Notes: generated from the letters alone by a model not told the origin. Positions 1 through 64,000 are shown, numbered from the stretch's first letter. The stretch: DNA of 64,000 nucleotides from an uncultured Dehalococcoidia bacterium (GCA_958296385.1 OY282494.1:415416-479415); one strand, 5' to 3'. Numbers and translations: made by a program.

Positions 1-1
1 G

Positions 2-772
2 GAGGCCCTGGACATCGCCCTGCTGTCCTGGCGCGTGGCCGAAGACCCCCGGGTTTTCCTGCCCATGGCCATATCCTGCGACGGCTCATTCCTCACCCAC
101 TCCCAGGCCATCGTGAACGTGCCCACGCAGGAGCAGGTTGACCGTTTCCTGCCGCAGTACGACCGGGGCCGCCTGCTGCTGCACCCCGACAACCCCATCA
201 CCGTCGCCCCTCAGGTCAATGAGGACTGGCTGATGGAGATTCGCCGCCAGACCGACGACGCCATGCGCCGCACGTCCGACGTGATTCGCGAAGCCTACGA
301 CGAGTTCAAGCAGCTCTTTGGCCGGGGCGACGACAGCCCGTTCATTGAGGAATACATGACCGACGATGCCGACATCGTGCTGGTCGGTATGGGGACGCTG
401 GCCATGCCGGTGCGCGTTGCCGTCCGCCGGATGCGCGAGCAGGGCCGGAAAGTCGGCTTTGTCCGCGTCAAGTTTTTCCGCCCCTTTGCCACCGACGAAG
501 TGCGCGAGGCGCTCAGCCACTGCAAGGCCGTCGGCGTCATCGACCGCGATTACTCATACGGCTCGCCCTCTTACGGCGGCGTGCTGTTCAACGAAATCCG
601 CTCCGCTCTGTACACGCTGGACAACCGCCCGCTGGTGCAGAGTTTCATCGCCGGCCTCGGCGGTCGCGAGGTTCTGGTGCGCGACGTCGAGGAAATGACG
701 GCGATGGTTCAAGATTCCATCAATTCCGGCAAAGTTGCCGCAGAGAACACCTGGATTGGCGTCCGGGAGTAG
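2..772 (+). CDS. 2-oxoacid(pyruvate):ferredoxin oxidoreductase alpha subunit, C-terminal portion (gene begins upstream of window)
   Basis: The frame is open from nt 2 (EALDIALLSWRVAEDPRVFLPMAISCDGSFLTHS...). It has a PFOR/KOR alpha-type C-terminal domain (VLVGMGTLAMPVRVAVRRMREQGRKVGFVRVKFFRPF). The TPP-binding beta subunit follows 14 nt later. Confidence 0.8.
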   Translation, partial: EALDIALLSWRVAEDPRVFLPMAISCDGSFLTHSQAIVNVPTQEQVDRFLPQYDRGRLLLHPDNPITVAPQVNEDWLMEIRRQTDDAMRRTSDVIREAYDEFKQLFGRGDDSPFIEEYMTDDADIVLVGMGTLAMPVRVAVRRMREQGRKVGFVRVKFFRPFATDEVREALSHCKAVGVIDRDYSYGSPSYGGVLFNEIRSALYTLDNRPLVQSFIAGLGGREVLVRDVEEMTAMVQDSINSGKVAAENTWIGVRE

Positions 773-785
773 GAGGGCTGCACTA

Positions 786-1784
786 ATGACAACCATGACG
801 CAAGACCTCCCGCAGGTGCGGGGAGTAAAACAAATTCCGGTGTACGAGGGGTTCACCTCCGGACACCGCACTTGCCAGGGCTGCGAATCCGCCCTGGTCA
901 TGCGCCTGATGATTAAGGCCGCCGGCCCGCGCACCATCGTCGTGGGCAGCACCGGCTGTATGTACGTGGCCAACACCACCTACTACAGCACCCCCTGGGT
1001 CGTGCCGTGGATGCACACCCAGCTCGGCTCCAGCGGCTCCGCCGCCACCGGCACCGCCGCCGGCCTCGCCTCCCTCATGCGCAAGGGCAAGATGCAGGAG
1101 GAACCCATCAACGTCATCGCTTTCTGCGGCGACGGCGGCGGCGTGGACATGGGCCTGTCCGCTATCTCGGCGGCCCTCCAGCACGACGAGTACAACCTGC
1201 TCATCCTCTGCTACGACAACGAGTCCTACGCCAACACCGACATCCAGGTGTCCGGTTCCAGCCCCTGGGGGGCCAACTCCACCTTCTCCCCGCCGGGCAA
1301 AGTGCATCGCATCATGAATCGGCGCTGGAAGAAGAACACCGTCCCCATGCTGGCCGCCGGCCACCCCGACGTGCGCTACGTAGCCACCGCCTGCGGTTCC
1401 TACGGCCCCGATTTCACCAACAAAATCCGCCGCGCGCTCACCATCGGCGGCCCCACTTTCATCCACAGCATCGACCCCTGCCCCAAAGGATGGGACTACG
1501 ACCCCAAGTATTCCCACGAGCTGGGAATGTTGGCCGTGGAAACCGGCATCTGGGTGCAGTACGAAATCGTGGACGGCGAGCTTATCCTCAACGGCCCGTC
1601 CCGGGCCATCGCCCGCGGCATCCGCAAGCGCAAGCCCGTAACCGACTACCTGCAACGCCAGGGCCGTTTCGCGCACCTGACCGAGGAAGACCTGAACTTT
1701 TTCCAGGAACGCATCGACGAAACCTGGGACAAGTGGTGGATACCCGGCGTCGTGCCCTTTGGCCCCCAGGAAGAAGGCGGCTAG
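786..1784 (+). CDS. 2-oxoacid:ferredoxin oxidoreductase beta subunit (TPP-binding)
   Basis: Motifs CQGCESALVMRL, GSTGCMYV, CGDGGGVDMGLSAISAA and YDNESYANT are present. ATG 786 lies 9 nt after AGGAGG (771-776). The track ORF start at 735 overlaps the alpha subunit and was trimmed. Confidence 0.85.
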   Translation: MTTMTQDLPQVRGVKQIPVYEGFTSGHRTCQGCESALVMRLMIKAAGPRTIVVGSTGCMYVANTTYYSTPWVVPWMHTQLGSSGSAATGTAAGLASLMRKGKMQEEPINVIAFCGDGGGVDMGLSAISAALQHDEYNLLILCYDNESYANTDIQVSGSSPWGANSTFSPPGKVHRIMNRRWKKNTVPMLAAGHPDVRYVATACGSYGPDFTNKIRRALTIGGPTFIHSIDPCPKGWDYDPKYSHELGMLAVETGIWVQYEIVDGELILNGPSRAIARGIRKRKPVTDYLQRQGRFAHLTEEDLNFFQERIDETWDKWWIPGVVPFGPQEEGG

Positions 1785-2003
1785 GCTTTCCGGGGTTCCA
1801 TCCCGACTTTGGCAATCCGTCTCGCCCGGAACTCATTAGCCCGGAACCCCTTAGCGCAGGACTCCGCGATGCCCCGGCATCCGGTATCCTGCGCTAAATG
1901 TTGTCCGGCGCTGGGATAGACTTTCGCATCATTACAACTTGCATTACAATCGGGGCATTGTGTGTTACACTTGTCCGGCAATTTAGACACACCGAGGGAG
2001 ATA

Positions 2004-2507
2004 ATGGTTAGAGTTACTTTCACAGTTGACGGGGACGCTGAAGAAGTGATTGACGCCATCCGCCGTTTGGCCGGCGGCAGTGGCAGCAGTCTGCCCGCCC
2101 TGGCCGCCAGCGACAGCGTCGTTGACGAGGCGCCGGCCCCGGCGCCGGCCGAAGCAGAACCGGCCCCGCCGCCGCCGCCGGTTGAGGAACCCGAAGTTCC
2201 GGAGGGCACCTGGACCATCGACCACGTGCGCACCCTGTGGGGAATGTTGGCCCCGGCGGCCCGCGACATCTACCGCCAGGTCGCCCAAAGCAGCGGCTAC
2301 ATCATGTCCCGCGAATCCCTGCTGGACGCCATGGGCCTTACGTCCCGGGAACTGTCCGGCCGCCTCTCATCCCAGGGACACGCCATCCGCCGCCTGCGCC
2401 GCCATCACAACGTGTCGCTGCCCCACCCCCTGTCCTTCGACGCCCAAACGGAAGAGTACCGGATGCGGCCCGACGTCGCCGGCCCAATCATTCAATTGAA
2501 TCTGTAG
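2004..2507 (+). CDS. hypothetical protein (small N-domain, Pro/Ala-rich linker, C-terminal possible winged-helix-like domain)
   Basis: ORF with ATG 2004 preceded by GAGGGAG. It has a low-complexity linker (APAPAPAEAEPAPPPPPVEEPE). No family was recognised. Confidence 0.5.
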   Translation: MVRVTFTVDGDAEEVIDAIRRLAGGSGSSLPALAASDSVVDEAPAPAPAEAEPAPPPPPVEEPEVPEGTWTIDHVRTLWGMLAPAARDIYRQVAQSSGYIMSRESLLDAMGLTSRELSGRLSSQGHAIRRLRRHHNVSLPHPLSFDAQTEEYRMRPDVAGPIIQLNL

Positions 2508-2589
2508 CCGCCGGTGAACCTGTAACCCCCGGCCGGCGCACTTGGCCGGATACGACAGCGGGCGACGACACTGCCGCAAGGAGGCAGCA

Positions 2590-3711
2590 ATGCGACTTGA
2601 CCCCATCAATCTGTACGACTACGAGGCCAGAGCCCGGCAGGTGCTCCCCCACAACAACTGGGAGTTCATCGAGGCCGGCTCAATGGACGAGATTACCACC
2701 GCGCGCAACCGCTCCGCCTTTGAGGCCCTCACCCTGCGCCCCCGGTTTATGCGCGACACCACCGAGCGCAAAATCTCCACCACCGTGCTGGGCCAGGACA
2801 TCAGCTTTCCCGTGATGATTGCGCCCACCGGCGGCCACGGCAACGCCCACCCGGACGCCGAGTGCGCCACCGCCCGCGGCGCCGGTATGTCCAACACCCT
2901 GATGATGTGCAGCACGTCATCCAATTGCAGCATGGAGGAAATCGCCGCCGCCGGCTCCGGCCCCCTCTGGTTCCAGCTCTACCACCGGGGCTATGACCTT
3001 ACCGAGAATCTGGTCAAGCGCGCCGAAGCCGCCGGTTTCCGGGCCATCGTCCTCACCGTCGATACCCCCGTTCCCAGCCCCAAAGAGCGCGACGTCCGCA
3101 ACCGCTACGAGCGCCCCGGCGAGTTGGGCAACTTCCGGGAGCAGCAAGACCGCCTTGACGCCGTAAGCGGCACCGACGAATCCCCCCGCTGGGATATGCC
3201 CCAATCCCCCTCGCTAACCTGGCAAGAACTGGACTGGCTGCGCGGCCTCACCAACCTCCCCCTGGTGCTGAAAGGCGTCCGCGTCGCCGAGGATGCCCGC
3301 GTTGCCGTTGACCACGGCGTAGATGGCATACTCGTTTCCACCCACGGCGGCCGCCAGCTCGACAGCACCATGTCCAGCATCGAGATGGTGCCGGAGATTG
3401 TCGCAGCCTGCGGCGGCAAGGCCGAAGTGTACGTTGACTCCGGCGTGCGCCGGGGCAGCGACGTGCTCAAGGCCCTGGCCTTGGGCGCCACCGCCGTAGC
3501 CGTCGGCCGCCCCCTTTACTGGGGCCTGGCCGTCAACGGCGCCGAGGGCGTCCACCATATGCTGGAACTGCTCCGCGAGGAGTTCAACCGCGCCATGGCC
3601 TACTGCGGCCAGAACAGCGTTGACGAACTCGAGGAACGCCTCATCAACGTCCCCCGCGAGTGGGGCCCCTTCCGCACCGAGAACGACATCGCCGAACATC
3701 TGCCGTTCTAG
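2590..3711 (+). CDS. FMN-dependent alpha-hydroxy acid dehydrogenase (L-lactate dehydrogenase/glycolate oxidase family)
   Basis: The N-terminus (INLYDYEARARQVLP...WEFIEAGSMDEITTARNRSAFEALTLRPRFMRD) and the motifs VDGILVSTHGGRQLD and DSGVRRGSDVLKALALGA fit the family. ATG 2590 follows AGGAGG. Confidence 0.85.
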   Translation: MRLDPINLYDYEARARQVLPHNNWEFIEAGSMDEITTARNRSAFEALTLRPRFMRDTTERKISTTVLGQDISFPVMIAPTGGHGNAHPDAECATARGAGMSNTLMMCSTSSNCSMEEIAAAGSGPLWFQLYHRGYDLTENLVKRAEAAGFRAIVLTVDTPVPSPKERDVRNRYERPGELGNFREQQDRLDAVSGTDESPRWDMPQSPSLTWQELDWLRGLTNLPLVLKGVRVAEDARVAVDHGVDGILVSTHGGRQLDSTMSSIEMVPEIVAACGGKAEVYVDSGVRRGSDVLKALALGATAVAVGRPLYWGLAVNGAEGVHHMLELLREEFNRAMAYCGQNSVDELEERLINVPREWGPFRTENDIAEHLPF

Positions 3712-3735
3712 CGTCCGGCCCCATTCGGCAACGCC

Positions 3736-3768
3736 AAAGGCCGTCGGGAAACCCCGGCGGCCTTTTTA
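3736..3768 (+). terminator. rho-independent terminator after the hydroxyacid dehydrogenase gene
   Basis: GGCCGTCGGG (3739-3748) pairs with CCC(C)GGCGGCC (3752-3762), giving 10 bp with one bulge and an AAA loop. The stem is followed by TTTTT (3763-3767). It lies between convergent genes. Confidence 0.7.
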
Positions 3769-3801
3769 TCTTGTCATTCGCAGCCTTTGTGACTAACGGA
3801 T

Positions 3802-4623
3802 TTAGTCGTCGGCCGCCATTCCCGATTTCAGACTTATCCGGGCTATGAACCCGCTGAGCAAGTCGTTAAACACGGCGGCCTGCTCAAAGTGCGTAGAATG
3901 TGCCGCCCCCGGCACCACCTCAAACTGGCTGCCCGGTATCAGCCGGTGCACCGCCTCAATCACGTTGACGGGAAAGATTTTGTCCTCCTCGCCCACCACC
4001 AGCAGCAGGGGCGCCGCCAACCGCGCCAAAGCATCCCCCTGCGGCCCGTCCTCATTCCGAAACAGCCCGGATACCACGTCAACCGGCATAACCGGGTTCA
4101 GCCGCCCAATTGAGCCAAACAGAAACGTCAGCTCCGGCTGGCCGGCGATAAACCCGTCGCTCAGCGCCCGCCGCAAGGGATCATCCGGCGGGCTAACGTC
4201 GTGCAGCAAATGCACCACCGACGCATCGCCGATGCCGCCCGTAGTATCGGCCAGCGCCAATCCCCGCGCCAGCCCCGGCCGGTCCAGCGCCGCCCCCAGG
4301 CAGGTAACGCCCCCCATCGACTGCCCCACCAGCGTTGCCGACTCAACCCCCAGATAATCCAGCAGCGCCAGCAAATCCGCCACAAAAACCGCCGGTTCCG
4401 GCGCCCCGCCCGCCCCGGCCGTCAGCCCCCAACCCCGGTGGTCAAAGGTAATGCAGCGGTAATCGTGCCGAAAGACGGCAACCTGCTGCCACCAGCTCAG
4501 ATGGTTGCCCCCCCGCCCGTGGGCAAACACCATCGCCGGCCCCTCCCCATGGCTTTCGTAGAACATTTCCGTACCGTTGATTGGAGCGTAAGGCATTTTT
4601 GGCATCTCCGGCCGATTTGACAT
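3802..4623 (-). CDS. alpha/beta-fold hydrolase
   Basis: It has an HGRGGNH oxyanion region and a GQSMGG nucleophile elbow. An alternative start at MPYAPING (nt 4596) has a better-placed GGAG. Confidence 0.75.
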   Translation of the reverse strand: MSNRPEMPKMPYAPINGTEMFYESHGEGPAMVFAHGRGGNHLSWWQQVAVFRHDYRCITFDHRGWGLTAGAGGAPEPAVFVADLLALLDYLGVESATLVGQSMGGVTCLGAALDRPGLARGLALADTTGGIGDASVVHLLHDVSPPDDPLRRALSDGFIAGQPELTFLFGSIGRLNPVMPVDVVSGLFRNEDGPQGDALARLAAPLLLVVGEEDKIFPVNVIEAVHRLIPGSQFEVVPGAAHSTHFEQAAVFNDLLSGFIARISLKSGMAADD

Positions 4624-4668
4624 AACTGATTGTTTCAGGTTTCTTGACGTTCTCTATCGGATTGCCGC

Positions 4669-5322
4669 CTAAACCGGCCATTGTTCCCGCCGGTAAGCCG
4701 CATCCCAAAACATATACTCGTACCGGCTGCTGATGACGAAAGCCTGCCGCATCGCCTCCCGTTCCTGCTCCCCCACCCGTTCCGCCATCTCGTCCACAAA
4801 CCCCCGCCACGCGTCCACGCTGGATTGCAGAAACCCCTCCACGTAAAACCGCGTCCACTGCCCGTAAAGCGGGTGTTCCGACTGCCCCACTTCATCCTTC
4901 AGCAGATGATACGTCCACGGACAGGGCAGCAGCGCCGCCGCCGTCGGCCCCAGCCCGTGCATTGACGCCGTCACCAGCATATGGTTGACATAAGCCGTGT
5001 TAGTCGGCGAGCGCGGCGTACTCTCCACGTCCGCCATGCTCAGCCCGGCCGCCTCAATCAACTGCTGATGCAATGGCCGCTCCACCGGCGTCATCACCCG
5101 GTGTGCCAGTTCCTGCAACAACGCCCCGTCCGGCGACTTGGCCAGTGCGATGGCAACCGTCCGCCCAAACCCCTCCAGGTAATGGTAATCCTGCCCCAGG
5201 TAGTATTGAAACGTCTCCGGCGGCAGCGTCCCGTCCTTGATGGCGGCCAGAAAAGGATGCGCGAATATCGCCGCCCAGATTGGCTGCGTTTCATCTCGAA
5301 GCTGCTGGCTGAAGCTCGCCAT
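4669..5322 (-). CDS. tenA: TenA-family aminopyrimidine aminohydrolase (thiaminase II)
   Basis: The sequence WAAIFAHPFLAAIKDGTLPPETFQYYLGQDYHYLEGF is typical of TenA/PqqC-like proteins. GGAGAGG lies upstream of the ATG. Confidence 0.8.
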   Translation of the reverse strand: MASFSQQLRDETQPIWAAIFAHPFLAAIKDGTLPPETFQYYLGQDYHYLEGFGRTVAIALAKSPDGALLQELAHRVMTPVERPLHQQLIEAAGLSMADVESTPRSPTNTAYVNHMLVTASMHGLGPTAAALLPCPWTYHLLKDEVGQSEHPLYGQWTRFYVEGFLQSSVDAWRGFVDEMAERVGEQEREAMRQAFVISSRYEYMFWDAAYRREQWPV

Positions 5323-5365
5323 TTTGTCCTCTCCAACTATCCGGTAACGTCGTCAGACAACATTA

Positions 5366-6115
5366 TTAAGGAACGTCGTTGATGTACACCAGCGCCGCTT
5401 GCGATGCGTACTCACATCCAAACGCCTGCCCTACGGTACGCGCGTGCATCGTCAAAAACTCAAACGGCCCCTCCCCAACGTCCCCCAGGTTGGCCAGATA
5501 AGCCTTGTGCTCCCGCAGCGACGCCATCCCGATTTCCCAATACTCCGATACATCGACGGCGTGCGTAGGATTGGTGGCCCCGAACACCGATACAAACCGA
5601 ACGTCGTTCCAGGGTTCCAGCCCCTCGTCCAGCAGCTCCGGAAAAATCCAGCGATTGCCGGCGTCCCGGGCCGCGTCGCAAACCGCCAGGCCCACCCACC
5701 GATGGTCGGCCATGTTCAGATGCCCGGTGGCGAATTGCAGCTCGTGGTTAATCGTAATCAGCACCTCCGGACGGTAGCGCCGGATGACCCGGCTCAAGTC
5801 CCGGCGCAGCGGCAAGCCGTACTCCACCACGCCGTCCACGTGCTCCAGAAACTCCACCGTTTCCACGCCAACCACCCGCGCGCTGTTGATTTCCTCCTGC
5901 GCCCGCAGCGGCCCAACCTCGGCCGGCGCCATACTGTCAATGCCCGCCTCGCCTTTGGTAACCATCACGTACACCACCCGCTTGCCCTGCGCCGTCCACC
6001 TGGCCACCGCGCTGGCCGCGCCGTACTCCATATCGTCCGGGTGCGCGACAATAGCAAGGGCGGTTTGCCAGTCTTCCGGCACCGTAGCCAAACGGGGCGG
6101 CGTAGGTCTCAGCAT
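5366..6115 (-). CDS. PIG-L/LmbE-family deacetylase
   Basis: It carries AIVAHPDDMEYGAASAV...VTKGEAG, the signature of PIG-L N-acetylglucosaminyl deacetylases. Confidence 0.8.
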   Translation of the reverse strand: MLRPTPPRLATVPEDWQTALAIVAHPDDMEYGAASAVARWTAQGKRVVYVMVTKGEAGIDSMAPAEVGPLRAQEEINSARVVGVETVEFLEHVDGVVEYGLPLRRDLSRVIRRYRPEVLITINHELQFATGHLNMADHRWVGLAVCDAARDAGNRWIFPELLDEGLEPWNDVRFVSVFGATNPTHAVDVSEYWEIGMASLREHKAYLANLGDVGEGPFEFLTMHARTVGQAFGCEYASQAALVYINDVP

Positions 6116-6178
6116 AGTGCGGTTCCTCCGGCATCAAGTCAAAGCCGGCTGGCATCGCCGCCCGGCCCGTCCATATTA

Positions 6179-7009
6179 TCAGAGTGTGCGCGGGCTGGGC
6201 ACTTTGACGACGGCATAAGCATCGGCGGCCAATTTACCCCGCGCGTCCAGTATTGGAGCGGTAATCTGATACGTCGCAACCCCCCGCGCGTCCGCATCGT
6301 GCCCGATAACCACCCCCTCGCCGGTCAACACGTCACCGGCCCGTACTGATCGCCGAAACCCAACGGCCAACCGCCCGCCCCACCGGAAATCGTCGCCAAA
6401 CCAGCGCCCCAAAGCACCCTCCAGCCACCCCGACACCAGCGCCGGCATCATCCCATCGCCGCCCACCACGCCCGACATTGCGCCGCCCAGCCTTTCCAGA
6501 TTCAACAACCCCTCGCCGCCCGGCAGCGCAAACGTCCCCAACGGCACCCGGTCACCCGCAACCGCCCCCGCAGCGTCCCCGACACCCTCGCAAGACGTCG
6601 CCGGTTCCGGCCCCCCTTGACCATCAGCCGCCGCATCAACCGTTCCAACGACAAAAACCGCCTCCGAACGCAGTATCTCGGTGCCGATTTCGTCCACCGC
6701 AAACGCCGCCACCCGCAGCCGGATTCCATCGTCTCGTTCCCCCAATTCCCGCAGCCACCCGCCAACCTGTATGCGCCGCCCCAGAACCGGCGGACGCAAA
6801 AACTCGTGCCGCTGCCAGATAGTAACCAGCGGCAAAGCCCCGCACCGTCCCAACACCAGCGCGCGGCAATCATCCGCAACCAGATTCGGATAGACGGCAT
6901 CCGCCCCCGCCAGCCGCCGGTAGTCATCCAAGACCCGCCCGTCAACCGGATACTCCAGATTGCCCAGCTGCTCACCGGCCCGCAGCCCCAGCCGCGTTGT
7001 ATTCGCCAT
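6179..7009 (-). CDS. putative double hotdog-fold (MaoC-dehydratase-like) protein
   Basis: Two hotdog-like halves are apparent (..GGWLRELGERDDGIRLRVAAFAVDE.. and ..GDVLTGEGVVIGHDADARGVATYQITAPILD..). The assignment is by resemblance only. Confidence 0.45.
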   Translation of the reverse strand: MANTTRLGLRAGEQLGNLEYPVDGRVLDDYRRLAGADAVYPNLVADDCRALVLGRCGALPLVTIWQRHEFLRPPVLGRRIQVGGWLRELGERDDGIRLRVAAFAVDEIGTEILRSEAVFVVGTVDAAADGQGGPEPATSCEGVGDAAGAVAGDRVPLGTFALPGGEGLLNLERLGGAMSGVVGGDGMMPALVSGWLEGALGRWFGDDFRWGGRLAVGFRRSVRAGDVLTGEGVVIGHDADARGVATYQITAPILDARGKLAADAYAVVKVPSPRTL

Positions 7010-7014
7010 CCCGT

Positions 7015-8061
7015 TTATTCCGCCCCGCCGGTGCGCCGGGCGTACTCGTCCAAGTCTGCGCTGGCGGCCGTTTCGTCCCCCGCCCCCCGGTTCGCCAGCC
7101 CCCGCCCCCGGTAGGCGTCGTCAAGTCCGGGGTTCAACTCAATTGCGGTACTGAACGCAGTCACCGCATCCCCATACTGCCCCAGCGCCGCCCGCGCGTT
7201 GCCCAGTGCAAGCCACGCCCCGGCCAGCCCGCCATCCCGCTCAATCGCAACGCCATACTGGACGATGGCCTCGGCGTGCCGCCCCAGGTCCGCCAGCGCC
7301 ACGCCCCAATTGTGATACAGCGCAGCCGTGTCCATCCCGCCGGATTGCGCCGCCTCAAAATCACCGATTGCCCCGGCCGGATCGCCGTCGTTGCGCCGCG
7401 CAATCCCCCGGTTATACCACGCGTTGGCAAAGCCCGGCGCCAGCGTAATCGCAACGTCGTAATCGTCGATCGCCGCCGCGTAATCCCGCAAGTCGCTGTG
7501 CAGATTGCCCCGCGCGTAGCGATAATCCGCATCGCCCGGACGCAGCTCGATTGCCCGGTCGTAGTAGCTAAGCGCCGCCTCTCTGTCCCCGGTATCCCGG
7601 TGAGCGATGCCCAGATTATAATTGGCGTTGGAGTGTTCCGGGTTGATGCGGACGCAGGCCAGAAAATCGCCGATTGCCGCCTCGTAGCGCCCCAGCGATA
7701 TGCGCGCCACCCCCCGCGCGTAGTAATAATCGGCGTCGTCCGGTTCCAGCTCAATAGCGGCGGTGTAGTCGCTGATGGCGTCCTCGTAGTAGCCCAGATG
7801 CCGTCGCACCACGCCTCGCGCGTAGTACGGCACCGGATACTGCGGGTCGGCCAGTATCGCCCGCGTGTAGTCGGCAACCGCCCGCGTCAGATCGCCGCCG
7901 TTGCGATACGCCAGCCCCCGGTAGTAATACGCCGGCGCAAAATCATCGTTCAGCGCCAGCGCCCGGTCAAAATCCTGCACCGCCGCCGCCAGCTGCCCCG
8001 CCTGCAACGCCAGCTGCCCCCGCGCCGTGTAGTGAAACTCCGTTGGCAATTCGCTCTGCAT
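7015..8061 (-). CDS. tetratricopeptide-repeat protein
   Basis: About 9 consecutive 34-aa repeats of the form A..Y.RG.A....G....AI.D...AI.L.P. The stop lies 5 nt from the start of the hotdog gene, so the two are probably co-transcribed. Confidence 0.85.
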   Translation of the reverse strand: MQSELPTEFHYTARGQLALQAGQLAAAVQDFDRALALNDDFAPAYYYRGLAYRNGGDLTRAVADYTRAILADPQYPVPYYARGVVRRHLGYYEDAISDYTAAIELEPDDADYYYARGVARISLGRYEAAIGDFLACVRINPEHSNANYNLGIAHRDTGDREAALSYYDRAIELRPGDADYRYARGNLHSDLRDYAAAIDDYDVAITLAPGFANAWYNRGIARRNDGDPAGAIGDFEAAQSGGMDTAALYHNWGVALADLGRHAEAIVQYGVAIERDGGLAGAWLALGNARAALGQYGDAVTAFSTAIELNPGLDDAYRGRGLANRGAGDETAASADLDEYARRTGGAE

Positions 8062-8100
8062 TTCTTTTTCGGTTTCCCGCCGCCGCCCGCCCCGGCCGCG

Positions 8101-8559
8101 CTAAAGGTTAGCCTGGTATAGGTCGTATTCCGATTGCGCCATCCCCAGCGATTCGTAGGTCTGCTTGGCCACCGTGTTGTTGCCCATCACGTGCAGGCGC
8201 ATATACCGGACGTTGCCCTGCTGCGCCGCCATCTCCTGCAAGCGGCCGTACAGCCGCCGGTAGATCCCCCGCCGCCGGTAGCCCGCCTTGACGTACACCG
8301 ACTGTACCCACCAGATCCACCCGTCCCGCCAGTCCAGCCATTCGCAAGTAACCGTCAGATGGCCCACGGGCGCCCCGTCCGCCTCGGCAATCAGGTAAAA
8401 CGCCAGCGACGCATCGGCCAATGCCGCCCGCACCCCGGCTTTAACTACGGCCTCATCCAGCCTGACGTTCTCCGATTCCAGCGTCAGCGCCACGTTGAAC
8501 CCGGCGATGGCATCAGCGTCAGCGGCGTTGGCCGGCCGAATCGTTATTGCACTGCTCAT
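8101..8559 (-). CDS. GNAT-family N-acetyltransferase (paralog 1)
   Basis: It has the acetyl-CoA-binding core VYVKAGYRRRGIYRRLYGRLQEMAAQQG. The start was trimmed to ATG 8559 (MSSAITIRPANAADAD). Confidence 0.8.
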   Translation of the reverse strand: MSSAITIRPANAADADAIAGFNVALTLESENVRLDEAVVKAGVRAALADASLAFYLIAEADGAPVGHLTVTCEWLDWRDGWIWWVQSVYVKAGYRRRGIYRRLYGRLQEMAAQQGNVRYMRLHVMGNNTVAKQTYESLGMAQSEYDLYQANL

Positions 8560-8578
8560 ATCCGCTCTCAGACCGGCG

Positions 8579-9040
8579 CTAAAAATCCGTCTGGTAAAGG
8601 TCGTATTCCGAGTGCGCCATCCCCAGCGATTCGTAGGTTCGCTTGGCAACGGCGTTGTCCCGCATCACGTACAGCCGCATCCCCCGCACGTTCCCCTGCT
8701 GCGCCGCCATTTCCTGCAAGTGGCCGTACAGCCGCCGGTAAATCCCCCGCCGCCGGTAGCCCGCCTTGACGTACACCGACTGCACCCACCAGATCCACCC
8801 GTCCCGCCAGTCGCTCCACTCAAACGTAACCATCAGCTGCCCCACCGGCGCCCCGTCCGCCTCCGCAATCAGGTAAAACGCCAGCGACGCGTCCGCCAGC
8901 GCCGCCCGCACCCCGGCTTTCAGTACGTCCTGGTCCAGCGTAACGTCCTCCGATTCCAGCGCCATCACCGAGTTAAACTCAGCGATAGTATCAACGTCGG
9001 CGGCGTTAGCCGGGCGAATAGTTAGCGGGCTGTCGTTCAT
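8579..9040 (-). CDS. GNAT-family N-acetyltransferase (paralog 2)
   Basis: It is near-identical to paralog 1 across the central and C-terminal blocks. ATG 9040 (MNDSPLTIRPANAADVD) is preceded by a GAGGGGA-like RBS. Confidence 0.8.
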   Translation of the reverse strand: MNDSPLTIRPANAADVDTIAEFNSVMALESEDVTLDQDVLKAGVRAALADASLAFYLIAEADGAPVGQLMVTFEWSDWRDGWIWWVQSVYVKAGYRRRGIYRRLYGHLQEMAAQQGNVRGMRLYVMRDNAVAKRTYESLGMAHSEYDLYQTDF

Positions 9041-9169
9041 ATCCCCTCTGGCGCCGTTGGCGTTGCGCGTTGCGCGTTTGCGGATTGACACCGGATTTTA
9101 GGCGCCTGCGCTATAATAGGCAATCTTACCACCCAACTACCCGCTGCGCCTTTTTACAGGAGATGTCTC

Positions 9170-10255
9170 ATGCCCAATCAGGAACGACTGGTTAACGATT
9201 TCTGCGACCTGGTGCGAATTGACAGCCCGTCCGGTGAGGAATGGGATGTTGCGACGCACGTTTCCGACCGCCTGGCCAACCTCGGATTCCAGGTAGCCCG
9301 CGACGACCACGGCAACGTCATCGCCAGCGAGGACGGCACCCAACGCCCCCTGGTGCTGTCGGCCCACATGGACACCGTGGACCCGGGCCGCAGCATCCGC
9401 CCCCAAATGGTCGGCGACCGCATCACCTCCGACGGCAACACCATCCTCGGCGGCGACTGCAAAGCCGGCGTTGCCGCCATCCTCGAAGCATTGGAATCCG
9501 TGCGCGATGACCGCCGCCCCCGCCGTCCGGTGCAGGTCGTGTTCACTCGCGGCGAGGAAATCGGTCTGGTCGGCGCCTCCAACCTGGATTTCTCCATGAT
9601 TGCCGGCACCGAAGCCGTCGTCTTTGACGGCAACGGCCCCGTCAACACCATCACCGGCGCCAGCCCCACCTACATGGCCTTTGACATCAACGTGCGCGGC
9701 CGGGGCGCCCACGCCGGCGTTGAGCCGGAGAAGGGCCTGTCCGCCATCAAAATCGCCAGCGACATCATCGCCGAACTACCCCAGGGCCGCATTGACCACG
9801 AAACTACTTTCAACATAGCAACCGTAACCGGCGGCACCGTCCGCAACGCCGTCCCCTCCGAGGCGTCGCTGACCGGCGAGTTTCGCAGCATGAACATGGA
9901 ATCCCTGGAACTGCTGCGGATGCAATTGCTGGCCGCCGTCAGCAGCGTCCGGGGCCGCTATCAGGAAGCCGAAATCACCGAAACCCTGGAAATGATGTTC
10001 CAGATGTACCGCCTCGACCCCAACGAAGCCACCGCCCAGCTGGTGATGCGGGTGATGCGCGACATGAACCTCCAGCCCAACATCCAGCCCTCCGGCGGCG
10101 GCACCGACGGCAACGTGTTCCGCCTCAACGGCATCGAGAGCGTCGTCGTCGGTATGTCCACCAACCTGATGCACACCATCGACGAGTACGTAGTCGTTCC
10201 CGACCTGATGAACACCGCCCGTTTCTGCGAGCAGCTGATGACTTTCGGCGCGTAA
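9170..10255 (+). CDS. M20-family metallopeptidase (peptidase T-like)
   Basis: Motifs VRIDSPSGEE, LSAHMDTVDPG and GGDCKAGVAAILEAL are present. GGAG lies upstream of the ATG. Confidence 0.75.
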   Translation: MPNQERLVNDFCDLVRIDSPSGEEWDVATHVSDRLANLGFQVARDDHGNVIASEDGTQRPLVLSAHMDTVDPGRSIRPQMVGDRITSDGNTILGGDCKAGVAAILEALESVRDDRRPRRPVQVVFTRGEEIGLVGASNLDFSMIAGTEAVVFDGNGPVNTITGASPTYMAFDINVRGRGAHAGVEPEKGLSAIKIASDIIAELPQGRIDHETTFNIATVTGGTVRNAVPSEASLTGEFRSMNMESLELLRMQLLAAVSSVRGRYQEAEITETLEMMFQMYRLDPNEATAQLVMRVMRDMNLQPNIQPSGGGTDGNVFRLNGIESVVVGMSTNLMHTIDEYVVVPDLMNTARFCEQLMTFGA

Positions 10256-10286
10256 AACCCGCAGGTTTATCTGCCCGCAGTTCCGG

Positions 10287-11447
10287 CTACCAGCCGTTAT
10301 CCCGCGCCAGCTCCGCCAGACTGTCGCCAAACTCCGCCAGCTGCCACCGCCGCACTTCCCCCTGCCCGCCGGCCAGCTCTCCGGACAGGCAGGGCGGATG
10401 CAGTGCGATGCGCTCCATGCTGGCGGTCGGCCAAACGTGGTTGACCGCCAGCCCCAGCCCATGCCCGTAGTCGCTGCGCCACGACTTCAGCCGGCTCAGC
10501 CGCCCCCTCCGCTCCGGCGTCCAGTCGGCGATGTTGTCGGGCCGCGCCGGCCGGGGCACTTCCGGGTTCTGCAAGCCCCGGTCGATGGCCTCCACCAGTT
10601 CCCCGTAGCAGCGGTTGGCCAGCAGCCCGCCGATGCCCCGCGGCGCCGCCCCGTCCCCTTGGGCTATCCGCAGCAGGTCGTCGTTGCTCGCCGCAATCGT
10701 CGGCGGCAAGTCCCACACGCAGGCTTTACCGTCCCGAAACGCGTACAGTTCCTGCAACACCGCCGCCTGCCGGGGGTTCAGCGACTCCCAACCCCGGATG
10801 CGCCGGAACGCCGTATCCAGCGGCTCCTGCGGCGGATGCCGCAGCTGCTCCAGGCGTTGGCATTCCTCCTCAACCCACCCCAGCCGGTTTGCCTTGTCCA
10901 GCCGGTACATCAGCTCATCCGCCAGCGGCAGCAGATAAAGCACGTCGCTGGCCGCGTAATCCAGCGCCGGCCCCGGCAGCGGCCGCAGCCCCCAGTGCGA
11001 GGTTTGCAGCCGCTTGTCTTTCGGAATGACAACCCCGGCAAACTCCTCCAGCACCGCCCCCAGGTTAGGCCGGGCCACCCCCAGAAACCGCGCCGCCAGC
11101 CCGGTGTCAAACAGATTGGACACCGCAAACCCGAAGTCGCTGTCAAAAAACCGTATATCCTCGTCGCTGCCGTGAATCACCTTAACGATTGACTCATCGG
11201 CCAGCAGTTCGCCAAACGCCGACAGGTCGTCAATCGCCAGCGGGTCAATCAGAAAAGTCTGCACCCCGTCCGACAGCTGTATCAGGCAGATGCGCTCCCG
11301 GTACGCAAACCGCCCGTTGCGCTCCGTATCCAGCGCCAGCTCCCCAACCTCCCGCAGCCCGGCGGCAACGTCGTCCCATCCGCTTTGCGTGTCTATGTAA
11401 CGATACTTATTCGGCAATGGCAAATCCGGGCGCGGCCCATTCTGCAT
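10287..11447 (-). CDS. rnd: ribonuclease D (3'-5' exonuclease plus HRDC domain)
   Basis: DEDD exonuclease motifs are present (LALDTE, VIHGSDEDIRF, LFDTGLAARFLG), followed by an HRDC-like region. Confidence 0.8.
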   Translation of the reverse strand: MQNGPRPDLPLPNKYRYIDTQSGWDDVAAGLREVGELALDTERNGRFAYRERICLIQLSDGVQTFLIDPLAIDDLSAFGELLADESIVKVIHGSDEDIRFFDSDFGFAVSNLFDTGLAARFLGVARPNLGAVLEEFAGVVIPKDKRLQTSHWGLRPLPGPALDYAASDVLYLLPLADELMYRLDKANRLGWVEEECQRLEQLRHPPQEPLDTAFRRIRGWESLNPRQAAVLQELYAFRDGKACVWDLPPTIAASNDDLLRIAQGDGAAPRGIGGLLANRCYGELVEAIDRGLQNPEVPRPARPDNIADWTPERRGRLSRLKSWRSDYGHGLGLAVNHVWPTASMERIALHPPCLSGELAGGQGEVRRWQLAEFGDSLAELARDNGW

Positions 11448-11541
11448 CAGTTTAGTTCGCCACCCCGCCCGGTTCAGCAGTGTAGCACATCAGGACACGA
11501 TGGCACGGCTAATCCGGCCCACCGGCCCCAAAATCCCACCG

Positions 11542-11550
11542 TGCTATAAT
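11542..11550 (+). promoter_or_regulatory. extended -10 promoter element (TGcTATAAT) for the aldolase gene
   Basis: The sequence is gTGcTATAATc, with TATAAT at 11545-11550. It lies about 35 nt upstream of ATG 11585, and a GGAG RBS sits in between. Confidence 0.45.
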
Positions 11551-11584
11551 CACCCCAATTTCCCGTACAGGAGCAGATGACGAC

Positions 11585-12367
11585 ATGAGCGGCGCAGACC
11601 TCAAGGCCATTTTGAATCAGGGCGGCCGGATTTTCGGCACCATGATTAGCGTGAACCGCAACCCCCGCTGGATACCCATTATGGACGGCGTGGGCCTTGA
11701 TTACGTCATTATTGACACCGAGCACAACCCCCGCAGCCGGGGCGAACTCGGCGACTACCTCGCCATGTTTGCCACCACCGGCGTAGTGCCCATCGTCCGC
11801 ATCCCCATCCCCGACGCCCACTACGTCACCATGACCATTGACGCCGGCGCGCAAGGCATCTTGGCCCCTTACTGCGAAACCGTTGACCAGGTGCGCGAAG
11901 TCGTCAAGGCCGCCAAGTTCCGCCCCCTCAAAGGCGCCGCCGCCGAAACCGCCCTGCAAACCGGCGCATTCCCCAGCGACGCCAGCCGCGATTACCTGGA
12001 AGCCCGCAACAAAGACAACATCTGCATCATCGGCATCGAAAGCCAGGCCGCCGTTGACAACCTCGACGCCATCCTGGATGTCCCCGGCATTGACGCCATT
12101 TTCGTCGGCCCCAACGACATGAGCATCTCCCTGGGCGTTCCCGACGCCTACGGCACGGAGATTTACCAGAGCACCGTCAAAGGCATCATTGATAAGTGCG
12201 AAGCCCGCAGCATCCCCACCCTGGTGCATCACCAGACGCCGGAGCTGTCCGAGTACTGGATTGAGCAGGGCGCCCGTTTCGTGCTGCACGGCACCGACCG
12301 CCGCGCCATGGCCGAGGGCTTTCGCACCGAGTTCACCCGCTTGCGCGATAAGGCCGGCAGCCTGTAA
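11585..12367 (+). CDS. HpcH/HpaI-family aldolase
   Basis: The segment DYVIIDTEHNPRSRGE...PIVRIPIPDAHYVTMTIDAGAQGILAPYCETVDQ matches the layout of 2,4-dihydroxyhept-2-enedioate aldolase-like enzymes. Confidence 0.75.
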   Translation: MSGADLKAILNQGGRIFGTMISVNRNPRWIPIMDGVGLDYVIIDTEHNPRSRGELGDYLAMFATTGVVPIVRIPIPDAHYVTMTIDAGAQGILAPYCETVDQVREVVKAAKFRPLKGAAAETALQTGAFPSDASRDYLEARNKDNICIIGIESQAAVDNLDAILDVPGIDAIFVGPNDMSISLGVPDAYGTEIYQSTVKGIIDKCEARSIPTLVHHQTPELSEYWIEQGARFVLHGTDRRAMAEGFRTEFTRLRDKAGSL

Positions 12368-12395
12368 CCCGCCGGCGCTTGCGCCAAATCATCGT

Positions 12396-12680
12396 TCAGT
12401 TGCGCGAACCGCCTTCCCAGCGTTCGCGCAGCGACGCGATGTACACCCGCTCGTAATCGCCATGATGGGCGTTGGCCGGGTCGTCCGCCAGCCGCTCCGC
12501 CCACATATACTCCACGTCCCCCCAGACGATGGGAAACTTGGGGCGGTCAAAAAATGCCGCCACTGCGTCAAACGGCGTTGCCTCCTCAACGTAGCCCAGC
12601 ATCTGAAAGTTGTCGTACAGGTTCCCCTGCTCCGACACAAAGCGCCCTTTCATCGCCGCCATCACCAGAAAGTTGGGCAT
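12396..12680 (-). CDS. hypothetical protein (94 aa)
   Basis: ORF only. No motif was recognised. The composition is consistent with neighbouring genes. Confidence 0.4.
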   Translation of the reverse strand: MPNFLVMAAMKGRFVSEQGNLYDNFQMLGYVEEATPFDAVAAFFDRPKFPIVWGDVEYMWAERLADDPANAHHGDYERVYIASLRERWEGGSRN

Positions 12681-12710
12681 GATGCTGAACTCGCCCCGCC
12701 GGAACGCCCG

Positions 12711-13865
12711 CTACTTCGTCAAAATATGCACGGTAGTAACGTCCCCGGCGCCGGAGCATTGCGCCACGCCCACCCGGGGATTGTCCACCTGTCGCGCGCC
12801 GGCCTCGCCCCGCAGCTGCGTAACCGTTTCGTGCACCATCCGGATGCCGCTGGCCCCAAAAGGATGCCCCATCGCCAGCAGCCCCCCGTCGGTGTTCACC
12901 GGAATATCCCCCGTAAGCGACGTGCGCCCCTCCATCGTAGCCTGCCACGCCTCCCCATACGGCAGCAGATGCAACGCCTCCACCTGCTGCAACTCGCCAA
13001 TCGTCGCCGCATCGTGCACTTGCACGATGTCCACGTCCTCCGGCCCGATGCCCGCCATCTCGTAAGCTTGCAACCCCGCCGGTTCGGTGCGGTACGGGCT
13101 GAACGCCGAATGGTCGCTCCCCCGCCCGTTGTAGGAACCCGACGTTAGCGACGCCGCCGCAATCCGTATCGCCCGGCTGCGGTCAACGCCAAAGCTGTCC
13201 AGCGCGTCAGCGGCGCACAGCACGGCGGCGGCGGCCCCTTCGCTGGTCGGGCAGCACTGGTAAAGCGTCAGCGGGTCGGCAATCAGCCGCGAGTTCAGCA
13301 CGTCCTCCACCGAGTAGGTTTCCTTGCGATGCGCGTAGGGATTGAGCGCCGCGTTCTGCCGGGCCTTTACCGTCACTTGCGCCAGCGCCGACGCCGGCGC
13401 CCCGGTTTCCGACATATACCGCGTCATCCGCAAGGCGTACCCCGCCATCATATGGTCGCCGCCGATGTACCGGGCCGGGCTGTTCTCCGCCGTAACGGTA
13501 ACCGGCCCGCCGGGCACTTTCTCGGCCCCAAAAGCCAGCGCCGCGTCAAACACCCCGGACGTTATCCCCCAATACGCTTGCCAGAACGCCGTCGAACCAC
13601 TGGAGCAGGCATTCTCCACGTTGATAATTGGCACCCCGGTCAGCCCCAGCTGCGCCAGCGTAGTCTCCCCCACCGACATACCGTGATAGTACACGTGCCC
13701 GAAATAGGCGATGGGTATCGCGCTCCACGGTATCCCCGAATCCCGCAAAGCCTCCACCACGGCGTCACGGGCCAAATCCGACAGGCTTTGCTCCGGAAAC
13801 CGCCCAAAAGGATGCAGCCCCACGCCCACTACCATCACCTCCCGCCCCGCACGGAATTGCGTCAT
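12711..13865 (-). CDS. thiolase-family protein (SCP-x/lipid-transfer type acetyl-CoA acetyltransferase)
   Basis: It has NVENACSSGSTAF with the active-site Cys and C-terminal GHPFGASG and CSGAG motifs. It is paired with a DUF35 gene upstream. Confidence 0.8.
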   Translation of the reverse strand: MTQFRAGREVMVVGVGLHPFGRFPEQSLSDLARDAVVEALRDSGIPWSAIPIAYFGHVYYHGMSVGETTLAQLGLTGVPIINVENACSSGSTAFWQAYWGITSGVFDAALAFGAEKVPGGPVTVTAENSPARYIGGDHMMAGYALRMTRYMSETGAPASALAQVTVKARQNAALNPYAHRKETYSVEDVLNSRLIADPLTLYQCCPTSEGAAAAVLCAADALDSFGVDRSRAIRIAAASLTSGSYNGRGSDHSAFSPYRTEPAGLQAYEMAGIGPEDVDIVQVHDAATIGELQQVEALHLLPYGEAWQATMEGRTSLTGDIPVNTDGGLLAMGHPFGASGIRMVHETVTQLRGEAGARQVDNPRVGVAQCSGAGDVTTVHILTK

Positions 13866-13928
13866 CAGATTTCCTCCTGCATCCCTCTTACGCTCTTACG
13901 CTTGCGCGCGCCCCGGCGCCAACCAATA

Positions 13929-14336
13929 TCACGCCGGCCGCCACTTATAGACGACCCGTTCCGTTTCCGCGCCGCCGTCCATCGCTACGGCCTGGAGCGC
14001 CAGCGACACCGGCATACCAATCGTCAAATCCCCGTGCTCGCAGTCAATAACCTCGGCCAGCACGTGCGGCCCCTCCGGCAATTCCACTTCGCCCAGCACG
14101 TAAGGCACCGCCCCCGGCCAGCCCGCCGGCGGCACCCGCACGATGGTATAGCTGTACAAAACGCCCGCCGCCCCCAGCTCAACCTCCGCCAAATCCGGCG
14201 CAGTGCAAGACTGGCAAAAAGTAGCCGGCCCAAACACCACCACCCCGCATCCGGAGCAGCGCATCCCCAGCAAAACCCCGGCATCCCCACCCTCGCCGGT
14301 CAAACGGAGGCAGCGATCATCAACGGAAACAGGCAT
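13929..14336 (-). CDS. Zn-ribbon/OB-fold protein (DUF35 family, thiolase partner)
   Basis: A CSGCG...CQSC zinc ribbon is followed by an OB-like region (YSYTIVRV...VLGEVELPEGPHVLAEV). The start was trimmed to ATG 14336. Confidence 0.7.
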   Translation of the reverse strand: MPVSVDDRCLRLTGEGGDAGVLLGMRCSGCGVVVFGPATFCQSCTAPDLAEVELGAAGVLYSYTIVRVPPAGWPGAVPYVLGEVELPEGPHVLAEVIDCEHGDLTIGMPVSLALQAVAMDGGAETERVVYKWRPA

Positions 14337-14430
14337 AAACGACTCACCGGCGCAAAATTTGAAGGCCAGCCGGCACAACTGCCAAAAGTGTAAATCCCCG
14401 CCTTTGGGGTGTCAATTGACGCCCGCACCC

Positions 14431-14560
14431 CTAATGTCATCCGCACTCCCCCCAATGTCATTCTGAGCGTAGCGAAGAATCTCGATGGCGTAGCAGCGGC
14501 GTTGCCCCCAAAGTGTGCGCTGCCTCATCGAGATTCTTCGCTGCGCTCAGAATGACAGTA
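14431..14560. repeat. palindromic intergenic repeat, copy A
   Basis: AATGTCATTCTGAGCGTAGCGAAGAATCTCGA (from 14454) pairs with TCGAGATTCTTCGCTGCGCTCAGAATGACA (to 14557). It is preceded by the half-site CTAATGTCATCCGC. The same unit occurs at 19051 and 20650. Confidence 0.9.
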
Positions 14561-14695
14561 GGGCGGCCCCAAATAGACCGGGCCCAAAATAGCAGCTCTC
14601 TCTTGACCGTTCTCCGAATTGCGTGTTAGCGTGAGCGTACCGTCACGCCTCAAACCCCCGCCTCAACCCCCGTTGCATCGAATAGAGTTGTTGGT

Positions 14696-16333
14696 ATGGT
14701 CAATGTTCTCGGTTTAGACGCCCAACCCGGCCGCCGGTCGTGGGAGAAGTCCCTTGGCGAGTTCCTGCAAATCGTCACCGCCGCCAACCCGGATCGGGTA
14801 TTCGTAGAGATTGCCGGCCAGCAGGTCACTTACGGCCAGTTCATGTCCCGCTGTCGTGCGGCGGCAACGCTGTTCCAACGGTTAGGCATTGGCCACGGCG
14901 ACCGGGTCTGCATCTTTCTGCCCAACGTGCCCGAAGTCCTCTACACCTGGTTTGGCTTGTCGCTGATTGGCGCCATCACCGTCACCATCAACACCGCCTA
15001 CCGCCGCGACGAGATGGCGTTCATCCTGAACAACGCTGATGCCACGGCCCTGGTCGCCCACGAAACCCTGCTCGACGTAGCCACCCCCGCCGCCGACGTC
15101 GCCCCCTGCGTCCAGCACCGCCTCATCGTCGGCGATAGCTCCACTGCCGATGCCGCCGGCTGGCAATCCTACGCCGCCCTCCTCGCCGACGCACCCCCCC
15201 TTGCCGAGCTGCCCCCGGTGTCCCCCACCGACGTCGCCATGCTGCAATACACTTCCGGCACCACCGGCAACCCCAAGGGCGTAATGGTCACCCATCAGAT
15301 GTACGTTTCGGCCGGCCAGGGTTTCGCCCGCTGGACTGAGGCCACTGCCGACGACCGTTTCTTTACCTGCCTCCCCTACTTTCACGCCAACGCCCAGTAT
15401 TACAGCACCATGGGCACCCTGGCGGCCGGCGCAACGCTGGTGGTTCAAGACCGTTTCAGCGCCTCCCGTTTCTGGCAGCAGGTGCGGGACGCCCGCGCTA
15501 CCGTAGTCAATTTCATCGGCATGATGATGCCCGTCCTCGCCAAGAACGATCCGTCCCCCGACGACGCCGCTAACCCGGTGCGCCTGTTCTACGGTTCCCC
15601 GGCCTTTGCGCCGGAGTTCCTGGCCGACTTTGAGCAGCGGTTCGGCACCGATATTATCGTCGGCTTTGGCATGACCGAAACCTGCTACGGCACCATTGAG
15701 GACATCAAGGGCGAGCGCCGCCCCAACTCGTCGGGCCGCCCCCGCCAGCATCCCGACCCGGCCTTTGCCAACACCGTCCGCATCGTTGACGACGCCGGAC
15801 AGCCCGTCCCAAACGGCCAGCCCGGCGAAATCACCATCCTTAACCCCGCTACCATGCCCGGCTACTGGCGCAACCCGGAGCAGACCGCATTGTCCCTCCG
15901 CGACGGCTGGCTTTTCACCGGCGATTTGGGCTGGCTTGACGACGACGATTACCTCTATTTCGTCGACCGCAAAAAGGACGTCATCCGGCGCCGGGGCGAG
16001 AACATCTCATCCCAGGAAGTCGAGGACGTCATCAAGCGTCACCCGCGCGTTCTCGACTGCGCCATCATCGCCGTCCCCTCCGAGCTTGGCGAGGATGAGA
16101 TGAAAGCCTACGTCACCCCCCGCCCCGGCGAATCGGTGCAGCCCGCGGAAGTAGTGCATTGGTGCGCCGACCACCTGGCCTATTTCAAGGTTCCCCGCTA
16201 CATTGAGGTGCGGGATGAGCTGCCCCGCACCCCCAGCCTGCGCGTCCGCAAAGACGTGCTGCGCCAGGAACGCGCTGACCTCATTGCCGGCTGCTTTGAC
16301 CGGGAGGCCGCCGGCATCCCAATCCGCCGCTAA
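14696..16333 (+). CDS. AMP-dependent acyl-CoA synthetase/ligase
   Basis: It has the YTSGTTGNPKG AMP-binding motif, GFGMTE, and a C-terminal domain with YFVDRKKDVIRRRGENISSQEVE. Confidence 0.85.
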   Translation: MVNVLGLDAQPGRRSWEKSLGEFLQIVTAANPDRVFVEIAGQQVTYGQFMSRCRAAATLFQRLGIGHGDRVCIFLPNVPEVLYTWFGLSLIGAITVTINTAYRRDEMAFILNNADATALVAHETLLDVATPAADVAPCVQHRLIVGDSSTADAAGWQSYAALLADAPPLAELPPVSPTDVAMLQYTSGTTGNPKGVMVTHQMYVSAGQGFARWTEATADDRFFTCLPYFHANAQYYSTMGTLAAGATLVVQDRFSASRFWQQVRDARATVVNFIGMMMPVLAKNDPSPDDAANPVRLFYGSPAFAPEFLADFEQRFGTDIIVGFGMTETCYGTIEDIKGERRPNSSGRPRQHPDPAFANTVRIVDDAGQPVPNGQPGEITILNPATMPGYWRNPEQTALSLRDGWLFTGDLGWLDDDDYLYFVDRKKDVIRRRGENISSQEVEDVIKRHPRVLDCAIIAVPSELGEDEMKAYVTPRPGESVQPAEVVHWCADHLAYFKVPRYIEVRDELPRTPSLRVRKDVLRQERADLIAGCFDREAAGIPIRR

Positions 16334-16363
16334 CACCGCGCCGCCGCTCTGAGGAACACTGCC

Positions 16364-17266
16364 ATGAATAAGATTGAAGCCATATTCCGCCGGGAGCGTT
16401 TGGACAGCGTTAAAGACGGCCTGAGCGCCGCCGGCATTATGGGCCTGACCGTAACCCCGGTCAGCGGGCGCGGCGCCCAGGGCGGCGTCCAGGTAACCAC
16501 CGCCCGCGGCCTCAGCACCCACCACATCGATATGCTGCCCCGAACCAAGCTGGAAGTCGTCGTTGACGACGCCGATACCGACCGCACCATCGACGTCATC
16601 CGCGCCAACGCCATCACCGACCATCCCGGCGACGGCAAGATTTTCATTTACCCGGTAAGCGACGCCATCCGCATCAGCACCGGCGAACGCGGCCCCGGCG
16701 TCCTCGGCGCCCGCACCAGCCCGGAACCCGAATCCCCGCAGCCCGAATCCCCGCAGCCCGAATCCGGCCCGGCAGACGGAGCAGTAATATCCGAACCCTG
16801 CTACTGGCTTTTCAAGTCCGAGCCGTCGTCCTACTCTTACGACGACCTGCTATCCGAGGAAGCCCGCACCGCCGAATGGGATGGCGTGCGCAACTACCAG
16901 GCCCGCAACTTTATGCGCGACGATATGCGCGTTGGCGATTACGTGCTGTTCTACCACAGCAACGCCAAACCCCCCGGCGTAGTTGGCACCGCCCGCATCG
17001 TCCGCACCGCCTACCCCGACGATTCCGCCTGGAACCCCGACTCCCGCTACTACGACGCCAAATCCGACTCCGCCAACCCCACCTGGATGATGGTTGACAT
17101 CCAGGCCGAACGCCGCCTCCCCCGCTACGTCAGCCTCAACGAACTCAAAGCCAACCCCGCCCTGGCCGATATGCTGGTAACCAAACGCGGCCAGCGCCTC
17201 TCCATCCAGCCCGTAACCCCCGCCGAATGGGCCGAAGTGCTGGCCATGGCCGAGCGCAGCGCCTGA
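16364..17266 (+). CDS. fusion protein: PII (GlnB-like) signal-transduction domain plus EVE (PUA-like) domain
   Basis: Residues 1-113 align colinearly with GlnB/GlnK (MNKIEAIFRRERLDSVKDGL...GDGKIFIYPVSDAIRISTGERG). A PEPESPQPESPQPE linker follows. The C-terminus has the EVE hallmarks YWLFKSEP and WDGVRNYQARNFMRDDMRVGDYVLFYHS. Confidence 0.75.
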   Translation: MNKIEAIFRRERLDSVKDGLSAAGIMGLTVTPVSGRGAQGGVQVTTARGLSTHHIDMLPRTKLEVVVDDADTDRTIDVIRANAITDHPGDGKIFIYPVSDAIRISTGERGPGVLGARTSPEPESPQPESPQPESGPADGAVISEPCYWLFKSEPSSYSYDDLLSEEARTAEWDGVRNYQARNFMRDDMRVGDYVLFYHSNAKPPGVVGTARIVRTAYPDDSAWNPDSRYYDAKSDSANPTWMMVDIQAERRLPRYVSLNELKANPALADMLVTKRGQRLSIQPVTPAEWAEVLAMAERSA

Positions 17267-17299
17267 CGGCCGGCCAATCCCGCCGGCCGCCAGCGCCCC

Positions 17300-18973
17300 T
17301 TACAGCGACCCGCTAATCGTTATATCCAGCAGCGCCGGTTTCCCGCTGGCAAACGCCCTTTGGATGGCCGGCCCGATTTCCGCGGGGTCGTCAACCCTTT
17401 CGCCGTGCACCCCCATCGCCTGCGCCATCAGCGACAGCTCCAGCCGGTTGGCAAAGTCCATCCCCACGTACTCCGAATCCCGCTCCCGGTCGTCCAGCAT
17501 ATCCCGCAGGTACACCTCCATGTTCACCTTCAGGATGCGGTACGCCTGGTTGTTGCAGATGGCATATACCACCGGAATGTTGTACCGGCTGGCCGTCCAC
17601 AGCGCCTGCACCGTGTACATTGACGCCCCATCCCCCACCACCGCCAGCACCGGCCGCTCCGGATGCGCCAGCTTGACCCCCAGCGCCCCCGGCATCGCCC
17701 ACCCCAGCGCACCGCCCCGTATGCCGTAGATGTCCCCCGCGTTCTTGAACTCAAAGGCCCGGTTCAGCGCCGGCCGCGAGGTAATCGACTCGTCTGCCAC
17801 GATAGTATCCGGCGGCACGGCGGCCGCCAGCTCGTGCATCATCCGCTCCACCGGCATCGGCTGATTGTCCCAGGTCGCCTTGATGCGTTCCTCATAGCGC
17901 GCGTCATCCCGCTGCCGGGCCGCGCCCAGCGTAGCGGCCCGCGTCGCGGCGGCCTCCCGCTGACTGCCGCTCAGCTCGGCGTCCAGCGCCTCGGCCAGGT
18001 CGGTCAGCCCCGCCGCCGGGTCTGCCAGGATGCCCACCTCGGTCGGGTACGTCTTTTCAATCTCCCAATAGTTGCTGTCCATATGAATCAGCCGCGCGTC
18101 CGGCTTGAGAAACGGCGTGTCCACGTACAGGAACGACGCAAACACGTCGGTGCCCACCGCCAGCACCACGTCGGCGTTCTCAAACTGGCGCGCCGTCGCC
18201 GGGCTGTTCAGGTTCAGCATCCCGCCCCACTGCGGATGCCCGGTTGGAAAGTTCACTTCCGAATAAGCCGTTGCCACCACCCGCGCCCCCGTCTGCTCCG
18301 CAACCCGCACCAGCGCGTCCACCGCCCCCGATTGCGCTATCCGGTCGCCCACCACGATTACCGGATGCTGCGCCGACGCCAGCAGCTCGGTAGCCGCCGC
18401 AATCGCCGCCGTGTCGGGCCGGATGCGGAAATACCCGGGCGACGACGCCGCAGCGTCAAACTCAATCTCCTCGTCCAGCGTATTCCACGGAAACGACACG
18501 AACACCGGCCCGGTTGGCGGCGTCTTGGCCTCTTTGAACGCCCGCCGGATTGCCACCGGAATATCCGACGCGTGCCGGATTTCAACACTCCACTTGGTGT
18601 ACTGCGCCGTCATCTCCACCAAGTCCCCCGACAGCACCGGCTCGCTAATCAGCATCCGCGTGTCCGAGTTGCCGGCCGTAAGCACCAGCGGCGTGCCGCC
18701 CCGGAAAGCGTTGTACAGCCCGCTGATGCCATTCGCCAGCCCGCCCGCAATATGAATGTTGGCAAAGGCCGGCTTGCCCGTAGCCCGCGCGTACCCGTCC
18801 GCCATCCCCACCGCCGTACCCTCCTGCAACGCCTGCACGTACCGCAGCTGCGGAAAATCCTGCAAACCGTCCAAAAACGGCGTCTCGCTGGTGCCAGGGT
18901 TCCCAAATATGTACTCAACCCCCTCCGCAACCAGCATCCGGGCCAAAGCGTGTTTCCCAAGCATCCTCGGCAT
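17300..18973 (-). CDS. thiamine-pyrophosphate-dependent enzyme (acetolactate synthase large subunit/benzoylformate decarboxylase-like)
   Basis: It has an N-terminal TPP-Pyr domain (GVEYIFGNPGTSETPFLD) and a C-terminal GDGASMYTVQALWTASRYNIPVVYAICNN TPP motif. ATG 18973 follows GGAGG; the TTG at 18985 in the track is less likely. Confidence 0.8.
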   Translation of the reverse strand: MPRMLGKHALARMLVAEGVEYIFGNPGTSETPFLDGLQDFPQLRYVQALQEGTAVGMADGYARATGKPAFANIHIAGGLANGISGLYNAFRGGTPLVLTAGNSDTRMLISEPVLSGDLVEMTAQYTKWSVEIRHASDIPVAIRRAFKEAKTPPTGPVFVSFPWNTLDEEIEFDAAASSPGYFRIRPDTAAIAAATELLASAQHPVIVVGDRIAQSGAVDALVRVAEQTGARVVATAYSEVNFPTGHPQWGGMLNLNSPATARQFENADVVLAVGTDVFASFLYVDTPFLKPDARLIHMDSNYWEIEKTYPTEVGILADPAAGLTDLAEALDAELSGSQREAAATRAATLGAARQRDDARYEERIKATWDNQPMPVERMMHELAAAVPPDTIVADESITSRPALNRAFEFKNAGDIYGIRGGALGWAMPGALGVKLAHPERPVLAVVGDGASMYTVQALWTASRYNIPVVYAICNNQAYRILKVNMEVYLRDMLDDRERDSEYVGMDFANRLELSLMAQAMGVHGERVDDPAEIGPAIQRAFASGKPALLDITISGSL

Positions 18974-19028
18974 TTTTACCTCCAAGAGTGAATCCGTAAG
19001 TTAAGCGGTTGCGATTTTGAGCGCCCCC

Positions 19029-19156
19029 GTTGTCATTCTACCCCCCCCCCAATGTCATTCTGAGCGCAGCGAAGAATCTCGATGGCGTAGCAGCGGCCTT
19101 GCCCCCAAAGTCTCCGCTGCCTCGTCGAGATTCTTCACTGCGCTCAGAATGACAAC
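19029..19156. repeat. palindromic intergenic repeat, copy B
   Basis: The left arm starts at 19051 (AATGTCATTCTGAGCGCAGCGAAGAATCTCGA) and the right arm ends at 19154. The apical segment is GCAGCGGCCTTGCCCCCAAAGTCTCCGCTGC. Confidence 0.9.
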
Positions 19157-19188
19157 AAGGGACGTTCAGACAGGCCGGAAACATGGCC

Positions 19189-19596
19189 CTACTGATACAC
19201 CATCCATTCCAGCAAGTTGTTGTCCGGGTCCCGCGCGTACAGGCTGACGGCCGGCAGCAGGCCCCGTTGCCGGGCCCCCTTGCGCGGCCCCGGCCCCCGC
19301 ACAATCTCCACCCCGGCATCGGCCAGCATCTGCTGGCAGTCCTCCACCGACCCGTCCCACACAAAGCAAATGTCCGTGCACCCCGGCACCGCCGTAGGCC
19401 CCCGGTAGTCGGCCATATACCCCTCCGGGTGCACGTTGATTTTGGAATCGCCCACCTGGATTGAGAATATGTTGGCCGTGCCGGCCCGCCATTCCGCCTC
19501 GTCGTTGATGGCAAACCCCAGCTTTTTGTAAAAGGCGATAATCCGCTCCGCATCAGCGGTCGGCATCGCGATATGGTCAATTCCTACGGTGGACAT
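19189..19596 (-). CDS. VOC-family (glyoxalase/bleomycin-resistance/dioxygenase) protein
   Basis: GIDHIAMPTADAERIIAFYKKLGF is a typical VOC beta-alpha-beta-beta-beta module. ATG 19596 follows GGAGAG. Confidence 0.7.
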   Translation of the reverse strand: MSTVGIDHIAMPTADAERIIAFYKKLGFAINDEAEWRAGTANIFSIQVGDSKINVHPEGYMADYRGPTAVPGCTDICFVWDGSVEDCQQMLADAGVEIVRGPGPRKGARQRGLLPAVSLYARDPDNNLLEWMVYQ

Positions 19597-19645
19597 AACA
19601 TTCTCTCCGTCGTTCAAGCTTTCGGTCGTTCAGATTATCTGATGT

Positions 19646-20515
19646 TCAGATTCGGGCCGCCGCCGTGTTGCTGCCGGCGCCGGCGCCGGCCGCCGCCGTG
19701 CTGCGCAAAAAGTCCAGGATGATGCGCTGCGTTTCGCCGGCGGCAGCATTAGTCATGAGCCCATGCTCGGCCCCCGCAATAATCCGCAGCTCCGATTGCG
19801 GTATCCCCTCCGACAGGCTGATGCCGCACTCCACCGGGATGCGGCTGTCCGCGTCCCCGTGCACCACCAGCGCCGGCATTTTCAGCTCCCCCAGCCGTTC
19901 CTCCAAAGAATCCCCGATGTCCACGTAGGCTTGCTGCGTAGCCGCAATTCCGTCAATGCGATGCAGATTCTCCCGTGCAATCCGCGCAAACCGTTCCGGC
20001 TCGTCGGCTTGCATATCAGGAAACCGTTCCGCAATCGCCCGCTCCGCCGCCGCCTCGCGCCCCTCCCCGGAGATTCGTTCCTTGAGCCGGCGCAATTCGG
20101 CTTGACGAATTTCCCGTTGCGCCGCCTGCGAGTACGTCATCGTATTAATCAGCAGCAGGCTGTCGGTCATATTGGGATACCGCAGCCCAAACTGCAAAGC
20201 GATTGGCCCCCCGGCCGACGACCCCAGCACGTGGGCCCGGCTGATGCCAACATAGTCCAGCAGCCCCTTAAGGTCCCGCGCGCAGTTCGGCATATCGTAC
20301 CCCACGTTAGGCGCGTCCGACTGCCCGCAGGCCCGCCGGTCGTAAAACACGCACCGATACTCCGCCGACAGCGCGTCAGCCTGCCGGTTAACCGTATCCC
20401 GGCAGCCATCGCCGCCCCCCAACCCCCCGTGAATCAAAACCAGCGCCGGCGCATCATCCGCCCCCAGCGCCTGATAGTGCATCCGAAACCCATTAATCTC
20501 AGCAAAAGCCATCAT
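19646..20515 (-). CDS. alpha/beta-fold hydrolase
   Basis: It has LIHGGLGG, a GSSAGG nucleophile elbow, and a C-terminal HGDADSRIP...GAEHG. Confidence 0.75.
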   Translation of the reverse strand: MMAFAEINGFRMHYQALGADDAPALVLIHGGLGGGDGCRDTVNRQADALSAEYRCVFYDRRACGQSDAPNVGYDMPNCARDLKGLLDYVGISRAHVLGSSAGGPIALQFGLRYPNMTDSLLLINTMTYSQAAQREIRQAELRRLKERISGEGREAAAERAIAERFPDMQADEPERFARIARENLHRIDGIAATQQAYVDIGDSLEERLGELKMPALVVHGDADSRIPVECGISLSEGIPQSELRIIAGAEHGLMTNAAAGETQRIILDFLRSTAAAGAGAGSNTAAARI

Positions 20516-20590
20516 CCAACCTCAACAGCGGCAACATCCCGCCCCAATATAGCCCCAACCCGCAGGGGTGGCAACCCAAACGCCGGAGCA

Positions 20591-20805
20591 GGCAGCGTTC
20601 CGTTTTAGGCGGTTTAGTTTCCCTAATGTCATTCCGCCCCTCTCCCCCCAATGTCATTCTGAGCGCAGCGAAGAATCTCGAAAGCGTAGCAACGGCGTTA
20701 CCCTCAAAGTGTGCCCTACGTCATCGAGATTCTTCGCTGCGCTCAGAACGACATTCGGAATGGCCGGCGGTGGGCTGATTAAACCACCTAAAACGCAACG
20801 CTGCC
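20591..20805. repeat. palindromic intergenic repeat, copy C, nested inside a second outer inverted repeat
   Basis: The inner hairpin spans 20650-20753. The outer arms are GGCAGCGTTCCGTTTTAGGCGGTTTAG (20591-20617) and TTAAACCACCTAAAACGCAACGCTGCC (20779-20805), complementary at 24 of 27 positions. Confidence 0.85.
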
Positions 20806-20877
20806 GCCGGCGTAACGGGCCTACCCCCAAACGCCGGTATGCTAAAATACCCATCCAATACCGGACTGACTGCCGCC

Positions 20878-22074
20878 ATGACCACCCAGGGCCACATATA
20901 CTTTGACCACGCCGGCACCACCCCCATGGAGCCCCGCGTCCTGGAGGCCATGCTCCCCTACTTTACCCGGCTCTACGGCAACGCCTCCAGCGTGCACACC
21001 GTAGGCCAGGAAGCCCGCTACGCTCTTGACGGCGCGCGGGAGCGGGTGGCCCAAGTGCTCAACTGCCGCAACCGCGAAATTGTGTTCACCAGCGGCGGCA
21101 CCGAGTCCGACAACGCCGCCATCCAGGGCGCCGCCATCGCCCTGGAGGAAACCGGACGCCACGTCGTCACCGCCAGCACCGAGCATCACGCCGTACTCCA
21201 CACCTGCCAGGTCTTGGAGAATCGCGGCTGGGAGGTAACCTACCTGCCCGTTGACGACTACGGCATGGTCACCCCCCAGGCCGTTCACAACGCCATCACC
21301 GCCGAAACCGCCCTGGTGTCGATAATGTACGCCAACAACGAAATCGGCACCATCAACCCCATCGCCGACATCGCCGCCGCCGTCCAGGCCCGCCGCCAGG
21401 AACTGAACCGCACCATCGTAATGCACACCGACGCGGTACAGGCCGCCGGCTTTCTCGACCTTGACGTGCGCCGCCTCGGGGTCGATATGATGAGCCTCTC
21501 CGGCCACAAGTTCTACGGCCCCAAGGGCGTTGGCGTGCTGTTCCTGCGGCGCGGCGTCCCCTACCTCCCCCTGATTACCGGCGGCGGCCAGGAGCGCGAG
21601 CGCCGCTCCGGTACGGAGAACGTCGCCGGCATCGTCGGCCTCTCCGTCGCCCTGCAAATCGCCGACGACAACCGCCAGTCGGTCAGCGCCCACTGCCGCG
21701 CTTTACGAGATTACATAATTGACGAAATCACCCGCCGCGTACCCGATTGCGTCCTGAACGGACACCCCACGGAGCGCCTGCCCAACAACGTCAACATCTC
21801 CATCGCCGGCGTTGACGGCGAACCCATCCTGCTCGGCCTGGACTTGCAGGGCATCGCCGCCAGCAGCGGCAGCGCGTGCAGCAGCGGTTCCCTGGAACCG
21901 TCCCACGTCCTGCTCGCCCTGGGCCAAACCGCCGAAACCGCCCGCGGCTCCCTCCGCATCACCCTCGGCAAAGACAACACCCAAGCCGAAGTTGACCGGA
22001 TGCTGCCCGCCCTGATCGGCATCATCAGCGACTTGCGCGCTCTCCCATCCCTAACCGGAACCGCCCATGACTAA
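20878..22074 (+). CDS. cysteine desulfurase (NifS/IscS class V aminotransferase)
   Basis: It has [10 protein letters not shown], the PLP-lysine motif [12 protein letters not shown], and the active-site loop SSGSACSSG. Confidence 0.85.
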
Positions 22075-22723
22075 CCCCATCCTCTCCCCCGCCGGCTGGC
22101 GAACCATACTGCTGGCCCTGGCGATAATCGCCATCGCCGTCGGCCCGGCCTGTTCGTCCCAATCCCCCAACATCGGCAAATACTACAAGGGCCGCATCCT
22201 CCACGTCAGCATCGCCGCCATGGAACGCGCCGACGAGCTGCGCTGGACCACCGGCCTCCGCCGCGCCGGCGCCGACCCCGCCGCCGAACAGTTCTACCGC
22301 CTCACCCCCGCCGACCCGGAGCACGAGCTAGTCCTGCTGCGCGTCAAAGTAGAGAACCACACCGCGACCCAAGCCGTCGTCAACCTGGATGGGCAGTCGG
22401 CCCAGCTGCGCGACTTCCTGCAAGGCCGCTACTTCCCCATTGACGTCGGCGAACGCGCCGCGGAGATCGGCGTCCCCGAAAGACCCGCCGACCGTTGCAG
22501 CTTCCCCGTCAACCCCGATCTGCCCGCAGTCTGCGTCCAGTTCCTCTGGAACGCCACTTACGAGGAAATGCAGCCCGACGGCCAGATTGCCCTGGTCCAG
22601 CGCGCCCAGCAGCTCCCCAGAGGCACCGGCCTGGACGGTTGGATGGTTTTTGAGGCCCCCCGCAATACCCAATTCCGCTCTTTCCGCTGGGGCTCCGGCG
22701 ACACCATCACGATTGATTTCTGA
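22067..22723 (+). CDS. putative lipoprotein, function unknown
   Basis: It has a signal peptide with a lipobox-like AVGPAC. The start overlaps the stop of the desulfurase gene by 8 nt. Confidence 0.55.
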
Positions 22724-22791
22724 TTCGCCGGCCCGCCGGCATCCCATCCGGCCCCGGTCGCTGACGATGCGATAGCTCGCCGCCCCCGGCC

Positions 22792-23400
22792 ATGAACCGC
22801 CGCCCCGCATCCCCCCCGCCGTCCGCCTGGCGCCGCCTCTTTCACCTGATTGCCGCCAGCATCGTTGCCCTGCTGGGCCTGGCCATCCCCGAACCGCAAT
22901 ACCTGGCCATCGTCGGCGCCCTCGCCCTGCTGTCGCTGGCCATCGACACCGCCCGCCTACGCATGGCCGCCTTCAACCAACTGCTCCTCCGCACTTTCGC
23001 CCCCCTGCTGAAAACCACCGAATCCGCCCAACTCACCGGCGCCACCTACGTCCTGATTGCCGCCTTTTTCGCCTTCTACTTCTACGGCGGCGCCGTCGCC
23101 GTGCCCGCCCTGCTCTTTCTGGCCGTCGGCGACCCCATATCCGCGTTGGCCGGAACGCGCGCCCCCGGCCCCCGCGTCTGGGGCAAATCCCCCGTCGGCT
23201 CAGCCGCATTCATCGCCGCATCCCTGACTGCCTGGGCCATAGTTGCCGCCCTGGGCTACGGCGCATGGTCCTGGGCGGTACTAATCGCCGCCGTCATCGC
23301 CGCCATCGTCGAGCTAATGCCGCTCCCCATTGACGACAACCTCACCATCCCCCTGCTGTCCGGCGCATCCCTGCTGCTGCTGACCAACGCCGGCCTCTAG
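22792..23400 (+). CDS. polytopic membrane protein (possibly CTP-dependent polyprenol/diacylglycerol kinase-like family)
   Basis: There are 5-6 hydrophobic segments. The family assignment is by weak resemblance only. Confidence 0.45.
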   Translation: MNRRPASPPPSAWRRLFHLIAASIVALLGLAIPEPQYLAIVGALALLSLAIDTARLRMAAFNQLLLRTFAPLLKTTESAQLTGATYVLIAAFFAFYFYGGAVAVPALLFLAVGDPISALAGTRAPGPRVWGKSPVGSAAFIAASLTAWAIVAALGYGAWSWAVLIAAVIAAIVELMPLPIDDNLTIPLLSGASLLLLTNAGL

Positions 23401-23437
23401 CCCCGGCCCCTACCCGGATCGTTCACCCCATGGCCAG

Positions 23438-24787
23438 TCACCCGGCCCCCCCGTCGTACTCCCGCACCGCCGCCTGCTGCCGCTGAAAGTTCAGATACGC
23501 CCCACGCGTCATCGCCGGACGGAATGACGACACCACTTGCCGCCCTTTCGCCCCCCCGTCGGCCAACAGGTCAATAACCGACATCGCCATTATTTTCGCC
23601 GGATTCACCACCGCCTGCTGGTAGTCGGTAATCAGATACTCGTTGCTGTGCCCCGCCCCCTGCGCCCCGCCGGTGTAAGGATGCACCGACGGCAGAATAT
23701 GGCTCAAATCCCCCATATCCGTTGACCCGCCCCGATTACGCGCTGGCGGCATCACCAGCACCCGGTTCTCGTTCAGCAGGTTCACCGAGTTTTGCCGGAA
23801 CAGATCCAGCAAGTGCTGGTCGTGGCGCATCGGCAAATAGCCGGGTATGTTAGTAATTGACACCGACGCCCCCACCGCCAGCGCCCCGGCCCGGAAGCAC
23901 CGATCCACAATCTCCGAGTTCCGCACCACCGCCTCCGGCGTCCCCGAGCGCACCCGCCATTCCAGCTTCACGTCCGACGGCACCGAGTTCACCGACTGCC
24001 CGCCCGCCGTCATTATCCCGTGTATCCGCACGGTATCCTGCTCCCGGTACAGCTCCCGGTTCGAGTTGATGGCCTGCAACGCAAAAGTCGCCGCGTTCAG
24101 CGCGTTAACCCCCAGATGCGGCGCGCTGCCGGCGTGCGCCGCCCGCCCGGTAAAGCGAACGTACTTCACGATATGCCCGTTGCTCGTGCCGCCCAGCGCA
24201 AAAGTGTGCGCCCCCATGTCGCTGGCGGTGTGGCACATCATCGCAATGTCCACGTCGTCAAACTCCCCCAGCCGAATCAGCTCCTGCTTCCCCCCCATAA
24301 ACTCAATCTGCCCGCTTTCCCGCAGCCCCAGCCGCCGCTCCACTTCAATAAACTCCTCGGCCGGCACCGCAAACGGCACAATCTCCCCGCTCAATTCCGC
24401 CAGCACCCGGGGCTGCGTCAGCCCCACCAGCGCCCCCAGCATCATCCCAATCTGGCAATGATGCCCGCAGGCGTGGGCCGCGTTGGTATCCGCCGCCGCG
24501 CTGGGATGCCCGTCCACAATCAGGCTGTCCAGCTCCCCGATGATTGCCACGCTCGGCCCCTTGCCCCCGCCCCCTTGCACCGCCCCTTTCACCCCGGTCA
24601 GCGCCAGCCCGGAGCGGTACTTGATGCCCAGCCTGGCCAGCTGCTCACCCACCACCCGCGCCGTCCGGTATTCGCTGTATCCCGGCTCCGGATGCTCCAG
24701 TATGTCCCGGGAAACCGCAATCAGTTCCTTGGCCCGGCGGTCAATTGCCTTGCAAGCGGCGGCTTTCAGTTCTGCTCGTGTTGCCAT
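23438..24787 (-). CDS. M20D-type amidohydrolase (paralog 1)
   Basis: Motifs HPEPGYSEYRTA, AHACGHHCQIGMMLGA and GRAAHAGSAPHLGVNALNA are present. The start was trimmed to ATG 24787 (MATRAELKAAACKAID). Confidence 0.8.
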   Translation of the reverse strand: MATRAELKAAACKAIDRRAKELIAVSRDILEHPEPGYSEYRTARVVGEQLARLGIKYRSGLALTGVKGAVQGGGGKGPSVAIIGELDSLIVDGHPSAAADTNAAHACGHHCQIGMMLGALVGLTQPRVLAELSGEIVPFAVPAEEFIEVERRLGLRESGQIEFMGGKQELIRLGEFDDVDIAMMCHTASDMGAHTFALGGTSNGHIVKYVRFTGRAAHAGSAPHLGVNALNAATFALQAINSNRELYREQDTVRIHGIMTAGGQSVNSVPSDVKLEWRVRSGTPEAVVRNSEIVDRCFRAGALAVGASVSITNIPGYLPMRHDQHLLDLFRQNSVNLLNENRVLVMPPARNRGGSTDMGDLSHILPSVHPYTGGAQGAGHSNEYLITDYQQAVVNPAKIMAMSVIDLLADGGAKGRQVVSSFRPAMTRGAYLNFQRQQAAVREYDGGAG

Positions 24788-24854
24788 CAGCGTAACCTCA
24801 GGGCATGGCCCCAGCGTAACCCCGGTAGTGACGTAACCCCGGTGCGATAATAAC

Positions 24855-26186
24855 TTAAACGTCGGCGTAGGTAATTTCGCTGGCCAGCCCGCGCATAAAC
24901 TCAATGTACTCGCGCGCGGTCATTTCCGCCCGGTGATTGGCAATCACCCGTCGCCCCTCGGCGGCGCCGTCCGCCAGCAGGTCAATCACCGTCGCCGCCA
25001 TCGACTTGGCGGCGGTAATCACCGCCAGCTGATAATCCTGCACCACGTAATCCGCGCCGTGTCCAATGCCCGTTGCGCCCCCCACGTAAGGATGGATAAC
25101 CGGCATCAGATAGCTAACGTCGCCCATGTCCGTGCTGCCCGTCCGGTGCTGGATGCGCGCCACGTTCTCCGGCCCCACCAGCGTATTGGCGTTGGCCTCA
25201 AAGATTTCCGCCATCCGCCCGTTCTGCATCAGCGGCAGGTAGCCGGGTATGGTCTGGATGTTCACCGTCGCCCCCATCGCCATCGCACCCGCCCGCAGCG
25301 CCCGGTCCACCTTGTGATTGGCGTCCATAATCGCGTCCAGCGTGCGCCCCCGCACAAACGTCTCCATCCGCACGTCCGCCGGCACCGCGCTAACCGCCTC
25401 GCCGCCTTTCGTGATGATGGGATGCACCCGCACCGTGTCGTTGTCCAGAAACGTCTCCCGGTTGAAGTGAATCGCCGACAGCGCCAGCGTTGCCGCGTTC
25501 AGCGCGTTGATTCCCAGATGCGGCGACCCCCCGGCGTGAGCGCCCCGCCCCACAAACTGGATTTTCTTGGCCAGCGTCCCGTTGCTGGTCCCGCTGACGC
25601 ACAGCTGCCGTTCCCCCGGCGTGCTGGTCGTATGCACCATCATTGACAGATGCACGTCGTCAAACTCGCCCAGCCGGATGAACTCCGGCTTGCCCCCCAG
25701 AAACTCAATCTTGCCCGCCCGTCGCAGCCCGTCCCGGTACTCAATCTCGATATATTCCTCCGCCGGCATCCCCATCGGCACAATCCGCCCGCTCAGGTTA
25801 GGCAGCACGTCCTTGTGCATCAGCCCCATCGTCGCCCCCAGCATCATCCCAATCTGGCAATGATGCCCGCAAGCGTGGGCCGCCCCCGTCTCCCCGTTGG
25901 CGTGCGGATGCTCGTTGACAATCAGGCTGTCCAGCTCCCCGATAATCGCCATCGTCGGCCCTTCGCTGCCCCCCAGAATCTCCCCCCGCAGCCCGGTCAT
26001 CCCGAGGCCGCTGCGAAACGGCACCCCCATCTCCGCAAACTTCTCCCCCACCAGCGCCGCCGTCTTAAACTCCCGGAACCCCGGTTCCGGATTGGCCAGA
26101 ATCTGCTTTGACAGATTAATCAGTTCGTCGGCCCGCTGGTCAATCTCCGCAAAAGCCTTGTCTTTCAATTCAACGGCAGTAGGCAT
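24855..26186 (-). CDS. M20D-type amidohydrolase (paralog 2)
   Basis: It is colinear with paralog 1 (NPEPGFREFKTA, AHACGHHCQIGMMLGA, GRGAHAGGSPHLGINALNA). Confidence 0.8.
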   Translation of the reverse strand: MPTAVELKDKAFAEIDQRADELINLSKQILANPEPGFREFKTAALVGEKFAEMGVPFRSGLGMTGLRGEILGGSEGPTMAIIGELDSLIVNEHPHANGETGAAHACGHHCQIGMMLGATMGLMHKDVLPNLSGRIVPMGMPAEEYIEIEYRDGLRRAGKIEFLGGKPEFIRLGEFDDVHLSMMVHTTSTPGERQLCVSGTSNGTLAKKIQFVGRGAHAGGSPHLGINALNAATLALSAIHFNRETFLDNDTVRVHPIITKGGEAVSAVPADVRMETFVRGRTLDAIMDANHKVDRALRAGAMAMGATVNIQTIPGYLPLMQNGRMAEIFEANANTLVGPENVARIQHRTGSTDMGDVSYLMPVIHPYVGGATGIGHGADYVVQDYQLAVITAAKSMAATVIDLLADGAAEGRRVIANHRAEMTAREYIEFMRGLASEITYADV

Positions 26187-26343
26187 CCCAAATCTCCGGC
26201 TGGACTATCGTCTGATTGATGGATCGTCTGATTGACGGCTCGTTATTTGACGGCTTGCCATCGGCTGGTTGTCAACATAACACCCCACCCAACGCCCCCC
26301 CGATGGTAGCACACCCCACCCCCCTTGCCTACCAAACCCACCC

Positions 26344-26460
26344 AATGCCATTCTGATCACCGCGCAGAACCCCAACGCCGCCGCAGCCCCCTTGCCCCCA
26401 AAGACACACCGAGGGGGTCTGGGGGAAATCATTTCCCCCAGCGTCCCCCCCTTACTCCCC
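26344..26460. repeat. variant intergenic repeat, copy D (diverged left arm plus GGGGGAAATCATTTCCCCC hairpin module)
   Basis: AATGCCATTCTGATCAC...GCAGCCCCCTTGCCCCCAAAG is followed by ACACACCGAGGGGGTCTGGGGGAAATCATTTCCCCCAGCGTC (hairpin at 26419-26441). This module is nearly identical to 38361-38405. Confidence 0.8.
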
Positions 26461-26522
26461 AAGCGCACGCCCCCCCGTCAAAATCCCCCGCCAAATCCAA
26501 AAAATCAATGACACCCCCCTAC

Positions 26523-26552
26523 TTGCCAAAACGCACATCCGTTCCCCATAAT
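26523..26552 (+). promoter_or_regulatory. candidate sigma-70-type promoter upstream of the structured element
   Basis: TTGCCA (26523-26528) is followed by an 18-nt spacer and CATAAT (26547-26552). This is a pattern match only. Confidence 0.3.
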
Positions 26553-26648
26553 AACCACATCGGGCATCTCAACAACCAATCCCCCCTCAGCCGTCCTCGC
26601 TCGAGAACATCCCTGAGGAACCGGGGCCATCACACCGCTAGCACAACC

Positions 26649-26865
26649 GCCGGAGATTCAAGTCAAAAACGGCCAGTCAGCAAAAAATCGCAATCGGCAA
26701 GGGTAGTCCCGACCCCGCTTTCACGGCGCGGGCTGCCTCCGCAGGGTATCGAGCTTCAGCCCGCGTGCTGTCCTCCCATTAGGGACAGGCCACGTAAAAT
26801 GAAGGTACAAAATAGTTGCGTACCAACCTCCGGCCGTAGGGCTGACAACGACTTGAATCTCCGGC
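26649..26865 (+). ncRNA. candidate structured RNA (or MITE-like element) closed by a 16-bp terminal helix
   Basis: GCCGGAGATTCAAGTC (26649-26664) is perfectly complementary to GACTTGAATCTCCGGC (26850-26865). A second closing helix pairs GTCAGC (26676-81) with GCTGAC (26841-46). Internal hairpins lie at about 26727-26765 (8-10 bp), 26768-26788 (CTGTCC/GGACAG) and 26804-26824 (GGTAC/GTACC). Strand is tentative: two G-T wobbles work only as + strand RNA. Confidence 0.4.
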
Positions 26866-27032
26866 AACAACACCAATCAAACCAACCGAACCCACCGCCC
26901 GATAAACGCCCGATACCAGCAGGATACCAGATGAAACCACTGCCCAACACCATCGCGCTGCGGCAATCCCGCGCGCCCCCCAACCCGCCAAACCACAACC
27001 GCGCCATCCCCGACCAACCCGGAGACGCTGCC

Positions 27033-27650
27033 ATGACTACCACCTCTCTATGCGCCAAATGCGCCCACGCCGCACACGCCCGCCGGCACTGCACGACGTG
27101 CCATCTGGCCGTCGACGCCGATGCCTACGCCGCCCTGGACGGCCTGTTTGCCGCCCTCTACGCCCTGAACCGCCCCCCGGTCAACGCCGCTATGGACAAA
27201 GCCGCCGCCGCACTGCAAAGCGCGCCCCCGCTCACCGGAGCTGCCGTTGCCGCGCTGCACGCCGCCCGTATTGACGCCAACACCATCCCCCTGGACTACC
27301 ACACTGCCCCCACTGGCGCCTGCCCGCCGCTGGAGGATGCCGGCAAGCACGTCGCCGCCGCCATGGTAGCCGCCGACTTCACCTGGCACGACTTCGAACA
27401 GGGCCCCGCCCTGATCGCCGCCGCCCGGATGCTGCTATTGGCAACGGCAGCTACCGAGCCCCTGGTATCCGCCCTGCGGGATGAGTTCTCCCGCCTGGAG
27501 TTGCTCGATCATCCCGGAGACGGCGGCTTTCCCCTGGAGGATTGTCTGGAAACGCACACTTGGGATGTTGAATTGGACGAGACCATGTTCGGCGATGGCG
27601 TCCGGTACGAAAGAGACTGCGTCGCCAATATGTACACCTGGATTTTGTAA
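27033..27650 (+). CDS. hypothetical protein with N-terminal CxxC...CxxC zinc-ribbon-like motif
   Basis: ATG 27033 follows GGAGA. The N-terminus reads MTTTSLCAKCAHAAHARRHCTTCH. The 236 codons upstream in the track ORF (26325-) run through repeats and the structured element and were rejected. Confidence 0.55.
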   Translation: MTTTSLCAKCAHAAHARRHCTTCHLAVDADAYAALDGLFAALYALNRPPVNAAMDKAAAALQSAPPLTGAAVAALHAARIDANTIPLDYHTAPTGACPPLEDAGKHVAAAMVAADFTWHDFEQGPALIAAARMLLLATAATEPLVSALRDEFSRLELLDHPGDGGFPLEDCLETHTWDVELDETMFGDGVRYERDCVANMYTWIL

Positions 27651-27729
27651 GCCCGGCCGGGCGGCCCGGTCCATGCCAGCAGGCCGCCCGCCGGGCCTCG
27701 CCTAACGCCCCCCCCCCCCGCGTCTAGGG

Positions 27730-27735
27730 TATAAT
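27730..27735 (+). promoter_or_regulatory. -10 hexamer TATAAT positioned for a leaderless glycerate kinase mRNA
   Basis: A perfect TATAAT ends 6 nt before ATG 27742, so the predicted +1 coincides with the A of the start codon. No Shine-Dalgarno sequence lies in between. Confidence 0.4.
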
Positions 27736-27741
27736 GCCGCC

Positions 27742-28914
27742 ATGCCACTACGCATCGTCATCGCTCCCCAGGCTTTCAAGCAGAGCATTGGCGCGCGGGA
27801 TGCCGCCGTTGCCATCCAGCGCGGTGTCCTCGCCGCCTTGCCCGACGCCCAAACCGTCCTCGTCCCCGTAGCCGACGGCGGCGATGGCACCCTGGCCGCC
27901 CTCATCGCAACCACCGGCGGCCAACTCTTTGACGCCCCCGTAACCGGCCCCCTGGGCGAACCCCGCACCGCGCAATGGGGCGTTATGGGCGATGCCCGCA
28001 CCGCCGTAATTGAAATGGCCCTCCCCTCCGGCCTGGCCCTCGTCCCCCACGACCGCCGCAACCCCCGCATCGCTACCACCTACGGCACCGGACAGCTAAT
28101 CGCCGCCGCCCTGAACGCCGGCTACCGGCGCATCATCATCGGTCTTGGCGGCAGCGCCACCAACGACGGCGGCACCGGCATGGCCTCCGCGTTAGGCGTC
28201 CGTTTCCTCGACCGCACCGGCGCCGACCTCCCCCCCGGCGGCGCCGCCCTGGCCCGCCTCGCCCGCATTGACGCCACCGGCCGCCACCCCGGTTTGTCCG
28301 CAGCCACCATCATTGGCGCCACCGACGTCACCAACCCCCTCTGCGGCGACACCGGAGCCTCGGCCATTTTCGGCCCGCAGAAAGGCGCCACCCCGGAGAT
28401 TGTCACTGAACTTGACCAGTGCCTCGCCAACCTGGCCGCAGTAATCCAAACCGATTTAGGTCTTGACGTCCTTGACACCCCGGGCTCCGGCGCCGCCGGC
28501 GGCCTCGGCGCCGGCCTGATTGCCTTTGCCCACGCCGAACTCCGCTCCGGCATCGACATGGTTTGCGACGCGCTGGACTTTGACGCCCACGCCGCAGCCG
28601 CCGACCTCATCATCACCGGCGAGGGCCGCGCCGACCGTTCCACCGCCTTTGACAAAGCCCCCGTCGGCATCGCCCGTCGCAGCAAGCCCTTCGGCGTCCC
28701 CACTCTGCTGCTGGCCGGCAGCCTCGGCCCCGGCTACGAAACCCTCTACGACCACAACATCAACGCCATCGCCCCCATCGCCGAGGAACCCATTGACCTT
28801 GCCGACAGCCTCACCCGCGGCGCCGAACTGCTGGAACGCGCCGCCGAACGCACGATGCGCCTTTACCTGCTAGGCCGCCATTCGCCGTTTGCCCCGCCCG
28901 CCGCTGCTGGCTAA
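27742..28914 (+). CDS. glxK: glycerate kinase
   Basis: The sequence IVIAPQAFKQSIGARDAAVAIQRG...VPVADGGDGTL and C-terminal ITGEGRADRSTAFDKAPVGIA are typical of the GlxK/GarK family. Confidence 0.85.
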   Translation: MPLRIVIAPQAFKQSIGARDAAVAIQRGVLAALPDAQTVLVPVADGGDGTLAALIATTGGQLFDAPVTGPLGEPRTAQWGVMGDARTAVIEMALPSGLALVPHDRRNPRIATTYGTGQLIAAALNAGYRRIIIGLGGSATNDGGTGMASALGVRFLDRTGADLPPGGAALARLARIDATGRHPGLSAATIIGATDVTNPLCGDTGASAIFGPQKGATPEIVTELDQCLANLAAVIQTDLGLDVLDTPGSGAAGGLGAGLIAFAHAELRSGIDMVCDALDFDAHAAAADLIITGEGRADRSTAFDKAPVGIARRSKPFGVPTLLLAGSLGPGYETLYDHNINAIAPIAEEPIDLADSLTRGAELLERAAERTMRLYLLGRHSPFAPPAAAG

Positions 28915-28926
28915 CGCCTTTGTGCC

Positions 28927-29403
28927 ATGTCCTTATTCACCTTGCAAAGCGCCCAATGGCTCCCCCGCCGGCCGGACGAGATTTTCGACTACTACGCCGA
29001 TGCGTTCAACCTGGAGTTGCTCACCCCGCCCTGGCTGCAATTCCGCGTCATCACGCCGCCCCCCATCCACATCCGGCAAGGCACTGAGATTGAATACCGC
29101 CTCCGGCTGCACGGCATCCCCCTCGGCTGGCGCAGCCGCATCACCGCCTGGCAGCCGCCCCACAGCTTTACCGATGAGCAGATTAAGGGCCCCTACCGCC
29201 GCTGGACGCACCGGCACACTTTCACCCCCCAGGACGGCGGCACCCTGATTACCGATTTCGTAGAGTACGATATGCTCGGCGGCCGGCTAATTGACCGCCT
29301 GCTGGTACGCCGCGACTTGCGCCGCATCTTTGCCTACCGGCAAGACCAACTAGCCGCCCGGTTCGGCAAGGATGCGTCCGCCGCCGCCGTTGACATCGGC
29401 TGA
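28927..29403 (+). CDS. SRPBCC-superfamily protein (cyclase/dehydrase-like ligand-binding fold)
   Basis: The pattern FTDEQIKGPYRRWTHRHTF..DGGTLITDFVEY matches this family's layout. Confidence 0.65.
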   Translation: MSLFTLQSAQWLPRRPDEIFDYYADAFNLELLTPPWLQFRVITPPPIHIRQGTEIEYRLRLHGIPLGWRSRITAWQPPHSFTDEQIKGPYRRWTHRHTFTPQDGGTLITDFVEYDMLGGRLIDRLLVRRDLRRIFAYRQDQLAARFGKDASAAAVDIG

Positions 29404-29410
29404 TGCAGCG

Positions 29411-29812
29411 TCAGTAGATGCGTTCCCCAACGAACCGCACCACGATTCCGGCCAGTTCCATCGCTCGCTCCGCGTCCACGTCGTCAAACGCCTCTGCCGG
29501 TATGCCCCCCGGCAGAAACGTCGGGTAGCGGGTGATGTCGTAATACTTGTCCAGCTGCCGCGCCTCGGCCTTGATGGTGTCAAAAAACATCTCAAAAATC
29601 TTGGCGTCCTCGCACAGGTCAATCAGCGAGCTGCCCCACACGTCCTCCGCGCCCCGCTTGTACAGGTACGCTTTCACCGCTTTCTCGGCGGCCTGCTGGC
29701 ACAAAAAGCAGGCCAAATTGTAGCGTTCTCCCTGCCGGTTGAACCCGGCGTCCTCCAGGTCCCGCTCCGCCTGGCGAAACCAGCGCAGCCCCTCCGCGGC
29801 AAAATCAGGCAT
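29411..29812 (-). CDS. HEPN-domain protein (toxin of a HEPN/MNT pair)
   Basis: It has [25 protein letters not shown] and [10 protein letters not shown]. It overlaps the upstream MNT gene by 8 nt. Confidence 0.8.
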
Positions 29813-30146
29813 CGTAAATCACCCTTCCCTGCTTGCAGGCTTGATACAGCGCCGGCAGCGTCTCGTGCAGCCGCTCAAACTCCTCCGGAGTATAAACCTG
29901 AGCGGTCATCCCAATCTGTGAACCAATGTGATACGAGAAAAAATCCGCCCGCCGCCCGAACTGGTACTCCGTGTCGTGCACAAACACAAAATCCAGGCTG
30001 CTGTCCGGCGCATAATCCCCGCTCACCGCATCGCCGATGAGTATGGCCTTCGCGATGCCCAGCGTAGGCAGCACGTCCATCACCTCCGACAACTGCTGTT
30101 CCAGCATCTGCCGCCGGAACTGAATAAACCCCACTCGCATCGGCAT
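29805..30146 (-). CDS. minimal nucleotidyltransferase (MNT, antitoxin of a HEPN/MNT pair)
   Basis: [23 protein letters not shown] matches the hG[GS]x9-13Dh[DE]h nucleotidyltransferase signature. Confidence 0.75.
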
Positions 30147-30151
30147 CGTTC

Positions 30152-30895
30152 CTACTCCTTGTCCAGCAGCACCAGATGAACTTCTCGCGGCCCGTGCACG
30201 CCCACCACGATTGTCTGCTCGATGTCCGCCGTCCGGCTTGGCCCGGATATGAAATTCAGATAGCTCCCCATATCCCCCCCGTCGCTATGATATTCCAGCC
30301 GCCGCAGCACAAACAGGTCGTCCAGCGTATCGATGACGTCCTGCGCCCTGACGATGGCCACGTGCACCGGCGGCAGCAGCGACACCAAACGGCTCAACCC
30401 CCGCCGGGGCAGCACGATAACCGACCCGGTTTCAGCGATGGCGTAATCCGCCCCGGTAATCCCCAGCCCCGACTCCGCCAGCCGCCGCCGCACCGCGTCC
30501 CGCTCCCGGTCAGCATCATAAACCGCCGGCCAGCAAACGACGCCGGCCCCGGCCAGCGCCGCGTCAACCGGCACCGCGCTAAACACCGCCGACTCCGCCC
30601 GCGCCGCCGATTCCACCCCCAGCCGCCGCGCCAGCGACACGACATAATCCAGCGCATCCTCCCCCCCGCCGGCACGCTGCACGTTCCACCCCCGCAGCGC
30701 CGCCGTGCCGGCCATCTTGTCCAGCAAAAGCGGCAAATCGCCAGCATTGCGCCGGCGGATTTCAGCAGCCTGCAATTCCAGCTCCCCAGCGCTTTCCAGC
30801 AGATGCTGATACGCCGCCGCCGGCGGCCCAGCCTCCCGCCCCAGCGCATCGCGCACCGACGCCAGAAAATCTGCGGATGGGATACCTAATGACAT
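30152..30895 (-). CDS. lutC: lactate utilization protein C (LUD domain)
   Basis: It is a LutC/YkgG-like protein and the third gene of a lutA-lutB-lutC arrangement. Confidence 0.75.
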   Translation of the reverse strand: MSLGIPSADFLASVRDALGREAGPPAAAYQHLLESAGELELQAAEIRRRNAGDLPLLLDKMAGTAALRGWNVQRAGGGEDALDYVVSLARRLGVESAARAESAVFSAVPVDAALAGAGVVCWPAVYDADRERDAVRRRLAESGLGITGADYAIAETGSVIVLPRRGLSRLVSLLPPVHVAIVRAQDVIDTLDDLFVLRRLEYHSDGGDMGSYLNFISGPSRTADIEQTIVVGVHGPREVHLVLLDKE

Positions 30896-30949
30896 ATCAA
30901 GTCACAACATTCAGTTTGATGGGATACCCTAGATTACCCATCCGGCCGC

Positions 30950-32395
30950 CTAACGGTCGCCCCGCGACAGCTCATCCCGCCAGATGTCCGAGAACGAACG
31001 TGCCGGCGGCGCCGGTAAATCTCGGGCCGCCGTCCAGCGCGACAAAAACGGCAGCCGGCTGCGCCCGATTTTGCCGTCACGCGTCACCGACTTAACCGCC
31101 AGCCGCCCCAGCCGGCGGGCCACCTTCAGCAGCAGCGGCTTTGACATAACGGCGGCAAACCCCCGCGCCAGCAGCGCATCCGTATCCGACGCCGTGCGCC
31201 GCTGCGAATCGGGGCTCTCCGCCAGTTCGTGCCGCAAGTGCAGCAGCATCCGGGGTATGTTGATTTGCACCGGGCAAGCCTCCCGGCACGCCCCGCACAG
31301 CGTGGACGCGTTGGGCAAGTCTTTCGCCTGCGCCACCCCCACCAGCTCCGGCGTAACGATGGAACCGATTGGCCCCGGATAAACCCACCCGTAAGCATGG
31401 CCGCCCACCCGCTGATACACCGGGCAGATGTTCAGACAAGCCCCGCAGCGGATACAGTAAAGCGACTCCCGCAGCGCCGGGTCCCGCAGCAAACGGCTGC
31501 GCCCGTTGTCCACAATTACCAGGTGAAACTCCTCCGGCCCATCCTCGTCAGCCGCCCGTTTCGGCCCGGTAACCATACTCACGTAAGACGTTATCCGCTG
31601 GCCCGTTGCCGAGCGGGGCAGCAGCCGCAGAAACACCGCCAAATCCTGCATTGACGGTATCACTTTCTCCATCCCGGTAATGCCCACGTGAATCCGGGGC
31701 GCCGAGGTGCACAACCGCCCGTTGCCCTCGTTGGTAACGATTACCAGTGTGCCGGTTTCCGCGACCAGAAAGTTTGCCCCGCTGATACCCATGTCGGCGT
31801 CCAAAAATTTCTGCCGCAGCGCTACCCGGGCCACCCTGGCCATCTCCTCTATATCATCCGAATACGGCACCCCCAGCTTGTCGGCAAACAGCCGCGCCAC
31901 CTCCCCCCGCGTCTTGTGCAGCGCCGGCGCCACCAGATGCGACGGCGTTTCCTCGGCCAGCTGAATGATGTATTCCCCCAGGTCAGTCTCAAACACCGCC
32001 ACGCCCTGGCCCTCCAGAACGTGGTTCAGCCCCAGCTCCTCCGACACCATTGACTTGCTCTTGGTAGCCACCTTCACGCCCCGCGTGCGGACAATCTCCG
32101 ATACGATGGCGTTGGCCTGATTAGCGTCCGCGGCGAAGTGCACCTGCCCGCCGGCGGCGGCAACGTTCCGCTCCAGCAGCTCCAGATAGTAGTCCAGATT
32201 GCCGACGGCGTGTTCCTTGATGCTGCGGGCCTGCTGGCGCCACTGCTCCCAGACTTCCGGCGTCACTTCGTCAATCGCATCCCGGCGCGCTCCGTCAAAG
32301 CCGGCGCCGGCGCTGCCAAAAGCCCGCCGCAGCTGCGGGTCCTGCACGGCGGCCCGCGAGGCGGCGGCAAAGTCGCGTGTCGTCACTTCCGCCAT
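30950..32395 (-). CDS. lutB: lactate utilization protein B (4Fe-4S iron-sulfur protein)
   Basis: It has the ferredoxin-type cluster motifs CIRCGACLNICPVY and CGACREACPV plus an N-terminal LUD-like domain. Confidence 0.85.
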   Translation of the reverse strand: MAEVTTRDFAAASRAAVQDPQLRRAFGSAGAGFDGARRDAIDEVTPEVWEQWRQQARSIKEHAVGNLDYYLELLERNVAAAGGQVHFAADANQANAIVSEIVRTRGVKVATKSKSMVSEELGLNHVLEGQGVAVFETDLGEYIIQLAEETPSHLVAPALHKTRGEVARLFADKLGVPYSDDIEEMARVARVALRQKFLDADMGISGANFLVAETGTLVIVTNEGNGRLCTSAPRIHVGITGMEKVIPSMQDLAVFLRLLPRSATGQRITSYVSMVTGPKRAADEDGPEEFHLVIVDNGRSRLLRDPALRESLYCIRCGACLNICPVYQRVGGHAYGWVYPGPIGSIVTPELVGVAQAKDLPNASTLCGACREACPVQINIPRMLLHLRHELAESPDSQRRTASDTDALLARGFAAVMSKPLLLKVARRLGRLAVKSVTRDGKIGRSRLPFLSRWTAARDLPAPPARSFSDIWRDELSRGDR

Positions 32396-32398
32396 CGT

Positions 32399-33175
32399 CT
32401 AGCCCGCCGGGTCGTCCAGCACTTGCGCAATGTGCCTGGCCCGCACCGGCAGCCCCCGCCGGCTGATTGCCCCGCCAATGTGCATCAGGCACCCCATGTC
32501 GCAAGCCGTAACCGTAGCGGCGCCGCTCTGCAAAATAGCCTCCACCTTGTCCGCCAGCATCTGCTCCGATATATGCGGATACTTGACCGCAAAAGCCCCG
32601 CCAAACCCGCAGCACTGCTCAGCATCAGGCAAGTCAACCACCGACACCCCGGACGCCGCCTCCAGCAAATCAAGCGGCCCCCGCCTTACCCCCATCTCCC
32701 GCAGCAAATGGCACGACGGATGATACGCAACCGCCGCAACATCCGCGCCGGCATCCGATTGCGCCGCATCATCCGACGGCGCAGCAGCATCAGCAGCGCC
32801 ATCCACTTCGGTAAGCAGCTCGGTGAACTCGTACACCCGCTCCGACAACGCCGCCGCCCGCCGCAGTAGCTCCGGCTCATCGGCAAACAAATCCTGATAA
32901 AACACCCGTATCATCGCCCCGCACGACCCTGACGGCACCACCATCCGCTCGCAATCGTCAAACGCATCCAGCACCCGCACCGCCAGCCGTTTCGCCTCCG
33001 CCGTGAAACCGGCGTTGTACAGCGGCTGCCCGCAGCAAGTCTGCCCGGCCGGAAAATCCACCATCACACCACGCCGCCGCAGCGCCCGCACCACGCTAAC
33101 CCCCACGTCCGGGTAGAGCTGGTCGATAATGCAGGTGATGAACAGTGAAGCCCGCCGGGGCGCCGGTTCGGTCAA
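32399..33175 (-). CDS. lutA: lactate utilization protein A ((Fe-S)-binding, CCG-domain oxidoreductase)
   Basis: Two CCG motifs are present (QTCCGQP and EQCCGFGG). There is a 3-nt gap to lutB. Confidence 0.85.
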   Translation of the reverse strand: MTEPAPRRASLFITCIIDQLYPDVGVSVVRALRRRGVMVDFPAGQTCCGQPLYNAGFTAEAKRLAVRVLDAFDDCERMVVPSGSCGAMIRVFYQDLFADEPELLRRAAALSERVYEFTELLTEVDGAADAAAPSDDAAQSDAGADVAAVAYHPSCHLLREMGVRRGPLDLLEAASGVSVVDLPDAEQCCGFGGAFAVKYPHISEQMLADKVEAILQSGAATVTACDMGCLMHIGGAISRRGLPVRARHIAQVLDDPAG

Positions 33176-33325
33176 GAGATGCCCCCGATAAAGAGATGCT
33201 CCCGATAAAATCGTTGCGCAAGGTTAGCAGAGGCCCAACCTTTCGGCAAGGCGCATCCCCCTTGGGCCGCAGTGCCGGCGCAAGTTATCATACTATCGCT
33301 AAATCTCCGGAGGATAATTGCGAAT

Positions 33326-34024
33326 ATGGCAGAGGAGCTAGGTAGAATCACGCGTCCGTCATCCGCCAGCTACCAGGGCAAGCGCAAGCTGCTGCTGGTA
33401 CCTTTGGTGCAGTTCCCCGCTCCGGCGGAACACCTGCCGGCCGACGGCGCCGCCGTTATTGACCGCTACTGGCAGCAGGTGGACGTGCAAGTCCGCGCCG
33501 TGCAAAACGCCCTGGGCAGCATCAGCCACGTTTATCACGAGAATATGCCCGAAGGCGGCGCTGCCGGGCTGAGCTATCTGGCAGCAACCGGCCAGAGCAG
33601 CCACCCCGTCGTGCAAAGCCTGGCCGACGCCGGCGCCCAACTGGAAACCACCGAATCAATCGAGACGCTGGCCGAAACCCTCGACTTGCAACACTGCCTG
33701 ATGGGCCCGCTAATCAGCCAAACCGTAGCCCAACGCTTGCAGGAATGGTTCACCGAGGCCAGCCGCCGCCGCTACGAGTTCATCGCCGGCGCCATTGACG
33801 CCACGCTTGGCGATGACGAAACCGGCCTGCTCCTAATCAACGAGCGGCACCAGGTACAGTTCCCATCCGACGTAGAAGTAATCTACGTCGCGCCCCCGGC
33901 TTTGGACGAATACCGCCGCTGGCTGCAAAACTGGGCCCGGCAAGCCCAGGCCGGCATAGACCCCGACACCGGCGAATTTGCCGATGACGACGGCAGACCC
34001 GATGACGACGCCGGCAGCCCATAG
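33326..34024 (+). CDS. hypothetical protein with acidic C-terminus
   Basis: ATG 33326 follows GGAGGA (33309-33314). No family was recognised. Confidence 0.5.
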   Translation: MAEELGRITRPSSASYQGKRKLLLVPLVQFPAPAEHLPADGAAVIDRYWQQVDVQVRAVQNALGSISHVYHENMPEGGAAGLSYLAATGQSSHPVVQSLADAGAQLETTESIETLAETLDLQHCLMGPLISQTVAQRLQEWFTEASRRRYEFIAGAIDATLGDDETGLLLINERHQVQFPSDVEVIYVAPPALDEYRRWLQNWARQAQAGIDPDTGEFADDDGRPDDDAGSP

Positions 34025-34036
34025 ACGTACCGGCCC

Positions 34037-34076
34037 GAAAAATACTCCGGCCCCGATAGGCTATCCGGGCCGGAGT
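34037..34076 (-). terminator. rho-independent terminator downstream of trxA-selC
   Basis: A 10-bp stem pairs ACTCCGGCCC (34044-53) with GGGCCGGAGT (34067-76). On the minus strand it is followed by ATTTTTC (complement of 34037-34043). Confidence 0.7.
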
Positions 34077-34114
34077 CACTGTTCACGATTGAACGGCAGG
34101 TTCACAGGCGACGC

Positions 34115-34211
34115 TGGCGGGAGTGCGAGGGAGTCGAACCCACCTACCCCGCTCGTCACGAGGCATAACGGATTTGAAGTCCGCAAGAGCCACCGGGCCC
34201 CATCCACTCCC
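34115..34211 (-). tRNA. selC: tRNA-Sec (anticodon UCA), CCA encoded
   Basis: The minus-strand sequence is GGGAGTGG-AT-GGGGCC-CGGT-GGCTCT-T-GCGGA-CTTCAAA-TCCGT-(long variable arm)-GTGGG-TTCGACT-CCCTC-GCACTCCC-G-CCA. It has an 8/5 acceptor/T architecture and a 6-bp D stem with a 4-nt loop. The anticodon loop, T loop and D loop are identical to E. coli selC as I recall it. One G-G and one T-T mismatch are noted. Confidence 0.85.
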
Positions 34212-34225
34212 GCGTTGCGCCGGAG

Positions 34226-34555
34226 CTAACTCTCCAGCACCGCCTCAATCTTGCGCTTCAGCGCCGGCTTGGGCTGCGCCCCGATAATCTGGTCCACCGG
34301 CTGGCCGTTCTTAAAGAATATCAGCGCCGGGATGCTGCGGATGCCGTAGCGCGCCGCAATGTCCGGGTCGCTGTCCACGTCCAGCTTGGCCACGTTCAGC
34401 TTGCCCTCGTACTCCAGGGCCAAATCGTGAACGGACGGCGCAATCATCTTGCACGGGCCGCACCACTCCGCCCAGAAATCTACCAAAACCGGCAGCTCCG
34501 AATCCATCACGCTCGCTTGCCAGCTCTCGCCGTTCACATCCATAGGTTCAGGCAT
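34226..34555 (-). CDS. trxA: thioredoxin
   Basis: It has the WCGPC active site (VLVDFWAEWCGPCKMIAP) and the typical 109-aa length. Confidence 0.9.
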   Translation of the reverse strand: MPEPMDVNGESWQASVMDSELPVLVDFWAEWCGPCKMIAPSVHDLALEYEGKLNVAKLDVDSDPDIAARYGIRSIPALIFFKNGQPVDQIIGAQPKPALKRKIEAVLES

Positions 34556-34751
34556 TATCCACTCCTAGCAGGGGTCACTCTGCGCTGCGGCACGCTACGG
34601 GATACCGGCAAAGCCCGGCTCCGGCCGCTTGATGCCGCCATATTATACCCGGCCATTCCCCCGGTCAACCGAACCGCGTCACTTTTTGCCCCCGGCCCCC
34701 GGCTCCGCCCGCCCGGAACGCCGGTGCGCCGCGCCGTCCCCGGTCAGATAA

Positions 34752-36710
<1,959 letters not shown>

Positions 36711-36718
36711 GGCCACCG

Positions 36719-37078
36719 ATGAACCCGTTAGGCATTGGCCCCCTGGAGCTGGTCGTCGTATTGCTGGTGGCGTTTATCGCCCTTGGGCCGGGCAAGACTA
36801 TGGAAGTAGCCCGCACCATCGGCCGCGTCGTGCGCGAAGCCCGGCGCACTTTTACCGACGTTATGGACGCCGCATCCATTACTAGCGATGACGTCAACCG
36901 TCGCCCCCCCGGCCCAACTCCGGGCCCAACTGCGCCCCCGGATGACGACCCGCCCCCCGCCCCGGTTCGCCCGCCGGACGACCCCATCACGTCGCCGCCG
37001 CACCTCCGCGCGCAAAACCCACCGCCGGACGACGCCGACTCCGACGCCGGCCCCGATGCCGACCGCCGCCAGTCTTGA
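36719..37078 (+). CDS. TatA/TatB-family twin-arginine translocase component (TatB-like, Pro-rich tail)
   Basis: It has an N-terminal TM plus hinge (GIGPLELVVVLLVAFIALGPGK) and an amphipathic helix. It lies directly upstream of tatC. Confidence 0.7.
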   Translation: MNPLGIGPLELVVVLLVAFIALGPGKTMEVARTIGRVVREARRTFTDVMDAASITSDDVNRRPPGPTPGPTAPPDDDPPPAPVRPPDDPITSPPHLRAQNPPPDDADSDAGPDADRRQS

Positions 37079-37080
37079 CC

Positions 37081-37956
37081 ATGGTTAGCGAGCTGCTGCC
37101 GCTGATAGCCCGATTCGGAGACCCGCGCATCCTTTTGCCGCTCGGCGTCATCGTACTGCTTGCCGTCGCCGTCGCCGCCGTCTATCTGTACTACCGCATC
37201 CGGCGCCCGCCCCGCCCCCCGGCCAGCGATGCCATCCCATTGCGGGAGCATTTCGTAGAGCTGCGGAGCCGTCTGCTCGTTTGCCTGGTGGCCCTGCTAA
37301 TCGGCACGGCGGTAGCGTTCTACTTCTACGAGGAGATATTCCGGCTGCTGCTGCGGCCCGCCCAGCAAGTCGTCGCATCCGGCGATTTCAAGCCCATCTA
37401 CACCGACGTCACCGAGTTCCTCGGCACCACCGTGCGAATGTCCCTGCTGGGCGGGTTCGTGCTGGCGCTGCCGGTAATCCTCTACAACGCCATCCGCTTC
37501 GCCGCCCCCGGCCTGACGCCTCGCGAACGCAAAATCCTGTTCTCATTCCTGCCCGTCGCTTTGCTGGCCTTCGTCGGCGGAATGGCTTTCGGCTACTTCG
37601 TGATGATTCCGCCGGCCCTGCGTTTCCTGCTGACTTTCGGCGGCGACATCGCCGACCCGCTCATCCGCATCAGCAACCTGGTGAACATAATGGTGCGGCT
37701 GCTATTCTGGCTGGGCCTGTCCTTTGAGACGCCGCTGGTCATGTACATCCTGGCGGTGTTGGGCGTGGTGCGGGCCAGTGGATTCGCCCGCTTTCGCCGG
37801 TTCTGGCTGGTAGCGGCCTTCCTAATCGCCGCCGCCATCACCCCCACCATCGACCCCGTCAACCAGGCAATAGTAGCCGTGCCGCTGATTGTGCTGTACG
37901 AAGTAGGCATCCTGCTGGCCAAATTCGCCGGCCGCCGCCGGCCCACCACCGACTAG
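37081..37956 (+). CDS. tatC: twin-arginine translocase subunit TatC
   Basis: It has LREHFVELRSRLL and six hydrophobic segments. ATG 37081 was chosen; the track lists TTG 37075. Confidence 0.85.
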   Translation: MVSELLPLIARFGDPRILLPLGVIVLLAVAVAAVYLYYRIRRPPRPPASDAIPLREHFVELRSRLLVCLVALLIGTAVAFYFYEEIFRLLLRPAQQVVASGDFKPIYTDVTEFLGTTVRMSLLGGFVLALPVILYNAIRFAAPGLTPRERKILFSFLPVALLAFVGGMAFGYFVMIPPALRFLLTFGGDIADPLIRISNLVNIMVRLLFWLGLSFETPLVMYILAVLGVVRASGFARFRRFWLVAAFLIAAAITPTIDPVNQAIVAVPLIVLYEVGILLAKFAGRRRPTTD

Positions 37957-37969
37957 CCCGGCAAACCAA

Positions 37970-37993
37970 AGGGCGCAGCCCGCGCCGCGCCCT
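37970..37993. terminator. GC-rich hairpin between convergent tatC and tatA (possible bidirectional terminator)
   Basis: GGGCGC (37971-76) pairs with GCGCCC (37987-92) around a 10-nt loop. There is no clear U-tract. Confidence 0.35.
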
Positions 37994-38019
37994 CATTAGA
38001 TACCCGGTTCTGCGCCTTT

Positions 38020-38223
38020 TCAGGTGTTGCGCTCGTTTGAGCCGGCCTCAGTTCCGGTGCCGGTGCCGGCCTTTTCATCCTCGCCGGTTACCGACGTCTT
38101 GAACGACCGGATACCCTTGCCCAGCGCGGAACCCACTCCGGGCAGCCGGGACGCCCCAAAGATGAGCAGCACCACCACCAGAATTAACAGCAGTTCGGGC
38201 AACCCTAAACCTGCGATTCGCAT
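38020..38223 (-). CDS. tatA: twin-arginine translocase subunit TatA/E
   Basis: The sequence MRIAGLGLPELLLILVVVLLIFGASRLPGVGSALGKGIRSFK is canonical TatA. Confidence 0.85.
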   Translation of the reverse strand: MRIAGLGLPELLLILVVVLLIFGASRLPGVGSALGKGIRSFKTSVTGEDEKAGTGTGTEAGSNERNT

Positions 38224-38300
38224 TGCAGTTCCTACTCCAGTTCGGATGCCACCATTCTATCAGATGCCGTCCGCCAGGGCTATCGCCAGCAAATACAAGA

Positions 38301-38434
38301 TGGCGTTCCGTTTCGGGTGATTTAATTTCCCTAATGTCATCTGAGCGCCCTTGCCCCCAAAGACACAACGAGGGGGTCTGGGGGAAATCATTTCCCCCAG
38401 CGTCACCCCCCTTGCCTCAAAAATACGCCGCCCC
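38301..38434. repeat. variant intergenic repeat, copy E (outer-arm fragment, truncated left arm, hairpin module)
   Basis: GCGTTCCGTTTCGGGTGATTTAATTTCCCTAATGTCAT matches the outer and left part of copy C. CCTTGCCCCCAAAGACACAACGAGGGGGTCTGGGGGAAATCATTTCCCCCAGCGTC matches copy D (hairpin at 38378-38400). Confidence 0.8.
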
Positions 38435-38448
38435 GTCACCTCCCCAAC

Positions 38449-38477
38449 TTGCCGCTCCCGCCGGCTAACGCTATAAT
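38449..38477 (+). promoter_or_regulatory. candidate promoter of the lpdA-pdhABC operon
   Basis: TTGCCG (38449-54) is followed by a 17-nt spacer and a perfect TATAAT (38472-77). It lies about 120 nt upstream of ATG 38596. Confidence 0.45.
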
Positions 38478-38595
38478 GCGCCCGTCTAGCGCGCTGCCCA
38501 ACCGCCCGCCCGGTTCGCACCCCTATCCTCATCCCACCCTGCGGTTGCCGGTTTTGTGCCGCTCACGACGACTATACGGATGGTTGGATAGTTCA

Positions 38596-39996
38596 ATGGC
38601 GACTGACTCGGATTATGACGTAGCGGTAATTGGCGGTGGGCCGGGGGGTTACGTTGCGGCCATCCGCGCCGGCCAGCTTGGACTCAAAGCCTGTGTCATC
38701 GAGCGGGACGCCCTCGGCGGCGTTTGCCTCAATTGGGGCTGCATCCCCTCCAAGGCCCTGCTCAAAAACGCCGAAATCCTGTCCTACATCCACCGCGCCG
38801 ACCAGTTCGGCCTCCGCTTTGACAACTTCCACGCCGATTACAGCGTAGCCGTCGGACGCAGCCGCCAGGTCGTCAACCGCATGACCCGCGGCATCGGCTT
38901 TCTGCTCCGCAAGAACAACGTGGAGCACATCCCCGGCACGGCCCGCATCGTATCCCCCAACAGCATTGACGTAACCGGCCCCGCCGGCGCTGCCACCCCG
39001 GTACGGGCGCGCAACATAATCGTTGCCACCGGCGCCCGCCCCCGCAGCATCCCCCCCCTGCCCGTTGACGGCGCACGCATCATCACCAGCCGCGAAGCCA
39101 TCGTCGCCGAGGACATCCCAGAATCCATCGCCATCGTCGGCGGCGGCGCCATCGGCGTTGAGTTTGCCTACATCTACCGGATGTACGGCGCCAGCGTCAC
39201 CATCATTGAGCTGCTGCCCCGCCTGGTTCCCAACGAGGATGAGGAAATCAGCCAGCAGCTGGAGCGGGCTTTCAACCGGGAGGGCATCGCCATCCGCACC
39301 GGCGCCGGCGTCACCGGCGCGCAAACCGACGCTACCGGCGTAACCCTCTCCATCGACCAGGCCGGCGCCGCCGCAACCGCCCGCTTTGACAAAGTTCTGG
39401 TAGCCATCGGCGTCCAGCCCAACACCGAGTCCCTGGGGCTGGAATCCGTCGGCGTAGCCACGGAACGGGGCTACGTCAGCATTGACGACAAGATGGCCAC
39501 CAACGTCCCCGGCATCTACGCCGTCGGCGACGTAACCGGCAAACTGGCCCTGGCCCACGTAGCCTCCGCGCAAGGCGTAACTGCCGTCGAAGCCATCGCC
39601 GGCGCGGAAACCCAGCCCCTCGACTACACCCTGATGCCCCGTGCCACCTACTGCCATCCGCAGGTCGCGTCAATGGGCCTAACCGAAGCCCAGGCCCGCG
39701 AGCAGGGCTACGATGTCAAAGTAGGCCGTTTCAACGTCCCGGCCAGCGGCAAGGCCGTCGCCATGGGCGAAACCGATGGCATGGTCAAGCTGGTAATTGA
39801 TGCTCAATACGGCGAAATCCTCGGCGGCCATATGTGCGGCCCGGAGGTAACCGAACTCCTCGGCGAATTATCCATGACCAAACTGCTGGAAGGCACCACC
39901 CTGGAATTGGGCTGGGCCGTCCACGCCCACCCCACCATCGCCGAAATGCTGCACGAAGCCGCCCTTGACGCCGAAGGCCGCGTCATCCATATGTAA
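38596..39996 (+). CDS. lpdA: dihydrolipoyl dehydrogenase (E3)
   Basis: It has the FAD motif VIGGGPGGY and the redox disulfide CLNWGCIPSK. The start was trimmed to ATG 38596. Confidence 0.9.
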   Translation: MATDSDYDVAVIGGGPGGYVAAIRAGQLGLKACVIERDALGGVCLNWGCIPSKALLKNAEILSYIHRADQFGLRFDNFHADYSVAVGRSRQVVNRMTRGIGFLLRKNNVEHIPGTARIVSPNSIDVTGPAGAATPVRARNIIVATGARPRSIPPLPVDGARIITSREAIVAEDIPESIAIVGGGAIGVEFAYIYRMYGASVTIIELLPRLVPNEDEEISQQLERAFNREGIAIRTGAGVTGAQTDATGVTLSIDQAGAAATARFDKVLVAIGVQPNTESLGLESVGVATERGYVSIDDKMATNVPGIYAVGDVTGKLALAHVASAQGVTAVEAIAGAETQPLDYTLMPRATYCHPQVASMGLTEAQAREQGYDVKVGRFNVPASGKAVAMGETDGMVKLVIDAQYGEILGGHMCGPEVTELLGELSMTKLLEGTTLELGWAVHAHPTIAEMLHEAALDAEGRVIHM

Positions 39997-40069
39997 CCCG
40001 CCGCCGCCGGCCGTCAAACACCGCCCACCCGAGCCACTGACCACCGAGCCACTGACCGGAGAAAGGGAT

Positions 40070-41080
40070 ATGCTCAAATCAGGGGACGTTCCCGAACTTA
40101 ACAAAACCGACTTGCTGGACTTTTACCGGCAGATGAAGCTCATCCGCGAGTTTGAGCGCGAGTCGGAACGGCAGTACACCCGCGGCAACATCAAGGGTTT
40201 CCTCCACGTCTATAACGGCGAGGAGGCCATCGCCGTCGGATCCATCAACACCCTGCGCCCCGATGACTACGTGGTAACCCACTACCGCGACCACGGGCAG
40301 GCCCTGGCCCGGGGCATCACCAGCAGCGAAGTGATGGCCGAGCTGATGGGCAAGGCCACCGGATGCAGCCAGGGCAAGGGCGGCTCCATGCACCTGTTCA
40401 GCTCCGAACTGAACTTTATGGGCGGCTACGCCATCGTCGGCGGCCAGCTCACCATCGCCGCCGGCATCGGCATGGCCATCCAGTATCGCGGCGCTGACCA
40501 GGTGGTGCTGTGCTTTTTTGGCGATGGCGCCGTCAACGAGGGCGAGTTTCACGAAGCCATGAATCTGGCCGCCATCTGGAAACTGCCCGTCATATTTTTC
40601 TGCGAACACAACCTTTACGGCATGGGCGCATCCTCCAAAGAAACCCTGGTGATGTGGGATTCCCTGCACAAAATGGCCGACGCCTACGGCATGGCCAACT
40701 ACGAAGTGGACGGCAACGACGTGCTGGCCGTCCGGGGCCTGATGCGCAAGGTGAACGCCGAAGTTCGTTCCGGCAAGGGCCCCGCTTTCATCGTCGCCCG
40801 CACCTACCGCCTCCGGGGCCACTCCGTCGCCGACCCCGCCAACTATCGCCCCGAAACCGAAGTAGAGTACTGGACGACCCAAGACCCCATCCCCCGCTTT
40901 CAGGACTGGCTCACCGACGAAGGCATTGCCACCGTTGAGGACTTTGAGGAAATCGACGCCGCCGTGAACGACGAAGTTGTCCTCGCCGCCGAGTTCGCCG
41001 AGTCGTCGCCGTGGCCCGAACCCGCCGCGCTGTACCACGGCGTCTATGCCGACCGACCGGCTGAAGGTATTCCCACTTGA
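40070..41080 (+). CDS. pdhA: pyruvate (2-oxoacid) dehydrogenase E1 alpha subunit
   Basis: It has GFLHVYNGEEAIAVG and the TPP motif GDGAVNEGEFHEAMNLAA. ATG 40070 follows GGAGAAAGGGA. Confidence 0.85.
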   Translation: MLKSGDVPELNKTDLLDFYRQMKLIREFERESERQYTRGNIKGFLHVYNGEEAIAVGSINTLRPDDYVVTHYRDHGQALARGITSSEVMAELMGKATGCSQGKGGSMHLFSSELNFMGGYAIVGGQLTIAAGIGMAIQYRGADQVVLCFFGDGAVNEGEFHEAMNLAAIWKLPVIFFCEHNLYGMGASSKETLVMWDSLHKMADAYGMANYEVDGNDVLAVRGLMRKVNAEVRSGKGPAFIVARTYRLRGHSVADPANYRPETEVEYWTTQDPIPRFQDWLTDEGIATVEDFEEIDAAVNDEVVLAAEFAESSPWPEPAALYHGVYADRPAEGIPT

Positions 41081-41111
41081 AACGGATTGCCCAGCAGCCA
41101 GAGGAATCACC

Positions 41112-42098
41112 ATGCCGGTTATAACCTATCGCGACGCCGTATCTACTGCATTGCGGGAAGCTTTGGACGAGGACGAGCGCATCTTTCTGATGGGCGAGGA
41201 CATCGGCCCCTACGGCGGCGCTTTCGCCGTCACCAAAGGCTTCTGGGAGCAGTACGGTTCCCGTCGCATCAAGGACTCGCCCCTGGCCGAGTCGGTAATC
41301 GTCGGCGCCGGCGTTGGCGCCGCCATGGCCGGCCTGCGCCCGGTAGTCGAGCTGATGACCATCAATTTCAGCCTGCTGGCCATGGACCAGATTGTCAACC
41401 ACGCCGCCAAAATACGCTATATGTCCGGCGGCCAGTTCACCATCCCCCTGATTATCCGCACCGTAACCGGCGCCGGCGCATCCGTTGGCGCCACCCACTC
41501 GCAGTCCTTTGAGGGCTGGTACGCCTCCGTGCCGGGCCTCACCGTCGTAACCCCGTCCACCCCCAAAGACGTCCTCGGCCTGTTCCGCACCTGCCGCGAC
41601 CTGAACGACCCGGTGCTTTTCGTAGAGCACATCCTGCTGTACAGCACCCGCGGCGAAACGCCGGCGCCGGCCAATTTCCGCATCCCCATCGGCCAGGCCG
41701 AAGTACGGCGCACCGGCAAAGACATCACCCTGTGCGGCTACTCCCGCATGGCCCTGGTGGCCGAACAAGCCGCCGCAATCCTGGCCGACGAAGGCATCGC
41801 AGCCGACGTCATTGACTTGCGTTGCCTCCGCCCTCTGGATATGGAAACCGTAGTCAATTCGGTCAAAAAAACCCACCGCGCCGTAATGGTAGAGGAAACC
41901 ACCCGCCTCGGCGGTTTCGCCGGCGAGCTGGTCTCCCAGATACAGGAAGCGGCCTTTGACTACCTGGACGCCCCCATCGCACGCGTTGCCGGCGAGGAAG
42001 TGCCCATCCCCTACTCGTTCCCCCTGGAACAGCTGGCCATCCCGGACGCCCGGCGCGTTGCCGCCGCCGCCCGCAAAATCCTGAACCGCCCGGCCTGA
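41112..42098 (+). CDS. pdhB: pyruvate (2-oxoacid) dehydrogenase E1 beta subunit
   Basis: The sequence ITYRDAVSTALREALDEDERIFLMGEDIG is a typical E1 beta N-terminus. ATG 41112 follows GAGGAA. Confidence 0.85.
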   Translation: MPVITYRDAVSTALREALDEDERIFLMGEDIGPYGGAFAVTKGFWEQYGSRRIKDSPLAESVIVGAGVGAAMAGLRPVVELMTINFSLLAMDQIVNHAAKIRYMSGGQFTIPLIIRTVTGAGASVGATHSQSFEGWYASVPGLTVVTPSTPKDVLGLFRTCRDLNDPVLFVEHILLYSTRGETPAPANFRIPIGQAEVRRTGKDITLCGYSRMALVAEQAAAILADEGIAADVIDLRCLRPLDMETVVNSVKKTHRAVMVEETTRLGGFAGELVSQIQEAAFDYLDAPIARVAGEEVPIPYSFPLEQLAIPDARRVAAAARKILNRPA

Positions 42099-42170
42099 TT
42101 GTTTCCGACGCTCTACCCTGCCGAACCTGGTTTCGGTCTAAATCGGTCTTGATTTGATAAGGAGGACTCC

Positions 42171-43421
42171 GTGGCAACCAACGTCGTGATGCCGCAGATG
42201 GGCTACGATATGAGGGAAGGCACCGTCGTGCGCTGGTACAAGCAGGAAGGCGAAACGGTGAACCGGGGCGAAGTAATCGCCGACATTGAAACCGACAAAG
42301 CCACCGTTGAGTTTGAGGCTTACACCGACGGCGTGCTGGGCCGGATCGTCGCCTCCGAAGGCATCGCCGTGCCGGTAGGCAACCTCATCGCCATCATCAC
42401 CGAACCCGGCGAAGCAGTGCCGGATGCGCCGGCCCCGCCGGAGCCGGCCGCCGCCGCCGCTGCGCCGGCAGCCGCTCCCAGCCCGGCCCCCGTTCCCGCC
42501 GCCGCCGTCCCGCCGCCGGCCGCCCCTGCTGCGCCCGCCGACGGCCCGGTGCGCGCATCCCCCATCGCCCGCCGTCTGGCCCGCGAACGCGGCATCGACC
42601 TGGCCGCCCTCACCGGCACCGGCCCCAACGGCCGCATCGTCGAGCAGGACGTTTTGAACTACGAACCGCCGGCCGAGACCCCGGCCGCCGCCCCGGAGGC
42701 CCCGGCCGCCGCTCCGGCCCCGGCGCCGGCTGCCCCCGCCGATTCGCGCATTGAATTGACCCGTATGCGCCAGACCATCGCCCGCGTTACGTCCGACAGC
42801 AAAAGTGCCGCGCCGCATTTCTACGTTACCGCCGAGATTGACATGGGCAAAGCCATGGCCCTGCGCCGCGATGTGAACGCCGCCGCCGGCCCGGACAACC
42901 GGGTATCGGTCAACGACCTGATGGTCAAGGCGTGCGCCCTGGCCCTGGTCAAGCACCCCAAGTTCAACTCGTTCTACCGGGGCGATTACCTGGAAGTGCA
43001 CGGCGCAATGAACATCGGCATCGCCATCGCGCTGGACACCGGCCTCATTCTGCCCGGCGTAAGCAACTGCGAAAGCAAAACCCTGCTGCAAATCGCCGCC
43101 GCCACCAAAGACCTCATCGCCCGTGCCAACAGCGGCACCCTGCGCAACGACGAGTACAGCGGCACCACGTTCAGCATCAGCAACATGGGAATGTTTGACG
43201 TCGAAAGTTTCACCGCCATAATCTACCCGCCCCACGCCGCAATCCTGGCCGTAGGCAGCGTCAAACAGCAACCCGTAGTCCGCGACGGCGAACTCGCCAT
43301 CGCCCAAACAATGAAAGCCACCCTCTCCACCGACCACCGCGTCGCCGACGGCGCCGAAGCCGCCGTATTCCTGATGGAAATCAAACGCGTACTGGAGAAG
43401 CCGGTCAGCCTGCTGCTGTGA
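42171..43421 (+). CDS. pdhC: dihydrolipoamide acyltransferase (E2) with lipoyl, subunit-binding and catalytic domains
   Basis: It has the lipoyl-lysine motif DIETDKATVEFEA, Ala/Pro linkers, a PSBD (ASPIARRLARERGIDL) and the catalytic DHRVADGA. The GTG start follows AAGGAGG. Confidence 0.85.
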   Translation: MATNVVMPQMGYDMREGTVVRWYKQEGETVNRGEVIADIETDKATVEFEAYTDGVLGRIVASEGIAVPVGNLIAIITEPGEAVPDAPAPPEPAAAAAAPAAAPSPAPVPAAAVPPPAAPAAPADGPVRASPIARRLARERGIDLAALTGTGPNGRIVEQDVLNYEPPAETPAAAPEAPAAAPAPAPAAPADSRIELTRMRQTIARVTSDSKSAAPHFYVTAEIDMGKAMALRRDVNAAAGPDNRVSVNDLMVKACALALVKHPKFNSFYRGDYLEVHGAMNIGIAIALDTGLILPGVSNCESKTLLQIAAATKDLIARANSGTLRNDEYSGTTFSISNMGMFDVESFTAIIYPPHAAILAVGSVKQQPVVRDGELAIAQTMKATLSTDHRVADGAEAAVFLMEIKRVLEKPVSLLL

Positions 43422-43431
43422 GGGGATCTAA

Positions 43432-44151
43432 ATGACGGCTTCAATCAAAACCCTACCCGCCTCCGACGTGCTCGATACCCTCGCTAACGCGCCGGACGAC
43501 GTGACTACGACCATCCTGGACCCCTGGTACAACAAAGGCGTTGGCGGTTACCGGGAGGATTACAATGATTGGCTGGGCGATATTGTCGCTGCTGCCGCTC
43601 GCATCTCGCAGCACGTTTTCGTGTGGGGATTCCCGGAAATCGTCGCCCATCAGGTAACCAGAATCCCGGCCGGCTTTAAGCTGTCGGCATGGCTAACCTG
43701 GTACTACAAGAACTGCCCTTCCGTCATCCGGGGCTGGCGTTCCGCTCAAAACGCCTGCCTGCACCTTTCGGCTGACGGCGCAAAAATCTACCCGGAACAT
43801 TTCCTTAATCCGAGCCAATTAGAGCGTTGGGAATCGGGCAAGATGCGTTTTGTTCCGGGGCCGCCCACCGTGCTTGAAGTCCCTCTAAACGTCGGTTTCG
43901 TAGGCAAAGACGAGCAAACCGGACATCCCGCCCAAAAGCCTTTGTCGGTTATCAAACCCCTGATTTTGATGACAACCAAAGAGAACGATTTGGTGATGGA
44001 CCCGATGTGCGGTTCCGGAACTACCGGCGCGGCTTGCTTGCAGCTGAACCGTCGGGCTATGCTTTGCGACTCAGCAGAGCAATGGATTGACGTAACCCAA
44101 CAGCGTATCCGCCGTTGTTATCTGGGCATTGACCGCGCTATGACGGCCTGA
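43432..44151 (+). CDS. DNA methyltransferase, N4-cytosine/N6-adenine beta class
   Basis: Motif IV-like DPWY lies near the N-terminus, HPAQKP in the middle, and the SAM motif DPMCGSGTTG near the C-terminus. This order is typical of the N6_N4 MTase family. Confidence 0.8.
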   Translation: MTASIKTLPASDVLDTLANAPDDVTTTILDPWYNKGVGGYREDYNDWLGDIVAAAARISQHVFVWGFPEIVAHQVTRIPAGFKLSAWLTWYYKNCPSVIRGWRSAQNACLHLSADGAKIYPEHFLNPSQLERWESGKMRFVPGPPTVLEVPLNVGFVGKDEQTGHPAQKPLSVIKPLILMTTKENDLVMDPMCGSGTTGAACLQLNRRAMLCDSAEQWIDVTQQRIRRCYLGIDRAMTA

Positions 44152-44159
44152 GGCTTGGA

Positions 44160-44804
44160 ATGGCGGAACGGGATGCGGTCATCAAAGGCCCCTACAACCA
44201 AAAATCGGTGCGGGCGCGAATTGAGGCATTCTTTCTCGACAATCTCGGCAAAGTTGCCACCAGGGAGCAGATTATTGAAGTGGCTACCGACCCGGTTACC
44301 GGGAGACAGCCGGAGAATTGGCATCAAAGGCTGTCGGAACTGCGCACGGATAGCGGATATACTATCTTTTCCTGGCGCAACCGGGGTGACCTCAAGGTTA
44401 GCGAATATCTTATGCCCACTGCTGAGCGACGCAGTACGGCGGCGGGCCGGATCAGACCGACAGCTTACGTATGGGAGACGGTTCTCAGAGATGCGAATTA
44501 CAGATGCGCATGGGATGAAGGCGGAATGATTTGCGCTCTGCGGCAAGGCGACATTGACCCGGTAGGCGGCGGAACAGTACGCTTAACGCCAGACCACAAA
44601 CTACCCCACTCCCTTGACGCCAGCGCCGACCCTCAGGATATTTCAAGATGGCAGCCACTATGCGGCCGGCACCAAGTGATGAAACGGAATTATTGGGATG
44701 ACGATACGGGTTGGCTCAATGTAATAGCCATCGTGCAGTCCGCCTCTGAGGAACAAAAACGCCAGGTGCTGGATTTTCTAACTGATTACTTCCTTTCCAA
44801 CTAG
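44160..44804 (+). CDS. putative restriction endonuclease with C-terminal HNH (beta-beta-alpha-Me) motif
   Basis: The HNH-like segment is YRCAW...C...LTPDHKLPHS...WQPLCGRHQVMKRNYW. The gene starts 8 nt after the MTase. The N-terminus has a wHTH-like segment. Confidence 0.6.
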   Translation: MAERDAVIKGPYNQKSVRARIEAFFLDNLGKVATREQIIEVATDPVTGRQPENWHQRLSELRTDSGYTIFSWRNRGDLKVSEYLMPTAERRSTAAGRIRPTAYVWETVLRDANYRCAWDEGGMICALRQGDIDPVGGGTVRLTPDHKLPHSLDASADPQDISRWQPLCGRHQVMKRNYWDDDTGWLNVIAIVQSASEEQKRQVLDFLTDYFLSN

Positions 44805-44817
44805 CCGGAGTTTTACC

Positions 44818-46458
44818 ATGCCCCAAATGACCGGCGGCCAGGCTGTGGTCGCATCCCTCCACGCCCAGGGTGTTGACACCGTTTTCGGCATCATATCGGT
44901 GCATACCCTTGACTTGTTTGACGCCCTGTTTGACCGGCAGGATGACGTGCGTTTTATCGGCGGCCGGCTGGAGCTGGGCTGCGGGTACATGGCTGACGGG
45001 TATTCCCGGGCCACCGGCAAGCCCGGCGTCATCCTCACCAGCACCGGCCCCGGCGCCGCCGACTCGGTGGGCGCAATGGGCGAGGCTTACTTCTCGGCCT
45101 CATCCATCTTGCAGGTAACCACCAACGTGGAAGCCGAGTTCGTCGGCAGCGGTCGCATGGCTACTCACGAAACCAAAGACCAGCTCGGTATGTTCGCCGC
45201 CGTAACCGACTGGAACGCCCGCATCGACCAGATTGAATCCATCCCCGACCATTTCGTCGAGGCTTTCGTCCGTTTCGGAGAGCGACGCCCCCGGCCCATC
45301 GAGCTGGAAGTTCCCACCGACTTGCTCGGCCAAGCCGCCGACGTAGAGGTGTTGCAGCCCCGCGAACCTAACGTCCCGCAAGGCGACCCGGCGCAGGTCG
45401 AGCGGGCGTGGAGCATCCTGCGCAACGCCAAACGCCCGGTCATTTTTCTCGGCGAGGAGATTCACACCACCGGCGGCGCCGATGACGTAATCGCCCTAGC
45501 CGAACGCCTCGGCGCCCCCGTCGTCACCGGCGACGGCGCCAAAGGAACCTTCCCGGAGAATCACCCCCTGTCCCTGGGCATGGCCTTGGGCAACCGCATC
45601 TGGGGTCAAAATCCGGTGCTGGACTGGATGGGAGACTGCGATGTCGCTCTGGTGCTGGGCAGCAACCTGCCCTATCGCTCCACCTCCGGCGTCGGCGTCA
45701 AACTGCCCAAAACCGTCATCCACGTCCTGCTGGACGGCGATTACATCGGCAAAAACTACGCTACCGAGGTAGGCATTGCCGCCAACAGCGGCGCGGTAGT
45801 CCGCCAGTTCCTCAGCGCCGCCGGCAATGCCGACGTCGGCGCTGGCGCTGCTTACCGGCAGGAAGTGGCCGCCCTCAAGCAGTCTATTTATACCGGCTTG
45901 CAAGAGCAATGGGGGCCGGAACTGCGGGCCTGGGAGGCCATCCGTTCCGTAATCCCCGATGAAACCATTTTCTCGCTGGATGCTACCGTGCCGGCCAACC
46001 GCGCCGTGCGCTGCCTGCCCATGAACCGCCCCCGCAGCTATATGTACCCCCACGGCTGGGCTGGTCTGGGGTTCGGCTTTCCGGCGGCCATGGGCGCCAA
46101 AGTGGGCCGCCCCGGCTGCCCGGTGATTTGCGTTACCGGCGATGGCGGCTTCCAGTACAACGCCCAGGAACTTGGCACCGCCGTGCAGTACGGCATCAAC
46201 CCCATCGTTATGGTGTTCAACGACAGCGCCTGGGGCGTGCTGAAAGGCTACCAAAGCGACCGCGGCGGCCGGCAGATGGCCACCGATTTGGTCAACCCCG
46301 ATTTCGTAAAGCTCTTTGACTCCTACGGCATCGGCGGCACGCGGGTGCATAACGTTGCCGAGATGACCCGCGCCGTCCAGGACGCCGTAGCCGCCGACCG
46401 TATTCACTTGATTGAAGTCGTAATGCCCGACGGCTTCCCCGCCTTTTGCCGAGGCTAG
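44818..46458 (+). CDS. thiamine-pyrophosphate-dependent enzyme (acetolactate synthase large subunit-like)
   Basis: It has GVDTVFGIISVHTLDLFDAL, GPGAADSVGAMGEAY and the TPP motif GDGGFQYNAQELGTAVQYGINPIVMVFND. Confidence 0.8.
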   Translation: MPQMTGGQAVVASLHAQGVDTVFGIISVHTLDLFDALFDRQDDVRFIGGRLELGCGYMADGYSRATGKPGVILTSTGPGAADSVGAMGEAYFSASSILQVTTNVEAEFVGSGRMATHETKDQLGMFAAVTDWNARIDQIESIPDHFVEAFVRFGERRPRPIELEVPTDLLGQAADVEVLQPREPNVPQGDPAQVERAWSILRNAKRPVIFLGEEIHTTGGADDVIALAERLGAPVVTGDGAKGTFPENHPLSLGMALGNRIWGQNPVLDWMGDCDVALVLGSNLPYRSTSGVGVKLPKTVIHVLLDGDYIGKNYATEVGIAANSGAVVRQFLSAAGNADVGAGAAYRQEVAALKQSIYTGLQEQWGPELRAWEAIRSVIPDETIFSLDATVPANRAVRCLPMNRPRSYMYPHGWAGLGFGFPAAMGAKVGRPGCPVICVTGDGGFQYNAQELGTAVQYGINPIVMVFNDSAWGVLKGYQSDRGGRQMATDLVNPDFVKLFDSYGIGGTRVHNVAEMTRAVQDAVAADRIHLIEVVMPDGFPAFCRG

Positions 46459-46461
46459 ACC

Positions 46462-47262
46462 ATGACCGCCCAATCCGGTGACCACACCCGGACCGTCCGC
46501 GAGCAGTTCCGCATCCAGTCTGCTCAGTTTGAGCAGCAGGTCGGCGGCATCGGCAACCGCGCCATCGGCCCCTGGATTCTGGAAAACCTCCCCCTGTCCG
46601 GCGCAGAGTCCGTCCTTGACGTCGCTACCGGCACCGGATTGATGGCCCGCGATTTAGCCCCTCACGTCCGGCACGTCACCGGCATTGACGTCACCCCGGA
46701 GATGCTCCAACAGGCCCGCGACCAATCCGCTGCGGCCGGCCTGTCCAACGTCACTTTTGACGACGGCAACGCGGCGGCCCTCCCTTACGCCGACGACTAT
46801 TTTGACCTGGTAATCAGCCGCATCGCGGTGCATCACTTCGCCGACCCGGTGGTAGAGCTGTCCGAAATGCGCCGGGTCTGCAAGCCCGGCGGCAAAGTCG
46901 TAATTGTTGACATAACCGCCTCCGACGACCCCACCCAAGCCGACGCCCACAACCAACTGGAACGCCTGCGCGACCCATCCCATACCACCGCTCTCCCCCT
47001 GTCCGGCCTGACCGCCCTGGCCCAACGCTCCAATCTGGCCGTAGTCCACACCAGCGAAGCCGACGCCATCCGCGATTTGGACGAGTGGATGGACTTGACC
47101 GCCACGCCGCAGGATGTCCGGGAATACATTACCACGGCATTTGAGACGGATGCGGCCGGCGGCGCCTCCACGGGTATGCGGGCGCACCGCGTTGATGGCC
47201 GGTTCAAGTTCGTCCACCATTGGGCCGTGCTGGTCTGCGATACGGGCAAATCCGGCGGCTGA
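46462..47262 (+). CDS. class I SAM-dependent methyltransferase
   Basis: It has motif I VLDVATGTGLMARDLA, and FDLVISRIAVHHF. There is a 3-nt gap after the TPP enzyme gene. Confidence 0.75.
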   Translation: MTAQSGDHTRTVREQFRIQSAQFEQQVGGIGNRAIGPWILENLPLSGAESVLDVATGTGLMARDLAPHVRHVTGIDVTPEMLQQARDQSAAAGLSNVTFDDGNAAALPYADDYFDLVISRIAVHHFADPVVELSEMRRVCKPGGKVVIVDITASDDPTQADAHNQLERLRDPSHTTALPLSGLTALAQRSNLAVVHTSEADAIRDLDEWMDLTATPQDVREYITTAFETDAAGGASTGMRAHRVDGRFKFVHHWAVLVCDTGKSGG

Positions 47263-47302
47263 TTCCGCTGGCCCCGGCAATTCCTTGATAGCTCAATCAT
47301 CT

Positions 47303-48757
47303 ATGGCGCAATCATCCGATGCAGCCCCGGCCAACCGCCGCCGCATCTACCCTCTGAACCCCGCAGAGCTGACGGCAGAGCAGATAGCCGTAACCTTTGC
47401 GCTGACTTCCCGGCGCGCTGAGCCCTTCGACGAAATCGCCCGGGAAGTCAGCGCCGAGCGGGCCGCTGATTTCAACGAGCGGTGGGTCGTCGGCTACGGC
47501 CACGCCTCCGTTGCCGAACACGCCGCCCTGCATCTGGCCGTGGAGAACATCTCCCGCCTCGCCGGCGATGCTCTGGAGGACAACCGGCTGGCCTCTTATA
47601 CCGAGAAATCCTCCCGCTACCAGGTAATTGACCCCGAAAGTTTCTGGGTTCCCGATGAGCTGTCCCCGCATCCCGCCTTGCGCCGGGAATACGTAACCGC
47701 TTGCCGGGGCTTATTCCTCTGCTACGCCGCGTTGCTTGACGGCGTAACCGACCATCTGCAAACGCACCTGCCCCAAAGACCCGGCGAACCGGACGGAACC
47801 TACTCCCTGCGCCGGCGCCGTCTGGCTACCGACGCTTGCCGCGCCATCCTGCCGGCGGCAACCCTCACCAACGTCGGCCTCACCGCCAACGCCCGCACGC
47901 TGGAACACATCATCACCAAGCTGATGTCGTCCCCGCTGGCCGAGGAGCGCGATATTGGCCTGGAACTGCGCAATCAGGGCCGGGAAATCGCCCCCACGCT
48001 GGTCAAGTACGCCGATTACAACCCCTTTCTGGCCCAACGCCGCAGCCCGCAGCCGCCCCCACCAACCGATGCGCCCGCCGCAGCGCCGGCCGGTGTGCGT
48101 CTGCTGGATTACGACCGTGATGCCCCGCGCCGGCTGGCGGCGGCCCTGCTGTTCCGCAGCGGCGGCGATTACGCCCAGGCCCTGGCCACCGCCGACGCCA
48201 TGTCCGACGACCAGCGTTTGGGCGTCATCCACGCCGCCGTCAGCAGCATCGGCCCCCACGATGCGGCCCCCCGGGAGTTTGAGCTGGCCGCCTACACCTT
48301 TGAGTTCACCTTTGACTACGGCGCCCTCCGCGAGTTCCGCCGCCATCGGATGCAAACCTACTTGTCCCAACCCCTGACCGTCGCCCACGGCTATACCATC
48401 CCCCCGCTGGTGCGGCAGGCCGGAATGAGCGACGCGTTCGATGCCGCCGTGCGGATGTCCGAGCAGGTCTTTCGCCGGGTGTCGGACTTTGCCCCCGCCG
48501 CCGCGCAGTACCTGGTAACCCACGCCCACCATCAGCGCATCCTGTCGCGCCTGAGCCTGCGGGAGTGCTGCCACTTATTCAACCTGCGTTCCGCCCGCCA
48601 GGCCCACGAGTCCATCCGGCAGCCGGTACTGGAGGCGATGCGGCAGGCCGTTGCCGTGCAGCCCGAATTGTTCCGCTACCTGCGCCTGCGGGATGTTCCG
48701 GCCTGGTGGCCTTTCGTCCCTGGCGGCCTTTCGTCCGGTGAGCCCTTTGCCGGCTAA
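47303..48757 (+). CDS. tandem-duplicated ThyX-like (flavin-dependent thymidylate synthase family) protein
   Basis: Half 1 has GHASVAEHAALHLAVENISRLAGDALEDNRLASYTEKSSRY and ARTLEHII. Half 2 has REFELAAYTFEFTFDYGALREFRRHRMQTY and FNLRSARQAHESIRQ. The start was trimmed to ATG 47303. Confidence 0.65.
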   Translation: MAQSSDAAPANRRRIYPLNPAELTAEQIAVTFALTSRRAEPFDEIAREVSAERAADFNERWVVGYGHASVAEHAALHLAVENISRLAGDALEDNRLASYTEKSSRYQVIDPESFWVPDELSPHPALRREYVTACRGLFLCYAALLDGVTDHLQTHLPQRPGEPDGTYSLRRRRLATDACRAILPAATLTNVGLTANARTLEHIITKLMSSPLAEERDIGLELRNQGREIAPTLVKYADYNPFLAQRRSPQPPPPTDAPAAAPAGVRLLDYDRDAPRRLAAALLFRSGGDYAQALATADAMSDDQRLGVIHAAVSSIGPHDAAPREFELAAYTFEFTFDYGALREFRRHRMQTYLSQPLTVAHGYTIPPLVRQAGMSDAFDAAVRMSEQVFRRVSDFAPAAAQYLVTHAHHQRILSRLSLRECCHLFNLRSARQAHESIRQPVLEAMRQAVAVQPELFRYLRLRDVPAWWPFVPGGLSSGEPFAG

Positions 48758-48949
48758 CCCGCCCCTGAAACTATGGGTCAGAGCAATCCCGCGTATAGCC
48801 GCAGTTGCGGCAGATAATTTTGCAGCTGCGCTCATGCATCCGCGCACCGCAAATTTCGCAGTCCAGCCCATCATCCCGCCGCACCACTGGCGGTCGTCGC
48901 GTTTCCGCAGCATTGGAGGACATAACCGTCACCTCCATTCCTTTAACCT

Positions 48950-50098
48950 TTAGCGCACTGGGTCCGGCGGCAGCGGCGGCCCGGCGATGATGCGCGCCGT
49001 CAGAAATTTTTTGCCGCTTGGCACTGTTGGCCCGTTCCGCTCGTCGGGAATTAGCGCCACTTCCCGGTAGTCAAAGACCGATTTGTTGGTTTCCAACGAC
49101 TGCACGCTGTTGCCGTCGTCCTCGTTCACCACTATCCGGCCCACCAGCGTTCCCTCCCCGCCGATTCCAAAGAGCATCACCCGGTAGGTATCGGTGGGCA
49201 TCCCCGACACCATCAGCACGGCGTGCTGCCCGCTGGGGTCAACCATCAGCACGCCCCTGGCCTCCGGTTCGGTGCCCATTGGCGACGTCATCGGCAGTTT
49301 CTCCGTTTCCGGCTGCGCGGCAAATATCGTAGCCTCCACCACGTCGGCCATTTCCTGCTTAACCAGCTCAACCGGCTCGGTTTCAAAGGAAACTCCGCCC
49401 GCGCTGGCGCTGGCAGTAGCGGCAAAATCGGCGCTGCCGTCCCGCCCGCCGCCAGCCCTCGCCCCAATAGACCGCACGGAAACCGCCGGCGCGGTGGCAG
49501 ATTGCGAACCGCCGGCCGTAGCCGCGCTGCCTCTGTCATCAACCGTCCCCGCTGTGCCGGCGGCGATGACGGCGTTGCGGGTGGCCATCCCTTCACTCTG
49601 AAACGCCTCCACCAGCGTTTCGGTAGTAGCCGCCGTGGACGCCGCAATCACCTGCTCGGTAGTAATCTGATTGGCGGTGGTTATCTGCTCAATCTCCCGC
49701 TGCTGCTGCGCGATGACGCCGACGGCGGCGGCCAGCAGCAGGCTCAGCGTTCCTATTGCAACCGGCGCTATCCAGCGGCGCAGTCGTCGCAGCGACCAGC
49801 GGGCGTCCGGCGGCGGCAGAGCGGCGCGTTGGGGAACAGCGCCGCCGGGGTTGGTGGCAGCCGACATTGCCCGCGCCTTCAGGCCGGGCGGCAGCAGCGT
49901 TTCGGGCGCGCCGCCAACCAGCCGGGCCGCCGTTTCCTGAAACCCCACCAGCACTTCCTGGCAGTGAAAGCACTGCAACACGTGCCGGGCAACATCCTGA
50001 TACTCCGGCCCGTCCAGCGCGTTCAGCGCAAAGGCGGCCAGCTCCTCCTCCGGATGTTCTGGCCGGTCGTTGCGGCTGCCGTAATTCTCAGGCCACAT
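48950..50098 (-). CDS. anti-sigma factor (zf-HC2 N-terminus, single TM, extracytoplasmic domain)
   Basis: It has HVLQCFHCQEVL and the TM segment WIAPVAIGTLSLLLAAAVGVIA. It overlaps the sigma gene by 11 nt. Confidence 0.75.
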   Translation of the reverse strand: MWPENYGSRNDRPEHPEEELAAFALNALDGPEYQDVARHVLQCFHCQEVLVGFQETAARLVGGAPETLLPPGLKARAMSAATNPGGAVPQRAALPPPDARWSLRRLRRWIAPVAIGTLSLLLAAAVGVIAQQQREIEQITTANQITTEQVIAASTAATTETLVEAFQSEGMATRNAVIAAGTAGTVDDRGSAATAGGSQSATAPAVSVRSIGARAGGGRDGSADFAATASASAGGVSFETEPVELVKQEMADVVEATIFAAQPETEKLPMTSPMGTEPEARGVLMVDPSGQHAVLMVSGMPTDTYRVMLFGIGGEGTLVGRIVVNEDDGNSVQSLETNKSVFDYREVALIPDERNGPTVPSGKKFLTARIIAGPPLPPDPVR

Positions 50099-50660
50099 AC
50101 TCTTCCAGCGCCGCCTTTAATTTTTGCATCCCCAGCCGCATCCGGGTTTTGACCGTGCCCAGCGGCTGATTGAGCATCGTTGCGATTTCCGATTGGCTGT
50201 ATCCGTGCCACGCCGACAGGTACAGCGGGCGGCTCTGCTCCGGCGGCAGTTCCGCCAGCGCCGCCCGCACCAGCTGCGCGTTGTAGCTCTGCTCGACTTG
50301 CTGCTCCACGCTGAGCGTAGCGTCAGGGATGCGATGCAGCACCTCCGCTTCGGCGGGTATGGTTTTGTCCGAGATGCGCCGGCGGGAGCGGTAGATGTCC
50401 ACAATCTTATGATGCGCTACCGACATCACCCACGTCCCCGGCGCCGCCATCTCCGGGCGGTAGCTCGCCGCCTTTTGCCAGATGTTGGCGAAAACATCCT
50501 GCACGGCATCCTCGGCCAGCGACGCGTCGCCCAGTATTGAAACCGCTAACGAGTAGATGCGCTGGGCGAACTTGTCATAAACGGTTTCCAACGCCGCCTC
50601 GTCGCCGCTGGCCACGTCAAATATCAGCTGGACATCCTCACCGCTGCGGTGGTCGTTCAC
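50088..50660 (-). CDS. ECF-type RNA polymerase sigma-70 factor
   Basis: It has region 2 (DAVQDVFANIWQKA) and the region 4 HTH (YSQSEIATMLNQPLGTVKTRMRLG). Confidence 0.85.
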   Translation of the reverse strand: MNDHRSGEDVQLIFDVASGDEAALETVYDKFAQRIYSLAVSILGDASLAEDAVQDVFANIWQKAASYRPEMAAPGTWVMSVAHHKIVDIYRSRRRISDKTIPAEAEVLHRIPDATLSVEQQVEQSYNAQLVRAALAELPPEQSRPLYLSAWHGYSQSEIATMLNQPLGTVKTRMRLGMQKLKAALEEYVA

Positions 50661-50743
50661 GGCCCCTCTCCAAAGTCGCGGACTCGTACAGTCTCCCGGT
50701 CTTGGTTAATTGTACGCCGCCGTTGTCCCGTCGGATTTACCAA

Positions 50744-52096
50744 TCAGACCACCAGACTGTCGAAAATGCCTTCCAGATTGGGCAGGTTCTCCAACGACCA
50801 GATCAGCTCCAGAGCCTGCTCGCACTGCTGCCCGGTAATCGTTGGGCAGGCCAGACGGCGGAACTTGGCGTCCACGTCGGCGTCGCTCAGCGGATTTTTG
50901 CCATGCCCCTTTGGGAAACTGGTAGCGGCAACTTCCGTCTGGCTGTTCCGCTTGATTACCTCAATCCGGCAGTTGTACTCGGACGGGTAGCGCGCCGTGA
51001 ACTCCGCGTTCTCCTCAATCTGCATCTTGTTGATAATCGTGCGCAGCCCCGGTTCGGCGATGCGCTCCGGGCTGAACGTCGCCGGTGTAACCGCCCCGTC
51101 GCGCAGGCCCACCGCCGTCAGAAAGGGGATGCTGTGGTCGGCCGTTTCACGGGTCTGCGGGTCCCATTTCTCCGGCTCCGTGGACGCGCTGCTCACGGCC
51201 GACTTGTACGACTGAATCTTGATTGCCGCAATATCCTCCACCCGAACCCGCTCGTTGAGCTGAATCGCCAGGTCAATTGGCGCCTGCGTGTGAATTTGCG
51301 ACGGGTAGAACTTAAAGATTGTGTCCACGATGCGGAACGGTTCCCCATCGCCGCCCATTGCGTCAATCTCCACCGGATAGCCGATGGCCTGTTCCTCCAG
51401 CCCGCTGCGGCCCCGGAACGGCTCAAACGGCCCCGTCATCCCCTCGGCGGCCAGCTGTGCGGCAAAGATGCCGGCCCGCGTCGCGGCGGCGGCGGCGCAG
51501 CCTTTCCACATTGACAACTCGCCCATCCGCGTTACCCGCAGCGGCACGTTGGGCACCGCCGCCAGCGAGATGGCGTGCCCCATCTGTTCCTCGTCCAGCC
51601 CCATCAGCTTGCCGGCGGCGCACGCCGCCCCGATTACGCTGAATATGCCCTGATCCCACTGGTTCTCCGGCACCCGGTCCGCGATGCGGCAAAACACTTC
51701 GTAGGCCAGCACGATTGACGTTATTAGCGACCGCCCGTCCGCGCCCACGCTGTCCGCCACCGCCAGCGCCGCCGGTATCATGTCGCTGGGATGCCCGCCC
51801 CCCGGCGAGAAGTACGAGTCGTTGCAGTCCAGATACCGCACCATCACGCCGTTGGCGAACCCCGCCATATCCAGCGACGACGATTCGCCGGCGCCCAGAA
51901 TCCTCGCCGGTGTATCGCTGCTAACCCCCCCGGCCAGCCGCCGGGCGATTTTGGCCGGTTCGCTGAGATAGCCGCCAATAGCGCAGCCCAGCGTATCGGC
52001 CACCGTGCGTTTGACCTGATGCACCACCCCCGGCGGCAGGTCGTCGTAATTCAGATTGCAGGCGTAAGAACTGAGCAGCTCGGTTGTGCGGTCCAT
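50744..52096 (-). CDS. MmgE/PrpD-family protein (2-methylcitrate dehydratase-like)
   Basis: The N-terminus (LSSYACNLNYDDLPPGVVHQVKRTVADTLGCAIGG) and overall length fit the family. The start was trimmed to ATG 52096 after GGGAG. Confidence 0.75.
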   Translation of the reverse strand: MDRTTELLSSYACNLNYDDLPPGVVHQVKRTVADTLGCAIGGYLSEPAKIARRLAGGVSSDTPARILGAGESSSLDMAGFANGVMVRYLDCNDSYFSPGGGHPSDMIPAALAVADSVGADGRSLITSIVLAYEVFCRIADRVPENQWDQGIFSVIGAACAAGKLMGLDEEQMGHAISLAAVPNVPLRVTRMGELSMWKGCAAAAATRAGIFAAQLAAEGMTGPFEPFRGRSGLEEQAIGYPVEIDAMGGDGEPFRIVDTIFKFYPSQIHTQAPIDLAIQLNERVRVEDIAAIKIQSYKSAVSSASTEPEKWDPQTRETADHSIPFLTAVGLRDGAVTPATFSPERIAEPGLRTIINKMQIEENAEFTARYPSEYNCRIEVIKRNSQTEVAATSFPKGHGKNPLSDADVDAKFRRLACPTITGQQCEQALELIWSLENLPNLEGIFDSLVV

Positions 52097-52208
52097 AAAC
52101 TCCCTTTCACCCTCTGGCGATTTCGTTTGCTGATTCGGCGGATGCGGACTGGCGGCCCGATTCCGGTCAGGCCCGGTTCCGGTTGGGCCGGATTCCGGTT
52201 GGTTCAGA

Positions 52209-53051
52209 TTAACGCAGCACGGCCTCCGCCATACGCTCCAGCTGCGCTGCCATTTCCTCCTCGGTGTCGCAATGCTCTGGACGCACCACAACCCGGTCAG
52301 CGCCGGCATTGAGAAAGTCCTGCACCAGTTGCCCGTCCGGGTCCTGTTGGAACGCGGTAATGGTCAGCGACTTCGGATCGCGGCCCCGTGCGGCGGCCAG
52401 TTCGTCCAGCCTTTTACGGCTGTCCTCAACCTCGGCGGGGGTGATGCGGTCGGGCAGCCAGCCATCGCCCCAGGCGGCCACCCGCTGCAACACCCGGGGC
52501 GCCATACTGCCCAGCATTACCGGCGGCCCCGGCTGCTGTACCGGCTTGGGGTTCGACTTCACCGGCGGAAAGTCGTAATAAGCGCCGTGATACTCCGCTT
52601 CATCTTTCGTCCACAGCTCCTGCATCACCGCTACCGCCTCCCGCGTTTGCGTCCAGCGATGGGCGAAATCGCCGCCGAATACCTCCAGTTCCTCCCGGTT
52701 CCAGCCGGCGCCGATGCCAAACAGGAACCGGCCCCCGCTGACGCGGTCCAGCGTGGCGATTTCCTTGGCCAGCAGCAGCGGGTTCCGCTCCGGCACCAGC
52801 GTTACCCCCGTGCCCAGCTTGATGCGGCTGGTCGCCCCGGACGCGCGGGCCAGCGCCATGTACGGGTCGGCAAAGTGGGCGTAAGTCAACGGTACTTCCC
52901 CGCCGGACGGGTACGGGCTGTCGCTGTGCACCGGCAGCACGGGATGCTCGGCGTACCAGATTGACTCAAACCCCAGCGATTCAGCAGTGCGCGCCAAGAA
53001 CGCTGCGTCCAGCGTGTAGGTCGGCGGCGGTACGGAAGTGCCAACGGACAT
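52209..53051 (-). CDS. luciferase-like monooxygenase (LLM-class, possibly F420-dependent) oxidoreductase
   Basis: It has GFESIWYAEHP, LGTGVTLVPERNPLLLAKEIATLD and SGGRFLFGIGAGW. ATG 53051 follows AAGGAGAA. Confidence 0.75.
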   Translation of the reverse strand: MSVGTSVPPPTYTLDAAFLARTAESLGFESIWYAEHPVLPVHSDSPYPSGGEVPLTYAHFADPYMALARASGATSRIKLGTGVTLVPERNPLLLAKEIATLDRVSGGRFLFGIGAGWNREELEVFGGDFAHRWTQTREAVAVMQELWTKDEAEYHGAYYDFPPVKSNPKPVQQPGPPVMLGSMAPRVLQRVAAWGDGWLPDRITPAEVEDSRKRLDELAAARGRDPKSLTITAFQQDPDGQLVQDFLNAGADRVVVRPEHCDTEEEMAAQLERMAEAVLR

Positions 53052-53115
53052 GATTGTTTTTTCTCCTTGCGCCGGGAGCGCGGGCGTATATGACAAGCGC
53101 GGTTTGCCGGGGCCG

Positions 53116-55107
53116 TCAGTCGTCGGCGGCAGCAGCGGCGGCAACCCCGGCGATGGCATCGTACTGCGCCCCGCCGTGGCCAACTACCGTCGCCACGTCC
53201 TCCGCCAGCAGATACCCCTCGGCAGCCAGAGCCTCGGCCGCTGCTTTGACGCGGGCCAGATATTCGCCCCGCGAGGCGTAGCGTTCCTCAATTGACGGCC
53301 TCGGGTCGTTAGCCGCCATACGCTCTGCCCTGGTGCCGGCAAAGGGTATGGCGCACCCCACCACCGTGCCGCCCGGAGCCAGCACCTGCCCCGCCCCGCC
53401 GATGTCGGCATGACGCACGTTCCAGCCGGCGTAGGTAGCCAGCGGCACCGACACGGCCGGCAGCCTGATGCCCCCCATCTCGTTGCCGTCCGCGTCCACC
53501 GCCGATACCAGCGACGGGTAGGCAGCGCCCACCAGCGGCGGTATTTTTGATGGCACGGCCCGGTCCGGCCCGAAGTTGAGCCGCCGGATTGCCTTAAGAT
53601 GCTCCGGGAACTCAACGCCCGGCAGGGCCCGGAATTGCCCGGCGAGGCTTTCCGCCGTAACGATGGTATGTTCGGCGTGGTTCGGATACCGATTCCCCGC
53701 CGGCGCCTGCCCATGGGTAACCCAATTGTCCAGATTCACCAGCGCGGCCCGCATCAACGGCCGATAATCTACGAAGTTCAGCGGCTGCGTACCCCGCGCC
53801 CCGGTGTCCGGGTTGGTATCCGAGATTGGCAGACTCGCCGGTGCGTGCTGCGTGCCGCAGAACAGCCAGGAGCGCACGTTGTCCGGCGGTTCCACGTCCG
53901 CCATACCGTCCCCGCTCAGATGCGCCAGCGCGCCGTGCCCGCCCCAATACTCGGACGACGTGTTGGTGTAGATTATTTTGGGCGCCAGCCCCCGCGCCGC
54001 CAGCCGGGTCAAGATGCCCTCGTCCCCCTCCGGGTCTAAGTCCAGGAACGGCGGCAGGTTGTTCACGCTGCGGTTAGACAGACTTGACGGCTGCCCGAAC
54101 CGCACGTTGAACTCCCCCATTTTGCCGCCGGCCACGTTGGGCAGCATCCCATCAAACACCACCCGCCCCGATTCGTCGGCGTTCAGCCCCAGGTGCAGCA
54201 TCTGCCGCAGGAACCGCCCGCTTTGACTGCGCCCGTAGGCATAGGCCCGTCCCACGGCCCCGGCCAGGGGATTGGCGCTGCCGTCGCTATCGGCCTTTGC
54301 GTACCGCAGCCAAGCCACCAGGTCGCGGGTTGCTAGCAATCCCAGCCCCACCACCGGAGCGTGGGATGTTTCGTACAGCACCCGGTACACCTTGCCCGCC
54401 TCAAACCCGCCGTCCATTATGATATGCGAATTGTCGGGAACCCGCCGCCCGTCAACCAGGCGCGCAAACGCCCACCGTTCCCGCGGAATCACCGTCTCCG
54501 GCCCATCCTCGTAATCCTGCACCGTCAACACGGAATCCCAGCTCTCCGGATGGTTGGTTGGATATGGCTGATGCTCCCGGTCCGATAGAAACTGCGTGTC
54601 GGTGTGTGCTATCGGCTGGAACGACACCACAATCCGGCCCGATACCGGCGAGCCGTCGCTGTTGCTGGCGTTGGGCGCGTTGCAGCGCAGCAGCCCCGGC
54701 GTGTTGGGCACGTCGTGCTGCCACCCGCACCATACCAGGCTGTACCCCTGCCGCATCAGAAAGCCGTTGCCCGGATGCGGTGCCGCGTCCGGCGGCCCGT
54801 CCGGCGCATCGTTGATATTCTTCAGCGCCAGTTCCTTGCCCCGGTTCACGACGTCAAGCAGCAGCCGCCCGTTGCCGTGGTCGTTGTCCACCGGCTTGAT
54901 GATGCGAATATCGGCGGAGAACTCCACTTTGCCCGCCCCGTTGCGCGGCGCCAGCCCAACGTCGGCCACGGCGATGTTCTCCGGATGCGACGGGTCAACC
55001 GCAAAGTAAGCCACCCCATCCAGCTGCTCGTACCCGCCCACGCTGCCGAAAGTCTGACCGCCGGCGAACGGGCGCCGCGCGGCGATGTCAAGTCGTGCCA
55101 GTCCCAT
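53116..55107 (-). CDS. large conserved hypothetical protein (663 aa; possibly an alpha/beta-hydrolase-like family)
   Basis: The ORF has ATG 55107 after GAGAGGTGGGA. No catalytic motif was confidently recognised. It lies 71 nt downstream of the CHAT-NTPase-TPR gene on the same strand. Confidence 0.5.
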   Translation of the reverse strand: MGLARLDIAARRPFAGGQTFGSVGGYEQLDGVAYFAVDPSHPENIAVADVGLAPRNGAGKVEFSADIRIIKPVDNDHGNGRLLLDVVNRGKELALKNINDAPDGPPDAAPHPGNGFLMRQGYSLVWCGWQHDVPNTPGLLRCNAPNASNSDGSPVSGRIVVSFQPIAHTDTQFLSDREHQPYPTNHPESWDSVLTVQDYEDGPETVIPRERWAFARLVDGRRVPDNSHIIMDGGFEAGKVYRVLYETSHAPVVGLGLLATRDLVAWLRYAKADSDGSANPLAGAVGRAYAYGRSQSGRFLRQMLHLGLNADESGRVVFDGMLPNVAGGKMGEFNVRFGQPSSLSNRSVNNLPPFLDLDPEGDEGILTRLAARGLAPKIIYTNTSSEYWGGHGALAHLSGDGMADVEPPDNVRSWLFCGTQHAPASLPISDTNPDTGARGTQPLNFVDYRPLMRAALVNLDNWVTHGQAPAGNRYPNHAEHTIVTAESLAGQFRALPGVEFPEHLKAIRRLNFGPDRAVPSKIPPLVGAAYPSLVSAVDADGNEMGGIRLPAVSVPLATYAGWNVRHADIGGAGQVLAPGGTVVGCAIPFAGTRAERMAANDPRPSIEERYASRGEYLARVKAAAEALAAEGYLLAEDVATVVGHGGAQYDAIAGVAAAAAADD

Positions 55108-55150
55108 TGCGTCCCACCTCTCGTTTGCGGGGTAGCTGCTTGCGGTTCCA

Positions 55151-55182
55151 ATGCGATTAGTTTCAGATGCGATTAGTTTCAG
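55151..55182. repeat. perfect 16-bp tandem duplication spanning the stop codon of the CHAT-NTPase-TPR gene
   Basis: ATGCGATTAGTTTCAG occurs at 55151-55166 and again at 55167-55182. Confidence 0.9.
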
Positions 55183-58100
55183 AGGATTTGACTGGTATCA
55201 ACGTCCAGGTCGGTCGGCGGTTCCGTGCCGATGTTGTCGTGCCACCACTGGCGAAACTCGTCGGCCCCCAGCTTTTCCTGCAACCGCCCCAGATGCGCCT
55301 TTACCTGCGTCATAATCGGCAGCTGATGGTCGGCGGCCAGCTGATACGTCCGTGCCACCCATTCCAGCGCGTCGGCCAGGTTGCCCCGTTCCTCTTCTAC
55401 CACCCCCAGCTGCCCGTAGGTGCGCGCCGACCGGATGACGTCCCGCGTGGCCTCAAAGGCTTGCCGGGCCTGGTCGTACCACTCTTGCGCCTTGTCCAGG
55501 TCGCCCTGCTCGTGATGCAAAACGCCCAGCTGACGGGCTTCGTCGCCCACCCCCCGCCGGTCGCCCAGCTGCTCCCGGTACTCCATCGCAATCGTCAGCC
55601 ATTCCTCCGCTTCCTCCGCTATCCCCCGCGCCTGCGCCAGCGTGCCCAGATGATGAAACTCCACCGCCATCTGCTCGGTCATTCCCATCCGGTCGCACAG
55701 CCCCAACGCCTGCTGATACCAGGATTGCGCCTCTTCAAACAGGTATTCCGAATGGTCAACCGTTCCCAGCGCGTGAAAGATATAAACCGCCGTTTCCTCA
55801 TCCCGGTTCTCCTCCACAATCTCCCGCGCCCGGTGATACCAGCTGCGCGCCTCGTCGTACTCAAACCGGAAATGACACGCCGAACCCAACGCCCGGAAAT
55901 CATTAACCATCTCTTCGTAATCCGGCAGCCGCTGGTGAATGTCCAGCGCCCGCGAGTACCATTCCTTTGCCGAACCGTACTGCCGCTGGTGATGCCGCAC
56001 TTGCCCGATTGCAAAGCAGGCGTCCGCAATAGATTCCTGGTCCTCCCCCCCATCGATGATTTCCAACCCTTTCTCCAGCCACTCCGAGGCCGTCTGATAC
56101 TGCCCCCGCCGGGTGGCAATCAATCCATTCTGATGATACACGGCGGCCGTGCGCGCGTCCGTCTCCCCGTCCGGCTGTTCCAGCAGGTAATCCAGCAGCT
56201 GCTGATTGAACCCGGCGGCCCGCTCCAGTTCCAGCAGTTCCACCGACTCCATAGCGTCGGTGCCCAGCAAATACTGCCAGAACTCGATGGCCCCGTTAGC
56301 CTCCGCCTCCGCCGCCGTATGCCCGATGACGTCCAGCAGTTGACCCCGCAGGCGGCGCAGTTCGGGAAAGCGCTTTTGCATCCGGTACACCTGCGCCAGC
56401 GGCTGAATCAGCAGTTGGGCGTTGTCCCACTGCCGGTTCTCCAGCGCCAGCCCCAGCGCCTGCGTCAGGTTGCCCTCCTCCGCCAGCACCGCCGTAACGC
56501 CCGTGTCCTGATTCTCGTACAGGCTTTCCATAAAGTAGTCGGCGGTATCCGCATAGACCCGCACGAACTCCAGCTCCAGCCGCCCGATGGCCTCCCGCGA
56601 CAGCTGCCGCCCCAGCTTGCGCCCCAGGAACCAGGGCACCGCCGGGTTAATCTGATACACGCTTGGCGAGATTGGCTCCACGAACCCGTCGGCCATCGCG
56701 TTGCGCAGCAGCGTGCGGCAGGCGCCCCAGCCCAAGTCCTCCCCGGTTGCCACGCTGTACACCCGTTCCTGCGTGATGTGGTTCAGCACGTCCAGCATAA
56801 CCCGCCGCTGGAACATTGACAGGAACGGCAGATGCGTGCGGCTGCGGTGCGACATCCGCGTGAAAGCGTACTCCATCGCCGCCGTCAATACCGGACTGCG
56901 CCCCGGTTCCGAGTCGGCGGTATCGTCGTTCAGCAGCCGCGTTATCTCGCTGACCGCCGCCGCCGCCGGCACGTCTTTCACCGGCGGAATCGCAACCTGC
57001 ATCGCCAGCGGGTGGCCGTCCAGCAGGTCAAGCAGGCCGGCAAAGTCGCCGTCGGCCCGCGACGCCGGCACCGCCCCTTTGTCCATCACCCGGCCCGCCA
57101 GCGCCGCGCGGTCGGCGGTAGCCAGCGGGTTCAGCGTCAGGGCCGCATGGGGCATGGTCAGCCAGCTTTCGTCGGCCCGGCGGCTCAGCAGCAGCGCCGC
57201 GCTGCCCGCTGGCCCAACGGTAACCTCATCCAGAAACGTCGCCAAGTCCGACAGTTCCCCATCGGCCAGCAGCCCCGGCGCGCCGTCCGGAAACCCGGCC
57301 ACGTTCTCGGCGTTGTCCCACACCAGCAGCGCGGCGTTCTCTTGCAGATATTGCGTCACCCACTGCCGCTGCTGCCCCGCCGGCAAGTCAGCAAAATCCA
57401 GCCCTGCCACCGCCGTGCCAATCTCGTGCACCACCCGCTCGATTCCCGCCGGATGCGACGCCTCAAACGCCGTGTAAAAAACGCCGCCCGGATAAGCGAT
57501 GCGCGCCGGCTTGAGAAACCAGCGGCACACCCCCAGCGCCAGCTCCGTCTTGCCGATTCCGGCATCCCCGGACAGCAGCGCAACGTTGTTCGCCGCCAGC
57601 GCTTTTTCCAGCTGGCGCAGTTCACCCTCCCGGCCCACCAGACCGAACTGGCCGGCCGCCGGTATCTGCAAGTCGTCGGTTGGCGCCTCCTCCGGATGTA
57701 TGACCGGCGGCGCCAGCGGGTCCGGTTCGTGTTCGGCGATGACAGCCGGCATAAACCCCCGCGATTGATACACCGCCGGCCCGTGCCAGTCCCAGCCTAC
57801 CCGCTTGCCGTTGACCGTCACCCGTTCCGGCGATTCCATCAGCGACCGCCGCAGCGCCGCCACCGCCGCCGCCACGGTATTGCCCCTGGCCAGGCCGGTG
57901 TAAAACGCGCGCACCGCCCCGCTCGCCGCATCCGGATGCAGCGGATACGGTATCAAAGCCACCTGCGCCACGCCGGCATCGCACAGACTTTGCGCCGCCG
58001 CCGCCCAGCTCCGCGAGTCGTTGCCCGCTGCGGCCCCCGCCGACAGCAGCGCAACGCTGACCCCGGCCCCGGCCAAGCTTTTGCCCACCTGCTCCGGCGC

Positions 58101-58952
58101 AACCGGCTCCACGCCGCCCCCGGCCGACTCCGCAAGAATGTCCCCGCTGGCGTCCAGCGTCACGCCGTCCAGGTGTGCGATGTGGTAGTGATTAGGCTTT
58201 CGCCGCAGCAGTTCGTCAAAGGCCGCCCAGGTAGCCGGCCGGGGATTGTCCAGCGACGCCTCGGAGTTCAGCCCCTCCAGCGCGGCAACCACGGCGTCCG
58301 CCAAACTGCCCCCGGCCACAACCCCGGCATCCAGCAGCGCCCCCGCTGACGGCGCCTCCCCGTCCAGAGGAGCCGGCGACAGCATCAGCACGTTCAGCGC
58401 GCTATCGGTGCGCTGCTCGCCGGCCGCATCCGCAACATCCTCGGATGACTGCCGTACCACGCCGCCAAAGGCCGCCGCGATATAGCCCAGGTTCGGCTCG
58501 TTCAGCAGTTCCCACGGCAGGGACAGAAACCCGGCATCCCCGCTGGCGATTGCCAGATTCCTTGGCCCGTCCTGCGCCAGCACCGCGTCCAGCTGTCCCC
58601 GTCCCTCCGAACCCGCCGCAAACACCGACTCAAAAAGCAGCCGCCCCAAATTGCGCAGCGCCGATTCAATCCCCTCCGCCCGCTCCAACTGTCCCAGCGG
58701 CGCCCGCGCGTATCCGTTGTGATACCAGTCCAGCGCCGCCCGTTCCTCCGGCCCCAAATTGACCCGGAACGCCGTCGGCGCCGCCAGCGTGCTGCCACCC
58801 ACTGCATCCGTAACCCGTAGTTGGACTTGACCCGAACCGGCCTTATCGAGAATAGTTAGCGTAGGAACGATGGACACTGTTGCACCTGCCGGCGTTGGGG
58901 TTGGGTTGGCGAATCCGGAAAGCCGTAAGCCCGCTACTGCGGCGATTGCCAA
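55179..58952 (-). CDS. CHAT domain / P-loop (STAND-like) NTPase / TPR-repeat protein
   Basis: CHAT landmarks are present (LSLPWELL, HYHIAHLDG, VALLSAG, SLCDAGVAQVALIPYPL, AFYTGLARG). The Walker A motif GDAGIGKT maps to nt 57546-57569, and LLVWDNAENV is Walker-B-like. The C-terminus carries degenerate TPRs. There is no ATG start; the candidates are TTG 58952 or GTG 58877. Confidence 0.75.
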   Translation of the reverse strand: MAIAAVAGLRLSGFANPTPTPAGATVSIVPTLTILDKAGSGQVQLRVTDAVGGSTLAAPTAFRVNLGPEERAALDWYHNGYARAPLGQLERAEGIESALRNLGRLLFESVFAAGSEGRGQLDAVLAQDGPRNLAIASGDAGFLSLPWELLNEPNLGYIAAAFGGVVRQSSEDVADAAGEQRTDSALNVLMLSPAPLDGEAPSAGALLDAGVVAGGSLADAVVAALEGLNSEASLDNPRPATWAAFDELLRRKPNHYHIAHLDGVTLDASGDILAESAGGGVEPVAPEQVGKSLAGAGVSVALLSAGAAAGNDSRSWAAAAQSLCDAGVAQVALIPYPLHPDAASGAVRAFYTGLARGNTVAAAVAALRRSLMESPERVTVNGKRVGWDWHGPAVYQSRGFMPAVIAEHEPDPLAPPVIHPEEAPTDDLQIPAAGQFGLVGREGELRQLEKALAANNVALLSGDAGIGKTELALGVCRWFLKPARIAYPGGVFYTAFEASHPAGIERVVHEIGTAVAGLDFADLPAGQQRQWVTQYLQENAALLVWDNAENVAGFPDGAPGLLADGELSDLATFLDEVTVGPAGSAALLLSRRADESWLTMPHAALTLNPLATADRAALAGRVMDKGAVPASRADGDFAGLLDLLDGHPLAMQVAIPPVKDVPAAAAVSEITRLLNDDTADSEPGRSPVLTAAMEYAFTRMSHRSRTHLPFLSMFQRRVMLDVLNHITQERVYSVATGEDLGWGACRTLLRNAMADGFVEPISPSVYQINPAVPWFLGRKLGRQLSREAIGRLELEFVRVYADTADYFMESLYENQDTGVTAVLAEEGNLTQALGLALENRQWDNAQLLIQPLAQVYRMQKRFPELRRLRGQLLDVIGHTAAEAEANGAIEFWQYLLGTDAMESVELLELERAAGFNQQLLDYLLEQPDGETDARTAAVYHQNGLIATRRGQYQTASEWLEKGLEIIDGGEDQESIADACFAIGQVRHHQRQYGSAKEWYSRALDIHQRLPDYEEMVNDFRALGSACHFRFEYDEARSWYHRAREIVEENRDEETAVYIFHALGTVDHSEYLFEEAQSWYQQALGLCDRMGMTEQMAVEFHHLGTLAQARGIAEEAEEWLTIAMEYREQLGDRRGVGDEARQLGVLHHEQGDLDKAQEWYDQARQAFEATRDVIRSARTYGQLGVVEEERGNLADALEWVARTYQLAADHQLPIMTQVKAHLGRLQEKLGADEFRQWWHDNIGTEPPTDLDVDTSQIL

Positions 58953-59095
58953 CGGGGTCGTCTTGCTACATTAATCAGCGTGCTTTACAATCACGGAGGT
59001 TCAATACGAACCGCCCAAATCCCGGTTATCAATCTGCGCCGCATTATACATCAATGCGCCGCCGGTGGCGTAACCCCGCTGTGATTCACCTAACT

Positions 59096-60037
59096 ATGCC
59101 TGCTGCCAACCAAATCCGCCGCTCCTGGCTCCTCGTACCCGCCTCCGCTGCCCCGCGCATCGCCAGCGCCCCAGCCTCCGGCGCCGACGTCATCATCCTT
59201 GACCTCGCCGAATTCGTCGCCGAGCCCAACAAGCCGGACGCCCGGGACGCCGTCCCCGCCGCTTTGGATTCCGTCAAAGCCGGCGGCGCCGAAGTGTTCG
59301 TCCGGATTGACCCCCAGCTGATGCTCGCCGACTTAAACGCCGCCATCCGGCCCGGCGTTGCCGGCGTAGTAGTCAGCCGGCTGGAAAGCGCCGCGCAGAT
59401 TGCCGAAGCCGCCGCCCTCATCGACCGGCTGGAAAGCCAGCGGGGGTTGCTGCCCAATTCCGTAGAAGTCGTCGCCTCATTGGAAACCGCCGCCGGCAAC
59501 CACAACGGCTTTGAGATTGCCACCGCCAGCCCCCGCGTAACCGCCCTGACCCTCGGCCGCGCCGACTTGGCAATGGACTTGCGCCCCGAACCCTCCGGCG
59601 AAATCCACCTGATGCAGTACCTGATGCAGCGGCTGATTACGCTGGCCGCCGCCACCGGCAAGCTCCCGCTCGGCGCCTGGTGGCGCGCCCCCGACCGGGG
59701 CTTGCTGGCCACCCCGGAGAACACCCTGGCCGCCGCCCAACGGGGCCGCGCCATCGGTTTCCGCGGCTCAATGTGCGTGCTGGACAATCAGGTTGCCCCC
59801 CTCAACGACGGCTTTACGCCCACCGCAGCCGAAGTAGCCGAGGCCGACGCCATCCAAAGCGCCTACGCCGCCGCCGTCCAATCCGGCGCCGCATCCGTAG
59901 TCCACGCCGGCGGCCGCGCGCTAACGCCCAACCTGGTCCGGCAGTACGCGCAGGTCTCGGCCCTGGCCGCCGCCTGCGCCATCCGCGAGGAGTTCAAGTC
60001 CGCCGCCTTGTCCGGCCGGCCCATTCCTCTGCCCTAG
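59096..60037 (+). CDS. CitE-like (HpcH/HpaI aldolase/citrate lyase beta family) protein, paralog 1
   Basis: It has IRRSWLLVPAS, DVIILDLAEFV, VVSRLESAAQI and VASLETAAG. The start was trimmed to ATG 59096. Confidence 0.7.
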   Translation: MPAANQIRRSWLLVPASAAPRIASAPASGADVIILDLAEFVAEPNKPDARDAVPAALDSVKAGGAEVFVRIDPQLMLADLNAAIRPGVAGVVVSRLESAAQIAEAAALIDRLESQRGLLPNSVEVVASLETAAGNHNGFEIATASPRVTALTLGRADLAMDLRPEPSGEIHLMQYLMQRLITLAAATGKLPLGAWWRAPDRGLLATPENTLAAAQRGRAIGFRGSMCVLDNQVAPLNDGFTPTAAEVAEADAIQSAYAAAVQSGAASVVHAGGRALTPNLVRQYAQVSALAAACAIREEFKSAALSGRPIPLP

Positions 60038-60103
60038 CCCGCTGGCCGGCCGTCCCATCCCCGCCCGCGTTTCCGTACCATCGTTTTTCAGGAGCTTTGC
60101 CCG

Positions 60104-61126
60104 ATGCCGCACCCGCACCGCCGCCTCAAGCGTTCCGGCCTCACCATGCCCATCGTCACTGACCGTTTCATCAGCAACGCGTGGCATCGCGGCTGCGACT
60201 TTATCAATATGGACTTGGAGGATTCGGTGCCGCCGGCACTCAAAGGCTACGCCCGCAGCCTGGTGCGCCGCAGCATCCCGGTGGTCAACAAAGGCGGCGC
60301 CGACGCCGTTTGCCGCATCAACCACGACTTGATGGAGGCCGACCTGGACGCCGTCATCTGGCCGGGAATGGTTCACGTCAACTACCCCAAAGCGGAGTAC
60401 GGCCACGAAATCCGGCGCATGGATGAAATCATCACCCGTCTGGAGCGTGAGCGGGGCATCCGTCCGGGCACCATCGCCATCGGCGCCAACATTGAAACCG
60501 CAGTAGGCGTTGCCAACGCTTACGAGATTGCCTCCGCCAGCCCCCGCGTCCGCGATTTCGGCGGCGCCTCCGGCTACGATATGTCCCGCGATTTGGGCGT
60601 TGAGATGTTCGTCGGCTTTGACCAGTTCGTCTATGGCAAGGGCGAAGTGGAACTCGCCGCCCGCGCCCTCAACCTGGAACCCCGCGCCGCCCCGTTCACC
60701 CCCAACATCACCGGCAGCGTCAGCGACCCCGACCGCGCCTTTGCCGAGGCCGACGCCGCCCGCCAGTGCGGTTTCCGCATCGGCGGCGGCCTCCATCCTT
60801 TCGTAGTAGAACCCCAAAATCGCGGCTTTACCCCCAACGACGCTGAGATTTCCGACGCCCATTGGGTGCTGGACGAATACCGCAAGCTGGCCGTATCCAA
60901 CGAAACCTGGGTGCAAATTGACACGCAAAGCCTGACGCCCGGCGACGGCCCCGGCCCGCTTGATTCCTCCGACAACCCCAACTTGCGCCACCGCGTCATT
61001 GACCGCTATGAAGCCGCCCGCGCCGCCGAACTGCTGGAGTGGGCCCGCCTGTGCGCCGACCGCGACCGCGAGAAAGACGAAGCCATCGCCCGCGTGCGCG
61101 CCGCCGCCGACGCCGACGCAACATAA
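60104..61126 (+). CDS. CitE-like (acyl-CoA lyase family) protein, paralog 2, with canonical DLED motif
   Basis: It has DFINMDLEDSVP, HVNYPKAEYGHEI and GANIETAVG. GGAG lies 9 nt upstream of the ATG. Confidence 0.7.
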   Translation: MPHPHRRLKRSGLTMPIVTDRFISNAWHRGCDFINMDLEDSVPPALKGYARSLVRRSIPVVNKGGADAVCRINHDLMEADLDAVIWPGMVHVNYPKAEYGHEIRRMDEIITRLERERGIRPGTIAIGANIETAVGVANAYEIASASPRVRDFGGASGYDMSRDLGVEMFVGFDQFVYGKGEVELAARALNLEPRAAPFTPNITGSVSDPDRAFAEADAARQCGFRIGGGLHPFVVEPQNRGFTPNDAEISDAHWVLDEYRKLAVSNETWVQIDTQSLTPGDGPGPLDSSDNPNLRHRVIDRYEAARAAELLEWARLCADRDREKDEAIARVRAAADADAT

Positions 61127-61156
61127 CGCTAACCTACCCCCTTGCGGTGCAATCCT

Positions 61157-62086
61157 ATGCTGATACGACGTTCCTTACTGATTATCCCCGCTAGCAACGC
61201 CGACGCTTTGGCAACGGCTTGGTCTCACGACGCCGACGCCGTTATCCTGGACATCCAGGCCGGCGTTCCGCCCTCCCAACTCGCCGCCGCCCGCGCGTCA
61301 CTCCCGGATTCCATCGCTGCCGCCGGCCAAGGCGGCGCCGACGTCCTGGTACGGGTCAACGCCCCCTACTGGCACGCCGACAGCAACGCGGCGGTTTGCC
61401 CCGCACTAACCGGCATCGTCCTCCCCGGCGCCGAATCCCCCCAGCAGGTAGCCGATGCGGATGCTCACCTCGGCAATCTGGAGCTGCAACGTGGCATCCC
61501 GGCCGGCCGTCTGGAGCTGGCCTTGTCCCTGGAAACGGCCGCCGGCGTCTGGCACATCCGCGAGCTAATGGCCGCCAGCTCCCGCATCAAGCAAGTCGCC
61601 ATTGACGAGGCCGCCCTCGCCGCCGCGCTTGGCATCGTCCAGAACCCCTCCCTTGACCCCTTCGTCTATGCCCGTGGCCGCTTGTGCATTGAAGCCACCG
61701 CTATCGGAGTACAGCCCGTCGCCGTTCTCGACCCGACGCGCCTGGGCGGGGACGAACTGTCCTACGACGATAAACTCCGGCTGGCCACCGACGCCCGCAA
61801 TCTCGGTTTCAAGGGCCTGGTCTGCGTTCACCCCCATTGGATTAGCGCGGTCAACGCCGCCTTCACGCCCACCGAGTCGCTGGTAGATTACTACGTGCAG
61901 GTTCGGGAAGTTTTCGCCCAGGCCCTGGCCGCCGGCACCGCCGCCGCCCCCTTCGCCGGCCGCATGATTGACGTCCCCGTTGACGAACGCGCCAAAGACG
62001 TACTGGCCCTGAGCGCCGCCTGCGCCGCCCGCGACGCCGCCAAGCAGGCCGCCCTGGCCAGCGCCGGCCGGCAAACCGGCCCGTAA
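61157..62086 (+). CDS. CitE-like protein, paralog 3
   Basis: It has IRRSLLIIPAS, DAVILDIQAGVP, VLPGAESPQQV and LSLETAAG. ATG 61157 was preferred over the track's TTG 61142. Confidence 0.7.
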   Translation: MLIRRSLLIIPASNADALATAWSHDADAVILDIQAGVPPSQLAAARASLPDSIAAAGQGGADVLVRVNAPYWHADSNAAVCPALTGIVLPGAESPQQVADADAHLGNLELQRGIPAGRLELALSLETAAGVWHIRELMAASSRIKQVAIDEAALAAALGIVQNPSLDPFVYARGRLCIEATAIGVQPVAVLDPTRLGGDELSYDDKLRLATDARNLGFKGLVCVHPHWISAVNAAFTPTESLVDYYVQVREVFAQALAAGTAAAPFAGRMIDVPVDERAKDVLALSAACAARDAAKQAALASAGRQTGP

Positions 62087-62150
62087 TCCTGCGCCATTGC
62101 CTCTAAGTACCGCATTTACCGGGAGACTGCCGTGATTTACGGAGAGTGCC

Positions 62151-62567
62151 ATGATTTACATCAATGACGAACTGCGGCGGCGCATTGACAACGCCCTTGA
62201 CGACCGCTGCCCCATGTTCATCGCAACCGTATCCCCGGATGGCGAGCCGCAAATCAGCATGAGGGGCAGCGTCCTCGTTTTCGACCGGGAAACGCTGGCC
62301 TACTGGGAACGCGGCTGGCGCGCCTCCGCCGCCAACGTGCAGGCCGATTCCAAAGTAGTGCTGTTCTACCGGCACCCGACGGAACGAGTCAACCTGCGTT
62401 TCTACGGCACTGCCACCATGTACCGGCAAGGCGCCATCCGCGACAACGTAATGTCCCGCACCGTACCAGGCGAACTTGACCGCGACCCGGAACGCACCGG
62501 CGCCGCCGTCCTGGTACGCCTCTACCGCATCAACCAGCTATCCGGCGAGATACTGCAAGAGCGCTAA
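62151..62567 (+). CDS. pyridoxamine 5'-phosphate oxidase-family (FMN-binding split-barrel) protein
   Basis: The sequence MFIATVSPDGEPQISMRGSVLVFD...VVLFYRHP...LRFYGTA is typical of the small PNPOx-like fold. Confidence 0.65.
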   Translation: MIYINDELRRRIDNALDDRCPMFIATVSPDGEPQISMRGSVLVFDRETLAYWERGWRASAANVQADSKVVLFYRHPTERVNLRFYGTATMYRQGAIRDNVMSRTVPGELDRDPERTGAAVLVRLYRINQLSGEILQER

Positions 62568-62597
62568 CCCCTTTCCCAAAAAGAACGCCATCCAACG

Positions 62598-62625
62598 GGG
62601 GGATACCTTTGTAAGAGTATCCCCC
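62598..62625. terminator. 9-bp hairpin between convergent genes (possible terminator)
   Basis: GGGGGATAC (62598-62606) pairs with GTATCCCCC (62617-62625) around a 10-nt loop. There is no strong U-tract. Confidence 0.4.
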
Positions 62626-62630
62626 GCAGT

Positions 62631-64000
62631 TTAACCCCCAGCCACCGCCAGCGCGTCCACCGCTATCACCCCTTGTCCGGCCGGCCGCGCGATTAGCGGG
62701 TTGATGTCCAGCTCGGCCAGCCGGCCCTCCAGGTTCACCGCCATTTGGGACACGGCAACCAGCACGTCGGCCAGCGCGTCCCCGTCGGCTTTTGGCGCCC
62801 CCCGGAACCCGCTCAGCAGCTGCGCCGCCCGCACTTCGCCAATCATATCCAGCGTATCCTCCCGCGTCACCGGGCACAGCCGCAGCGCAACGTCGTTGTA
62901 CACCTCCACCATCACCCCCCCGATACCAAACAGCAGTATTGGCCCCAACTGGCTGTCATACGACACGCCAACGATGGTTTCCACCCCGCCCGATACCATT
63001 TCCTGCACCACTGCGCCGCCGATGCCGGCGTTGGCGTCATACGCCCGCGCGTTGGCCGTAACTTCGGCAAAGGCCCGCCGCACGTCATCGGGCGTCTGCA
63101 AACCCAGCCGGATCGCCCCGGCCTCCGTTTTGTGCAGTATATCCGCAGAATCCACTTTTACTACCACCGGGTAGCCAATCCTCTCGGCGGCAGCGACGGC
63201 GGCATCGGCATCCGACGCCAGTTCCTCCCGTGTCGTCGGCACGCCAAACGCCCCAATCAGCCGCTTGCTGTCGTACTCCGATAACGCCTTGCCCCCGCCC
63301 AATCCGGCGGCGGCGGCCTGCTGCTGTGCCGTCAAATCCGGCGCCGTGCCAAACCCCCGGCCCAGCCGGCGTTCCCGCCATTCGTGATAGTCGTTCAGAT
63401 AGCGGACGCCCGCCGCCAGCTTGTCCGGCACGTAGAACACCGGAATCCCCGCCCGTCGCAGCATCGGCAGGCCCGACTCCGCCGCCCTCGTCCCCGTCCA
63501 CAGAAACGCCACCGGCTTGTCTCTGCTGTCCCGCTGCTGGATAACCTGCTCGGCCTGAGCGTCCGCGCCCGCCGATGCCACCACCAGCGCGCCCACGTTC
63601 TCGTCGTCGGCCATGTACGACATTATGGCCGGAAAGTCGGCGCTGTTGGCGAACCCGGTAACGTCCGACGGGTTGGCCGCCCACCCAAAGCCTTTCAGAA
63701 TCCCGTTGATGCCGTCCCGGGCCCGTTCCGACAGCGGCGGCAGGTCCAGCCCGGCCTGCCCGAACATATCGGCGGTCAGGCTGCTGATGCCGCCGGAGTG
63801 CGACACTACGGCCACCCCACGCTGCGGCGGGCGCGGGCTGCGCGCCAGCAGGTTGGACACTTGCAGCAGGTCGTCGTAATCCTGCACCCGTATCACCCCG
63901 TACTGCGCAAACGCCGCCTCGTAGCACACGTCAACGCCCGTCAAAGCGGCCGTGTGCGAACCGGCCGCCTGCGCCCCCAGCTCCGAGCGCCCAATCTTGA
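62631..64000 (-). CDS. ADP-forming acyl-CoA synthetase (acetate--CoA ligase family: CoA-binding plus ATP-grasp domains), N-terminus outside window
   Basis: The frame stays open to nt 63998 (KIGRSELGAQAAGSHTAALTG...). It has an ATP-grasp part (YPVVVKVDSADILHKTEAGAIRLGL). Confidence 0.8.
   Translation of the reverse strand, partial: KIGRSELGAQAAGSHTAALTGVDVCYEAAFAQYGVIRVQDYDDLLQVSNLLARSPRPPQRGVAVVSHSGGISSLTADMFGQAGLDLPPLSERARDGINGILKGFGWAANPSDVTGFANSADFPAIMSYMADDENVGALVVASAGADAQAEQVIQQRDSRDKPVAFLWTGTRAAESGLPMLRRAGIPVFYVPDKLAAGVRYLNDYHEWRERRLGRGFGTAPDLTAQQQAAAAGLGGGKALSEYDSKRLIGAFGVPTTREELASDADAAVAAAERIGYPVVVKVDSADILHKTEAGAIRLGLQTPDDVRRAFAEVTANARAYDANAGIGGAVVQEMVSGGVETIVGVSYDSQLGPILLFGIGGVMVEVYNDVALRLCPVTREDTLDMIGEVRAAQLLSGFRGAPKADGDALADVLVAVSQMAVNLEGRLAELDINPLIARPAGQGVIAVDALAVAGG

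What the first reader, a model, noticed from the sequence alone, without database searches (positions are those of the whole stretch)
55179..58952. NLR/STAND-like giant protein: CHAT domain with Gly at the catalytic-Cys position, P-loop NTPase, and a C-terminal TPR array
Seen in the sequence: residues about 130-375 carry CHAT-family landmarks in the usual order (LSLPWELL; HYHIAHLDG; VALLSAG; SLCDAGVAQVALIPYPL; AFYTGLARG...AALRRSL). Residues 462-469 are a Walker A motif (GDAGIGKT, nt 57546-57569), followed by a Walker-B-like LLVWDNAENV. The last roughly 400 residues are degenerate TPRs with recurring (A/S)xxW(Y/L)xxA motifs (AKEWYSRAL, ARSWYHRA, AQSWYQQAL, AEEWLTIAM, AQEWYDQA, ALEWVARTY). Established knowledge: an effector, a STAND NTPase and a repeat sensor make up the architecture of antiviral STAND (Avs) and bacterial NLR-like immune proteins, and CHAT is a caspase-like protease family with a His/Cys dyad (consensus about HxxxHG and vvLSAC). 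Inference: the Cys position here reads LLSAG and the His motif is out of register (HIAHLDG). The CHAT domain may therefore be a non-catalytic scaffold, implying a different output such as oligomerisation or recruitment of a partner. The gene has no ATG start (TTG 58952 or GTG 58877) and lies in a metabolic neighbourhood, not a recognisable defence island.
Basis: partly seen in the sequence, partly recalled or inferred. Interest (0 to 1): 0.72.

Follow-up and report, generated by a model that had tools for sequence, protein, structure and literature searches.

The report
Dead-protease CHAT–STAND–TPR switch of SAR202
This is a large NLR-like switch protein whose caspase-like CHAT domain has lost its whole active site, and it is a single-copy, vertically inherited core gene of SAR202-type Dehalococcoidia, not a mobile antiviral gene.

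Summary
The ORF (55179–58952, minus strand; true start GTG 58877, 1232 aa) and every quoted motif are real. Pfam, AlphaFold2 and Foldseek confirm three modules: a CHAT/caspase fold, a STAND NTPase (best structural matches Apaf-1, NRC2, MalT) and an array of 40-residue TPRs. Aligned with dyad-intact relatives (FDGHG…LNAC), the catalytic His is V264 and the Cys is G306. The Arg conserved after β1 in active relatives is also lost (A194). None of 78 species-level genomic copies has His or Cys at those columns. The NTPase motifs are invariant.

The Avs/immune reading is not supported:
- There are no Avs or NLR hits in PADLOC.
- The gene is single-copy in a fixed syntenic block (PrpD 65/65 loci, Abhydrolase_10 64/65, ECF σ 63/65).
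- It co-diverges with its neighbours (r = 0.94–0.97).
- Purifying selection is strongest on the TPR and WH-arm (ω ≈ 0.05), the reverse of the gradient in dyad-intact relatives.

The clade is monophyletic inside a large, mostly dyad-intact CHAT–STAND–TPR superfamily (112 of 150 nearest representatives keep His/Cys). The most likely function is a nucleotide-gated oligomerising switch or scaffold that senses a conserved endogenous ligand and has a non-catalytic output. The partner and ligand are unknown.

The parts
55179..58877 (-). Gene for the pseudo-CHAT-STAND-TPR protein (1232 aa from GTG 58877; stop at 55179-55181). The ORF is open back to TTG 58952 (1257 aa). Residue numbers in this report use the 1257-aa numbering.
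58581..58877 (-). N-terminal domain (aa 26-124): three short beta-strands plus three helices. It precedes CHAT in the whole superfamily. The Glu that is invariant in active relatives is Asn79 here.
   Evidence: AF2 model
57822..58580 (-). Pseudo-CHAT (caspase-like fold) domain, aa 125-377.
   Evidence: Pfam PF12770 33.6 bits. Foldseek hits: SAVED-CHAT 8TL0 3.7e-7, DdvA, separase, caspase-8, Craspase. omega about 0.2.
58161..58163 (-). Val264, occupying the catalytic-His column (GHG in active relatives).
58035..58037 (-). Gly306, occupying the catalytic-Cys column (NAC/EAC/SAC in active relatives).
58371..58373 (-). Ala194, at the post-beta1 Arg column that is 100% Arg in 84 dyad-intact relatives. 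By my own reading this is the position of the caspase S1-pocket Arg.
57078..57647 (-). STAND nucleotide-binding domain (aa about 436-625). Walker A GDAGIGKT 57546-57569, Walker B LLVWDNAENV 57300-57329, sensor-1 LLLSRR 57177-57194.
56238..57077 (-). ARC-like helical domain, winged helix and helical arm (aa 626-905). GxP motif GHPLAM 57000-57017. MHD-equivalent YQINP 56643-56657 (Asn769 where relatives have His). This is the most conserved segment (82% mean pairwise identity, omega 0.05).
55308..56165 (-). TPR array (aa about 930-1215), 40-residue period.
   Evidence: omega 0.05
55182..55211 (-). Family-specific acidic C-terminal tail DLDVDTSQIL-COOH.
   Evidence: present in 54/78 family members and in 0/16 dyad-intact relatives
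53116..55107 (-). Co-oriented downstream Abhydrolase_10 gene, 71 nt away with no terminator-like site in the gap. It is a conserved neighbour. A functional link is not shown.
   Evidence: 64/65 loci; r=0.97

Best explanation
The gene encodes a cytoplasmic tripartite STAND protein: an N-terminal CHAT (caspase-fold) domain, an NB-ARC/MalT-like nucleotide-binding oligomerisation module with winged helix and helical arm, and a C-terminal TPR array. It descends from a large family of catalytically intact CHAT-STAND-TPR proteins. In the common ancestor of a Dehalococcoidia (SAR202-type) clade, the protease active site was lost: the catalytic His, the catalytic Cys and the Arg conserved after beta1. 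The gene then became a fixed, single-copy, vertically inherited chromosomal gene. Those steps are shown. The following steps are inferred. The NTPase is still a working nucleotide switch. The highly conserved TPR and arm bind a conserved endogenous ligand or partner, not a fast-evolving viral protein. Ligand-dependent nucleotide exchange drives oligomerisation. The clustered pseudo-CHAT domains then act as a non-catalytic interaction platform that binds, sequesters or recruits a partner, as pseudo-caspases such as cFLIP do. It is therefore best read as a domesticated NLR-like signalling or scaffold protein, not an abortive-infection protease.
For: - Architecture: Pfam CHAT 33.6 bits and TPR_12 93 bits. 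AF2 model pLDDT 89.4, pTM 0.87. Foldseek hits to Apaf-1 3e-9, STAND-TPR 6MFV 7e-9, NRC2 4e-8 and MalT 7e-8. The CHAT-only model hits SAVED-CHAT, DdvA, separase and caspase-8.
- Dead site: the Cys column is Gly in 73/79 proteins and 67/78 genomic copies, and is never Cys. The His column is A/I/V/L and never His. The same columns read GHG and AC in relatives with the same architecture. All four positions that are 100% invariant in 84 active relatives are replaced.
- Live NTPase: K468 and D546 are invariant in 78/78 copies, and sensor-1 Arg and GxP are present.
- Retained, not decaying: omega is 0.20 for the pseudo-CHAT, 0.11 for the NOD and 0.05 for the WH-arm and TPR.
- Single origin: the clade is monophyletic with a dyad-intact sister group, and 112/150 nearest representatives keep His/Cys.
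- Vertical core gene: the best 80 genome hits are all Dehalococcoidia/Chloroflexota/SAR202. Synteny is PrpD 65/65, Abhydrolase_10 64/65, CoA ligase 61/65 and ECF sigma 63/65. Co-divergence with neighbours gives r = 0.94-0.97, and there are no tandem paralogs.
- Sensor frozen: mean pairwise identity is 0.76 for TPR and 0.82 for the arm against 0.51 for CHAT. Dyad-intact relatives show the opposite gradient, TPR 0.34-0.40 against CHAT 0.52-0.58.
Against: - No partner, ligand or oligomer has been observed, so the output mechanism is inference by analogy with STAND proteins and pseudo-caspases.
- ATP binding and hydrolysis are inferred from motifs only.
- In the window's own subclade the MHD-equivalent His is Asn (47/78 copies). 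This could mean altered or constitutive nucleotide-state control.
- Conserved synteny may reflect general genome collinearity in this clade and not functional linkage.
- A chromosomal, conserved position does not by itself exclude an immune role.
- The contrast set for the domain-conservation gradient is small (4 sequences).
- 'Core gene' is inferred from presence in many genomes. The fraction of SAR202 genomes that lack it was not measured.
Confidence: 0.6

Rival explanations
1. It is still an innate-immune NLR/Avs-like sensor. The TPR recognises a conserved phage or foreign protein. Oligomerisation of the dead CHAT domains signals through a separate helper or executor encoded elsewhere, or the protein acts as a sensor or decoy paired with an active CHAT-STAND.
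For: The tripartite architecture is the same as in antiviral STANDs, with structural similarity to Apaf-1 and plant NLRs. Relatives carry TIR and intact CHAT effectors typical of conflict systems (P0094/95). Avs sensors are known to target conserved viral proteins (my own knowledge). Some genomes have RM/TA fragments inserted in the same block.
Against: No PADLOC Avs/NLR model is hit. The gene is single-copy at a fixed locus with strict co-divergence with housekeeping neighbours. There is no conserved defence neighbour. The effector is inactive. The sensor is under the strongest purifying selection across an entire clade. No helper gene is linked.
Confidence: 0.2
2. It is a MalT/AfsR-like STAND regulator of the surrounding conserved gene string (Abhydrolase_10, luciferase-like monooxygenase, PrpD, ECF sigma and anti-sigma). 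It would sense a metabolite or peptide and control these genes indirectly, for example by binding the ECF sigma/anti-sigma pair or a transcription factor through the pseudo-CHAT. This is a specific version of the best explanation's output step.
For: TPR_MalT just passes its Pfam cut-off (45.9 vs 45 bits). MalT is among the top structural hits. The gene string is co-oriented and tightly packed, with no terminator-like site before Abhydrolase_10. The ECF sigma is co-oriented in 63/65 loci. A TPR-CHAT anti-sigma, DdvA, is a precedent for CHAT-sigma coupling (PMC11506125).
Against: No DNA-binding domain is detected. The sigma gene is about 5 kb away with unrelated genes between. The whole 20-kb block is collinear, so adjacency may be historical. 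DdvA has an intact dyad, is periplasmic and has no NTPase.
Confidence: 0.15
3. The CHAT domain is still a hydrolase that uses a re-invented active site, for example the family-specific Ser192 with the conserved His260 and Asp262.
For: The pseudo-CHAT is under purifying selection (omega 0.2). Ser192 is 94% conserved in the family and rare in active relatives. H260 and D262 are 96-100% conserved.
Against: H260 and D262 are equally conserved in dyad-intact relatives, so they are probably structural. There is no conserved Cys in the domain. All the positions invariant in active relatives are lost together. The domain is the least constrained part of the protein.
Confidence: 0.04
4. It is a decaying relic: a pseudogenised defence gene with no function.
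For: The active-site residues are lost.
Against: The reading frame is intact at about 1,250 aa in 76 of 78 genomes examined. omega is 0.11 overall and 0.05 in TPR and arm. Walker motifs are invariant.
Confidence: 0.01

Closest known systems
Dyad-intact bacterial CHAT-STAND-TPR proteins, annotated only as 'CHAT domain-containing protein' or 'tetratricopeptide repeat protein' (e.g. Acaryochloris WP_235108088.1; actinobacterial P0090-P0092)
   Same: Same domain order and length (about 1,200 aa). They share LPWEL, YHxxHxDG, the Walker A/B motifs with the following AGFP stretch, sensor-1 and GxP motifs. Identity is 25-34% over more than 90% of the non-TPR part. They form the sister group in the NJ tree.
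   Different: They keep the catalytic His, Cys, post-beta1 Arg and N-terminal Glu. They have 30-40 extra residues between the His and Cys strands. They lack the DLDVD C-terminal tail. They occur sporadically in unrelated contexts, sometimes as tandem paralogs. Their conservation gradient is reversed, with the TPR least conserved.
Antiviral STAND (Avs) and bacterial NLR-related (bNACHT) defence proteins
   Same: N-terminal effector position, central STAND NTPase and C-terminal repeat sensor. The expected mechanism is ligand-induced oligomerisation.
   Different: No match to PADLOC Avs or other NLR models. The effector is non-enzymatic. The gene is not in a defence island. It is vertically inherited and single-copy, and the sensor is highly conserved.
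Apaf-1 / CED-4 / plant NLR NB-ARC proteins and MalT
   Same: These are the best structural matches for the NOD-WH-arm module. Walker A/B, sensor-1 Arg and a GxP motif like the GLPL motif of NB-ARC are present. MalT-type TPR passes its cut-off.
   Different: The Pfam NB-ARC model does not match and NACHT only weakly (in one relative). There is no CARD, TIR, CC or HTH output domain. The MHD His is Asn in this protein.
Stand-alone or CRISPR-linked CHAT proteases: SAVED-CHAT (8TL0), Craspase TPR-CHAT/Csx29, DdvA, separase
   Same: CHAT/caspase fold. Association of CHAT with TPR repeats.
   Different: Those are active proteases with a His/Cys dyad (PMC11506125). They have no STAND NTPase, their TPR is N-terminal to CHAT, and they are activated by cyclic oligonucleotide, RNA or an unknown signal.
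Pseudo-caspases such as cFLIP(L)
   Same: Caspase-fold domain without a catalytic Cys, retained under selection. It is presumed to work by protein-protein interaction on an oligomeric platform. This is an analogy for how it may work.
   Different: No sequence relationship beyond the fold. No heterodimer partner is known here. cFLIP is recruited through DEDs and is not fused to an NTPase.

Membership tests
CHAT domain (Pfam PF12770, caspase-hemoglobinase fold) | Profile HMM score above the gathering cut-off | tested here: met
   33.6 bits against a cut-off of 24, aa 125-377
CHAT domain (Pfam PF12770, caspase-hemoglobinase fold) | Caspase-like alpha/beta fold | tested here: met
   AF2 pLDDT 83.9. 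Foldseek: SAVED-CHAT 3.7e-7, DdvA 2e-5, separase 1e-4, caspase-8 2e-3
CHAT domain (Pfam PF12770, caspase-hemoglobinase fold) | Catalytic His-Cys dyad (HG ... AC) | tested here: not met
   V264 and G306 in the window. 0/78 genomic copies have His or Cys at these columns
CHAT domain (Pfam PF12770, caspase-hemoglobinase fold) | Conserved Arg after beta1 (S1-pocket position in caspases) | tested here: not met
   100% Arg in 84 active relatives. S/T/M/A in the family, A194 here
STAND NTPase | Walker A GxxxxGK[ST] and Walker B hhhhD | tested here: met
   GDAGIGKT and LLVWD. K468 and D546 are invariant in 78/78 copies
STAND NTPase | Sensor-1 Arg and GxP motif of the helical (ARC1-like) domain | tested here: met
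   LLLSRR 587-592 and GHPLAM 646-651, conserved with relatives
STAND NTPase | Winged-helix domain with a conserved His (MHD-equivalent) | tested here: inconclusive
   The WH is modelled. The motif is YQINP here: Asn in 47/78 copies and His in 31/78, while most dyad-intact relatives inspected have His
STAND NTPase | Structural similarity of NOD-WH-arm to known STANDs | tested here: met
   Apaf-1 3e-9, 6MFV 7e-9, NRC2 4e-8, MalT 7e-8, ahead of ORC/Cdc6
STAND NTPase | Match to a curated STAND sequence model (NB-ARC, NACHT, nSTAND, AAA_16) above cut-off | tested here: not met
   AAA_16 27.0 against 32.6 and nSTAND3 19.6 against 27.2, both P-loop region only. No NB-ARC hit
STAND NTPase | Nucleotide-dependent oligomerisation | not testable with these tools
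   Needs biochemistry or cryo-EM
Avs (antiviral STAND) / bacterial NLR-like defence | Match to curated defence-system models | tested here: not met
   PADLOC returns only a generic TPR model, plus a P-loop-only PDC-S73 hit at E=0.02
Avs (antiviral STAND) / bacterial NLR-like defence | Enzymatic or pore-forming N-terminal effector | tested here: not met
   The CHAT active site is abolished
Avs (antiviral STAND) / bacterial NLR-like defence | Accessory, patchy distribution or defence-island context | tested here: not met
   Fixed synteny, r = 0.94-0.97 co-divergence with neighbours, single copy
Avs (antiviral STAND) / bacterial NLR-like defence | Protection against phage | not testable with these tools
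   Needs an experiment. No cultured host was found in this work
Type III-E Craspase TPR-CHAT (Csx29) | TPR N-terminal to an active CHAT, encoded next to Cas7-11/CRISPR | tested here: not met
   The order here is CHAT-NTPase-TPR. No cas genes were seen among the annotated genes flanking the gene in the window or in 5 homolog loci
MalT/AfsR-type STAND transcription regulators | DNA-binding output domain (LuxR HTH or SARP) | tested here: not met
   No HTH or SARP hit in Pfam or NCBIfam. The AfsR and TPR_MalT matches cover only the TPR part

The most novel reading that the evidence does not exclude
An immune-type CHAT-STAND-TPR receptor was domesticated in the SAR202 lineage into a housekeeping signalling hub. 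Its caspase-like domain became a pseudo-protease that binds a substrate-like peptide without cleaving it. That peptide might be the protein's own family-specific DLDVD-COOH tail, or a partner protein. Together with the derived MHD His-to-Asn change, this would make a new mode of NLR-like regulation in bacteria: a bacterial counterpart of cFLIP-type pseudo-caspase signalling on an apoptosome-like platform.
Probability: 0.25. Interest if true: 0.6.

Novelty: new variant of a known kind. Interest (0 to 1): 0.4.

Why it matters
Bacterial NLR-like STAND proteins are currently discussed almost entirely as mobile, fast-evolving antiviral suicide switches. This family shows the opposite path. One branch of a CHAT-protease STAND family lost its protease chemistry but kept its nucleotide switch. 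Its sensor then came under very tight constraint, and the gene became a stable chromosomal gene throughout an abundant but uncultured marine and sponge-associated lineage (SAR202 Dehalococcoidia). If confirmed, it is a clean natural example of exaptation of an immune-type receptor into a non-immune role, and of a prokaryotic pseudo-caspase. It also warns that annotation pipelines calling effector-STAND-repeat proteins 'defence' from architecture alone will produce false positives. It does not open a long-standing question, and the mechanism remains inferential.

Tried and rejected
- Sequence search of the full protein against PDB found only TPR proteins.
- A CHAT-only profile against PDB sequences recovered just SAVED-CHAT 8TL0 at E = 0.5. 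That is too weak alone and was used only as a consistency check.
- NCBIfam gave only partial TPR-region hits far below the cut-offs.
- PADLOC gave nothing specific for the window protein or for eight active relatives.
- The promoter/terminator scan was at chance level and was used only to note that no terminator-like site lies in the 71-nt gap.
- Literature searches for inactive or degenerate CHAT domains in bacterial STANDs, and for SAR202 plus CHAT/TPR, found no description of this family.
- The first MAFFT run timed out and was repeated with faster settings.
- Considered and rejected: that H257 or H260 is a shifted catalytic His (they are conserved in dyad-intact relatives as well); that the gene is a decaying relic (dN/dS); membership in Craspase TPR-CHAT (wrong domain order, no CRISPR); that the TTG at 58952 is the start (homolog N-termini support GTG 58877).
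- Not possible: looking up contexts of the true sister-group proteins (P0102, P0103), because only proteins returned by the search for homologous proteins can be looked up.

Full report
**1. Observation**

The minus-strand ORF 55179–58952 (1257 aa from TTG) exists. This includes Walker A GDAGIGKT at nt 57546–57569. The (A/S)xxW(Y/L)xxA motifs recur with an exact 40-residue period from 995 to 1195.

The real start is GTG 58877, giving 1232 aa. The identical database protein P0001 starts there, homolog N-termini (MxxxPSLxIxD) align with it, and AGGTG lies 8–12 nt upstream. Residue numbers below use the 1257-aa numbering.

**2. Domain anatomy**

- Pfam places CHAT (PF12770) at aa 125–377 with 33.6 bits against a cut-off of 24. 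TPR_12 scores 93 bits over about 930–1210, and TPR_MalT sits just at its cut-off.
- The P-loop region gives only sub-threshold AAA_16 and nSTAND3 hits.
- An AlphaFold2 model of aa 26–925, built on a 46-sequence alignment, is confident (pLDDT 89.4, pTM 0.87).
- Its best PDB matches are STAND proteins: Apaf-1 (3e-9), the *Pyrococcus* STAND-TPR protein 6MFV, plant NRC2 and MalT. All rank ahead of ORC/Cdc6.
- STAND hallmarks are present: Walker A, Walker B (LLVWD, followed by NxEN), sensor-1 LLLSRR, GxP GHPLAM, and a winged helix with an MHD-equivalent YQI(H/N)P.
- A separate model of the CHAT module (pLDDT 83.9) matches the SAVED-CHAT filament 8TL0 (3.7e-7), DdvA, separases, caspase-8 and Craspase TPR-CHAT.

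The effector–STAND–repeat architecture is therefore real.

**3. The protease site is gone**

Distant homologs with the same architecture (P0090–92, P0094–96; 23–27% identity) read YHVVHFDGHG and LNAC/LEAC/LSAC. The window protein reads YHIAHLDGVT and LLSAG at the same columns.

- The catalytic His column is V264 and the Cys column is G306.
- H257, H260, D262 and G263 are residues shared with active CHATs. They are not a shifted dyad.
- In 79 full-length family proteins the Cys column is G73/A3/D1/R1, with two sequences carrying other residues that are not Cys.
- In 78 genomic copies from species-representative genomes, the His column is A/I/V/L/M/Q and the Cys column is G/A/T/S or a gap. No copy has His or Cys.
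- Compared with 84 dyad-intact relatives, all four positions that are 100% invariant in the active proteins are replaced in this family. These are an N-terminal Glu, the Arg just after β1, the catalytic His and the catalytic Cys. By my own knowledge, that Arg sits at the position of the caspase S1-pocket Arg.
- No new conserved Cys or His cluster appears in the domain.
- The family also lacks 30–40 residues between the His and Cys strands.

The weak PDB sequence hit to 8TL0 places its HFIGHG and VLNAC on the same profile columns. DdvA, craspase and separase all use this dyad (PMC11506125).

**4. The NTPase is intact and the whole protein is under selection**

- K468, T469 and D546 are invariant.
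- Nei–Gojobori dN/dS on 60 genome pairs with dS of roughly 0.15–1.0 gives these median ω values:

| Segment | ω |
|---|---|
| N-terminus | 0.20 |
| Pseudo-CHAT | 0.20 |
| NOD | 0.11 |
| WH-arm | 0.05 |
| TPR | 0.05 |

- Mean pairwise identity is lowest in CHAT (0.51) and highest in the arm (0.82) and TPR (0.76).
- In four dyad-intact actinobacterial relatives the gradient is reversed: CHAT 0.52–0.58 and NOD 0.59–0.63, against arm 0.41–0.49 and TPR 0.34–0.40. This is a small contrast set.

**5. Distribution and context**

- The homolog search returned 96 proteins. About 85 are 46–73% identical, roughly 1,250 aa, from Chloroflexota/Dehalococcoidia MAGs, and often on Mb-size contigs.
- A scan of one genome per GTDB species gave 228 tblastn-confirmed matches. 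The best 80 (47–73% identity) are all Dehalococcoidia, Chloroflexota or 'SAR202 cluster' MAGs, and many are from sponges.
- Gene neighbourhoods at 100, 70, 63, 51 and 49% identity are collinear. On one side lie a TPP enzyme, an ADP-forming acyl-CoA ligase, PNPOx and sometimes three HpcH/CitE-like genes. On the other lie Abhydrolase_10, sometimes a luciferase-like monooxygenase, PrpD, an ECF σ with its anti-σ, and ThyX.
- Counts in the 65 loci with full 10-kb flanks:

| Neighbour | Loci |
|---|---|
| PrpD | 65 |
| Abhydrolase_10 | 64 |
| ECF σ (co-oriented) | 63 |
| CoA ligase | 61 |
| ThyX | 55 |

- Pairwise identity of this protein correlates with that of PrpD (r = 0.94, 71 genomes) and Abhydrolase_10 (r = 0.97, 73 genomes). 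No locus has a tandem paralog, and the window has one copy.
- No defence gene is a conserved neighbour. PADLOC gives only a generic TPR hit.
- Dyad-intact relatives sit in unrelated contexts. One has a tandem paralog and a DUF6247 gene. One is a TIR fusion. One is inserted between pyrF and gmk.

**6. Place in the superfamily**

An exhaustive HMMER search with aa 120–790 found 2,313 cluster representatives at E ≤ 1e-3, 1,073 at E ≤ 1e-10 and 261 at E ≤ 1e-30. Many are about 1,200 aa with the match starting near residue 105.

- Of the 150 best, 112 have His/Cys at the dyad columns. The exceptions are this family's own representatives, truncated sequences, and five sporadic losses: P0140, P0141, P0147, P0179 and P0229.
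- In an NJ tree the family is monophyletic. Its sister group is dyad-intact (P0102, P0103, P0106, P0121) and includes an *Acaryochloris* 'CHAT domain-containing protein'.
- Active relatives match only domain-level PADLOC models (BovA CHAT part, SAVED_CHAT, TIR), not Avs.

**7. Interpretation**

Shown:
- The architecture.
- Complete loss of the protease catalytic residues.
- Retention of the NTPase motifs.
- Purifying selection on every domain.
- A single origin of the loss.
- Vertical, single-copy, syntenic inheritance.
- A sensor end that is conserved, not diversifying.

Inferred: the protein is a nucleotide-gated, ligand-dependent oligomerising switch whose output is non-catalytic (binding, sequestration or recruitment through the pseudo-CHAT). 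It senses a conserved endogenous molecule.

The Avs-like immune reading cannot be excluded without experiments. It does, however, fail each membership feature that could be tested here: the curated defence models, an enzymatic effector, and an accessory or island context.

A regulatory link to the co-oriented downstream genes or the ECF σ/anti-σ pair is possible but unsupported beyond adjacency. A re-invented hydrolase site (S192/H260/D262) is unlikely. A decaying pseudogene is excluded.

**8. Novelty**

I found no description of this family, or of a catalytically dead CHAT fused to a STAND NTPase, in the searchable literature. Databases call it 'tetratricopeptide repeat protein'. It is a new variant (a pseudo-enzyme, domesticated branch) of a known kind (CHAT–STAND–TPR proteins), not a new category. 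Interest is moderate.

Noticed in passing
window 55182-55211 (-), last 10 residues of the protein: Family-specific acidic C-terminal tail P-x-D-L-(D/E)-V-D-(T/A)-S-(E/Q)-I-L-COOH directly after the TPR array. It is present in 54/78 family members across both subclades and absent from all 16 dyad-intact relatives inspected. It resembles both a TPR-docking C-terminal peptide (EEVD-type) and a caspase DxxD motif. Its function is unknown.
   Followed up: partly
window 56646-56648 (-), Asn769 in YQINP: The MHD-equivalent His of the STAND winged helix is Asn in the window's subclade (47/78 genomic copies). It is His in the ~50%-identity subclade (31/78) and in most dyad-intact relatives inspected. 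In plant NLRs and Apaf-1 this His stabilises the ADP-bound off state (my own knowledge), so the switch may be regulated differently here.
   Followed up: partly
window 58880-62086 (+): Three tandem, divergently transcribed HpcH/HpaI (CitE-like aldolase/lyase) paralogs lie immediately upstream of the gene. The triplet is present in 39/65 related loci and absent in the ~50%-identity subclade.
   Followed up: partly
window 48950-50660 (-): An ECF sigma factor (190 aa) overlaps the start of a 382-aa anti-sigma. By my own inspection of the sequence, the anti-sigma has an HxxxCxxC zinc-binding motif and one hydrophobic, probably transmembrane, segment. The pair is co-oriented with the CHAT-STAND-TPR gene, and the sigma is conserved in 63/65 loci. 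The anti-sigma evolves fast (detected in only 25/65 by tblastn).
   Followed up: partly
window 47114-48757 (+): The ThyX ORF is unusually long (547 aa; 474-486 aa in related loci) and gives two matched stretches to the Thy1 Pfam model, which suggests a duplicated ThyX domain.
   Followed up: no
window 1-64000: GC skew is negative in every 2-kb bin across the whole 64-kb window (-0.03 to -0.26) at 60-68% GC. There is no switch point, so there is no origin or terminus in the window.
   Followed up: no
L005 2667-6940; L004 3897-4151 and 15936-16472: In some related genomes, small defence or mobile-type genes are inserted into the otherwise conserved block: two N6_N4 methyltransferases plus a ResIII helicase, a MazE antitoxin, and an HSDR_N fragment. 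They are not conserved and not adjacent to the gene in most loci.
   Followed up: no
L007 10001-13582 and 14538-18197: Two tandem dyad-intact CHAT-STAND-TPR paralogs (1193 and 1219 aa; 65-78% identical by domain apart from a 47%-identical N-terminal domain) sit next to a DUF6247 gene in a metagenomic contig. This contrasts with the single-copy SAR202 gene.
   Followed up: partly
proteins P0140, P0141, P0147, P0179, P0229: There are sporadic dyad losses elsewhere in the superfamily (P/P, R/V, L/S, L/A, H/S at the His/Cys columns). P0147 and P0179 fall in the wider NJ clade that also contains the SAR202 family, so not all need be independent events. Pseudo-CHAT STANDs may have arisen more than once.
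   Followed up: no
protein P0068: An 807-aa homolog (60% identical) is deposited as 'hypothetical protein GBAR_LOCUS3647 [Geodia barretti]', a sponge. It is almost certainly symbiont (Chloroflexota) sequence in a eukaryotic assembly.
   Followed up: no
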